In this document: in pieces, positions 1 through 64,000 of the stretch | Layout of the letters: each line of letters opens with the position of its first letter | How positions within the stretch are numbered: the stretch's first letter is position 1 | Source of the DNA: Mizuhopecten yessoensis | Taxonomy: Eukaryota | Length of the DNA: 64,000 nt | Assembly (NCBI RefSeq): GCF_002113885.1 | Contig: NW_018405225.1 | Span: forward strand, 659,029-723,028 | Reading direction: 5' to 3' | Made by a program: the position numbers and the translations under genes | Notes under the pieces: model-generated | Databases searched by the model: none | Seen by the model: the letters and a program-made list of their open reading frames with translations, nothing else | Told to the model about the DNA's origin: nothing

Positions 1-3000
1 CAGCCAGTCATGAAACTGTAAGTAACGCAACTGTCAGTCACAAAACTGCTAGTCACAACGCAGCCAGTCACAACAAAATCAGTCAAAACACCATCAGTCA
101 CAACACAATTAGTGACAACACAATCAGTCACACAACTGTCAATCACATCACAATCACAAAACAGTATGTCACATCACAATCAGACACATCACAGTCAGTC
201 ACAACACAATCAGTCACAAACTGTCAGTCACAACACAGTCAGTCACAACACAATCAGTTACAACAAGGTTAGTCACAACACAGCCAGTCACAACACAGCC
301 AGTCACAATACAATCAGTCACAGCACTGTAAGTCACTCAACTGTCAGTCACAACAAAATCAGTCACAAACTGTCAGTCACAACACAATCAGTCACAATGC
401 AGCTAGTCACAACACAGTCAGTCACAACACAGTCAGTCAAAACACAGTCAGTCACAACCGAATCAGTCACAACACAATCAGTCACAACACAATCAGTCAC
501 AACAAGGTTAGTCACAACACAGCCAGTCACAACACAGCCAGTCACAATACAATCAGTCACAGCACTGTAAGTCACTCAACTGTCAGTCACAACAAAATCA
601 GTCACAAACTGTCAGTCACAACACAATCAGTCACAATGCAGCTAGTCACAACACAGTCAGTCACAACACAGTCAGTCAAAACACAGTCAAAACATGGTCA
701 GTCACAACACAATTAGTCACAACACAATCAGTCACACAACTGTCAATCACATCACAGTCACAACACAGTAAGTCACATCACAATCAGTCACATCACAGTC
801 AGTCACAACACAATCAGTCACAAACTGTCAGTCACAACACAGTCAGTCACAACACAATCAGTCACAACACATTCAGTCAAAATACAATCAGTCACATCAC
901 AGTCAGTCATGTCACAGTCGGTCACATTACAATCAGTCACAGCACTGTAAGACACAACATAATCAGTCACAACACAATCAGTCACAACACATTCAGTCAC
1001 AGTCAGTCACAACACAGATAGTCACAACACAGTCAGTCAAAAATTTGTCAGTCACTTCACAGTCACAACACAGAAAGTCACATCACAATCAGTCACATCA
1101 CAGTCAGTCACAACACAATCAGTCACAAACTGTCAGTCACAACACAGTCAGTCACAACACAATCAGTCACAACAAGGTTAGTCACAACACAGCCAGTCAC
1201 AACACAGCCAGTCACAATACAATCAGTCACAATACTGTAAGTCACTCAACTGTCAGTCACAACAAAATCAGTCACAAACTGTCAGTCACAACACAATCAG
1301 TCACAATGCAGCTAGTCACAACACAGTCAGTCACAACACAGTCAGTCAAAACACAGTCAAAACATGGTCAGTCACAACACAATTAGTCACAACACAATCA
1401 GTCACACAACTGTCAATCACATCACAGTCACAACACAGTAAGTCACATCACAATCAGTCACATCACAGTCAGTCACAACACAATCAGTCACAAACTGTCA
1501 GTCACAACACAGTCAGTCACAACACAATCAGTCACAACACAGCCAGTCACAACACATTCAGTCACAATACTATCAGTCACAACACAATCAGTCACACAAA
1601 TGTCAATCACATCACAGTCACAACACAGTAAGTCACATCACAATCAGTCACATCACAGTCAGTCACAACACAATCAGTCACAAACTGTCAGTCACAACAC
1701 AGTCAGTCACAACACAATCAGTCACAACACAGCCAGTCACAACACATTCAGTCACAATACTATCAGTCACAACACAATCAGTCACACAACTGTCAATCAC
1801 ATCACAGTCACAACACAGTAAGTCACATCACAATCAGTCACATCACAGTCAGTCACAACACAATCAGTCACAAACTGTCAGTCACAACACAGTCAGTCAC
1901 AACACAATCAGTCACAACACAGCCAGTCACAACACATTCAGTCACAATACTATCAGTCACAACACAATCAGTCACACAACTGTCAATCACATCACAGTCA
2001 CAACACAGTAAGTCACATCACAATCACTCACATCACAGTCTGTCACAACACAATCAGTCACAAACTGTCAGTCACAACACAGTCAGTCACAACACAATCA
2101 GTCACAACACAGCCAGTCACAATACAATCAGTCACATCACAGTCAGTCATGTCACAGTCAGTCACATTACAATCAGTCACAGCACTGTAAGTCACAACAC
2201 AATCAGTCACAACACAATCAGTCACAACACAATCAGTCACAATGCAGTCAGTCCCATCACAGTCAGTCAAAACACCGTCAGTCACAACACAATTAGTCAC
2301 AACACAATCAGTCACACAACTGTCAATCACATCACAGTCACAACACAGTATGTCACATCACAATCAGTCACATCACAGTCAGTCACAACACAATCAGTCA
2401 CAAACTGTCAGTCACAACACAGGCAGTCACAACACAATCAGTCACAACACAGCCAGTCACAATACAATCAGTCACATCACAGTCAGTCATGTCACAGTCG
2501 GTCACATTACAATCAGTCACAGCACTGTGAGTCACAACACAATCAGTCACAACACAATCAGTCAAAACACAATCAGTCACAATGCAGCTAGTCACAACAC
2601 AATCAGTCACAACACAGTCAGTCACAACACAGTCAGTCACAACACAGTCAGTCAAAACACAGTTCGTCAAAACACGGTCAGTCACAACACAGTCAGTCAA
2701 AACACAGTCAGTCACAACCGAATCAGTCACAACACAATCAGTCACAACACAATCAGTCACAATGCAGCTAGTCACAACACAGTCAGTCACAACACAGTCA
2801 GTCACATCACAGTCAGTCACAACACAATCAGTCACAAACTGTCAGTCACAACACAGTCAGTCACAACACAATCAGTCACAACACAGCCAGTCACAATACA
2901 ATCAGTCACATCACAGTCAGTCATGTCACAGTCGGTCACATTACAATCAGTCACAGCACTGTGAGTCACAACACAATCAGTCACAACACAATCAGTCAAA

Positions 3001-3660
3001 ACACAATCAGTCACAATGCAGCTAGTCACAACACAATCAGTCACAACACGGTCAGTCACAACACAGTCAGTCAAAACACAGTCAGTCACAACCGAATCAG
3101 TCACAACACAATCAGTCACAACACAATCAGTCACAATGCAGCTAGTCACAACACAGTCAGTCACAACACAGTCAGTCACATCACAGTCAGTCACAACACA
3201 ATCAGTCACAAACTGTCAGTCACAACACAGTCAGTCACAACACAATCAGTCACAACACAGCCAGTCACAATACAATCAGTCACATCACAGTCAGTCATGT
3301 CACAGTCGGTCACAACACAATCAGTCACAACACTGTTAGTCACAACACAGCCAGGCACAACACAGTCAGTCACAATGCAATCAGTCACAACACACCACAA
3401 TCAGTCAAAAATGTGTCAGTCACTTCACAGTCACAACACAATCAGTAACATTACAGTCAGTCACATCACAGTCACAACACAATCAGTCATGTCACAGTCA
3501 GTCATGTCACAGTCAGTCACAACACAGTCAGTCACAACACAGTCAGTCACAACACAATCAGTCAAAAATTTGTCAGTCACTTCACAGTTTATCACAATAC
3601 ACTCAGTCTAAAATCTGTCAGTTACTTCACAATCAGTCACAACACAGTCAATTACAACAA
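1..3660. repeat. 15-bp minisatellite (AGTCACAACACAATC/AGTCACAACACAGTC) with higher-order repeats
   Basis: Continuous array running from the window start. The marker tgtcaatcac recurs at 1411, 1601, 1791 and 1981 (190-bp period). It explains the TTQSV/SHNT/VTDC ORFs. Confidence 0.97.
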
Positions 3661-5477
3661 CAGCCACAAAAATCTCTCATTGAAATTCATATCTGATAAG
3701 ATATTCTAACAACTGGTTATAGACTTGAACAATGCAGGTGTCTGTTGTGAAGATAATAGCTTATACAGATATGAAACGGGTAACTAGAAGGAAAAACCCT
3801 TATGATGAGAGTACAATATATTCCAGTGCAAAGCCTAACTGGCTCTCCCTGTCATTTTGTGACATATTGACAAGGTCACTAATAATGGTTTAGATAAACC
3901 CATGTAATATAGACCTGTCCTGTGTCCTCATTAGTAATATAAGATATCACAGCTTAAATGCCTGGCCCCAGTGGTCACTCACTGGTCACTTTACTGGTCA
4001 GACGGAGCTGACTCTAACTATGACATCCACTGACCCTGGTGCTCAACCTTGGGTTTGACAGAATCCTGGTTCCATCAAATTGGCTAGAACAATTCAGCAC
4101 CCCAGCCATTACCTAACATGGCTCATTTGTCAAAGCATGGGCAGCTTGAATAATTTTCATCTAAATTATTTTCAGGTATTATTTCTTCTTATCTTATAAA
4201 AATAAAAATAAATTTCATGTTATATTGTTCAGAGTTTAACAAATTGTGAATGAACCTTTTGGTACAATATATCATCTAATCTGTAAAGTGTTTTTTGTGA
4301 TTGGAAAGTTTTCTTTATGTCTGTTTTTAAGTTAAAAAACCAATAGGGCTTTGAATTTAGGACATGATCCAGACATAGCTGAATTGTGAGATGCCATTAG
4401 TAGCCATTATGTTGTAGTGACAGTGCCAACCTTCAACTGTCACAGTACAACAACCAAATGTAGGTATAGGTAATAAAAGCAGGTCTGAAACCGCCACAGC
4501 AGGTTTATAGTAACCATTATCTCACTTAGTCCCACTATAGTCCGCCTTTAAAACTACTTAAATGTGTTAAAAACCCCATTAAGCCTGGAACAAACAACAG
4601 ACAAAGAACATCAGCTTATTGAAGTAGATGTTAACAAAATCTGGAATGGCAAAAGATGGCCAATGTTCTTGGCTTAAAGAAAAAGACAAGTCGTTCTTGA
4701 AAGGTCATGACATGCTTATACAATGTAAAAAGTAAACCTGTGATAATTGTATGTTTTCAATCTTACTGAAAATACATAAAAGCAAATCTGTTAACTTAGG
4801 AAAAATCAGATAAAATTCTATCCCAAAATAACACATCAAATTAAAGATATATACTGATTCTGTACATTTTGTAAACACTTTGATATTTTAGTGTTGGAAC
4901 TGCCAGGGCTAGTGCTTATATTCAGGAACTTTAAGAAAAAACAATAAAACTATTAAATAGTTTACCATTTATAAACTTGTAATATGACAAGTGTATGTTA
5001 TGATGTGCAAGGATTAAGAAGTTCTCAATTTAATACTGACTGATTAAAAAAACGGGTGAAACGATGACCCGTTAAGGTCATAATTTTTTCCGGGTGGAGG
5101 GGTCTTGTTTCCGGGTGTGACCTGGACAATCCAGGTGAGTTGACAGGTACATTTGTATGTACTGTTTAGGGGTGCTACAGTCAGTCGTCCTATTCAGTCA
5201 GTTTAAAAAAGATGTATGTGGAAACAATTAGATATGTACATGGATGTATCCTCACGCAACAAAGCAAAGTCATCTGAGATCAGTCTCTCACAGTTCATTT
5301 GTTCACATTTAAAGTATTTGGTTTTTGGAAGAATGTTGCACATGCATGGTCTATAAAAAACCAAGGAAACAGTCACATGTGTGCCGTAAACCCTATATTA
5401 CTGTACATGATTGTTAGCCAATGAAAAGTGTTGTTACAACACTGACATGGTAGCTAGAACATGCAATATTTCTCAGT

Positions 5478-7549
5478 AGCGTAGATAGAGGAGACATGAG
5501 CGTAGATAGAGGAGACATGAGGGTAGATAGAGGAGACTTGAGCGTAGACATGACCCTAGATAGAGGAGACATGAGCGTAGACATGAGCGCAGATAGAGGA
5601 GACATGAGCGTAGACATGAACGTAGATAGAGGAGACATGAACGTAGATAGAGGAGACATGAGTGTAGATAGAGGAGACATGAGCGTAGATAGAGGGGACA
5701 TGAGCGTAGATAAAAGAGACATGAACGTAGACATGAGCGTAGATAGAGGAGACATGAGCGTGGATAGAGGAGACATGAGCGTAGATAGAGGAGACTTGAG
5801 CGTAGACATGAGCCAAGATAGAGGAGACATGAGCGTAGACATGAGCTTAGATAGAGGAGACATGAGCGTAGGTAGAGGAAACATGAGCGTAGACATGACC
5901 TTAGATAGAGGAGACATGAGCGTAGATAGAGGGGACATGAGCGTAGACATGAGCGTAGATAGAGAAGACATGAGCGTAGATAGAGGAGACATGAGCGAAG
6001 ATAGAGGAGACATGAGCATAGACATGAGCTTAGATAGAGGAGACATGAGCGTAGATAGAGGCGACATGCGCATAGATAGAGGAGACATGAGCGTAGATAG
6101 AAGAGACATGAGCGTAGATAGAGGAGACATGAGGGTAGATAGAGGAGACTTGAGCGTAGACATGAGCCAAGATAGAGGAGACATGAGCGTAGACATGAGC
6201 GCAGATAGAGGAGACATGAACGTAGATAGAGGAGACATGAGTGTAGATAGAGGAGACATGAGTGTAGATAGAGGAGACATGAGTGTAGATAGAGGAGACA
6301 TGAGCGTAGATAGAGGTGACATGAGCGTAGACATGAGCGTAGATAGAGAAGACATGAGCGTAGATAGAGGAGACATGAGCTTAGATAGAGGAGACTTGAG
6401 CGTAGACATGAGCCAAGATAGAGGAGACATGAGCGTAGACATGAGCGTAGATAGAGGAGACAGGAGCGTAGATAGAGGAGACATGAGCATAGATAGAGGA
6501 GACATGAGCGAAGATAGAGGAGACATGAGCATAGACATGAGCGTTGATAGAGGAGACATGAGCATAGGTAGAGGAGACATGAGCGTAGATAGAGGACACT
6601 TGAGCGTAGACATGACCCTAGATAGAGGAGACATGAGCGTAGACATGAGCGCAGATAGAGGAGACATGAACGTAGATAGAGGAGACATGAGTGTAGATAG
6701 AGGAGACATGAGCGTAGATAGAGGGGACATGAGCGTAGATAAAAGAGACATGAACGTAGACATGAGCGTAGATAGAGGAGACATGAGAATAGATAGAGGA
6801 GACATGAGCGTAGATAGTGGAGACATGAGCGTAGACATGAGCGTAGATAGAGGAGACATGAGAATAGATAGAGGAGACATGAGCGTAGATAGAGGAGACA
6901 TTAGCGTAGACATGAGCGTAGATAGAGGAGACAGGAGCGTAGATAGAGGAGACATGAGCATAGATAGAGGCGACATTAGCGTAGATAGAGGAGACATGAG
7001 CGTAGACAGGAGCGTAGATAGAGGAGACATGAGCATAGATAGAGGAGACATGAGCGTAGATAGAAGAGACGTGAGCGTAGATAGAGGAGACATGAGCGTA
7101 GACATGAACGTAGATAGAGGAGACATGAACGTAGATAGAGGAAACATGAGCGTAGATAGAGGAGACATGAGCGTGGATAGAGGAGACATGAGCGTAGATA
7201 GAGGAGACTTGAGCGTAGACATGAGCCAAGATAGAGGAGACATGAGCGTAGACATGAGCATAGATAGAGGAGACATGAGGGTAGATAGAGGAGACTTGAG
7301 CGTAGACATGACCCTAGATAGAGGAGACATGAGCGTAGACATGAGCATAGATAGAGGAGACATGAGGGTAGATAGAGGAGACTTGAGCGTAGACATGAGC
7401 CAAGATAGAGGAGACATGAGCGTAGACATGAGCTTAGATAGAGGAGACATGAGCGTAGATAGAGGCGACATGCGCATAGATAGAGGAGACATGAGCGTAG
7501 ATAGAGGAGACATGAGCGTAGACATGAGCGTAGATAGAGGAGACATGAG
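5478..7549. repeat. 21-bp (ATGAGCGTAGATAGAGGAGAC) plus 12-bp (ATGAGCGTAGAC) composite minisatellite
   Basis: Units are directly visible. Both lengths are multiples of 3, which gives 710-aa ORFs on both strands. Confidence 0.97.
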
Positions 7550-7695
7550 ATATCAGTTTTACTGTATTGTTGCTGGCTGTACATGTGCAGATTGTGACCG
7601 CAACATGAAGGATACTGACTTAGCGTAAATCACAGATTGTATAACCGCTCTGGCGGCACACTTGTTCCGATATTAATTAAAAAGTTCAGTGTTTT

Positions 7696-8108
7696 GGTTT
7701 GGTTTGTTTGTGTTTTACGTCCTATCAACAGCTATAGTCATTTAAGGACGTGCCAGGTTTGGTTTGTTTGTGTTTTACGTCCTATCAACAGCTATGGTCA
7801 TTTAAGGACGTGCCAGGTTTGGTTTGTTTGTGTTTTACGTCCTATCAACAGCTATAGTCATTTAAGGACGTGCCAGGTTTGGTTTGTTTGTGTTTTACGT
7901 CCTATCAACAGCTATATGGTCATTTAAGGACGTGCCAGGTGGTGGTGGTGGAGGAAAGCCAGAGTTTGCGGAGAAAAACCACCGACCAATGGGCAGTACC
8001 TGGCGACTGCCCTACCTAGGTCTCGAACCCGAAACCCAGTGGTGGAGGGCTAGTGGTAGCTGAAAGTGAGAACGTTAGATGCCTAAACCACTTGGCCGAC
8101 GCAGCCCC
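7696..8108 (-). mobile_element. tRNA-derived SINE (V-domain-like core) with a 4x tandemly repeated 60-bp 3' tail
   Basis: The minus strand reads A-box-like TCGGCCAAGTGGTT, B-box GGGTTCGAGACC (8019-8030), core GGTGGTTTTTCTCCG..ACTCTGGCTTTCCTCCACCA, then tail ...GTCCTTAAATGAC..GCTGTTGATAGGACGTAAAACACAAACAAACC. Tail units start at 7696, 7756, 7816 and 7876. Confidence 0.88.
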
Positions 8109-8670
8109 AATTTTTGAAAAAGTGGTGTCTATATATGTAGAACAACTAAGGTTAAAGGAAAAGAAAAAGTGTAAAGGGAGTTAAGGTTGGGGATGGAGAT
8201 GCGGGCCACTTTGTTCAGTGAACCTGGCTCATATGCCATAGGAGGAAATAAACATCTGACCTTTTTGATCTGATCACAGTAGCCTCATATATACACTTAG
8301 AATCAGTAAGAACCCTTTATTGATCACTAGGTTACAGTTTGAGAAGGATGAACAGTAGTGCCATAATTGACCTCCGAGTTGCCGTTTGACCTTGCCATGG
8401 ATAATGATCTCCAGTCAAATAATCACACTACAACCTCTAATTTTTCACGCAAATAATTCAATTCCCAGCCAACATACAGCCTGTGATTGGTGTATATAGA
8501 GGTATATGATTGCCAGGCCCTATAGAATATCGGTTCTCTATATGACACAAATGATCTGTTCATGTTTTCTGTTGGTCTGTATACATACCCTTCCAATTTG
8601 CGTGTTCCAAACAACTATACCATTGAGTTAGCCTGTGTAAAAAAATACTACTGATCAACTTACTCAAAAC

Positions 8671-9134
8671 CATGCACACTCCTTCCACTCCCTCCACTTC
8701 CTGTGTACATACTCACACTCCTTCCTCTTCCTGTGTATACATATATACACTTCCTCCACTTCCTGTGTACATACCCACACTTCTTCCACTTCCTGTGTAA
8801 ATACTAATTATGTACACAAGAAGTGGAAGGTGTGTTAACACTCCCGCCCCTTCCTGTGTACATCCCCACACTTCTTCCACTTCCTGTGTAAATACCCACA
8901 CTTCTTCCCCTTCCTGTGTACATAATTAGTATTTACACAGGAAGTGGAGGAAGTGTATATATGTACACAGGACGTGGAGGAAGCGTATATATGTACACAG
9001 GAAGGGGCGGGAGTGTTAACACACCTTCCACTTCCTGTGTACATACCCATGCACACTCCTTCCACTTCCTGTGTACATATATACACTTCCTCCACGTCCT
9101 GTGTACATATAGTACACGCCTTCCACTCCCTCCC
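8671..9134. repeat. ~30-bp minisatellite (CACACTTCCTCCACTTCCTGTGTACATA..) with internal inversions
   Basis: Units occur in both orientations and the inversion junctions are duplicated. Confidence 0.9.
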
Positions 9135-11662
9135 AAGATAATATATCCCATTAACTTTGACTTTAAGGTAAGAATTGCTGAGAATTAGCTTAACGGTTCC
9201 TGAATTCTGCATCATCAGTAACATTGAGAATTAAGAGAAACACATTGTCTGATTTACCGCTATACTCCCATTTGACTCCGTTGAGAAACCACCACTTCTG
9301 TTGTGGATTTGAACTCAGACACTGTAGGTCAAGTTGGATGGTAAGGAAGTCCCTCTGAGATAAACAATATGGTTAAATACGGTGCTTATACACATAGTTA
9401 CTTGGTGGTCTTCATTGATACTAGATATAACATCTAGTAATGGGAATGGGTATTACAGTGGCTGTTTGGTCAGACAAGATGTCCTTGTCATTAATTCTGG
9501 AGGTCTATGATCCAGATTAATACATATGTATTGTGTCTGTGACATGACATTTTTATGGGCTAGCACTATAAATTCTTATATATTTTGTGTTAAAATGTAT
9601 AGGTATCTATACTGACAGGTAAATCTTACCTGTCTGAATCCTGGTACTGGAGAAACTTGACTGTCTGGCACACCCTGAGGGGGGTGTACTACAGAGGGTA
9701 TAGGGGTCTGATGTCAGATATCATAGGGACTGAGACCACAGTCAAACTTCAATATATCTACAATATGTATTTCTCCGTTTGTACATGTACGTTTGTACCT
9801 AAACAGGCGTGGATCAAGGAGGGTGTGGGCTTAGGGCGATAGCTTCCTGATCAGGGTCCAGGGGCAATTAGTCATGGTAGAGTAGAGCAAAGTAAAAGGG
9901 TGTGGGTAGGGGGAGGGGTTTATTTAATAATGTATCACTCATTTATAACATTAACATTTTTCCCTTGGGGGGGGGGTATACATGTATATCTATGTGAGGA
10001 TGCTCACAATCTCTTGTCTCTAGTTCCACATGAAAACGTTATGGCGTTGAGGGAAGATGATGACATTTTCCTGAAATTTCAAGTTAACGAGTCTCCATAA
10101 TTAAGTAATTTTTCGTGAAACTGGTGATGGGGAATGATACCGCACACAAAATCAAGTGAAAATGTTTGCTTTAAAGTATACGTCTCTGACCGTTGTCAGA
10201 CTTTTTATAGACAACATGACCACAATAGATGAGTGGCAAAACAACATAACTTTTTGTTTGTCTGTGCTCAATACATGTGAGTGTAAATCCTTTCAATTTA
10301 AATATGCTTGGCTTTTTAATATAATAAGTTTTCAAAACAATTGCTTGCAAATCAGAATGACATGATCTTCAACATCATCTAAATTACACACATTACGCAC
10401 TCGACGATTCAATGTTATGATATCGCCCTTTTTCTAATTTTAAGTTATGAGGAGATAAATTTTTTTTATTTCTTTCAGATATTCTTTTTGTATTGGTTTA
10501 CGCAGGTAGTTTTGTAGATCAAAATATATCTATAAAAACATGCTTTTGAGAATAATCTATTTTTTCTGCACATTCTTCTCTAAAGATATCAATAAACCTT
10601 TCTTTAATTTATTAATAAATGTTGTTGTCTTTAATATAATGTTTCCAAATATACGCTAGGCCAGGTTAATCCCAGCCTCTGATATATACTACATGTCCAC
10701 TGTGTAACTTGCTAAAGGCGCTAAGTGGTACTAATTGGTCAGCTGTAAAAGGTCAATTATCTTTTTCATTGCACTGTGTAAGTTCATAGGTACACTAGCC
10801 CGGAACCGCTTGACTGATTTTTGACACCTTTATAATTACCACACACAGATAGGGCACTCCGTTAACAAACTTACTATAGACAGAGACGTATACAAGTCTT
10901 TGTCATAGACAACAAGGAATCACACTATATTTTCTCAGGAACTCAGTCACACGATGACATTTTTTTTTTAATAAATTAGGAATTCCAAGTTAAATATTAG
11001 TTTACCTTGGTTAGGCATTGTTGTGAAATGAAATTGTGCCTGGGGCTGTCATTTCCTGATCGAGGGACAGCCAAAGTATCTTACCTGTAGGTTTTTACCT
11101 TGAACTGATTTACCTGTATACAGCTGAACGTGATGGATAGACAATGAACTGGATTAATTGACATGGACTTAATTGCCTTGAAATCACAGAATGTGACTTT
11201 AATCAGGTACAACACATCAGAATCCAATGTGACCACAGGTGAATGGTCAATGCATTATCACTGCCTAGATTCTCAGGTATATCATATTGAAAGAAATGTA
11301 TCTGTCAGCGGGTGGTCATGTTGCCCTTACAACCTTTATAACGGCCACTAAAGTTGTTTATACCTTAAACAAGGAACAGGTCATTACCACATGCCTGTTA
11401 TTCAAATTACCCCTATAAGGCCTAGCTGCTGGTGTGCCAGGGAACACACAGTAGGCCCATGGGAGGAGGGCTGTTACGTCCATGTATGTGTAAACCATCA
11501 TTTTTGTGTGTTTTTTTCCTTCACACAATTATGATAGTTAGAATAATTTTCACGTAATGCGGTTTATAATGATTTTTTTTTTACAATTCGTTTCGACAAA
11601 TATATATTCCGTAAAATTTTCAACCGAACGTTTCATAAACGCTTTTTAAATAGAAAGATGTA

Positions 11663-11792
11663 GACGGAAGTGCTACGGAAACGATACGGAAGTGCTACGG
11701 AAACGCTACGCAAGTGCTACGGAAATGCTACGGTTATGGTAGGGAAGTACTACGGAAATGCTACGCAAGTGATACGCAAGTGCTACGCAAAC
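11663..11792. repeat. 11-bp CpG-rich tandem repeat (GCTACGGAAGT/GCTACGGAAAC), possibly the subterminal repeat of a degraded DNA transposon
   Basis: About 11 degenerate units inside a CpG-rich patch at ~11550-11840. Confidence 0.75.
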
Positions 11793-14700
11793 GGTATGCT
11801 GAAAGTGGAACAGCGAACATGTACGGGTCTGTACCTCCTAAGAACCTCCCGTTTCCCCTAAGTAACTTTCCTAGTAACTCCATAGACTTTCTTGATCATT
11901 GGCTTTCCAATGTTTCCAACATTTGTCAGCAAGAGGTCATGCCATTTTCTGTCACGTACATGTTCTCTGGGGTATTGAACTCCTCTTCCCCTTACTCTCG
12001 CATATGTTTTGGGTTTATCTCCCCTTATGTTTATTTCTGATGGATTACCTCCCTTGTTCCTGGTTCTGTTATTTGTTCTGAGCACAAATTAATGCACTCT
12101 TTATCAACATCAACCTCGGTAAATAACTTATCTCTGCATCTCTGCCAAAATTATATTTTAAAAAAGGAACTTTCAGTGACCTGAGGATTCATGCCAGACA
12201 CAATAATTTGTTTGATTTTCATTAAAGAGTTCCTCAGCCTATCACCTAATTATGATATTCTTCTACCTACCTCCACCCTTTAGTATCCACCCTATCACAA
12301 CTCACCATCAAATTAATGATAAAAAAATCCCCTTAAAATCTGTTTATTACAATTAGCTAATTTTGAGTTTATTGCCGATGTTCATAGTAAAATACATATC
12401 AAATATTTCCATCACAGTTTGCTAAAAAATTAAATTGCTGTCTTAGATAAAGTGATACAGATGTTTTTGGAGAAAAAAAGAAACTACCGAAAACCTTGAG
12501 AATTTCTTTAAGATGTATTGTAGGGCCTTGTAGAGATCCGAAATAGAACAAATACGTGTATACAATTTTGTGTGATATTGAATTTTTTGAGAGAGGGCCT
12601 GGCTGTTAGACTAAGCAGTGGTAAAGTTCCTATTATTAATAACAGGAGCTGCCGGATCCATGGAAACAGGTTGGTTTCCAGGGAAGATCTCGATCCCCTG
12701 TCATGTGTATGTAAGGTGGCTACAGATTATTTATCATTAGGGTAGCCGAAGAAGACCCCAATATGGAGCTGGTAATTGTTCGTATTCAGTGGGGATGATA
12801 ATGGTCAGAGAAATGGTCAGATTGATGAGAGCGGACAGTACATATAGTGGACAATCCATCTGTAATTATATAGATTTGTAAAGCATCTATCATCAGGACT
12901 GCAGAGTATAAAGTCCTGTTAGCTTACACATTGTACAGAGAATTAAGGCTAGATTTATCTCCCTTTTCATGATTAGGATTACCTAAAACATTCTCTAATG
13001 TTGAGACTGGTTGCATTTATTTGTACCTTTTAAAAGTGCCTTTAATGAGTTTTCCTTTTACAGATGTTAACAGGTTATATTGAACCACTTTTTACATGTG
13101 TCAGCTATATATACATATAGCATGTCCCCTTCAGTAGTCACCTAAACTACTGCTCAAAAGGAAATGTTTATTACAAACCCTGGGATTTAAGGAAAGGGTT
13201 TCATTATTTTATTTTGGTATCTGTCCTGTATGTTTGTTGATACATGCTTATTCATTGAGATTTCAACAGTTTTTGGATTCATCTGTAAAATCATTTTTTA
13301 TACTTTTTCTTCAAAATCAGGGTAACATAGTGAATATGTATTTGACATGTCTTTCTAACATGATGTTGACTGACGGATGTAAGCTGAAAATAAACTGAAA
13401 ATAAGGTTCAAGCAAGTCTCATACAGCTGTCAATACATCAATGTCTTGGTAATGCGAGGTCATATATTCCCCCTGTCCCAGGAGTACATCTAATCATATC
13501 CAGAAATATCACTTTCCACTTTGTGAAGGTGGGAAATATGATATTTTTCTTTGATGCAATTACTTTTATGAATATGAATTGCTTCTCCTTGAGTGCTGGT
13601 GACGCCTGTTTTCTTATAATGGTAAGTTCTTCAAGGTCACTTGCAATTATTTGTTGATTTTCTGTTGAAACAACATTCATGAAATAAATTAAAACAGTAT
13701 TTTTTTTATTTATTACTCAGATGATTTCTACACTTTTGCGTTGTTTTCAATCTATAACTCTGCAGAATGAAGATGAATTAGAAACACTTGTCTATCAAAT
13801 AATTTGAAACTTAAAACACACATTACAAATGTGTTTAAAATACAATCCCCCCCCCCTCTCCCAAATATATGTATCCTAATATTGTATAATTGGACAGAGG
13901 TATTTTCACAAGGCCGCAGTTGTCAAGGCATCTGTTCGTCTATGGTCCTTAAACAACCATAACTGATAGAATGTAAAACATAAACAAAGTATCCTTATTT
14001 ATATATATTGACTAAAAGTTTAAAATACATTTATTTTGTGATGATACATTAATTACCATTGATAAATATCCCTGTTAATTTAAAAAAGTGAATGTTTGTA
14101 TTGTTAGTGTAGAGTTACAAGAGTAATATCAGTTTTATAAGATTTATTGAAACCTAGTTGTTAGTAAACAAATCATACCAAATGAATAAAAAAAATACCT
14201 ACACTCAATTAAAAGTACATTTGTCTTATTCTCAAATTTTAAATGAATAAATACCCCATACAAATAAAAAATCAGAAATAAAATTCAAACAATGAGCAGT
14301 ATCAAGAGATACCGAACACAAATAAAATAGATTTAATTATAGATATAGCCTCTTAGAATATACTTGGACGCAAATTTGATTTAAACAGAAATCAAAAATA
14401 AAATCAAAACAAAAGTTACTGAAACTCAAAAAAAAAAACACTAAAATAAAAACACGCCTAATTTAGTCACTTCTAAATATACTTACTGATAAACTCAAAT
14501 CCATTCATACCTAAATTCAACTGAAGAAGGATCAGTATGATTAATACTCAATACATTACAAGCTGTTTAACCTAGTGTAAAAGCAGGGCTATAATTAGAC
14601 TGATTTGTAGCTGATGGAACCAATATTAAGATGCTATCCTGAATATTAAGTTGTGTGGCTGGAGAAAGCTCACTGAGGTTGAAGGAATGAGTGCATTGTC

Positions 14701-15861
14701 AAGTACCCTCTATGTAAAATTTGCTACAATATTGTATAGCATCCCCCAGGGGACACAGAATTAATCTGTTTTACCAACATGCTTGTAGCAATGGAATAGA
14801 GTCCAGAGAATATGCTGCTGAGGAAGAATAAAGAGATTTCTGACAACATATACACTAACTGAAGTACAAATTTTTCTGAAATCATTCAGAGGACTTTGTG
14901 TCAGTAATGTGTGTGTATTAGCCTATCCTATATACTTAGTGTTGTTTTATATGTGTGGTTTTAATTAAAGTTAAAATACTACATTGTATTGGTATATTGG
15001 GGAATCAGAAATTCACATATTTTCTAAAAAGAGGAATTTAGACAAATTTTTAGACTTTAACAACAAAAATCAAAGCAAAAGCTAAAAATAAGTACGTTTG
15101 TGGAATGGGGAGTACCACATACTGAAACTGGATCTCATACCCTGTTGGATATACAGAGTTATAGCCCTTTGTTCATTTTTATACCAAAATTGTCCCGAGA
15201 TTGAGGACAATGGATCGCTTGCTTTTATTCATCATCATTCAGAATCTCATATGTATGTCAAAGCGGACTGAAATTTAGGTAATGCAGACATTCATGTATA
15301 TATACTGTAATACAGATTGGAATGAATTAAATGCATACACATGGAGAGAAACTGAATTCGTACAAACTTATAATAGGAGAAGACATACACAATAAAGCAG
15401 ACTTTCAGCAGTTTCATCATATATGTTATTAACATATTTAGTGCTGAACAGAGTTTTACTCTTCGATAATACTGATAGAAATCTTCTGTCTAAATCAGAA
15501 ATGATTGATGAAAATCCTCACTACGTATTCATTTTGGGATTCTCAATCATAATCTGTTGATAAATGATGCTCAAACGTCTTTTCTAGAGATTCCTATAAG
15601 GTAGAAAACTTGATTAATGACAAAAGATCAGAGCGATCCCTTCTAAAACTTGAGGATTCCATATTTGTCAGGTAGTCTGTTCAGATTAACTTCATGGCCT
15701 AGAGTGACTGTGACTGATGCAATTAAAGTCGTATTTTAGTTTTAATTTCTGTTAAATCAATACACTCCATTTGACTGCAAATATTTTCTGAAAACATTGG
15801 TTATATGTTTGTTTCCATTCATAGACTTCCTTATTAATGAACATACATCAATAACCAGTAT

Positions 15862-16918
15862 AGTACCACAGTAATACACAGTTTTGTACCACAGTAATAG
15901 ACAGCTTTGTACCACAGTAATACACAGCTTTGTACCACAGTAATACACCGCTTTGTACCACAGTAATACACAGCTTTGTACAACAGTAATACACAGCTTT
16001 GTACCACAGTTATACACAGCTTTGTACCACAGTAATACACCGCTTGTTACCACAGTAATACACAGCTTTGTACAACAGTAATACACCGCTTTGTACCACA
16101 GTAATACACAGCTTTGTACAACAGTAATACACCGCTTTGTACCACAGTAATACACAGCTTTGTACAACAGTAATACACCGCTTTGTACCACAGTAATACA
16201 CAGCTTTGTACCACAGTTATACACAGCTTTGTACCTCAGTAATACACAGCTTTGTACCACAGTAATGCACCGCTTTGTACCACAGTAATACACAGCTTTG
16301 TACAACAGTAATACACAGCTTTGTACCACAGTAATACACATGCAGCTTTGTACCACGGTAATACCCATCTTTGTACCAGGGTAATACCAAGCTTTGTACC
16401 ATTATAATACCCAGCTTTGTACCACAGTAATACACATCTTTGTACCATGATAATACCCAGCTTTGTACCATGATAATACCCAGCTTTGTACTACGGTAAA
16501 ACCCATCTTTGTACCACGGTAATACCCATCTTTGTACCATGATAATACCCAGCTTTGTACCACAGTAATACCCAGCTTTTGTACCACAGTAATACCCAGT
16601 TTTGTACCACAGTAATACACATGCAGCTTTGTACCACGGTAATACCCATCTTTGTACCAGGGAAATACCCAGCTTTGTACCAGGGTAATACCCAGCTTTG
16701 TACCAGGGTAATACCCATCTTTGTACCCGGTAATACCCATCTTTGTACCAGGGTAATACCCAGCTTTGTACCAGGGTAATACCCAGATTTGTACCAGGGT
16801 AATACCCAGCTTTGTACCACGGTAATACACATGCAGCTTTGTACCATGATAATACCCAGCTTTGTACCAGGGTAATACCCAGCTTTGTACCAGGGTAATG
16901 CACAGCTTTGTACCACGG
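15862..16918. repeat. 23-bp minisatellite (CAGCTTTGTACCACAGTAATACA) with polar variant turnover
   Basis: Left-hand units end in TACACAG/TACACCG. Right-hand units carry CAGGGTAATACCCAG or CATGATAATACCCAG. Confidence 0.95.
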
Positions 16919-18538
16919 CACATGTACCATACATCAATACATATGTACCATACATCTAGGCATACCTATATGTTATATGCTTCAATAATTACTCATATAC
17001 ACAGGTTAAATACATATTATACTATATCATGTTCATCATCATAACTAAAAAGGAACTATGACATATTCTCTGTGGTTGTCAATGCCAGGATATAATAATA
17101 GTTTTTGTAAACTTTTGTTTTTTGATAAAAAAGATTTTCCTAAGACAGCCTCACCATTAACATTGAATGGACAGAAAAAAAGTTTGCAATCATGGTCAAA
17201 AATAAACATTTAGGGAGGAACCAATCATCAAATAAACATTTAAAAAGAAATGTTACATACGGAAATCATAAATTTACTTGCACTATTGATTGTATTTAAT
17301 GAAATCTTTTGTTCAGGATGATGAAGGTCTTGGTATGTGTTATTCAACGAACATTTAGAGAGTGATCTGCCTAGAGTTTCTAGTTTGACACGATTGTCGA
17401 TAGTCATGAAACGAGACACAGAACTTTGAACCACGTATGTGTTTGCTGACAAGAAAACATTCCCCCATGATAGGAAATGTGATCGTACAACTCTGTATTT
17501 TGACATGCTTGCCTACTGTTGCAGTCTGTTGATCATAGACGATTGATCTGAAGGAGTGATGATCAAGCGTTATATATGTATTGTACTGTAACATCAGGCT
17601 GTGATCAGATAGCCAAAGCGAGGCTGATTTTGAAGTGCAGAGTTTACGACCTCTCTTATGTAATGGCATTTTAATTTTGCTGTTGAGTACTAAGTAAATT
17701 GAGGTACAGCAATAGAAGAGAGTAGACACGCAAGTTATCTGCCCTTGACACACACGCAACCTTGATGTTACATGTTAGATGTTATCGCAGGGAAGGTCTC
17801 GTGGGGAACTGTAGACAATCGGTTGGAACAGTTGCCCACACACTTCTAAGAGAAAAATATAACAAATGACTTCAACCTCAAAAACGTTTTGTTGTAATCA
17901 GTGGAGGACAATAAACGAATAATGTCCCAAAAGTCAAATTATACTTAATACATAAATCAGTCCATACCTTGGTTTTGAAGAAGATACTTGGCAAATATTG
18001 CTAGGATATTATGGAGTTTTTCATCTGTAATAGGCACAGGCTAGGTGTTGTTTTTCAAAATGAAATTGTGCACTTTGATTATCATCAGTTTTGATCAAAG
18101 CATGCAGAATAGCATTTATTCACAAAAAAAAATCTTTTTGATTTGAAGATATTCTCTTGTCATGTCATACAAACCTCACAAAGGAATAAGACAATATGCT
18201 GAGGCAGTGAATATATAAGTCTTCTCTATAAGAGGCCCTTCATTTGTGAAGTTCACTGTTCTAAACATAGTGGTCATGGACGTATCAATGCTACTGTAGT
18301 GGTATCACATTACATTGTTTAAGACTGCTGTTTTCTGTTATTTTTCTGATAAAGTCAGCAATGTGTTTTATGGGGAAAACTCAAGGATTTGAACCGAGGA
18401 CCCAATCCATTTTAACATAAACTCATGACCACTACAGTGAAATTATGTCTTCTTATACAACAATTGTCCCAAAAAGTAATTTTTGACAAAGATAGATCAA
18501 GTACAGGTAATATCATATATTTTTTCTGCACATTTCAG

Positions 18539-18600
18539 AAATCAATTGGTGGACGGATCACGGAAGAGAAAATCTTGGTGATGCATCACCCTATTTTCAG
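18539..18600 (+). CDS. NOS1AP: NOS1AP/CAPON-like PTB adaptor, internal coding exon (KSIGGRITEEKILVMHHPIF-R)
   Basis: Acceptor tttttctgcacatttcag| at 18538 and donor AG|gtttgt at 18601. The peptide resembles the vertebrate CAPON segment DESKMLVMQDPIYR. It ends in phase 2 (AG) and the first base of the next exon completes codon AGA. Confidence 0.88.
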
Positions 18601-19945
18601 GTTTGTGGACTGCCCTTTATAAGTGTAAATCAATGGCCGATCTAATATCAATTTAAGATATTGTAACTATGCATCTGAAACTGTGTTATTACATGACCAT
18701 AGTTTTACTAAATCCTTTAGGAAAAGATTGCAGGACTTTGTGGAAAAAACCCAAAGGTAACATAAACAAAATACAATCAACATCATCCGAGTGTAAGAAT
18801 TAAGCAGGGTTATACACGGATTTAAACCCTGGACCTCGATTGTTACACTGTAGCTGTGAGCTACCTCACTCAGGTCAACACAAGTGTCTTGCTACGGCAA
18901 TATCCAAAACCAAATTAAGGGGAGGTTACTGCATATATTAAGAAACCATTAAGAAAAAAGAGTTTAGAGGGACAGAGATCCAATTAACCAGAGTGACAAT
19001 TCTAAAACAGCTTCTATGAATTTTTTACCTTGATTTATTAAAAATGTTTCAAATTCAACTTTTTTCACATTGACCTCATTTATTGTGCGACACACTTCCT
19101 TTCCGTGGTTTCATATACAAAGTTCATATCCAAATCAGCTCACAGGAGTAGATGCCTTTTTGTAATTTGGAAACTTAATAATAATTTAAATTTCATCAAA
19201 GATTTAAGATGAAGCTGTTCTTCACCAAAAATGAATGACCTGTATTTAGGCTACCAAGATAACTTTTTAGGTAAGAGAGTGCCAACTCATTTCTACTGCA
19301 GATGTGTATTGAAAAGTTATATTCCTGTTCAGTTGAATTTGAAATCCACATATAAAACCTGTATATAATAACTTTATGATGGTGATCGGGAGGTGTTGTG
19401 TACATCCATTGATGAAGGAGATGAATACCACAGTAACTGATTCCCATAATACCTCACAAAAAATGATTTCCGATGTAACTTTTGGGAGGCCTGATAAGTG
19501 ACCTATTTCCCCTCTTATATGTGGCACTTTTCAGTTTTCTGAGAGTTAAATGACCTCAATGGAGATAATCTAATTGTTCCCCGACATTTTCCTATACATA
19601 GAAGGTACTGGTTTTGTACCGTAAAGGGTCATTCAGTTCAAAACAAATCACCTCATAATAAATATCAGAATTAAATATGGGCAATTTGATCAATACTATA
19701 ACAGTTATAAGTATTATCTATGATAATTAGGTCATTGCAGTAATATCAGTCAATGAGTGCTTTATATAAATATATTCAAATTTACTGGCTTCGTTTATAT
19801 TTTGGTTTGAAAAAAGAAGCATTCAGCATGCATTGCCCTGACCACAAAGCTCTAGTTTTAATGAAGAACAAAGGTCAAGGTCAATGTTACTATAAATAGT
19901 ATATATTTGTCATTGCTTCAGTGGCTTAACTTGTTTTTATATGAC

Positions 19946-20068
19946 CTGGGCCCACTTGTATAAAACATTTCAACTCATTGAGATTTCCTCAAGTCTAAGA
20001 TTTCCCATAGACAATACATTGTTTGAAATTTTTCTTAACATTGAGATGTTTTATACAAGTGGGCCCAG
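19946..20068. mobile_element. 123-bp MITE with perfect 23-bp terminal inverted repeats, PIF/Harbinger-like
   Basis: CTGGGCCCACTTGTATAAAACAT ... ATGTTTTATACAAGTGGGCCCAG. The outer CTG/CAG may be a CWG target site. The superfamily is inferred. Confidence 0.8.
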
Positions 20069-20183
20069 AGTCTCAAATATTTGACCTTGAACTACTTTCT
20101 AGATCACAGTATGTTCAACATGAAAACCATTGTAATAAAACTAAATTTATAATACCAGTATATTGTGTGTTTTTTCCTTGTAG

Positions 20184-20292
20184 AATTTTCTATGTGTCAC
20201 ATGACTCCCAGGACCTGAAGATCTGGAGCTACATAGCTAGAGATGGACCCACCAATGTGTTCAAATGTAATGTGTTCAAGGCTTATAAAAAG
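20184..20292 (+). CDS. NOS1AP: NOS1AP/CAPON PTB-domain exon ([36 protein letters not shown])
   Basis: Acceptor ttttttccttgtag| and donor AAG|gtaagg. Near-identical to the CAPON PTB signature [29 protein letters not shown]. Phase 2 in, phase 0 out. Confidence 0.96.
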
Positions 20293-21692
20293 GTAAGGCT
20301 TTCAACTTTTTCAGTGACACAAATTGCTCTATACTTTCGTTGTACAGCAAACATCCAAGATCATCACAGACGACCTTGGCTAAGTGACACGATCTACCAC
20401 TTTATGTTGGAGGTCCTAAGCTATAGATACAGTGGGTAGAGTGGTGGACTCCAATTCATTCTGTGTATACCAATGAAGGTTTATCAATGGTATTTGTTTC
20501 AGCACTTTTTGACTTCGAAAAAATAATTAAGGGACATAGCACTAATTAAAAAGAACAAAATAATGTTCTTAACTGATTAGTAATATTGCATGGTTAATCA
20601 AGAGGGCTGGGTCCTCCTGGTTTAACAGCTGTGATTGATGTCAGCTGCCTTGTCACCTGTACGACTTTTGTGCAGTAAATGTAGGAGAATTCACTCTACA
20701 AGCTCAGCGTGAATGTATTCCTAATCACTCCAACACATGTTCATTTTTGTTTTTCCAATTATTTATGAGAAGATGTTTGGAAATTAAGTGTGTTTTGTGT
20801 AAGATTTATTGATGGAGTTATACACAATCACACTTTCGTAATTGCTAAACAGCTTGCCTGAGCCTCAGAATTAAATGCTAAACGTGCAGGTTTGTTTTTG
20901 AGTGGTAAGGAGAGATAAGCACATGTATTACACTTCAAAACAACAAACATGAAGGAAAGTAAAGGATATGTAAGTATTATATGATAACACTTTGTAGATG
21001 AATCATAATATTCTTCAACCCAGATGAACAAGTATTAAATTTTGTCAGGATTTTCAATCCACAAAAAAAAACCCATCTACTTGGGGAAGGGACATAACTC
21101 AATATTGAAAAAGTTGAATTGAGTTTTTGGCAAGGGAAAGCATTATAAATTGTTTTCAATTTTTAATCTGCACTTTTCTCACCATTTTCCTGGGTTCATT
21201 GAAGTACACTGAAGTACGAAATGTGTGCAATGCAAGTTTTCTTCTATATATTGGCTCAGATTTCAATTTTGGGGATTTACTCTTGTTGCAAATTGGTTTT
21301 ATATTTTGGCACCTGAAGTATACATTGTTCTAAACCTGTAGTTATAGTGGAAGCATCATTCCTTCTACAGTATTCTTAGAGGTCATCAAGTGTTATACAC
21401 CGAAGGTGTGAAATGGAACAGAACTAATCTACACAATTTCTTGGAATAAACAGAACATATATGGTTAATTTACTCTATCATGAACTAGATATAAAAGACG
21501 TGCCAATGTTTTATTTTATTTTCAAAGTGTGTGTGGCTTCTCTAGGCTTCATGTACTGTTCTGACTGAAAGAACTAATTCATGTACTATGCTGATGAAAA
21601 TTAAATCTAAACTTTATTTAAAACTTAAAAGAATTGATTTATAGGTTTTGCCCGTTTTTCAGATGTGTACTTGTGTTATTCCTAGTAGTTTT

Positions 21693-22405
21693 CCAAGTGT
21701 TGGTATCATGGGTTGCCAAGTGTTGGTATCATGGGTTGCCAAGTGTTGGTATCATGGGTTGCCAAGTGTTGGTATCATGGGTTGCCAAGTGTTGGTATCA
21801 TGGGTTGCCAAGTGTTGGTATCATGGGTTGCCAAGTGTTGGTATCATGGGTTGCCAAGTGTTGGTATCATGGGTTGCCAAGTGTTGGTATCATGGGTTGC
21901 CAAGTGTTGGTATCATGGGTTGCCAAGTGTTGGTATCATGGGTTGCCAAGTGTTGGTATCATGGGTTGCCAAGTGTTGGTATCATGGGTTGCCAAGTGTT
22001 GGTATCATGGGTTGCCAAGTGTTGGTATCATGGGTTGCCAAGTGTTGGTATCATGGGTTGCCAAGTGTTGGTATCATGGGTTGCCAAGTGTTGGTATCAT
22101 GGGTTGCCAAGTGTTGGTATCATGGGTTGCCAAGTGTTGGTATCATGGGTTGCCAAGTGTTGGTATCATGGGTTGCCAAGTGTTGGTATCATGGGTTGCC
22201 AAGTGTTGGTATCATGGGTTGCCAAGTGTTGGTATCATGGGTTGCCAAGTGTTGGTATCATGGGTTGCCAAGTGTTGGTATCATGGGTTGCCAAGTGTTG
22301 GTATCATGGGTTGCCAAGTGTTGGTATCATGGGTTGCCAAGTGTTGGTATCATGGGTTGCCAAGTGTTGGTATCATGGGTTGCCAAGTGTTGGTATCATG
22401 GGTTG
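21693..22405. repeat. 31 x 23-bp minisatellite CCAAGTGTTGGTATCATGGGTTG
   Basis: 713 bp = 31 x 23 and I saw no variant units. It explains the three overlapping PSVGIMGCQVLVSWVAKCWYHGL ORFs. Confidence 0.98.
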
Positions 22406-23104
22406 CACATCAAGATAAACAGTATTTGGTTTTACTTTATGAAATGTTTGAGAAATAGTTTTGTGAAATGTGTTTCTTTAGGGACTTAAGCTTCACCTAG
22501 GCGGTAATCTTGTATTTTAGGGTTGAGCTGAGCGGAATTATGTTTTACAATGTAATTCATACTTGGTTCCTTTTATTTTTCTCAACAAGATAGCTTTTCA
22601 AGAATGATGCCTAACCCTTGTATCTATCAATCGTATTCCAAAATTTAACAATACCATACTGACGACATCCTTTGATTGGTTGGGTTTGTAGATTTACCAA
22701 TACTTTGCCTTGTTTTCATCATCCAAATGTTTTCTGGGGTAATATGTCGATCAGTACGAACTCTGGAATGGTGTATTATATTTAGCCATTCATCACAGTT
22801 TCCTATGGTAATCATAATGTATCACACAATCAATGGTGAACCAGCTATCACTGTTGGTCAGAATAAAAAAACATGTGTATCAAAATAACTCTGATGTAAT
22901 GACTGCTGACAGGTCATAAGAATAGCCTTATTTCTTGATTTCTTTTTAACCAATCAGAATCCAAACTTTTAAAGGCTGCTGATCAGACCCATCTACCTAT
23001 CTCCTTAGTGTGATACCTCCAGGAGAAAATCGACATGTTATCAGATTGTTTATGTTTTCCTTGGCAGACATTTTGGCAACAGATGGTAAATGTGGTAGTG
23101 TGTA

Positions 23105-25161
23105 AACACTTGATATGTCTGAAGGAGTCCACAGAAGATTATCAGACGGCGAGGGGGATTACTTCAGTATGTGGGCCTATATTTATACCCCTTCCTCATC
23201 ATTGGCTTAAAACATATTATGGAACATCAGGTTTTAAGTTCTCCTCGCTATACACCGAGTACTGTAAGATAGTGCTCTAGCTAGTACTTTCATTAATCAG
23301 AGAAAATGCAAATTCATCTTAATACATAGGTAGGAATATCATCTTGGCCTTCTGCCCCAGAATTCAATTCAATTCGAAGTCTTCCCTGTCCCCTTCAATA
23401 TCCTTGCTGCTCCATCTTACCCGGAGTCTTCCCTGTCCCCTTCAATATCCTTGCTTCTCCACCCTGCAGGCCTGCTGTATATCTTGTTACTAAGACTGTT
23501 CCTCATTGCTCTGCCACCCTTTGCCTCCCTGTTACTTATCTCCCCTCCCCACTGTTATAATATCCAGTTTAGCTAAGCAATGCATCTGGAACAGAACAAC
23601 TATTTTTGTGTATATGATAGAAATACAGAACCCAGATTACCATACGTTCTGAGGTTAGAGAGTAGTAGGAGGAGGAGGAGCGGGGCGGGGCACATTGATG
23701 TATAGCTGAATATTTCAATTAAAATACAACACTTGATATGTCTGAAGGAGTCTACAGAAGATTATCAGACGGCGAGGGGGATTACTTCAGTATGTGGGCC
23801 TATATTTATACCCCTTCCTCATCATTGGCTTAAAACATATTATGGAACATCAGGTTTTAAGTTCTCCTCGCTATACACCGAGTACTGTAAGATAGTGCTC
23901 TAGCTAGTACTTTCATTAATCAGAGAAAATGCAAATTCATCTTAATACATAGGTAGGAATATCATCTTGGCCTTCTGCCCCAGGATTCAATTCAATTCGA
24001 AGTCTTCCCTGTCCCCTTCAGTATCCTTGCTGCTCCATCTTACCCAAAGTCTTCCCTATCCCCTTCAATATGCTTGCTGCTCCATCTTACCTGAAAACTT
24101 CTCTGTCCCCTTCAATATCATTGCTGCTCCATCTTACCCGAAGTCCTCCCTATCCCCTTCATTATCCTTGCTGCTCCATCTTACCACAAGTCTTCCCTGT
24201 CCCCTTCAATATGCTTGCTGCTCCATCTTACCCAAAGGCTTCCCTGTCCCCTTCAATATCCTTGCTTCTCCACCCTGCAGGCCTGCTGTATATCTTGTTA
24301 CTAAGACTGTTCCTCATTGCTCTGCCACCCTTTGCCTCCCTGTTACTTATCTCCCCTCCCCATTGTTATAATATCCAGTTTAGCTAAGCAATGCATCTGG
24401 AACAGAACAACTATTTTTGTGTATATGATAGAAATACAGAACCCAGATTACCATACGTTCTGAGGTTAGAGAGTAGTAGGAGGAGGAGGAGCGGGGCGGG
24501 GCACATTGATGTATAGCTGAATATTTCAATTAAAATACAACACTTGATATGTCTGAAGGAGTCTACAGAAGATTATCAGACGGCGAGGGGGATTACTTCA
24601 GTATGTGGGCCTATATTTATACCCCTTCCTCATCATTGGCTTAAAACATATTATGGAACATCAGGTTTTAAGTTCTCCTCGCTATACACCGAGTACTGTA
24701 AGATAGTGCTCTAGCTAGTACTTTCATTAATCAGAGAAAATGCAAATTCATCTTAATACATAGGTAGGAATATCATCTTGGCCTTCTGCCCCAGGATTCA
24801 ATTCAATTCGAAGTCTTCCCTGTCCCCTTCAATATCCTTGCTGCTCCATCTTACCCGGAATCTTCTCTGTCCCCTTCAATATCCTTGCTGCTCCACCCTG
24901 CAGGCCTGCTGTATATCTTGTTACTCAGACTGTTCCTCATTGCTCTGCCACCCTTTGCCTCCCTGTTACTTATCTCCCCTCCCCATTGTTATAATATCCA
25001 GTTTAGCTAAGCAATGCATCTGGAACAGAACAACTATTTTTGTGTATATGATAGAAATACAGAACCCAGATTACCATACGTTCTGAGGTTAGAGAGTAGT
25101 AGGAGGAGGAGGAGCGGGGCGGGGCACATTGATGTATAGCTGAATATTTCAATTAAAATAC
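23105..25161. repeat. Tandem triplication (623/811/623 bp) with a nested 47-bp minisatellite
   Basis: Units start with AACACTTGATATGTCTGAAGGAG at 23105, 23728 and 24539. The length difference of 188 bp equals 4 x 47 bp (GAAGTCTTCCCTGTCCCCTTCAATATCCTTGCTGCTCCATCTTACCC). Confidence 0.96.
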
Positions 25162-25257
25162 ATGTAATAGTTATTGATATACCGTATTATATGATGTAAG
25201 AGTTAAGTTAATTATATTGTACAGTGCTTTTGTCAACAGCAATTTAAAGTTACTTAA

Positions 25258-25995
25258 CTCTTTCCGTTCCGTTGTCGTGTACAACAATATGTCATCCTGG
25301 TCCCCGTTGTCGTGTACAGACGACAAAATAAAGGGCCGTCTCATCCCCGTTGTCATGTATACACGACAAGAGACTTTGATGTAATCTGCCTGATGTTTAG
25401 TTGGTTATCGCACAAGACTCGCGAAAAAACAATTAATTGTTGCTATAATCAGAACACATCAGTTTGGAAGAAATATTTTTTTATTATGTGACTTAAGTTT
25501 TCGCATTTGCGGCAAGATGTTTGCGTTTGGTGCCTCAAATGTAAACAAGATGGCGGCAACATAATTTGATACGAACACTCGTAAATTCATCATCAGATAT
25601 TTGTCGAGACTTATGGAAGTAAATTTGAATATTCTAATATAAGTCTTGATGAAATCTACTTGTATTTAGAAAAAAACTCAACGACTTCACATTCGTAACC
25701 ATAATCAATCCCCATTGGAAACCTGCACTACATCGGAATCGTATCGTTTATTGCCAGACAAATGTCGATTTCTCAGTCAAAATCAGCTGCCAGTTAGTCA
25801 TTATGCTGAGAAAAATGAAGATGTGTTTGTCTATGAACCAGAATATGAAACAATAACAATATTTGTTCACGGTTACCTGTTTAATTCCTGCGACAGTTAC
25901 ACCTAGTATAAAAAGTACATAAATAATCCGCCATTTTGTTATATGCGCGGTAGTTCTGGTACGGAATACGGACCGGAGTTGCGGTACGGAAAGAG
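25258..25995. mobile_element. Non-autonomous piggyBac-like element, 738 bp
   Basis: TTAA at 25254-25257 and 25996-25999. TIRs CTCTTTCCGTTCCG / CGGTACGGAAAGAG match 13/14. Subterminal palindromes TTGTCGTGTAC..ACGACAA and a CpG-rich interior. Confidence 0.85.
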
Positions 25996-27954
25996 TTAAA
26001 AGAAAGAAGAAAGAACAGACATTTTATAGAGTCAATACTGTATATATATATTTGCATTCTGCTTTCAGCAGGGTGCATGGTAATATTTTTGGTATGGATA
26101 GAGTTCCTCCAGTAATAGGTTGTTTTTGGTATTTATGTGTTAAGATCTATAACTGGTGGTGTATTTTGTACCATCTATCACTCATAGACAATAGATTCAC
26201 TACACTAATGAGGCATAAACTCTGATGGTCATTACTTTATGTTCATTCGGTAACGTGAGATAAATGTTTGGAGGAATCTCATTATTCTATTTCAGCTGTA
26301 AGTAAAAGTTATCATCTTGGAAGATGGAAGGCTTAATTATAACAGAAAAAGCTTTGCATGGTAATTTTCTCAAAACCATTTCCTGAGATATATGTTCCAT
26401 CTTTAGAATGCTTCTGCTGTGTTTTTGATATTTAGATATAGGTAACAAGGTGCTATAGAGATATATATAATAATGGGATGCTGTATGGCTTCCTCAGGGT
26501 TGTCTGGTTCAGACCTGTTATCAGAACATAGGAGACAGTATAGTTTACTTGAAAGCATATAGCCACGAAAACTATAGATATTTGTGACTTACTCCTCGAC
26601 ATTAGGGAGAAATAGTGTTCAGTGTTGTTTGTTGGTCTATAGTATTGTACATTGTATTTACTGCTGTGTATATATGTCGTTTTTATAGTTCCCTATATAT
26701 TACTGATACCTGGGTAAGCCCACACCTCCTTTACCTATGATACATGCCTTCACCATTCTGGTTTTTACCATTAATTATTTCATTGTTGATAAGCAAACAG
26801 ACCTTTTGTGTGACTTCCATATTTTTCACTAAAAAACGACAACCATTTTGTGTGGTTACCACAATTAGCCCTGATAGAAAACACCATTTTGTACGTTACT
26901 TAATGAGAATATTCTTTTTACTTAAGTGAATAAAATGTAAGTGTTTTTTGGTTGTTCGGTTAAATGGAACAAAATATCTGGAAGTGATAGATCCATGCAA
27001 GAATTGATGTGATAAGGAATCTGTAGCTTCTATAGAATGATGCTAGTTAAAATTTCTTTATTTGGAGGAAAGGAGGCATGAAGATGAAAAAAAAGAGTTT
27101 CTGAACATTTTGCTTAAACATAGTGATCTTAAATGGTTTCCACGAAGATTAACAATCTATAGTTATTACTGGGTAAGATGGCAGCATGCATGAGAAAAGC
27201 CAAATAAAAATATTTTCCTTCTTTCTAAAACAGAATGGTGACCTTGATATTTAATTAGAGCAACAGTGATCAATGGTTTAATTTACAGCCCATTTTGTTA
27301 TTTATGGATTTACTGTTGGGAAAATAATTAACAAACATACATCTTCTGAACCCCCCTTGAAAAGGAAAAAACGTATGAAGACATTTATCATGTGTTTCGA
27401 ATTTTGTGTCGGAGAATTAAGGAAGCATTTAACTGGTACAAAACATGAGGGTTTGAATGGATTACCTTGTAATGCTGGTGATTAGATCAATGAAGGGCCC
27501 AGAAGTTATCTAACTGCGGTCTGGGTTGTCAAACTCATTCCATCGCTTAGGTCCTAATATAGATAACTCAGGTTCTACTGTAGTAAATAAATTAAGGCCT
27601 TGAAATTTTATTTTAATCACTTTCATTGGTGTAGAATTAAAATGTTCACCCCTATGATGTTAAATTGAAACATCCTGTCTTTGATCCTGGGTAGTCTGAT
27701 GGGAGTTGTAGGCAATATATTGGTTTTCTATTTAGGTGTTTTGTCGCTAACAGCACATATAGTTTCAATATCTAGGTGGTATCTTATATTACCGTCTTGA
27801 CATTGCAATCTTTGTGGAAAAAAACAAGCAATAAAATGTATGCATTTCATGTTTCCTTTTGATAAAACATAGAGGCCACATGTCACAAGAGAGAAATTAT
27901 GACGAGACATATAATGAGACAATGTTAAAATTACATAACAAAGGACAGGAAATG

Positions 27955-28322
27955 TTTAGGACCCCCTGTCAGAGATGCAGGTCCCCTATAGTGACCATAG
28001 TGATATGGTGATACACTGTGATATGTAGACAGGCAATAGGGGTTGTACAAATTTCTAAGGGCAAGGTCAAGGTCAAGGTCACTACCTAAAAATAGGCTGT
28101 GGGGAGGTATACAGTCTTTATCTCAGAATCCAGAAGACTGATCTTTATGAAATTTGACATGAAGATACACTGTGATATGTAGATATGCTATAGGGAAAAA
28201 GTGTATAAGGTGAAGGACAAGTTTAGTGTTAATGAAAAAAATATGCCATGGGGGTGGGGGGGGGGGGGGTTAAGGGGGGGAGACAGGCATATGGTGGGGC
28301 CCTTGCTGACCTGTCAGTGTAT
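27955..28322 (+). mobile_element. Degenerate Helentron-associated (HINE/pearl-like) non-autonomous element
   Basis: 5' TTTAGGACCCCCTG..CAGGTCCCCTAT, internal GGTCAAGGTCAAGGTCAC, a duplicated GATACACTGTGATATGTAGA (~153-bp spacing), and 3' GTGGGGCCCTTGCTGACCTGTCAGTGT. The family assignment is from architecture only. Confidence 0.55.
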
Positions 28323-29155
28323 TCGAGATTTTAAAAAGTTAGAGAAATTAAACAAGTCTACTCAACACAAAAAAGAAGATGGACAAGGTGATTCTGTGAT
28401 AAAGTTTCCCTTTCATACAAGCTATGTGAAGCCCTTCAGAGATATTTCTAATAAAGTCTATAATGTGTGTGATGTGTCCTCTTCTCCAAAAATGTCTGTT
28501 TTAACTGTACACAAAAACTGATTTTAAGTTGTAAGTTTGAGTGCCAGTGTAACAGTGAGGTAGCCGACAGAAAGGTTCTGATGTCAGAACAGCAAACCAA
28601 AGTGATTAAATCTGAGTGCAGCTTTTTCAGTAGGAAACATCACTGAGAGTTCCAGCACTGAAAACCCCAATAAACTCAGGGTATTTCAAAACGGAAAGCC
28701 AAACTGGTAAGTCACTATGATAACTACACAAACCCACCAAAAACAATGTGGAGAAGAAGGAGTACTGGAAATGTAGAAATAAAGGATCTTTGCTGTGACA
28801 TGATCACACCTAAGCTATGAACATTTCATTTTGATCTTGATAATGACGACATATATATTATATATATGTTGTTCATATACATTTTTATATCAGTGCTGGG
28901 ACAATTTTAATATTTGAAGTATTGTTCGTAACTTAATATATATATATGTAATGCTTATATTTATTTATAGAAATATCTTTAAGTTATATTTTTGATAAAA
29001 AAAACACAAAAAAATAATGTTCATATGAAATTGTAATATGAGTTGAAAAAGGTAAGGCAAATTATTTAAAATTAAAATTTATTTGTTGATCATTATTCAT
29101 TAGACAGTTCATCCATTACTCAATAGAGAGACCAATCCCATGAAGAGACCATCTA

Positions 29156-29954
29156 TCGTAAAAACCCATGTAATTTGCGCACCCATGTAATTTGTGCAGG
29201 TACTTTTTGAGGCTGAAAATCCCTAAAAAAGCTTCTACTCAAATATTTTGTGCACCAAAAAAGTTTGAAAAAAAAATATTCAAGTTCCGAAAATCAATCT
29301 CTGAAAATGAAAGACAAACCGCTTGGGATTCTTAGGATTTTTGTAATTTGTTTATTATAAGTAAGTTCATAAGTATTGTTTACAAGCACAATGATGTTAA
29401 AAGTAAGAAGAAACTGCTTAAAATGTGTATCTTGTTGTTTGTTTCCTTTGAAATATCTGATCACACATGACACACACGTGTGCGCATATCGGTATACATC
29501 AATTCATTTTAGCAATATTTTACATAAAACATTTACTTGCTTACAAAAACATATCAATCAATAAGTAATTCAATGTTTAGTAACCGCTGGTGCATATCTC
29601 CTGGTGAAGGACATAATTAGATACCTTTTATTGATCATAATTACGATCAGTGAAAAGGGCTCATTATGGCGGCCTGGGTATCGTCACTTCAAACCAGGTC
29701 ATGTCACAATTCAGTTTGGCGATATGATTTGGCCACACAATTTTTACCTACTGTAAAGTTATTAAAATCGGTCATCTGTAGTCATGACTGCTGGTTTGGC
29801 AACATTTATAGGTAAGTTAACCGGAGGGCATAACTTCACCCACATCGTCAAAAAAACTTGAAATTTCTTATACCTGTGTATTTTACGCACCTCCCCCCAC
29901 TTTGGGTATTAAATTTCTGGGGAAAAAGTGTGCAAATTACATGGGTTTTTACGG
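29156..29954. mobile_element. Non-autonomous Tc1/mariner-pogo-like element, 799 bp
   Basis: TA|(T)CGTAAAAACCCATGTAATTTGCGCAC ... GTGTGCAAATTACATGGGTTTTTACGG|TA. Same family as 40062-41376. Confidence 0.88.
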
Positions 29955-31189
29955 TATAACCACTATCAGTCTGTCTGTGTTTCGATCAGCATAAATTATG
30001 TCAGTAAGTCTACTTAGTTGAACAAAAGGACACCAGAAACTTTAGGGAAGTAATATTGGTAGGGAAGTAATATTGGTGTATCATGGGTCCTGTAAAGAGT
30101 CCACAATAAAAGACATGTAGGATTATAGCTTAACTTCTAATTTACAAATTACTATTCATGAGACACTTACTAAAGTAGGGAGGGGGCTTATTTGAAAATG
30201 TGGGGAGTAGGGGTTATTGGTGGTCAGATACAACACTTGTCTTTCACATGGTTTTATGTCTGAGTTTATATGGCAATTTAATACTAATCAACATTCTGCT
30301 GAAGTTTTAGATTTTTAGGTTTCATGGTCAGGAGATTTTATAGTGCTGTAGGGATGTTTCTACCTCCTTTCTACAGCGGCCTGTGCCATGTGCCTTTTGG
30401 AAATGATCACATAAAAAGGCATGCTTTTGGAGAAGATGAAGGGATTCAGCTTTGACTGTGGGGAAATACGGCAGATATCAGCCAGGAGTATAAGGGACCA
30501 TTTAACTTTTACCTTAAAAAGTCCCCGTGTTTCTTTTGATTCATCAGATATGGTTCTGTAATAGTGTCTTTACTTGTTAAATTACTTGATCAGGAAAATC
30601 ACAAAATAATAACCCAGTCCATGGCTGCATTCCATTTTATAACAGCCGACATAAATGAGATAGAAATATTTCTATTGTGACTGTTAGCTGGCTTTAACAG
30701 ATAATTTTACATATCTACCAAAGCTATAAATAATTTGTCTCTTGATAATGATGTGCTATGGTAGTGAGAACGTGACTTTGGGGAAGAACATGCTACAATC
30801 ATTATTGGCTCTGTCTTGTCAGGTTTTACATAGATCATCGTTCCTCCACTGCGAATTCCCCAACCTGTATAAAAAGCTCATACTTTGTTTTGGCATAAAA
30901 AAGAATGTGTCAGGCATCAGGCATATTAGAGCTAGCCACTGGAGACTTGAAAGGCTAGCTAGCCACTGGTGTGATGGCTGCACCCGATCTGTCTTACAGA
31001 TCTCTCTCAATACCATGTTTGATTCACCAGCTGTGCCGTCTCTGATAGTTGCGGTGCTTTGATAGAGGCTGCATCAGTTGCAGACCAGGGATTCTGTAAA
31101 GGTTCAAAGTTTCAATAGCACTAGTAAAGGCTGTAAGGAGATCCCAGGAGACCAAGCACTTGCATCAAGAGTTCTTAGATAAGGCTTGA

Positions 31190-31845
31190 TTACCGTAAAT
31201 ATCCTACATTGGAGTCAAATTTTGTTTTATATCCTTCCTTGCAACCACAGCAGATTTTGCTATGATAAATATCTGACTTTGGGATTAGAGTTGATTGTCA
31301 TAAATATTGAACCTTGGAATCCAATCAAGACTTGGTTACCGTAAATATCCTACATTTGGAGAAAAATGTATTACCATAAATGTTCAATCTTGGAATCTGA
31401 TAAAGACTTGGTGGTTTACCATTAATATCCTACATTGTACTTGATTAGATGTGATTACTGTAAACATCCTACACTATAATCAGAGCACACTTGATTACCA
31501 TAAATATCCTACATTGTACTTGATTAGAAGTGATTATTGTAAACATCCTACACTGTAATCAGAGCACACTTGCATGGTTACCATAAATATCCTACATTGT
31601 ACTTGATTAGACGTGATTACTTTAAACATCCTACACTATAATCAGAGCACACTTGATTACCATAAATATCCTACATTGTACTTGATTAGATGTGATTACT
31701 GTAAACATCCTACACTGTAATCAGAGCACACTTGATTACCATAAATATCCTACATTAGACGGTAAATAGTCAGTGTCAGAAACAGAGCAGACATATTACC
31801 ATAAATATATCCTTGATATATGGCTAGAACTTGATTACTGTAAAA
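31190..31845. repeat. ~40-bp monomer / ~79-bp dimer minisatellite (TTACCATAAATATCCTACATTGTACTTGATTAGA..)
   Basis: Four conserved dimers at ~31417-31757, flanked by diverged monomers. Confidence 0.88.
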
Positions 31846-34800
31846 TAAATATTAAATAAAACTGGAGTGCTGAGAAGGTCTTTTAAAGAACCTCTATTGT
31901 CTGCAGGAAGTCAGTAAATATGATTTGATTCCAATAATATATGTCTACAGATTTGTAACCGACTTGGTTTCCCTACAAAAAATCCTAAAAGAGCCACCAG
32001 ATTAGTCTGAAGCCCCCAACTGATCTCATAATCAGTAAAGGATGAAGATCGAAGGCAACCAGGAGGTCGCTGAAAGCTACCCGTGAGTCAAGTATTTAGT
32101 TAAGAGACATAGTTAAATAAAAAAATCTTAATTTATCAACATTTTTTGAGTGGTTTGATTACTGTAAACCTAACAATAAATCTCCTGTATTTATTATCGA
32201 ATGTTTATAACTGATGAATGTGACTGTAATTATTCTTCAGATAATCAGGGTTAGTTTCTTTGGTAATTTGCGAATGTTCATAAAAGTTGGCAAGATCCCA
32301 AGATGGGTCATTGTTCATTGCGAGTTGCTTTTGTAGTGTATTTTCCTAACAGTTTATAAATGGCATTTCGCAGTAGTCGATCAATGGATGTTAAATGTAA
32401 TGAGCACCAGGTCCAGAAACTTCGAAATGAAAGTCAGTTTTAAATATTTTATAACATTACATCGAGAGCACCAAGTGTAAATTAGCTAACAAAGCTAGGT
32501 GACAGTTTTTCTAATGACTTGGCTGTTTGTTTTGTTCAGTTCTGTGGAGTGTCCACAAAAATTAAAGCTGTGGGAAACTTATATATTATACACTTTATTT
32601 AAACTGACATACATCTGGTTCCCAGAAATCACTTCCAGCTCTCAGAGACACCAACCTCTTGCTCTTAAGTGAGCTTGACATGAATGTTACACATGAAGCA
32701 CCAAATTAACCCTGACTATTCACAGTATGGCTGCCATCCCAGGTTTGCAGAAAAAACTGTTATAGGTTAATTATATACATGCAGTTTATTGTCTAGAAAT
32801 GTGTATGTATCCTAGGTATCCATAGGGACACAAAGACAGAACACATCTGGAAAATACACCTTACAACATGGCATTATAATGACCTTGACATTTACCAGCT
32901 GGTTCACAGTAGAAACATCTGTTTGTGATGCAACCAACATGTCTTTGTGTGAAACAGCACCAGAACGTTTACTAGATAAAAGCGTTCTTAATAAGTTGAT
33001 ATGTTTGGCATTCTATCATTTTGGGGGAGCCATTGTGTATCTCTTTGAACACTGGTATGTGAAACCATGTCAACCTAAGTAAAAACATACATCATAGTGA
33101 TCTGAGAGAGCTGAAATTGGTATATATAACACTAACAAGAGATGGGGATTTCTGTACTGAAAAAGTATACCACAGGTTTTACACATGATTTGTGACTGCT
33201 ACTTTGTAGATGTTTATTTTACAACAAATAAGAAGAGAAAAGAATTAAGACTCGATGATATTATACATGTTGGTTACCCCTTACCAAAAACTATTACCAG
33301 AAATAGAGGAAAATTAATTATTCCAAACACCAGAAGAACCTTTTTTCTTTGTTATTGAAATACAGTTAAATATGTTTTCTATGCTTTAAACAGGGACTGA
33401 TCTGATATCATATATTCAATAAAACAAAATTTTGTTTTCAAAGTGTAACGGAACTCAATGACTGGCCATGGGTCATTCACCAGTGACCAGCTCAATTGGT
33501 AGAACGTCTTTAGTGTTTGGAAGGTCCAATCAGATTTGAATCCCGTCTGGCTCTGCATTTCTCTTCTGTTGTTGCAGTATCTCCCTTGAACTTTCATATT
33601 ATATATATTTGTAAATCCAAGTGTATATATATATCTTAATCATCTTTTCTTTCAGGGTGCAAAAATGTGTCGAAATTATCTCTATTGCGTTACAGCTTAA
33701 AGTTAGAATCTCAGTGAACTGTTGAATTACCATCAATCAGTGCAAGAGTGTGCATGACTCAGGTGGACTAATCACATTCGGAGACAGGCTTGTAATTTGG
33801 AAATCCTCTTCAGAGCCATTCATTTTTTGAAGTTCATAAATGTTTACATCAGCTGTCAAAATAATGTGACATGGTATTATTAAGTATAATCAATTCTCAC
33901 TTATTTTTGTTCTATGTGATTATTGGTACATTTCACATAGTAGAATTAAATTCACCCTTAAAATCACATAATCTAGTGAAAAAAACTCAAATAGATATTG
34001 TTTTAATCCAGAGAGAAAATCAAATTCTCAAATTCAATTAAAATCCAAAGAAGATAAAAATCCAAAGCCAAGCTGTGTTGAAACTGAATATGAAATGTTT
34101 AGAAAGATTAAGTATTTTATTTCATATTGTACTGTTGAAGTTGTTAACAATTTTTGCCATTCTGATTGCACTTTAGGTACCTGATATTATTCTTATCCCT
34201 ATAAAAGTTCATTACATTACTCCATAAAGTTTCCTGGTTATTTCACAAGAGAGGGCCATAGGCATGCGTAATGATACGGAATTGTAGCAAATAGGAAGTT
34301 TTAGACCCATTACATTAAATGATGACACGCCCCCCAACCCTCCTCCCCCTAATCATAGACACTATGTGCATGCAATATGCTTTGAAAAGTCATCAGCATC
34401 TACAATCAAGTTACATGACACTGTAATTAGAGAATGCCATCCAGACAAATCTGATACAGTTACGAGAACCTGGAGCTGCGGATCGTTACCTCATGTGAGA
34501 GAATCACAGACAACAGTTTAAATTTAAAATTGTTTTTCAATGTGAGGATGTAACATGCAACTCTAAATGTAGTTACCTGGAATCTTCCATGTAAAACAAA
34601 ATATAATTACTTGGTATCCTTCATGTGACTCAAAGTGTATGTTACTTAAAGTGTAATTGTCTGGTATTTTCCATGTGATTCAAAGTGTATGTACTTGATG
34701 TTTTCAATATAACTCAAATTACATTCACCTGGTATACCTGTTATATTCCATGTGACTTAAAGTTTATTTACCTGGTTTCTTCAGATGTGCCCAGTACCTG

Positions 34801-37142
34801 GCAACTTGAATGAATAAAGTATCATCAATTTGTGGCTTTTGCAATATAATTATATACAACTATACATACAGCAACATGTTTTGGTTAAAGTATTGAACTA
34901 AATATCACACTAGAGCAGACATGTATGACACACTTGAAGAATCAGACATGAATTTGTAGCTACCATGCTTCATTTGAAGCATCGGGCATCAAAGTTGTAG
35001 CTTCTTCCACCAGTTGAAGAATTATACACATTATGATTAAGGCCATCATTCTTTATTTGACAGTTCAGGGATAAAAATCGTAGTCTGATTCACTTAACAG
35101 CATCTGAGTAATTTCCCTGGAGAGAACTGATCCAATATGATATTTTAATCGAAAATAATAAAGTTATGATCTCTTGATTTCTCCTAACACAAACTGATGG
35201 AGTCTTGACATCAAAGCCAAAAAGCGGGGCTTATTGACAAATAACATTACATGCATATACATCAATGGCCATTTTATCCAGTCGTTTACTTTACAGAGAA
35301 AAAATTCTGATGGACCTTTTTCAGCTCTTGAAAATATAGTTGAACTGAAGAAAACAATCAAAGACATCCTATATTTGACAGATAGTGTTAATCTAGTATA
35401 CATGTAGTACATGGACATGTATCTTCTTAAAGCTATGAAAGAATATCCATCATCAAATTAAGATAACAAAATTGTAGTTCATCGTTACGCAATGCGTGAC
35501 TGATTTGCATTGACTGGTTACTGTGTATATTGACCAAGTAAATTGCTCAGGGTATAATAGTATGTTTGATGACAGTCCAAGTGATAAATTATCAAATTTC
35601 ATCAATGGTAGCCATTTTGTTGTCTATGGATAGTTTCAAAAGGCATTTATTTAAAAAGATTACTTTTAGTACTGTAGCATATTGAGGGTACCTTTTTAAT
35701 ATTTTGTGAAGTTAAATGTCTTAAACCAGAAAAAATACTACAATAAGTTAACCTTTCGAATATTTTTAAAAGTTATCTCCTAAAATGAAACTACAGATTT
35801 CGTAGTTTACAAATCAATATCTATGAATGCATGTATTACCTTTGGGAACAGTTTTTAAGAATGTGTTGTTCAAGTTAATAATTGTTATGTTAACTAGAGA
35901 AAACAGGTTGTCACTGCTACAGGCAACCTAATTAGATGGTTATTGTACGGCGCTGTTAAGCAGGTTTTATACTTTCAAATTAAGTATTGACATTTTACAA
36001 TATATAGGACATTGTATCACCACACCCTAGCTATGGTGCTCTCTGTTTAGTAGATAGTCTCTTCCAAGAGTTCGTTTACCAAAATATAATTAAAGCGCAA
36101 AGAAAAATCCTATTAAGCTACGATTCATCAGCTCTCAAGATGTGTAAAAACAAATTTAATCAAGGCGTTTTCTTGCGCCTTCAATGGATTTTAATTAGAG
36201 TATTTCATGAAAGTAAATTAAAGGTGGAATTTGATGTAAATTTCGATGTTCTAGTTTCCTGACAACTGCAACGTAATCAATTTCCACTGTCAATACACAA
36301 AATTTACTCCTAATTGTGTTGTTTTTTTGTCATTATGGTGTTTTGAGTCTGTGGTCTAAATCTCATTACTGATATGTTAAACAAGAGTTGACATTCACTT
36401 TCAATGAAAGTCAATATCCCTGTGGAATTATTTTGGACGTAATCAAGTCATTCTTTGAGTTCGGAAATGTACAGCTGATAAGTTTCTGTTCAAATTTGTT
36501 AAGATCCTTCAATTTGTGTTGTCTCTGTCTCAAGTACATTCCTACTCTACCAATCTCTGTCAAATTAATCTTGTGTTGGTTAAGTGCTGAATTAAGCACC
36601 TAACTCTCTTGTTTCAAAAGTTGTTTTGTAATTTATCTTGAACACTTCGAAATGACTTTTTTCTTTCTCAATCTATCTTGTTTGAGAATTACCTTCAGCA
36701 GTTGAAATATCTTTGAATATATTTAACTTTTAGGATGCTTGGAATGAATTTAGATTGTCAGAATGACGTAGCATCTCCTTAAAACAATTGTCTGTGCCAA
36801 TGACATGTACCTTTATACGTTATTCATTTTATAAATGTGGCCTTTTTTCAGCAGTCTTTGCACTTGACAGTTCTGGCTCCATCTGTCTCAAACCTATAGC
36901 TCAAAAATATTTCCACCTTTATGTACCTAACTTGGAAACTTCAGCTCAAACTTAACTCAAAATTGTTGTGAGACCTACATTTCAATTATAATTCGAAGTC
37001 AAGCTGCAAGGTTGTTACAATAAAAAGGAACATATGCGAGGTACCACTAGTCATTATCTCAGTGTTTATAGTAATAAGGTCAATATTCTGCAAAATTAAG
37101 ATTCTACAGTGTGTTAAAAAACCCAAGTGAAATTGGTACGTG

Positions 37143-37331
37143 TACTTGTGAGTTCTGTTGCTTCTAACTGTGTTTACTTGTGAGTTCAGTTGCTTCTAAC
37201 TGTGTTTACTTGTGAGTTCAGTTGCTTCTGTGTTTACTTGTGAGTTCAGTTGCTTCTAACTGTATTTACTTGTGAGTTCAGTTGCTTCTAACTGTGTTTA
37301 CTTGTGAGTTCTGTTGCTTCTAACTGTGTTT
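37143..37331. repeat. 32-bp minisatellite x ~6 (TACTTGTGAGTTCAGTTGCTTCTAACTGTGTT)
   Basis: Directly visible. One unit has a 4-bp deletion. Confidence 0.93.
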
Positions 37332-38758
37332 CGTGTTTAAGATTGAATAGAACTGGGAATTATCATATCATAAGGAGTTTCCCTAGTTTATGTTTGCTTT
37401 TCTTTATTTCTGTTGCAAAGAATAGAATAGAGTAAACAAAAATTGTGAAGAAAGATTTCCTTAACTTTTGCATTGCTTTCCAAAGAAAAAACTTGTGTTA
37501 CAGAATTTTCCTAAATCAAGAAACATTTGTGAAACTACACGAGCTCGGTTACTCATTTAGCTAAGATAGACAATCTGTAGAAGACTGGATTTACCCCATT
37601 GCTGCACTGATTTATATAAGCTACAAATATAAAGTTTGGGTTTGACTCGTAATGGAGAGTGACTTGAACATTTTGCAGATAAAGGGACATTCATTATTGC
37701 AGATTGGCGGCATTCCTGTGAGACCTGGAGAACGAAAATAGTAATTGCAGTTTCACTTGTTGGTGGTAAACTCAAGGAAATTTCAATGCAGAAAAAAAGG
37801 AATTATGAAAACTCCCTATTATAGTTCTGCACAGAGGGTGACACTGCTTTTATTTCTCTTTATAACAATTTGATGCTTTTCAAAAAACAAATTGGCAGCC
37901 AAAGTGTAAAATTTAATTAGAGCTCAGAACTCAGCGCAGTTGTTTTTAATTACTTTCTCTGTCAGTTAAATATTCCATGAAATTAAATTGGCCGTCTCTC
38001 TGAGTTTCCAAGGTTAGGCAGGGAAAAGTCCTGAGGCTCTCTGTGTTTTGAAATTTAATAATTTTGTCGTCATGGCAACGAAAGTTTCCGAATGTGATTT
38101 TTTGTTGTTTTTGTTTTATTCAGTTTTGTTTGGCAACTTGAAGCATTCCAGGGTTAATTCTGAATATGGTTTATAAAATGAAACCAACACTTTACGACGC
38201 CACTACATAACGGTATAGTTAAGATTAGCTGATTAATTCTCACAAAATGAACCATTTCCTAGTTCATTACAAAGCAGGTTAAAAAATCTCCATTATGTAA
38301 CTTCAATTTCATCCATTAATCATTTTGTTGATACTTAATTACTTGTAACAATATTTAAAGTGTTGGCAGTGATTATAAGGCAGAGTGGATGACACCTTAA
38401 AAGGTGATGAAAACAAAAGAGATGACTGAAAATTGAAAGCATAAAATGGAATAAGAGAACTCACTGAACAAAAATGGAGCAAAGCTGTTGTTTTAGCAGT
38501 CATATATATAGCTACCCTGATGTTTTATCATCAAAGAAATTTCAAAACCTGTTTTACCTCTGAACTTCCCATTGGAGGCTTTGTAAGAAGCTTGAAAATG
38601 TTGGGAATTTTTTTTTCACATTTTTTTCAAATTTGCTAAAAACAGAAATAAGAAAATAGGCCAGTTATTTCAATTTGAACATTTTTAAGTCATAAAGAGG
38701 GAAAAAGGCAGCAAACAAAATGGAATTAAACTACAGTTAACTGGGAAAAAGGTCACCT

Positions 38759-39122
38759 ATTAGGGTCTCACATCAGACTAGATAGTGTTGCCCTATGATA
38801 ATCATGGAGTCTTTCCATCCATCCATCTGTCTGTCGATCTATCTGTCAATAAACACTCCCCCCCCCTCCCGGTGTGTCATTGCATAAAAGGTATCAATAA
38901 TCCAAGATGGCCATCATGACTTCTGAATGGCTAAAACCTTGCAGGCAATAAGTTCTCTTCTGTTGGTCTGATTTTGTTCATGTTGCAAATGGTACTATAC
39001 ATATACTTGTCAGATTTAGGCATGTGTTTTATTACAAATGTTCTGAGATCCAAAATGATTGATGTGTCTCCAACTTACAATCAGACACAGTGGGGCTCTT
39101 GCTGTGCTGTCAGTGTTTAGTT
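38759..39122 (+). mobile_element. Degenerate HINE-like element
   Basis: 5' TTAGGGTCTCAC..GTGTTGCCCTAT fold-back, then a TCCA/TCTG microsatellite, internal CCAAGATGGC, and a 3' end GTGGGGCTCTTGCTGTGCTGTCAGTGT matching 28294-28320 at 24/27. Confidence 0.55.
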
Positions 39123-39489
39123 GACACACTGGGGCTCTTGCTGTGCTGTCAGTGTTTAGTTGACACACAGTGGGGCTCTTGCTGTGCTGTCAGTGTTTAG
39201 TTGACACACAGTGGGGCTCTTGCTGTGCTGTCAGTGTTTAGTTGACACACAGTGGGGCTCTTGCTGTGCTGTCAGTGTTTAGTTGACACACAGTGGGGCT
39301 CTTGCTGTGCTGTCAGTGTTTAGTTGACACACAGTGGGGCTCTTGCTGTGCTGTCAGTGTTTAGTTGACACACAGTGGGGCTCTTGCTGTGCTGTCAGTG
39401 TTTAGTTGACACACAGTGGGGCTCTTGCTGTGCTGTCAGTGTTTAGTTGACACACAGTGGGGCTCTTGCTGTGCTGTCAGTGTTTAGTT
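39084..39489. repeat. 41-bp x 10 tandem array (GACACACAGTGGGGCTCTTGCTGTGCTGTCAGTGTTTAGTT)
   Basis: Near-perfect units, each corresponding to the 3' end of the adjacent HINE-like element. Confidence 0.95.
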
Positions 39490-39620
39490 ACTTACTATAA
39501 ACTTGATAGTTCGTGTGGTCAGTTAAAGGCCAGGGGCATTCAGGTTTAGGTTGTAGAAAAACTTCAGGTATAAATATAGATAGATTATCACTTGTTGACA
39601 GATGTTCCTCATCATTCAGT

Positions 39621-39910
39621 ATACAATATAGAAAATGTCTGCCACCTGGTGGTGAGGAACTAAATATGATACAACATAGAAAATGTCTGCCACCTGATGG
39701 TGAGGAACTAAATATGATACAATATAGAAAATGTCTGCCACCTGGTGGTGAGGAACTAAATATGATACAACATAGAAAATGTCTGCCACCTGGTGGTGAG
39801 GAACTAAATATGATACAACATAGAAAATGTCTGCCACCTGGTGGTGAGAAACTAAATATGATACAACATAGAAAATGTCTGCCACCTGGTGGTGAGGAAC
39901 TAAATATGAT
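39621..39910. repeat. 48-bp x 6 minisatellite carrying a CTCF-consensus core in each unit
   Basis: Unit ATACAACATAGAAAATGTCTGCCACCTGGTGGTGAGGAACTAAATATG. The minus strand reads CCACCAGGTGGCAG in 5 of 6 units. Confidence 0.95.
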
Positions 39911-40061
39911 CGTGTTAATGATTGTTGAGTGAAACCAGATACAGTAAGTGTATCCAGTGATCTCCAAAATTGTGGTGGAGGGGGAATCAGATTATATCCA
40001 AAGTTAAAATTCTGATCTTCTTATCGGACAAAATCACTGTTTTCACTTCAGATACCACATA

Positions 40062-41376
40062 CCGTAAAAACCCATGTAATTTGCGCAGGTACTTTTTGAG
40101 GCTTAAAATCCCCCAAAAAGCTTCCATCGAATATTTTATGCACCAAAAAAAATTGAAAAAATAGTTCAAGTTCCGAAAATCGATCTCTGAATATGAAAGA
40201 CAAACCGCTTGGGATTCTTGGGATTTTTGTAATTTGTTTACTATAAGTAAGTTCATAAGTATTGTTTACACGTATAATGATGTTAAAACTAAGAAGAAAC
40301 TGCGTAAAAAGTGTATTTTGTTGTTTGTTGACACATGTGTACGCATATCGGCATACATCAATTCATTTTAGCGATATTTTACATAACACATTTACTTGCT
40401 TACAAAAACATATTAATTAATAAGTAATTCAATGTTTAGTAACCGCTGGTGCATATCTCCTGGTGAAAGACATAATTAGATACCTTTTATTGATCATAAT
40501 TACGATCAGTGAGAAGGGCTCATCATGACAAATTACAATGCAGTAATTAGCTTACAATATATCTGTGATTACCCGTTAACAATAGCTCTACTAATTGAAA
40601 TGATTTGCAGTCGCAATCGACAGACCGTGTTGTTGTTTTTTTCACTCACTAACACGTGGCGTGAATTACGAAGCCCTAGTTACTGCATTGTCTATAGACT
40701 ACAGACTGATTTGACTGATAAGGGATTATATAAAAAATATGTTTATACTAGAAGCGTGGACAATCAATAAATACTCTTCAAATCTACTCCAGGGATTTTT
40801 TTTTAAAGCAGACTATTTTGCAATGCTTCATTTAATAAATATTGAAATAATTCACGAGGTTATTACCAATCACGTGTTTACGTAATGTTAGACGCGAGAT
40901 CAACATGAAAGTGAGCCGGGAAAAACCCCATGCTGTATGCATAGGTAATTTGAAAACAAACCTAACAAAACTTACATGGAACGGGGCTTAAATTGAACAA
41001 CTACATTTTCGTAATGTCGAGATGTTGAAACTTAAGTTGATCGGCGATTCTCTGGCATAGGAATTTGGCTTAACTTTTTTTGTTAACAGTTACCTATTTA
41101 ATAATGCTTTTCACATAAACTCAGGTAACAACACAGTATGTATCAATTGTATCTTTTATTGATGTTTGACATAAATAAATGTGTTGATCGTCGTTTGTCT
41201 GTGAGGTCCGTATACCAAAGGAGATTATCTCGTGTCCAAGATGGCGGTCTACCAGAATCGTCGATCTTTTCATGAAAAAAACTTGAAATTGCATATACCT
41301 GTGTATTTTACGCACCCCCTACTTTGGGTATTAAATTTCTGGAAAAAAAGTGCACAAATTACATGGGTTTTTACGG
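40062..41376. mobile_element. Non-autonomous Tc1/mariner-pogo-like element, 1315 bp
   Basis: TA|CCGTAAAAACCCATGTAATTTG ... CAAATTACATGGGTTTTTACGG|TA (perfect 22-bp TIR, TA flanks). No transposase ORF. Confidence 0.9.
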
Positions 41377-43690
41377 TAAACAACCATCATCATATTTATG
41401 GTATAAATTGAACTATGCATTCTTGCTATTTTGCACCATGATTTGTTCAGAATTATGTCCCGTAGAAACTATCTACGCATTGACCAACTGATAGAATCAC
41501 CGGAGTGAGCTCAATACACTCTGTATATGGATTCTAGTCCACCTTTTAAACATGTCAACCAAATCCAAACTTAGCTATTCACCAGACAACTCACAGGTTA
41601 ATTATTGTGGAACTCTCTTGGGATAAGAGATTCATCAAGGTACCCGCTAACATAAATTCTTAAATTTCATTTTCATTCAGTTTTTGAAATCTTATTGAAA
41701 ATCTATATCACTAGTGCAGACATTATATTAAACAAAATTTGAGATTCGTTGACATCCCCTATTGTATTCCTCTTTACTCCCCTAGTCTATTTCAGCATGA
41801 CCTGGACATACTGTGTGCCCTCTCCTAGAAACAAGAGTTTGAAGGCGTCAGATCTCTGTATCTATTTATCTTTGAATGTTTATCATCTTGTAGACTGATG
41901 GGGTCGTTCGTCATCACAACAGTTTGTTTTGACAGATGTTGGAGGGTGTGTGGGGCAGGAGGTAGAGATGGGAGGGTATAGACCTCAGTTGGGGTATAGG
42001 GTTATAGGTGAAATGTTGTACAGGTGACAGACCTAGGATTTACTGTAAGAACACCTGCATTAACGATTTCTTGTATTGGAACTTACAGAAGTGATAGTGA
42101 TTCTGGAAAATGTATTCTGAGGAGAGCCTAATAATTTCATGTATAGAATACCTACTCAACCATTCATTTGTGTAAAAAGGATTGTTTTTCACTTACACAT
42201 TGGGATGTCCTCGGTTTGTTGAAAATTATCCTGAACAAATATTCCAATTACCGGTAATAGAATTTCTGTGACATCAGAAATAGATTTTTTTCTGAAAAAA
42301 CTACTAATCTGATACAGTGTACTGTATCTTTGCAAGGATTACATGTTGTACAGTGGAACCTTGTTAGGCAGAGAAACAGCCGGCAGTTGTTGATTTAGGT
42401 AGTAATGACACAGAAATGTTTACTGAAACAGTAGCTCTATCTGGATGAGGAATTCAGGCTAACTGTTCAGGTGTCTGGATTTTATAAGTGTTTCCTATAT
42501 ATCAGATAGAAAAGCAGTCATTCAACCTTTTTGTGTGTTTTACTAATCCATGGAAACATTTCAAAAGAACAATGCTGCAGCTGACAATCAAATTCAGCAT
42601 TGTTATCTGTTAACATTTTGTTGTAATGTTTGATCAATGATTTTTTGAATTTTGAATTTTTTCCTGTGTCATCAATTTTGATATGAGTTATTTGATCATT
42701 AGTTTCACTCATGTCATTAATTTTCTATTAGACTATATTCAAATTCCGACTTATTTGAGATATAACTGTTGTTTCCAATAAAATCAACTGTAAATCAATG
42801 GACATTACATTAAAGGCGGTATGAATCACCAGTGGGGAGAACTCTATAAGCATCAAGTAGACTGGTTATAATTCTAACTATATAGTAATTAGGACACCAT
42901 TCGTAGTAATCCTCCACATATTCTACAGAGTTCCTTGTTGCCTCTCTAAGCCTGCTTTATCTCCCCTGTTTATTTTACACTATCTTCTAATAAATAAAAA
43001 CATCGCAATAATTTGGCATAACATCAAGAGATTATGAGATTTCTTACAAAGTTCGAACTGATGTAGGACCATGCTACACGAGCCAAGTAAGTTGTTTTCA
43101 ACTCATCAACTTATTCATCATAATGAATGGGGTTTTTTTTGGGAGACTTTATATTAAATAATGTTAGCATGTTAATGTAAAATGTCAGATTGAAAAAAAC
43201 ACCTTACCATATATTTAGGTTTTATTATTCTACAGTTGCTGAAAATTAATATTCTTTTAAACTGAACTTTGTTTTTCTGTATGGAGGTACTGATGATGCT
43301 GCTTAGTGAAAAAAGCATATGGTTTCTGTTGATAAATAAGTAGTTTGCATTTACATTTAAAATTCTAATCAGAAACTCAACAACTGAACCGTGCATGTTT
43401 ACTAATTCAATAATCTCCAATTGTTCTGCAGTTTATAAACCTGTTGTGATTTAATTATGAGTCATCAGATATTTTTTAAAAAGGTAACTGACTTTTCATC
43501 TTATTAAATAACCCTGTTTCCAATACAGTTGAAATTTGAAAGTCATCCCCTGTAAAGGTTTTTCATCATTATCTGTTTTATTTTTAAAAATCTGAACAGC
43601 TTCTATCTGATATAAAGGAAATCACACTTTAATAGGACTTTATCTTTGAAGGGATAACAGACATGTAGGAGCAATCTTAACCACAATCGC

Positions 43691-43803
43691 TGTTTGTATA
43701 CCTCCTTAAATGTGAAGAGTACATGTGTTTGTATTAAACCTCCTTAAATGTGAAGAGTACATGTGTTTGTATACCTCCTTAAAAGTGCAGAGTACATGTG
43801 TTT
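43691..43803. repeat. ~35-bp x 3 repeat (TGTTTGTATACCTCCTTAAATGTGAAGAGTACATG)
   Basis: Directly visible. Confidence 0.85.
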
Positions 43804-43843
43804 GCTTGTGAAGTTGTATAGATGTTCTACTTGTTTGGAGTCT

Positions 43844-44463
43844 GCATTTCTAACAGCTCTTAGTAGTACAAGTAACTGTAGGTAGGTGGAGGCATTTCTA
43901 ACAGCTCTTAGTAGTACAAGTTACTGTAGATAGGGGGAGGCATTTCTAACAGCTCTTAGTAGTACAAGTAACTGTAGATAGGGGGAGGCATTTCTAACAG
44001 CTCTTAGTAGTACAAGTAACTGTAGATATGAAGAGGCATTTCTAACAGCTCTTAGTAGTACAAGTTACTGTAGATAGGGGGAGGCATTTCTAACAGCTCT
44101 TAGTAGTACAAGTAACTGTAGATAGGGGGAGGCATTTCTAACAGCTCTTAGTAGTACATGTACATAGGGGGAGGCATTTCTAACAGCTCTTAGTAGTACA
44201 AGTAACTGTAGATATGAAGAGGCATTTCTAACAGCTCTTAGTAGTACAAGTTACTGTAGATAGGGGGAGGCATTTCTAACAGCTCTTAGTAGTACAAGTA
44301 ACTGTAGATAGGGGGAGGCATTTCTAACAGCTCTTAGTAGTACATGTACATAGGGGGAGGCATTTCTAACAGCTCTTAGTAGTACAAGTAACTGTAGATA
44401 GGGGGAGGCATTTCTAACAGCTCTTAGTAGTACATGTACAAGTAACTGTAGATAGGGGGAGGC
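43844..44463. repeat. 48-bp minisatellite x ~13 (GCATTTCTAACAGCTCTTAGTAGTACAAGTAACTGTAGATAGGGGGAG)
   Basis: Recurrent variants (TGAAGAG, the shortened GTACATGTACA unit) repeat at ~185-bp spacing. Confidence 0.95.
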
Positions 44464-46129
44464 AAAGTCTGTAATAAAGCTACAGGATTATAATGTCATA
44501 CCACTTTATACTTTAGCATAGTGTAGAAACCCTAGTAAATAACCCAGACCTGATTGTACTCCACTGAAGAGGCAGGTACAGTGGAGCAACAAACTAAGGG
44601 TACAGTGTCTGACTGTGTGGTCCAAAGGCCAGTTGTTGGACCAACTTTGCTTTGCAGTCACTTGTGTGTATGCTTACAAATTGTTACTGTGCACTTACAA
44701 GCTTCTGGAAGACATTTGGTAGATGTCTGACTCATTAAACGTTTTAACACAATAACAGAAGATAGTGTCTCACAGATTTGGGATTTGAGATGTAATTTCC
44801 TCCTTTGTTAGGCTATATAGACTCCAGGATTTTAAAGTAATGTCCAGGGGATCTGTTAGACGCTGTTGGAGAGTGCTGATGGCTAAATGTGCTAGTATTA
44901 TTGGCGTTGGATTGGACTTTTAGCTGTATCAGTATAGCTTTTTAATGAGTACAGACTTAGCTCGATAAACAGGTGTATTGTACTTTCTATCCGCAATTAA
45001 TTTAATAGATTTTTACAATAAACATTGTCTATGTCAGGTTTATAGTGGCTGATGTATCATTTAGATCATAATGATGAAATTTGAGAATATGCAATATAAT
45101 TTTGTTGAGAAGAGATGAGAAGAAGATGGTATACATACTAGAAACCATCAAATAACCATGGAGTATTAATATAATGACAGGGAAGTAAAAATTGAAAACT
45201 GTCATATTGTCTTCTAAGTATTTGCTAAGAAATGAAATATTGATAATTATGTTGAACTTGTCCTACCGGAATATCAAATTACAAGATCATACCATGATGT
45301 TGTAACCAGGATTTCAGAGTTCTGTTACAAGTCTTGGTGTATTATTGGAGCTAAAGTTTGGTATAGCTGACTCATGTGTGATAGAATTCTATGGTTGGCA
45401 AATGCTTTTAATCATTTCAGAGTTTCCGTAAATTGGCTGAGGACTGATAAGTTTAAGAGACGGGCGGTGTGTGAATGTGTTACTTCTGGTTAGTTTGATG
45501 GCCGCCCCTGCCTAAAACTGTCCAGACATTTAAAGATGGTTGGGCGTCTTCCCTAAAGAATCTATGGACATGGTTTTTATATAATTTTTATGGTTTTTAT
45601 ATAATTTGTATATGTTTTATATAACTCATAATTGTATAAAAGTATTTTAAGTCTGAATAAAGGGTTTTCAGAAGTTCTGCAAAACTTTGAATGGAAATCA
45701 TGACAAGTTCAAGGTCACTGTGATCTAGATCAGAATTGTAATTTTGACCTCTGGTATGATCTTTTACCCTAAGAACACAGCTGATATGGGAGTATCATGT
45801 ATTCAGTGATATAGGGTTAGCATTGTCCAGTTTGAAAGCTGCCTGGTCTTATCAGTTTCTCAGTCAGGGAGGGGAAAGCCAGAATTAAAATTGATGATTC
45901 TACAAGGGAGAAAAGATAATTCAGTTGAAGGGGATGCTAATTGAAGGGGGAATATATGTATGAAGAGAAAGGGATAACAGGCATGCATGGAGGGAGAGAA
46001 GATATGAACAGACATGGAAGAATAAGAGAGGAACACTTATGGAAAGATAGAAAGTGAGGGCCACATTTTGTGAGAGGGAAGGCAAGAAATATACTTTAAA
46101 ATGTAGAGAAAACTTGGGACACTTATGTG

Positions 46130-46671
46130 GGAAGGAAAGGGGCGTGGTACGTAGCCATGGGCAAGGGAGTAGAGAGGTGGCAGTTACCTTCAAATGAGTG
46201 CTCAGTACTGCTCACAGGTCTGGGGGAATAAAGGGTGAGGGTATGTATGTACTCATACTGGAAGAGAACGGGAGGTCAACAAAGAGAAAGTGATAAAACA
46301 GGCAAGTGTAAGCTGATCAAATAACCTAATTAGAAACAGATAAATGGTTCTGATGGAATCAGAGATCTCCTGATTTCAAGTCTAGCATAGAAAACAGAAC
46401 ATTCGGCTTTCTGTTTTTTGTGTGAATGGCCATACATTGCTTTTGCTGTCAGTCACACTACAGAAGATGCTACTTAGAAAGTTGTAATTTTGTGAGTGTG
46501 CTAGAGACTATTGTAACAATATTTTAAAAAATTCAATTGACTTGATTGGTGTTTTTTTTATCTAAAATCTATAATAAAGGCAGTGAGTGTTTGGTAAGCT
46601 TAAAAGAAGTTAAAATATGTAAACATTGAAATAACATTAACTCAAAAGATATCAAGGCGGAGTCACAACAG
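46130..46671 (+). promoter_or_regulatory. Putative internal promoter and non-coding first exon
   Basis: GC-box-like GGGGCGTGG at ~46139-46147, Inr-like TCAGTC at 46449-46454, and a strong donor CAG|gtaaga at 46671/46672. It pairs with the strong acceptor ctctttctctctctttccttgtctcag| at 47160. Confidence 0.4.
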
Positions 46672-49304
46672 GTAAGAGGTGTTAAAAGTTTTATATCCAT
46701 TCTCTAGCAGATGAATAACCTGTATTTTAAAATATAATTCTTTTTAGAAACATTTATATATAATGATACATTTTAGCATTTTAAAATATTTCAAACAAAA
46801 TATTTTTGTATTTAATTTAGTAAATAGAAACTAACAATGCTTTGGAGAGTGGGTTTTGTGTGTGAATTATTATCAACACATATAACATTAAAGAAAACCT
46901 TTGAAACATCACTGTAATATTGCTTTAAATGTATCTGATTTGAATGAATATAACCATAATTGAAACCTTCTGGGTAACTTTCCCCTAGGGTTATTTTGAC
47001 TGTAGCTATCCCTGTATTGTACGCACATGTACACACCTAGATAGAAGATGATAGATGTGTAGATAAATCATCATCACATGGATGTTTGTATGCTATACTG
47101 GTCTGTTATTACCACACAACAGTGATTAAATTACTCTTTCTCTCTCTTTCCTTGTCTCAGGTTCGCTTAGCTTTCACTTATGTACCCATCAACGTCGACT
47201 TTTCGGCACTTTCGTACATAGTTCTAGTATTCCTGTATATCATATTTTCACTTTCATATTTTTTTATCTTTCACTTTCTTAGTAGAAAGAATGTTCATGT
47301 AATTACAGTGAATTCTCATTCATGTTAGCAGACTAATGAACAACTTCAGAGGGATTGGGTGTGTTATTCGTTAAAATGTTTTTCGTCTGAGGTGATTACG
47401 TGTACCTATAAAAACCTTGAGGTGCAAAGAACTGCCAAAATATGAGCTGTTTTCGAGTGGGTAGGAACATTTTGTGCAAATCTTCAGCATTTTCTGTTCT
47501 GTCTAGAAGTGTGTGATCAGTAGCGGACTGCTCACTTCAGTGACAATTCTGTTGTTGTCATAGTTTAAGCTCAACGGAAGTTTGCAATTTTGTGTGGTGA
47601 ATATCTTTTCCTGTAAGAATCCTAACAGATGGGATAATGATTTCAAGAACATTGTGCCTGGATGTTGAAAATTGTGCTTATACTATGCTTTTAAGTCTGA
47701 GGAAACATTTTAAAATGATGTATTTATGACTTTCGTGCTGTGAGAGACAATTAACTAAGATAATATTGTCAAATGGTGTAAGAGCTAAAACGACACTTTC
47801 GGAAGTTCATTTTAATGAAAAGACACATAGCTCTCGATCAACTTGATTGAAAAATAATTTGGAAACCTAAGCGTGAACTTTCTGTACCTGAAGGCCTAGT
47901 TGAAAGATATCTGTCAATCTTGTGCACTTACCCATCTTCCCTTTAGAGCATAAACTGAAAATATATACATGAAGAATATTCTAAAGAGCCTGTCATCTAC
48001 TAAAAGTGGAAAAACAATCAGCAATTTTCCTTCCTTGGTGACTTCAACAGTTGAAAGCTGTAATATTTTACTGAAAGCTTTTTGTCAAACGAGACACAAT
48101 CATTTGTCAGACTGTAGACTTGTGTAATTCATTTGGTTTCAAACCAATTTCCGAAATCTTGATGTTTTTCAAATTGCTGTCACTTTATTAAGTTACCATT
48201 GCCAACATTTTGGAACAGTTCATTGACTTCTATCCTCGCCGACAGTATATATCAAATATTCTCAGATGCTTTCCAAATTATTTTTTAAATGTAGTTTGAT
48301 CTTCAACACAGAAACTGGAAATCTCATATTCTTAAATGTTTTCATGGAATTCTGTAGAAATGATGGAGGAAGACAGTTTGGTAAATTGATGATGTCGTCT
48401 GCTGATGAAATACATATCTGACTTAAATATGTTGTGAAGTCAAAGAATTGAACAAATTAATATTTAAGAACCAACTTTTGTGGTGTATCAGACTTTTTTC
48501 TGCTGAATTTGGAGTACAAATATCTGAATGTTTTTTTTACATTTCCGTTGATCAAAAATTTGCGTCGTGTTTTAACTTGTAGCTTCTGTGTTCCAACATT
48601 CTGCCATTGGACAAAAAGACGAAGATCATATTGGCAGGATGTTTCACGGTTTTCTCCTCATCCTTACAGTTATGTGATTTTGATAGACAACGGCTTTGCA
48701 ACAGATAACTGCACCTCACGCTATCAGCACCTGTGGGGGGGCTCCCATGACTGTTGGAGGTCAACAAAGGTCATTGTGTCTACTGCAGACATAATTTGAA
48801 AAAGATCTGTCTGTGTACACCAAAGATAACAAGACTGATAAGTTTTCATGGTGGAGAGTTCCAAACCTCAGAGCAGAACTGTGAGGGATAGTTATGTTCT
48901 TTTGAGTGTAAATGATAGCAGACTTAATCGCGGATATATCTCAAAATATAGTTGTAATATGGAGGCTATCTGGTGAAGATCCATGTCGTCATTTGGAAAA
49001 AAAAGTAATTTATGATGCACCTATCATGTACCAGGAAAACATGTACTGTTTATCTGTGTGTGTGTTATAGTTTAAGTCTTATCACGTCCAGGGGAGATAA
49101 TTTGGATTAACGTTTGTTTTGTGTTGACATATGATAGTGCTGTAAAATTATTCTTCCTGGAGTTACCAAAAAAACACTTCAAACATTTATGGGGTTAAAG
49201 TTTTACAGTAACAATGTATTTACATTATTGATGGAAAAAAAGAAAAAACTTTTCACAAATCTTTTGACCAAAGTGAACACATCTATATCAACATCAGCCA
49301 AACA

Positions 49305-49433
49305 ATGTATTGCAATAACTACAGTCGCTACGGATCGTCCGACAGTCACATTCAATTCGACGATTATGGACCACATCCTCAACTCAGAAGATCTGAATCT
49401 AATCAGAGCAAGAAAAAGAAATCAAAATCAAAG
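49305..49433 (+). CDS. Putative alternative first coding exon of a short NOS1AP isoform (MYCNNYSRYGSSDSHIQFDDYGPHPQLRRSESNQSKKKKSKSK)
   Basis: ATG in caaacaATG context, 43 stop-free and CpG-rich codons, then a phase-0 donor AAG|gtttgt compatible with the 55850 acceptor. An in-frame TAA lies upstream at 49209. Confidence 0.65.
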
Positions 49434-49792
49434 GTTTGTTAAAACTCTCAAAGTGTAAGAACTGAATGCTATTAACCAGTGATCTATAATTCAACGTGTT
49501 AAACATTAATACTATTTTGTTCTGTTTTGTTATATTTTGTTATATTGTTGTTGTAATTGATTGTTTGGTGTATCAGGAGCATTTATGTTGAAAGATGATA
49601 TTATGGCAACTAATCTCTAGCTGGTATTTTCTCATAAATGTGTAATATAACGAAATCTAGATTCAAGTTTTAAACTGCTTTCCTGTCCTGTTATTTCAAG
49701 GAGAATTGTACTCTAATCATTTTCAACTCTTCTGACATCCCAATTAAGTGAACAATTTCAGATACCTTTATTGTTTATTAAAACATGTTTCA

Positions 49793-49935
49793 TATATATA
49801 TACAATGTACTTTATAGATATACAGTATATATACAGTGTATTTTATAGATATACAGTATATATATATACAGTGTACTTTATAGATATATACAGTGTACTT
49901 TATAGATATACAGTATATAGATATACAGTGTACTT
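49793..49935. repeat. AT-rich TATACAG/TATAGA low-complexity repeat
   Basis: Iterations of TATATACAGTGTACTTTATAGA. Confidence 0.85.
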
Positions 49936-50498
49936 TTAATGTCATTGGGTGTCCATGGCCAGAGCTCACATCACTGGCCAGATCTACTTTGGGCTGACTG
50001 GATATTCTGATAATTTGTACCTATCTGAATTGGACCAAAACTGCTCAATGAATTATTTACTTCTATTTGATATTTTTTGCTTAAACAGTTTTGATAAGTA
50101 AAATTGACACATGTCAAATGAAAGTGATTTTCTGTATGCAACAATACGAAGTTTTGATTTTGTGAGGTGTTTATCTATAATCTTTTCAATATCAGTTGTT
50201 GAAGTAAAAAACAAGTATAGGATTTTCCTATATCTTTTGAAATTACAGGTTCGCTAACAATGCACTTCAAAAGCAACAAAGTTATTAAAATATTTAACTT
50301 ACAGATTGTAATATATGTACAATGTATAGACTTTGTCAGGCCATATTACAAGTTCGTAGTTGGTTAGAACTGATCTAATGCTAATGTTGATGGTTCTGCT
50401 TCTTTTAAAATACACATACACTATCTGAAAAATCAAGTCTAATCATATTCTTGATTCAAAGGACTCCGCTGGGGGTGCCAATTTGGACCAACTTGTGG

Positions 50499-50855
50499 CA
50501 TCCTCGATATCCAGGAGTTACGCTCACTTTCACTCTCTACACCCCTGGAATATGTCATAGCAAAGTAGACGGGCTCAGTGTGCACCACCTTGTGGACGAG
50601 ACAAGAAGACTAGTTCGATCCTTAATTGATATACATCAAAAGAATCTCGCGGTCACGTAACGGTACAATTTACAGGCTTTAAAGTTGGGCATCTCTCCTT
50701 TGTAATCTTCAAAGGACAGGTATCAGCCTAGCGATTGGTCAGGTTTTTTTACCTAAGACCAATCAAACAGCTATCTCCGTGCCATTAATTTTGCTATGAC
50801 ATTTTCCAGGGGTGTAGAGAGCGAAAGTGAGCGAAGCTCCTGGATATCAAGGATA
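50499..50855. mobile_element. Non-autonomous element with ~65-bp TIRs and a degenerate 9-bp TSD (AcademH-like)
   Basis: ATCCTCGATATCCAGGAGTTACGCTCACTTTCACTCTCTACACCCCTGGAATATGTCATAGCAAA is mirrored at ~50790-50854. Flanks AACTTGTGG / ACCCTGTGG match 7/9. The superfamily is inferred. Confidence 0.75.
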
Positions 50856-51737
50856 ACCCTGTGGTGGCTTAATCACTGATAATATATACCTTGGGGTTAT
50901 GGCATCATGATAAAGATACAGACACAGATATTTTATTAGAGTCTCACCTTCTGCATACATTTTTACAATGATACAATAAAATATATATAAAACATATGAC
51001 GAAAGCCACTCTAAAAGAGTTACGAGATACTAAAAATAGTATATTTGAAATGAAATTAAGGTCAGCTTGGAGACCATTCCAAGATATGAAGGGGTAAGGT
51101 GGGGGACCAAAATCACAAATGAAACTTATCGGTGATAGCCACCAGAAGGCCCAAATTTGCATTCCTCCTTTTTATATCAACAGTTATTTCTTAGAATGCC
51201 GGACTCATTATCAATAATGAAAATGAAAATTATATAGTGTGTTTGCACTGTATGAGATGTTTACATCATTAGGACTTCAACATGAGAAACAATGTCTTCT
51301 ATTGAATTGTTTTCCTACAAGTGAAATTAATATGTCCATCTGTGGTAATTTCATCAGTAATATATTTTGTGTGGTCCTAACATATTGGATAAAACACATT
51401 CTATTTAATCTGAATATCATTTGACAAAAGAAGGTGATTTTCCTGAAAATGTTATGTTTCATATGCATTACAGAGGGCAAAACAAAGGGGATCCTATTTA
51501 TAACGGTTGTGTCTTACATAGACAACACAAAACAGAATGATCTTACTCAGTAATGTGTGTTTCACAACGAGGCACAATACAGGTACATCCTGTTTGTCTC
51601 AAACAGACAACATGACATAATTTATAGCTTGATTGTACTGCAATTTGTCTCATACAGAAAGCATGATGAAGTGATTCTTTTGAAATGTGGTGCATTCAAA
51701 AATATGGCTCGATAAAGAATGTTAAAGAAAGACAAAA

Positions 51738-52655
51738 ACAGGACAGCTTGAGTTATAGTGCTGTCTCACAGAAATGTCATATCACAAACACAGGGCAGCT
51801 GGCGTTAAAGTGCTGTCTCATATAAATGTCATATCACAAACGCAGGACAGCTGGAGTTAAAGTGCTGTCTCCCAGAAATGTCATATCACGAACACAGGAC
51901 AGCTGGCGTTAAAGTGCAGTCTCAATGAAATGTCATCACAAACGCAGGACAGCTGGAGTTAAAGTGCTGTCTGAATGAAATGTCATGTCACACACACAGG
52001 ACAGCTGGGGTTAAAGTGCTGTCTTAATGAAATGTCATGTCACACACACAGGACAGCTGGGGTTAAAGTGCTGTCTGAATGAAATGTCATGTCTCAAACA
52101 CAGGACAGCTAGAGTTATAGTGCTGTCTCAATGAAATGTCATGTCACAAACACAGGACAGCTGGGGTTAAAGTGCTGTCTGAATGAAATGTCATGTCACA
52201 AACACAGGACAGCTGGAGTTATAGTGCTGTCTCACAGAAATGTCATGACAAACACAGGACAGCTGGAGCTATAGTGCTGTCTCACAGAAATGTCATCACA
52301 AACACAGGACAGCTCGAGTTATAGTGCTGTCTCACAGAAATGACATCACAAACACAGGACAGCTGGAGTTATAGTGCTGTCTCACAGAAATGACATCACA
52401 AACACAGGACAGCTGGAGTTATAGTGCTGTCTTACAGAAATGTAATCACAAACACAGGACAGCTGGCGTTATAGTGCTGTCTCACAGAAATGTCATCACA
52501 AACACAGGACAGCTAGAGTTAAAGTGCTATCTCAATGAAATGTCATGTCACAAACACAGGGTAGCTGGAGTTAAAGTGCTGTCTCAATGAAATGTCATGT
52601 CACAAACACAGGACAGCTGGCGTTATAGTGCTGTCTCAATGAAATGTCATGTTAC
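51738..52655. repeat. 50/52-bp minisatellite x ~18 (CACAAACACAGGACAGCTGGAGTTAAAGTGCTGTCTCAATGAAATGTCATGT)
   Basis: Directly visible. Each unit has a GACAGC..GCTGTC stem and the E-box CAGCTG. Confidence 0.95.
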
Positions 52656-53750
52656 AGATAAAATCATAATAACAACCTATGTATTTATGATACATATCAT
52701 GAACTTCTTAATAAATTCTTACTAAAGCATTGGTCACATATAAAGAGCTGGTAAAGGGACAAAACAACAACACCCAACTGTACATCTGAGATCCTTAATT
52801 TGGCAAAATTTATTAAGTAATTCTCTGAAAGTCATGAGGTATCAACAATAACAAAAAGGAAATATGTTTTCCCTCATTGGTGGTTTAGACAGCCAAGAAA
52901 CAGTCTGTCATGTTTCAGCAGACTAGGGGTGGAAGGTAAAAAGCAAGCTGGTATCAACCGCTGAATCTGATAATGTCAGATTCCATGCTACCAGTCTGTG
53001 GGCATATGTAATTGCCAGCTTTTACTATTTTTATAAGATACTAATTGGGAGGGTTCATGTTGGCGTGGAGCATCCTCTTGTTACAACTTACACAGAAATC
53101 CAAGCCCTACAAATAAACATTAGACTTACTCAAAACGCCAGAAAAGTTACCTGCCAGTTTTTACCCTGGTGTTGCCATGGCAATGCTGCTATTTCTCAAT
53201 GTATTAAACAGATTTATTTACAGGTGTTCAACACATTAACAGAACTTAGCAACAGAGAAACCTTGTAGGAAAAGAAAACCTAAGTTTACACTTTCATAAC
53301 ATCACAGAATCGTATTACCTGAAACGATCAGGTAATGAAAGTGTTAAAAATAGAAAGTTGAAATGTTTTAACTGTCATTTCAAATTTTCATTTGGTATAT
53401 TTTTTCTCAGAGTTTCGAAAACAGCTATTCTAGATAACATATTTGAAATTACAATTTGGAATGGTGCCAGCTTTCTTGAAAGGTATGGAAAGTATTTCAT
53501 AGGCTTCAGCATATATCCAAGGCAGCCATTTTGTTTGATACAGGAGGCGAGGGCACTGGCTCATGGGAAATTCCATTAGATAACTTTGCCCATTGAGGAG
53601 GTAAGTTGTGGGTGGGTTTGTAGCTCTATAGACTCAAAGGTACACTGCCCATGAACATTCTCTGAATGTTTTTGTAATCTTTGATATGTCTGCAGTTTGA
53701 TTTTTGATCTGCTGGTGCAAACATATTGATATGTCTTAACTGGAAAGTGA

Positions 53751-54010
53751 ATGGTAAGTTAATGTTATGTAATGTATTGTCTGCCCTGCTGGTAAAACCA
53801 CCACAGGTTTGTGTATGGTAAGTTAATGTTATGTAATGTATTGTCTGCCCTGCTGGTAAAACCACCACAGGTTTGTGTATGGTAAGTTAATGTTATGTAA
53901 TGTATTGTCTGCCCTGCTGGTAAAACCACCACAGGTTTGTGTATGGTAAGTTAATGTTATGTAATGTATTGTCTGCCCTGCTGGTAAAACAACCACAGGT
54001 TTGTGTATGG
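53751..54010. repeat. 64-bp x 4 tandem repeat
   Basis: Units start with ATGGTAAGTT at 53751, 53815, 53879 and 53943. Confidence 0.95.
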
Positions 54011-55029
54011 CAACATTCATGTTAAGTTTAGAGCAAATGATACAATATTTTCTGCAGGAAGACACTCAGTCTCCAAAACTCTGACCACAGAGAAAAGGTG
54101 CGTATGATTGTGTCTGCTGAAAGTCAGTTACTGGTTTGTTGCAACACATTGGACGTATAATGACATATTCTAATGTATGATAACTGCTAAAACTGTCTTT
54201 GAATTCTCCATTAATATTGTGTTTTATAATGCAGTTGAACCTGCTCTAGAGAACTGCCCTTGTTAATCAAGAGCGATATCGAGATCACCTGTGTTTAAGA
54301 GACCATGCACTTGTAAAGTCCCCATTGTATTTATCATTTACCCCTATATATTAAAACTTGACTTGCCCAGTCTATGATTTGGTCAGGTTAAAATGTGACT
54401 TTAGGGGTGAATGGGTTAAAACGAGAGCATCTACAAGAAGAATACACTTTACAAACTTCCTGTGGGTGGTCTCTGAATACAGGTGTAGCATTTAGATTAT
54501 TTCTCTGAGGATGTACATGTATATGCTATATTTTAGCCTGAAAAATGTGTAAGATATATGCCCCACAAATTAACTGTCCTTCTGAAATAGATTTAGTAGC
54601 AAATATTGACAATGCACAGTATTGCGACAAACATATACTCGATAAACTTATACTCCATGAACAAAGCTGAGAAGTTTGACCCTGAGAAATATATAAGTGC
54701 TGTACAGTGATGTGATTTTTTTTAAAATATTTATTTGGCCTTAAGATCTGGTTTTATCAAAAGTCTTCAGAATACATACTGCTCTTACTTTTAAGTTAAG
54801 CAAGATTGGTGCAGTTCTAGGAAATTGCGTAAGACCAGGTGAAGAAATGGGAATTTCATTATCTGTTGAAAGTCAGAAAACAAATGCATGTTAGGTACTG
54901 TTTTCAGGATAAATGAATCCAAATTAAATCAGTAAGATAACAACTAGTGTCTGCAGGAAAGGCAATGTTTGTTCTGCTAAAACAGATTCTGTGTTTGATG
55001 CAGTATCGCTGTAGATCATTAAGCAACTA

Positions 55030-55299
55030 CCGTATTTACCATAATAAGCGTCCCTCCCCTTATTAAAGCACCCTCCCCGTTTTTCATCACTTATTGAATG
55101 ATATAAGCCCCCTGTTTTCCAAAAGACTGTTGTCAAATATTTTAGAAAGAAAAAAGAGAACAATTTAGGAATTCTGTCTGGGAATGTGGCCGACAGTTAT
55201 GTTGCCTTTACACCAACTACCTAAAATGTTTCCTTATCTTAATAAGCAACCCTTCTGCCAAATTTCATGTGCCCTGGATGCTTATTACAGCAAATATGG
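55030..55299. mobile_element. Degenerate 270-bp mariner/pogo-like MITE
   Basis: TA|CCGTATTTACCATAATAAGC ... GCTTATTACAGCAAATATGG|TA, an imperfect TIR. Confidence 0.7.
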
Positions 55300-55849
55300 T
55301 ACTGTTGTATTACCAAATAAAGAATTTTATTTAACTGAACACTGCTGTATATAGAAACATCTGTAGTTGCAAATCAAACAGGTTCACAGGTTTATTAAAT
55401 CAGATTCAATTTACAAACATATAGTCTTTTGGACTGTTTAATGTCTAGAATCTGCATGTACTGATGGATTTTATGTGCAGTATGTGTCCTGTTTAGACAG
55501 GTTAACACTTAAATTAAAAGTGTACATAATCTTTATGATAATATATATTAAGCTCTTTAGATTGTCCAGTGTCCAAGTAATTCATTGATTTTCTATATAA
55601 CCTCTCACTTCAGCTGGGAAAACAGTGACTCGGGATTAACTTGAAATATATTTACTCTATCCTGCAAAACTGTACAACTGAGTAGCTGCATTTCTGGGAA
55701 GAAAACATGGGAAAGACAGTGTTATTCTTCCTGGGCCTTGTCATCTTAGCTCATTTTGTATATCACTTTTATTGTAATGCTGTTTGTTTCTTTTGCCACA
55801 TTGTCTTAAACTTATTATTTTGATGTTTTTTGTATTTGTTTCTTTTCAG

Positions 55850-55994
55850 AGTCAGGCTATGCGAATTGTCCGAACAATTGGTCAGGCTTTCGAGGTTTGT
55901 CACAAGCTTACAATCCACCATGCTGCCCAAAACAATGATCCAGAACGTAGCAGCCATTTCTCAGAAGATTTAGAAGCAGGAGACTCAAAGCTAG
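55850..55994 (+). CDS. NOS1AP: NOS1AP/CAPON exon, PTB C-terminal helix ([48 protein letters not shown]-)
   Basis: Acceptor tttgtttcttttcag| and donor G|gtaaat. [19 protein letters not shown] directly follows ...FKxxKK in CAPON. Phase 0 in (matching the 20292 donor), phase 1 out. Confidence 0.96.
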
Positions 55995-56114
55995 GTAAAT
56001 CTTCAATCTTGTAGATTGTATACTGTGACAACGGGGCTCTGACAATGGAGCTTGTCTATTCATCAGTATTTTGTAAAAAGTAATTTTGATTCAATATGAT
56101 TAAAGTCAGTGCTG

Positions 56115-56423
56115 AACAGACAATACATTGGTTTGGTCTCATTATAAAGGTAGGTACTGGTAAAACAGACAATACATTGGTTTGGTCTCATTATAAAGGT
56201 AGGTACTGATAAAACAGACAGTACATTGGTTTGGTCTCATTATAAAGTTAGGTACTGGTAAAACAGACAATACATTGGTTTGGTCTCATTATAAAGGTAG
56301 GTACTGGTAAAACAGACAATACATTGGTTTGGTCTTATTATAAAGTTAGGTACTGGTAACACAGACAGTACATTGGTTTGGTATCATTATAAAGGTAGGT
56401 ACTGGTAAAACAGACAATACATT
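56115..56423. repeat. 49-bp x 6 minisatellite (AAACAGACAATACATTGGTTTGGTCTCATTATAAAGGTAGGTACTGGTA)
   Basis: Directly visible, ~120 bp downstream of the 55994 donor. Confidence 0.94.
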
Positions 56424-56698
56424 AGTAACACTTTACCATGTTTTGTTGTGATTAAAAAGACATTGGTTTAGGCCTTATATACTGCTTAGATGTGTTTAAA
56501 CATATTAGACATGAAATTAGCCTTGTTAAAGTGTAATGGTTGTAGTGATTAAACAGACAGTTAAAGACATTAGTTTGGACATATTATTCATGATAATTAA
56601 TTGTGATGGGTGTATTTCCTTGTATTTCCTGAACAAAAAATCATTAACAATTCTGCACACATCATTAAACAAAAGGTATGATAAACAGTAGGGTCTCT

Positions 56699-58372
56699 AT
56701 AATCCAGCCACCTCCGTTTCCAGTAGATAATCCAGCCACCGTCATTCCCAGTAGATAATCCAGTGACCTCCATTTCCAGTAGATAATCCAGCCACCGTCA
56801 TTCCCAATAGATAATCCAGTGACCTCCATTTCCAGTAGATAATCCATCCACCTTCATTCCCAGTAGATAATCCAGTAACCTCCATTTCCAGTAGATAATC
56901 CGCCACCTCCATTCCGAATAGATTTTCCAGTAACCTTCATTTCCAGATGATAATCCAGTAACCTTCATTTCCAGAAGATAATCCAGTAACCTTCACTCCA
57001 AATAGATAATCCAGTGACCTCCATAATCCGCCACCTCCATTCCGAATAGATTTTCCAGTAACCTTCATTTCCAGATGATAATCCAGTAACCTTCATTTCC
57101 AGAAGATAATCCAGTAACCTTCATTTCCAGAAGATAATCCAGTAACCTTCATTCCAAATAGATAATCCAGTGACCTCCATAATCCGCCACCTCCATTCCG
57201 AATAGATTTTCCAGTAACCTTCATTTCCAGATGATAATCCAGTAACCTTCATTTCCAGGAGATAATCCAGTAACCTCCATTTCCAGTAGATAATCCAGCA
57301 ACCGTCATTCCCAATAGATAATCCAGTGCCCTCCATTTCCAATAGATAATCCAGTGCCCTCCATTCCCAGTAGATAATCCAGTAACCTTCATTTCCAGAA
57401 GATAATCCAGTAACCTTCACTCCAAATAGATAATCCAGTGACCTCCATAATCCGCCACCTCCATTCCGAATAGATTTTCCAGTAACCTTCATTTCCAGAT
57501 GATAATCCAGTAACCTTCATTTCCAGGAGATAATCCAGTAACCTCCATTTCCAGTAGACAATCCGCCACCTCCATTCCGAATAGATTTTCCAGTAACCTT
57601 CATTTCCAGATGATAATCCAGTAACCTTCATTTCCAGGAGATAATCCAGTAACCTCCATTTCCAGTAGATAATCCGCCACCTCCATTCCCAGTAGATAAT
57701 CCAGTGACCTCCATTCCCAGTAGATAGTCCAGCCACCTAAGTTACCAGTATATAATCCAGCCACCTTCATTCCCAATAGATAATCCAGTGACCTCCATTT
57801 CCAATAGATAATCCAGTGACCTCCATTCCCAGTAGATAATCCAGCCATATTCGTTCCCAGTAGATATTGTCAAACTTCATTTCCAGTAGATAATCTAGCC
57901 GCCTTTCTTCCAAGTATATAATCCAGCTACTATTATTCTCAGTAACTAATCCAGCCACTGTCATTCCCAGTAACTAATCCAGCCACCTTCATTCCCAGTA
58001 ACTAATCCAGCCACCTTCATTCCCAGTAACTAATCCAGCCACCTTCATTCCCAGTAACTAATCCAGCCACCTTCATTCCCAGTAACTAATCCAGCCACCT
58101 TCATTCCCAGTAACTAATCCAGCCACCTTCATTCCCAGTAACTAATCCAGCCACCTTCATTCCCAGTAACTAATCCAGCCACCTTCATTCCCAGTAACTA
58201 ATCCAGCCACCTTCATTCCCAGTAGATAATCCAGTGACCTTTATTTCCAGTAGATAATCCAGCCACCATCATTCCCAGTAGATAATTCAGTGATCTACAT
58301 TCCCAGTAGATTATCCAGCCATCTTCATTCCCAGTAGATAATTTAACCACTGTCATTCCCAGTAGATAATCT
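56699..58372. repeat. ~28-bp minisatellite (CCAGTAGATAATCCAGTAACCTTCATTT) with higher-order blocks
   Basis: About 60 units, with a homogeneous sub-block CCAGTAACTAATCCAGCCACCTTCATTC at ~57967-58218. Confidence 0.95.
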
Positions 58373-60101
58373 AAATACTAATATAGACTTTGGTGAAGTT
58401 CCATTGTTTTTCCAACTGAAAGATGTGAGAAACATTCAGTAACCAGCTGTAACTAAGGGAGATTAGGTCATGCATGTATCTCAGTCGAAGGCTAAGATTC
58501 TGTAACATAATTCAAATGAAGGCATAAGGGGAGGTTGGGATGTTACAGAATCTTTGCCCGAGACTTGCCTGACTTACACACTTACACATCAGTAACTTTT
58601 TTTTCTCCATAAAATCAGAAATTGAAATTGATTGACCACTTTTTAGAATATTTGAATTTCAGACATTACAGATTCCTCATAAAACATCTGGAATGGCTTG
58701 AGTGTTTTATTTCTTTTTGAATATGAGGCATTTAACAAAGGAAACCAAATATCTGAGTTACACATTATGACTCAGTTATTTTCATGAATATTGATTCATT
58801 ATTTAATGGAAAACAACCTTACATAATTTCAATTTATTTTCAATTAAGGTTAAAAACATTAAAAACATCCAGTTATTATCCCAATTATATTTATAGGCCC
58901 CAAAGAGTCTAAAAGGAAATTCGCCATAGCCATGTACTCTTTTTAAAAGTCTCAGTTGTTAATTTGTTGTAACTTTCAGAAATTCATAGACATTTCATAG
59001 AAGGCACCAACAGGAGATTTTAAAGAAAAAAAAATCAATGTAGAAATCAGTCAACGTACATCAAAAATGTTTAAGAACATATTTGTACAATCTTCTGTAA
59101 GTACATTTAAGTAAAGATGATGGTCAGCTGAAAATAAATGTAGTGTATATATAATATCTAATTAATAGGGATATTTATTTACAAATGAATGTATATATTT
59201 ATTACCAGAATGATTTCCCTCAAGCAGGCCTCTCTCAGGAATCAATACCAGATGCAACCCATTATCTTAAACCCCACAAGTAAATGACCTCACCAATGTT
59301 GTGGAGGTTTGGAATTTGCCAATTAAGCTTAAATTAATAAAAATGATTTCATAACTATCATCCAAAAGAAGTTTGCAGGAGAGATATTCTTTTTGAAAAA
59401 TCAAAACATTCATTTGAAATGAAAACATGCAATCCAATAAATGTTAGATATAAACATAGCACAGACTTAGATGTTAGTGTAGTGATGCACGGCTATCTGA
59501 TTGAGTTACAGGCTGTTAATTCTGATTGCCTGTTCAGGAGGGAAAGTATCATGGAATTCCACAAATCTTATTAGCATTCAAAAAAGACAGCAGGATTGAT
59601 TTGTTTACTTCAAAAAAATAAAAAGTGTTTTAATATCTTTTAAATCTGGATGTTCAAAGTCTGAATAGTTAGTTTTACAGCACAATAATATTTATTTTTT
59701 ATTGAGAACAATTTAATTTTCTCTCTAAAACAACAAAGAGAAAAAACTTTTAACATTTAAATCCCAAAACTCACTTCTGAAACAAAACTCTAAACAGACT
59801 ACGGGTAAGTCAATAACTTGTTAAACTATATGCTAACCCTTTTTTTCCATTGAACCAATTAGGCCACTAAGGATGCCACATCACATACCTTGTGAGTGTT
59901 AATATAAAGTAAGTTTTTAGGCAATACAAGGTTACATATATATTGCACTCTCAGAACAGTACTCTGAGCGGACAAGGTTAACTGTGAACTGAGTTTGAAT
60001 GCACTTTACAAATCTGGACCGTCTTTCAGACGATGACACCAACTATTTAAAAAAAGGTACCATACGTAATTGTAATCTTTATTTTTTTTCTATTTTACTA
60101 G

Positions 60102-60250
60102 TAAAAGATAAGAAGGACACTAAAGAGGAAAAGAAACACGTGACCACGGGCAACAGTCCCTTGAAGAGTGAGGGCAAGGTCGTACCCCCGGCCGAGCTTG
60201 CCCTCCAACAGGCTCAGGACCTCCTCATCGCCATGGCAGCAAAGTCACCG
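60102..60250 (+). CDS. NOS1AP: Probable next NOS1AP coding exon (V-KDKKDTKEEKKHVTTGNSPLKSEGKVVPPAELALQQAQDLLIAMAAKSP)
   Basis: Acceptor ttttttttctattttactag| and donor CCG|gtgagt. The phase 1 entry matches the 55994 donor (G+TA = Val). GC-richer and stop-free. No recognisable homology, so the assignment rests on position and phase. Confidence 0.8.
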
Positions 60251-60544
60251 GTGAGTTCAGTGCATTCCACCCTAAGTGATTTTATAAACTAAGTGGTTTT
60301 AAAAATGATGTGTTAATTAAGGAAAGTATCATATCCAAAATGTAAAGAAAAATGGAAGGATATTTCATGTTACGAATTAATCCTTCTGTGATCATTCAAT
60401 CATTGTTCATCAAACTCTAAAGTTAAACTGACACCATTACAAAAGTGGTGTGATATGTATTAAGTAAAGAAAGGCCAGCCATAATGCTAAGAGGATGGAT
60501 CGGTCCAAAGGTGTATGGCACATGCAGGAACAGCGTTAGCCATT

Positions 60545-60717
60545 ATAGCTCTCCATCACTGGGTTGTGGGTTCGAGACCTACGTGGGACAGTCACCAGGT
60601 ACTGGTCAGTGGTGTTTTCTACGTGAACTCTGGCTTTCCTCCACCACCAAAACCTGACACGCCCTTAAATGACCCTAGCTGTTATTAGGACGTAAAACAC
60701 AAACAAACCAAACCAAA
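60545..60717 (+). mobile_element. Second copy of the tRNA-derived SINE (5' head eroded)
   Basis: B-box GGGTTCGAGACC at 60568-60579, core ACTCTGGCTTTCCTCCACCACC, and tail CCTTAAATGACCCTAGCTGTTATTAGGACGTAAAACACAAACAAACCAAACC. It aligns to the reverse complement of 7876-8050. Confidence 0.88.
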
Positions 60718-63212
60718 GTATATATGGCACATAGGGATCCCCTCCCCAACAATCTGTATGACACTTACTACATATGGACCTCGCGGTAGGGTTCTCTATA
60801 CATGCCATGCCCCCTTTGGGACGGGCATACGGTGACATTGATAGGAAATAAACAGGATAAACATGATATTGATTAACACAGTCAACACAATGGACATGAC
60901 GTTGTAAAAACTGACTGAAGTTCAACAGGTTTGATATTAAGGCAGTGGGATTGGTAGACATTCAATACAACTGAGGGGCTGTCAATAGGATTGTCAGGAC
61001 GTCAGTGTAATTGACAGGTGGTAAATACAACAACAGGATATCGAACAAACTTAGAGTTAATTAAATCATCAAACACATTGACAAACCATGTGAAGCAATG
61101 AACAAGATTGACAATCTATGACTGCAGCTTGTCTGACCGGGAGAATGTTAACAAAATGGCCACACAACTAGTGGTTTAGCCATTAGCTCTCCCTGACACA
61201 GACAACCAGGGTTAAATGCACAGAATTTAAAATCTAGTTCTGATCCCTGAGGTATGATGAGAGTTGTAGGAGTGTATTGTTACATACATGCCATAACTTT
61301 CGGTGCAAAATAGTGAGATCAGTGATTATTTTTAGTGAGATTTGGTCAAAAATAATGAGATTTTTTCTCTGAATTCGTGAGAAATTTGTGACACATATAA
61401 AACATAAATTCTATAGCATATATCATAGTATTGAATCATTTGTGCTACTCTGAAGCCTCTAATTACTTTGTTAGAGCCAAAGTTGAAGATTTTTTGATAT
61501 TTTAAAGGATTTTAGGAAGGTTTACTCGTGACATACGGTCCAGATAAAGCTATCAATATTTAAAAGTAAATAAATCACATAAAAGGCAGAAAATAATAGT
61601 AATTAAAAAAGAAGAAATTCCACAGGGATGTCCTTATTAACCCAGGTTAGAAAAAATATATCTCAAAACATTGGGAATATTTAATTCTAATTTGTTTTCT
61701 TCTGTTTATGTTATTTTCATTAACACTCAATCCCATCCCAACGGCAAGAGAATGAATTCCGGGGATTCAATGTCAGTGTCCGGTTTCGATTTTATAGTCA
61801 CCTCCAACATTTCCATTATAACTGTGTAGGACGACAGACTAGTTCCCACGGCTGAACAAGAGCTCCGTAGAGAGAGCAGGCTAGACCACTACAGGAGATG
61901 AACATGTCGTGATCAGAAGCGACTGTCACAGATTGAGCTGTAAGATTGGAAAAATCTGATTTTAAACGTAACACGGCAGCAGGGAGGATAAATGTAGAGG
62001 CTATCGTGAATCAAGTGTGTAAACAATAAACTGTAAAAACGTGTAGGTGTGTACATCACAGTCCTATTGGCAACACTGGCTCATTTGGAGCACAGATTCT
62101 CAAAAGCCAAGAGAAATTACAAACGAGATATCATTTAAAAATAATTACCATTATTCAGAACGTATACTATCAGACCGTTTTGGGTGATTGAAGTTGTTTC
62201 AATCTCTAATGGAAATTGTCTGTTCCAAATGTTTAGTGACTTGTATTCAAAAGTGAACAGGGAATACGGTACAGATTTAGAACTTTTGTAAAAGATTTCT
62301 TACGAAGCAGTTGACTGATTTTCATCTTCAGTACTTTATAACAGTGACAGTTTGTGTTGTTATCTATAGTAAAACAATGAAATTTGTTATTCTTTTTTTT
62401 TTAAATACAAAATTTACAAATATGACATAACCTTTTTATATAGCTAATGGAGATGAATTAAGCAATGGGTCATGGCCTCTTTAACAGAGAAGCCTCCTGG
62501 ACCATCAGTTAATTTGAGATCAACAGGGCGATCTACCAGACCCTGTTGACAATACAATCATAGGTCTATAGCCAGCTGATTAGTGCTGATTGATGGTTAT
62601 GACAGGCAACTATCATTTCTATCTGGGGGAAATCTGAATCGCTCTTCATTACAACTAAGTACTAGAAACATCTCCATCAGGATGGTTGCCATGGTGATAT
62701 AGTGGTAAGGTTCCATTGATATCACTAATCATTAACAACTCAGGAGAAAGGCATGACTAATTATATTTGATATTTATACATGAATTGACATTACAACACT
62801 GCTTAGACAAAAACGTATGCATTGGTTTTTTAAGTTGACCAAAAATGTAATTCATTGACTAAATTTAGTGCAGAAAAAAAGTTCTGGTGAGCCAAACCGA
62901 ATTGATCTGCCGATAAATCATTAAAACAAAGTAGATTCTTGTTAAGTCTGGGAAGTTTCCTGATGTGGAAAATGGAAACGAAGCCATTTCTGTGAAATAC
63001 AATTAAATCATGCCCATGCTTACAAGATGTCAGAACCATAGAATGAAGGAATAGACTCGATTTGTTAGGAGTACGTAACTTTTGGGTTGGCTAGACGGTG
63101 TAATTGTTTGAGGGCGTTTCAGCGATAAACCACAGCGATAAATCACAGTTGACTCTCCAGAGAGAAAAACAAACTTTATACGGAGAGGAATATTGTATTA
63201 ACAATGCAAGTA

Positions 63213-63871
63213 ATGTGACAGTGTCCAAGAGAGTAGGTCATGTGACAGTGTCTAACAGAGTAGGTCATGTGACTGTGTCCAATGTGTAGGTCATGTGACA
63301 GTGTCAAACAGTGTAAGTCATGTGACAGTGTCTAACAGAGTAGGTCATGTGACAGTGTCCAATAGTGGAGGTCATGTGACAGTGTCTAACAGACTAGGTC
63401 ATGTGACAGTGTCTAACAGAGTAGGTCATGTGACTGTGTCCAATAGTGTAAGTCAGGTGACTGTATCCAACAGTGTAGGTCATGTGACAGTGTCCAACAG
63501 TGTAGGTCAGGTGACAGTGTCCAACAGTGTAGGTCATGTGACAGTGTCCAACAGTGTAGGTCATGTGATAGTGTCTAACAGAATAGGTCATGTGACGGGT
63601 GTCTAACAGAGTAGGTCATGTGACAGTGTCCAATAGAGTATAAGGTCAGGTGACTGTGTCCAACAGTGTAGGTCATGTGACAGTGTCCAACAGTGTAGGT
63701 CATGTGACAGTGTTGAACATTGTAGGTCATGTGACAGTGTCAAACAGTGTCTAACAGAGTAGGTCATGTGACAGTGTCCAATAGTGTAGGTCAGGTAACT
63801 TTGTCCAACAGTGTAGTTCATGTGACAGTGTCCAACAGTGTAACTTTGTACATTGGTATGTAGGTCATGTG
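63213..63871. repeat. 27-bp minisatellite (GGTCATGTGACAGTGTCCAACAGTGTA)
   Basis: More than 20 units. It explains the GHVTVSNSV ORFs. Confidence 0.95.
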
Positions 63872-64000
63872 AGCATGTCGGTGTCAGATACAGTAGTTAT
63901 GTAATTTTTGGCATGAATAAAGCAGTTTACGTGTCCTTTGTAGCAATTATAAAAAAACAGTTCTTTAGAATTTCCATGTGGGGTGAATGTGCGGTGGTCA

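Follow-up and report, generated by a model that had tools for sequence, protein, structure and literature searches.

The DNA segment between positions 49305 and 49433 is very probably the coding part of a genuine alternative first exon in the NOS1AP/CAPON orthologue of Mizuhopecten yessoensis, the Yesso scallop. It appears to be transcribed from an internal promoter and spliced to the exon at 55850, making the 599-aa isoform X2. Positions are those of the window, that is, the whole 64,000-nt stretch of DNA that was analyzed, and a slash in a splice site marks the boundary between exon and intron. The exon and its isoform are already known, as both are contained in RefSeq for two scallop species. 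In other words, they are real, not new, and the terms "hidden" and "novel" that a preliminary description of this DNA applied to them do not suit an isoform already held by the database for M. yessoensis and Argopecten irradians. The present analysis adds four elements to the database record: evidence that purifying selection acts on the exon in this one frame, the finding of the exon in Ylistrum as well, a probable pearl oyster homologue, and a very strongly conserved non-coding block upstream. The biology is that of an ordinary alternative-promoter isoform, in which an adaptor protein is made without its ligand-binding domain.

The proposed sequence of events is as follows. Transcription would begin within the gene, at a promoter in the 35.6-kb intron downstream of the last PTB exon, and the block at 48700-48870 may drive this promoter. 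Splicing would then join the phase-0 donor of the alternative exon to the acceptor of the shared exon (55850). The resulting X2 protein is expected to lack PTB-ligand binding while retaining the coiled-coil and C-terminal regions. Because it would keep these regions without PTB binding, X2 may work as a competitor of the full adaptor or as an uncoupled version of it, comparable to the PTB-less NOS1AP forms of vertebrates.

Isoform X2 and the loss of the PTB domain

Two rounds of protein searching led to the isoform. A phmmer search with the shared exon (55850-55993) as the query returned a 710-aa scallop-like CAPON protein (P0003), together with protein models that start just before the residues SQAMRIVRT. 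When P0003 served as the query, two proteins of 597-599 aa that carry no PID domain were recovered (P0153 and P0154). The shared-exon search also contained matches of vertebrate appearance (P0009, P0040, and P0061).

P0153 is XP_021349741.1, a 599-aa M. yessoensis protein annotated as "isoform X2." Its first 43 residues match the translation of 49305-49433 without exception (43/43), SQAMRIVRT follows directly, and the window positions to which the protein maps are 49305, 55850, and 60102. Structurally, it does not differ from the model that had been drawn in the preliminary description. The sister isoform X1 (P0268; XP_021349740.1 / OWF52238.1; 704 aa) maps to 18539-18600, 20184-20292, 55850, and 60102. 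The 43 residues of X2 stand in for residues 1-148 of X1, and 556 of the 704 X1 residues (~79%) are kept. The RefSeq name of XP_021349741.1 is "rho GTPase-activating protein gacZ-like isoform X2," whereas CAPON-like is the name given to X1, which comes from the same gene. The "gacZ-like" name is misleading and is probably a naming artefact caused by low complexity.

P0154 is XP_069119482.1, a 597-aa capon-like protein isoform X2 of A. irradians, and it comes from a separate genome assembly. It shares with the M. yessoensis isoform a 43-residue N-terminus, the junction to SQAMRIVRT, and the lack of a PID in the precomputed Pfam listing. The N-terminus is orthologous, with 35 of 43 residues identical to those of M. 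yessoensis; the eight substitutions include a change of KKKK to KKKT in the basic run. The evidence for the junction between 49433 and 55850 consists of these two database proteins, both of which are Gnomon models. A literature search found no paper tying NOS1AP isoforms to scallops.

The two isoforms of M. yessoensis differ in their domain content. Pfam places a PID domain (PF00640) at residues 33-169 of X1 with an E-value of 2.7e-26, and no family was matched in X2 at E<=0.01. X2 keeps only positions about 118-137 of the PID profile. These are the positions matched by the shared exon 55850-55994 (E 0.008). The preliminary description had proposed a truncation that leaves the last PTB helix and the C-terminal region, and the domain content of X1 and X2 bears this out.

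The features of the gene and its surroundings are collected in the table. The acceptor at 55850 reads ...ttttcag/AGTCAGGCTATG and is in phase 0, and a join from position 49433 is therefore in frame. The in-frame join to SQAMRIVRT had been predicted from the DNA alone; both splice sites are in phase 0, and XP_021349741.1 displays the junction. A further observation of the preliminary description, that the alternative exon ends in a Lys-rich run resembling the end of the canonical upstream exon, also holds, as exon 20184-20292 ends in the basic residues KAYKK and likewise in phase 0 (KAYKK/gtaagg).

Table. Exons, splice donor, and conserved blocks of the NOS1AP/CAPON orthologue in the window
Feature	Position	Strand	Remarks
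Canonical PTB exon, part of X1 and absent from X2	18539..18600	+	P0268 residues about 92-112; dN/dS 0.03
Final canonical PTB exon, upstream of the 35.6-kb intron	20184..20292	+	X1 only; the alternative exon takes its place in X2
Conserved non-coding block, candidate promoter or enhancer	48700..48870	.	90-95% identity to Ylistrum balloti (40-nt bins)
Second, smaller conserved block, possible core promoter or 5' UTR	49085..49140	.	165-220 nt before the ATG
Alternative first exon (very probable), coding part, N-terminus of isoform X2	49305..49433	+	43 codons; translation equals X2 residues 1-43
Splice donor GTTTGT, phase 0	49434..49439	+	AAG/GTTTGTT identical in Y. balloti
Shared exon SQAMRIVRT..., last PTB helix and linker	55850..55994	+	acceptor for the canonical and the alternative upstream exons
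Next shared exon VKDKKD...AAKSP	60102..60250	+	matches P0153 from residue 91; acceptor tag/TAAAAG, donor CCG/GTGAGT

The end of exon 60102-60250 was read at ...AAKSP; the tblastn span of residues 91-157 overruns the donor. In a 756-aa protein of Pecten maximus (P0151), the stretch homologous to this exon (KEKKDVKEEKKH...AAKSP) occurs twice in tandem, either through exon duplication or as an artefact of assembly or annotation.

Repeats are a further feature of the window. Large tandem-repeat arrays occupy 1-3700 and 5417-7625, in which several frames are open on both strands and ORFs reach 724 aa. The ORFs of these two arrays are repeat artefacts, not genes. Within the large intron, tandem or segmental repeats at 21622-22486 and 23000-25140 inflate ORF counts; their ORFs reach 278 aa and 144 aa, respectively, and recur in all three forward frames. 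A near-perfect array of a 48-nt unit (6.0 copies, 97% match) is located at 39621-39910. It had no blastn counterpart in the orthologous intron of Y. balloti and looks like a species-specific minisatellite.

The open frame and its conservation in scallops

The segment 49305-49433 is located 29 kb inside the 35,557-nt intron between 20292 and 55850, and it is present as a single copy in the genome (987.6 Mb in 82,659 contigs). It contains an ATG and 42 sense codons without an in-frame stop, and its last codon, AAG, ends at 49433. The ATG has an A at position -3 (acaATGt). An in-frame TAA is present at 49209-49211 and no ATG occurs between the two, making 49305 the first possible start. The donor that follows the AAG does not have the usual purine at +3. 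Its intronic hexamer is the same as that of a genuine donor of the gene, the one after position 18600 (cag/GTTTGT). The frame and the donor are therefore as quoted in the preliminary description, including the 43 codons, the good context of the ATG, and the hexamer shared with the donor after 18600. The encoded peptide is rich in Tyr and Ser and has a polybasic C-terminal end.

Evidence for the exon in a third scallop comes from Y. balloti. Among the annotated products seen for this species, the gene had a single one, and no such isoform was annotated among them. A tblastn search with the 43 residues against the Y. balloti locus gave one strong match, which lies in the orthologous intron (L002:67778-67909; 34/44 identical; E 3e-19). 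This search of mollusc DNA with the peptide had been proposed earlier as a check on the exon. The Y. balloti exon contains an ATG, 44 codons, and the same AAG/GTTTGT donor. The sole indel between the two species is 3 nt long and corresponds to one codon, and the two sequences agree fully at the start codon and around it (CAACAATGTAT). The identity between M. yessoensis and Y. balloti is 82.9% across the ORF and 10 of 12 positions at the donor, compared with 49% in the next 100 nt and 44% further downstream.

Many non-coding blocks of this intron pair also align at 70-79%. For this reason, conservation alone is not specific to an exon, and it is the frame-specific dN/dS that separates the segment from the other blocks. 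With the Nei-Gojobori method, dN/dS was 0.18 in the annotated frame vs 4.1 and 0.85 in the shifted frames, a rough estimate because it comes from one species pair and only 22 substitutions. In the annotated frame, there were 10.3 synonymous differences at 23.2 sites and 11.7 non-synonymous differences at 102.8 sites (binomial P of 0.003 for the synonymous excess). For the three canonical exons, dN/dS ranged from 0 to 0.10. Among them, exon 20184-20292 is 93.5% identical to its Y. balloti counterpart with zero amino-acid changes, and the shared exon 55850-55994 is 90.3% identical with a dN/dS of 0.10. A lack of codon-level conservation had been named beforehand as the outcome that would count against the exon. 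Such conservation is found in Y. balloti, where both the frame and the donor are kept. Judged by codon substitutions, the frame of 49305-49433 has been under purifying selection across scallop genera.

Could the segment be conserved without being translated from its ATG? It is conceivable, though improbable, that the exon is transcribed and conserved but that no protein is made from its ATG; it could, for example, be the 5' exon of a transcript that is non-coding or subject to NMD, or a regulatory element with a fortuitously open frame. The strongly conserved non-coding block at 48700-48870 lies nearby, as would suit such an element. Furthermore, ATGs are present upstream at 49214 and 49231, and they would interfere with translation if the transcript begins further upstream. 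However, the synonymous excess is confined to the annotated frame, and the indel is a whole codon. The context of the start codon is the same in Y. balloti, and the stretch carrying the ATG at 49231 is deleted there. These observations argue for an exon that is translated from 49305.

Is the open frame by itself evidence of an exon? The intron contains 55 different ATGs from which a run of 43 or more codons leads to a phase-0 GT, many of them within tandem repeats. An ORF followed by a GT is by itself not above chance in a 35.6-kb intron. Two more open frames overlap the segment, one of 106 aa on the plus strand (49138-49455) and one of 72 aa on the minus strand (49206-49421). Y. balloti has a deletion that spans the ATG of the plus-strand frame, so this frame loses its start there, and its dN/dS is ~4. 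The GC content of the segment is 33%, the same as that of the surrounding intron, and its 43 residues had no family match in Pfam. All of this would be consistent with a chance ORF beside a chance GT in an AT-rich intron, caught by gene prediction and not functional as an exon. Set against this reading, the same exon was modelled in two species, and it is intact in a third genome, that of Y. balloti, in which the ATG, frame, and donor are kept and the indel is in frame. The low dN/dS is limited to the annotated frame, and the identity falls abruptly right past the donor. It is this conservation together with the database isoform, not the ORF and the GT, that raises the segment above chance. 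A chance origin is highly improbable, and the comparison with Y. balloti has largely refuted it already.

Equally little can be said for an internal cassette exon between 20292 and 55850 in place of a first exon, a very unlikely arrangement: an acceptor-like ttttacag/t is present at 49201-49208, but entry there leads immediately to the in-frame stop at 49209-49211, the site is not conserved in Y. balloti, and translation in both RefSeq models starts at the ATG corresponding to 49305.

Upstream blocks and candidate exons in other molluscs

The alternative first exon is preceded by two conserved blocks. The larger one (48700-48870) is about 435-605 nt upstream of the ATG and is more conserved than the coding exons. 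As read from its sequence, it contains GATA-type sites (AGATAA and TGATAA), a CACCTG E-box, and AGGTCAacaaAGGTCA, a direct repeat with a spacing of 4. An Rfam scan of 48000-50000 gave nothing credible, leaving this block without a family. In the smaller block (49085-49140), 44 of 56 positions are identical to Y. balloti (78.6%) vs 44% in the following 119 nt. Together, the two blocks may drive the internal promoter.

Outside the scallops, the best candidate for an equivalent exon was found in the pearl oyster Pinctada imbricata (L003:27920-28006). It consists of 29 codons that start with MYYSNY and end with RRRKKR, and its phase-0 donor, AGG/GTAAGC, conforms to the consensus. The candidate is located in the same intron as the scallop exon, 766 nt before the shared exon, and it falls outside the one annotated product seen. 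In a six-frame translation of all the DNA compared (603 kb), the motif MY[YC][NS]NY occurred only at three exons, those of M. yessoensis, Y. balloti, and Pinctada. We lean toward regarding the Pinctada candidate as a homologue of the alternative first exon. In Crassostrea, no equivalent exon was found in the 2.1-kb intron. In Mytilus, a weak candidate alone was present (L006:47909-47953, ending in KSSKK/GTTAGT), and it is not claimed as an equivalent exon.

Short peptides joined to SQAMRIVRT also occur at the start of database models from Lottia gigantea (XP_009044319.1, P0068) and Batillaria attramentaria (KAK7504521.1, P0132), in which the peptide has 13-14 residues. In Lottia, the peptide has its own small exon of 13 codons (L005:10001-10039), located 434 nt upstream of the shared exon and ending in KNSKSKK/GTAATT (donor AAG/GTAATT, phase 0). 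Beyond the basic tail, it shows no alignable similarity to the scallop peptide. The CAPON gene of Lottia is divided between two models, one of 130 aa with the PID and one of 497 aa that begins with this 13-codon exon (L005:1-4028 and 10001-12885), and because of this split the Lottia start may be a prediction artefact.

The polybasic end and comparison with NOS1AP-S

A basic run is conserved at the end of the peptide, whereas a strict nuclear localization pattern is not. The preliminary description put forward an NLS-like or membrane-binding patch, a kinase-type site, and an adaptor that is moved elsewhere or competes, all of which are hypotheses. M. yessoensis (KKKK) and the Pinctada candidate (RRRKKR) both fit the strict K-K/R-x-K/R pattern; the run of A. 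irradians and Y. balloti is KKKTSKSK, which falls outside the strict NLS pattern. The motif RR[ST][ED]S is kept in all three scallops (M. yessoensis, A. irradians, and Y. balloti). What might the basic tail do? It may direct the protein to a particular place, or its purine-rich coding sequence may serve as a splicing signal. Another possibility is that the tail preserves the KAYKK-like context of the next helix, because the canonical exon also ends in basic residues.

A PTB-less form is known from vertebrates. NOS1AP-S has 211 aa, compared with 501 in the long form, and it carries 17 unique N-terminal residues and no PTB (PMC4735351). In rat neurons and cell lines, NOS1AP-S and a long-form construct from which the PTB was deleted act unlike the long form (PMC4735351). 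Furthermore, NOS1AP-S was not co-precipitated with nNOS from brain (PMC4735351). The human and rat NOS1AP-S resembles the scallop isoform in its short unique N-terminal peptide, the absence of the PTB, the retention of the C-terminal part, and probably also its internal start, and its effects are distinct from those of the long form. The two differ in extent. NOS1AP-S contains the C-terminal part only, without the middle region of the long form, whereas scallop X2 starts just past the PTB beta-sandwich and keeps the last helix and the coiled coil. In this respect, the artificial NOS1AP-L-deltaPTB (214-end) construct (PMC4735351) is the nearer match to X2.

One tentative and rather unlikely extension is that the PTB-less isoform is old in molluscs, dating back at least to Pteriomorphia. 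It would then combine an internal promoter bearing a conserved GATA/E-box/DR4 module with a selected MYYxNY...polybasic peptide that gives the protein its own localization, and it would compete with the full-length form as a counterpart of NOS1AP-S made from a different position in the gene. If X2 does compete with full-length CAPON, the isoform would matter for how NOS signals in the nerve and muscle of molluscs. The case of 49305-49433 also indicates that a real alternative first exon can be recovered from raw sequence alone.
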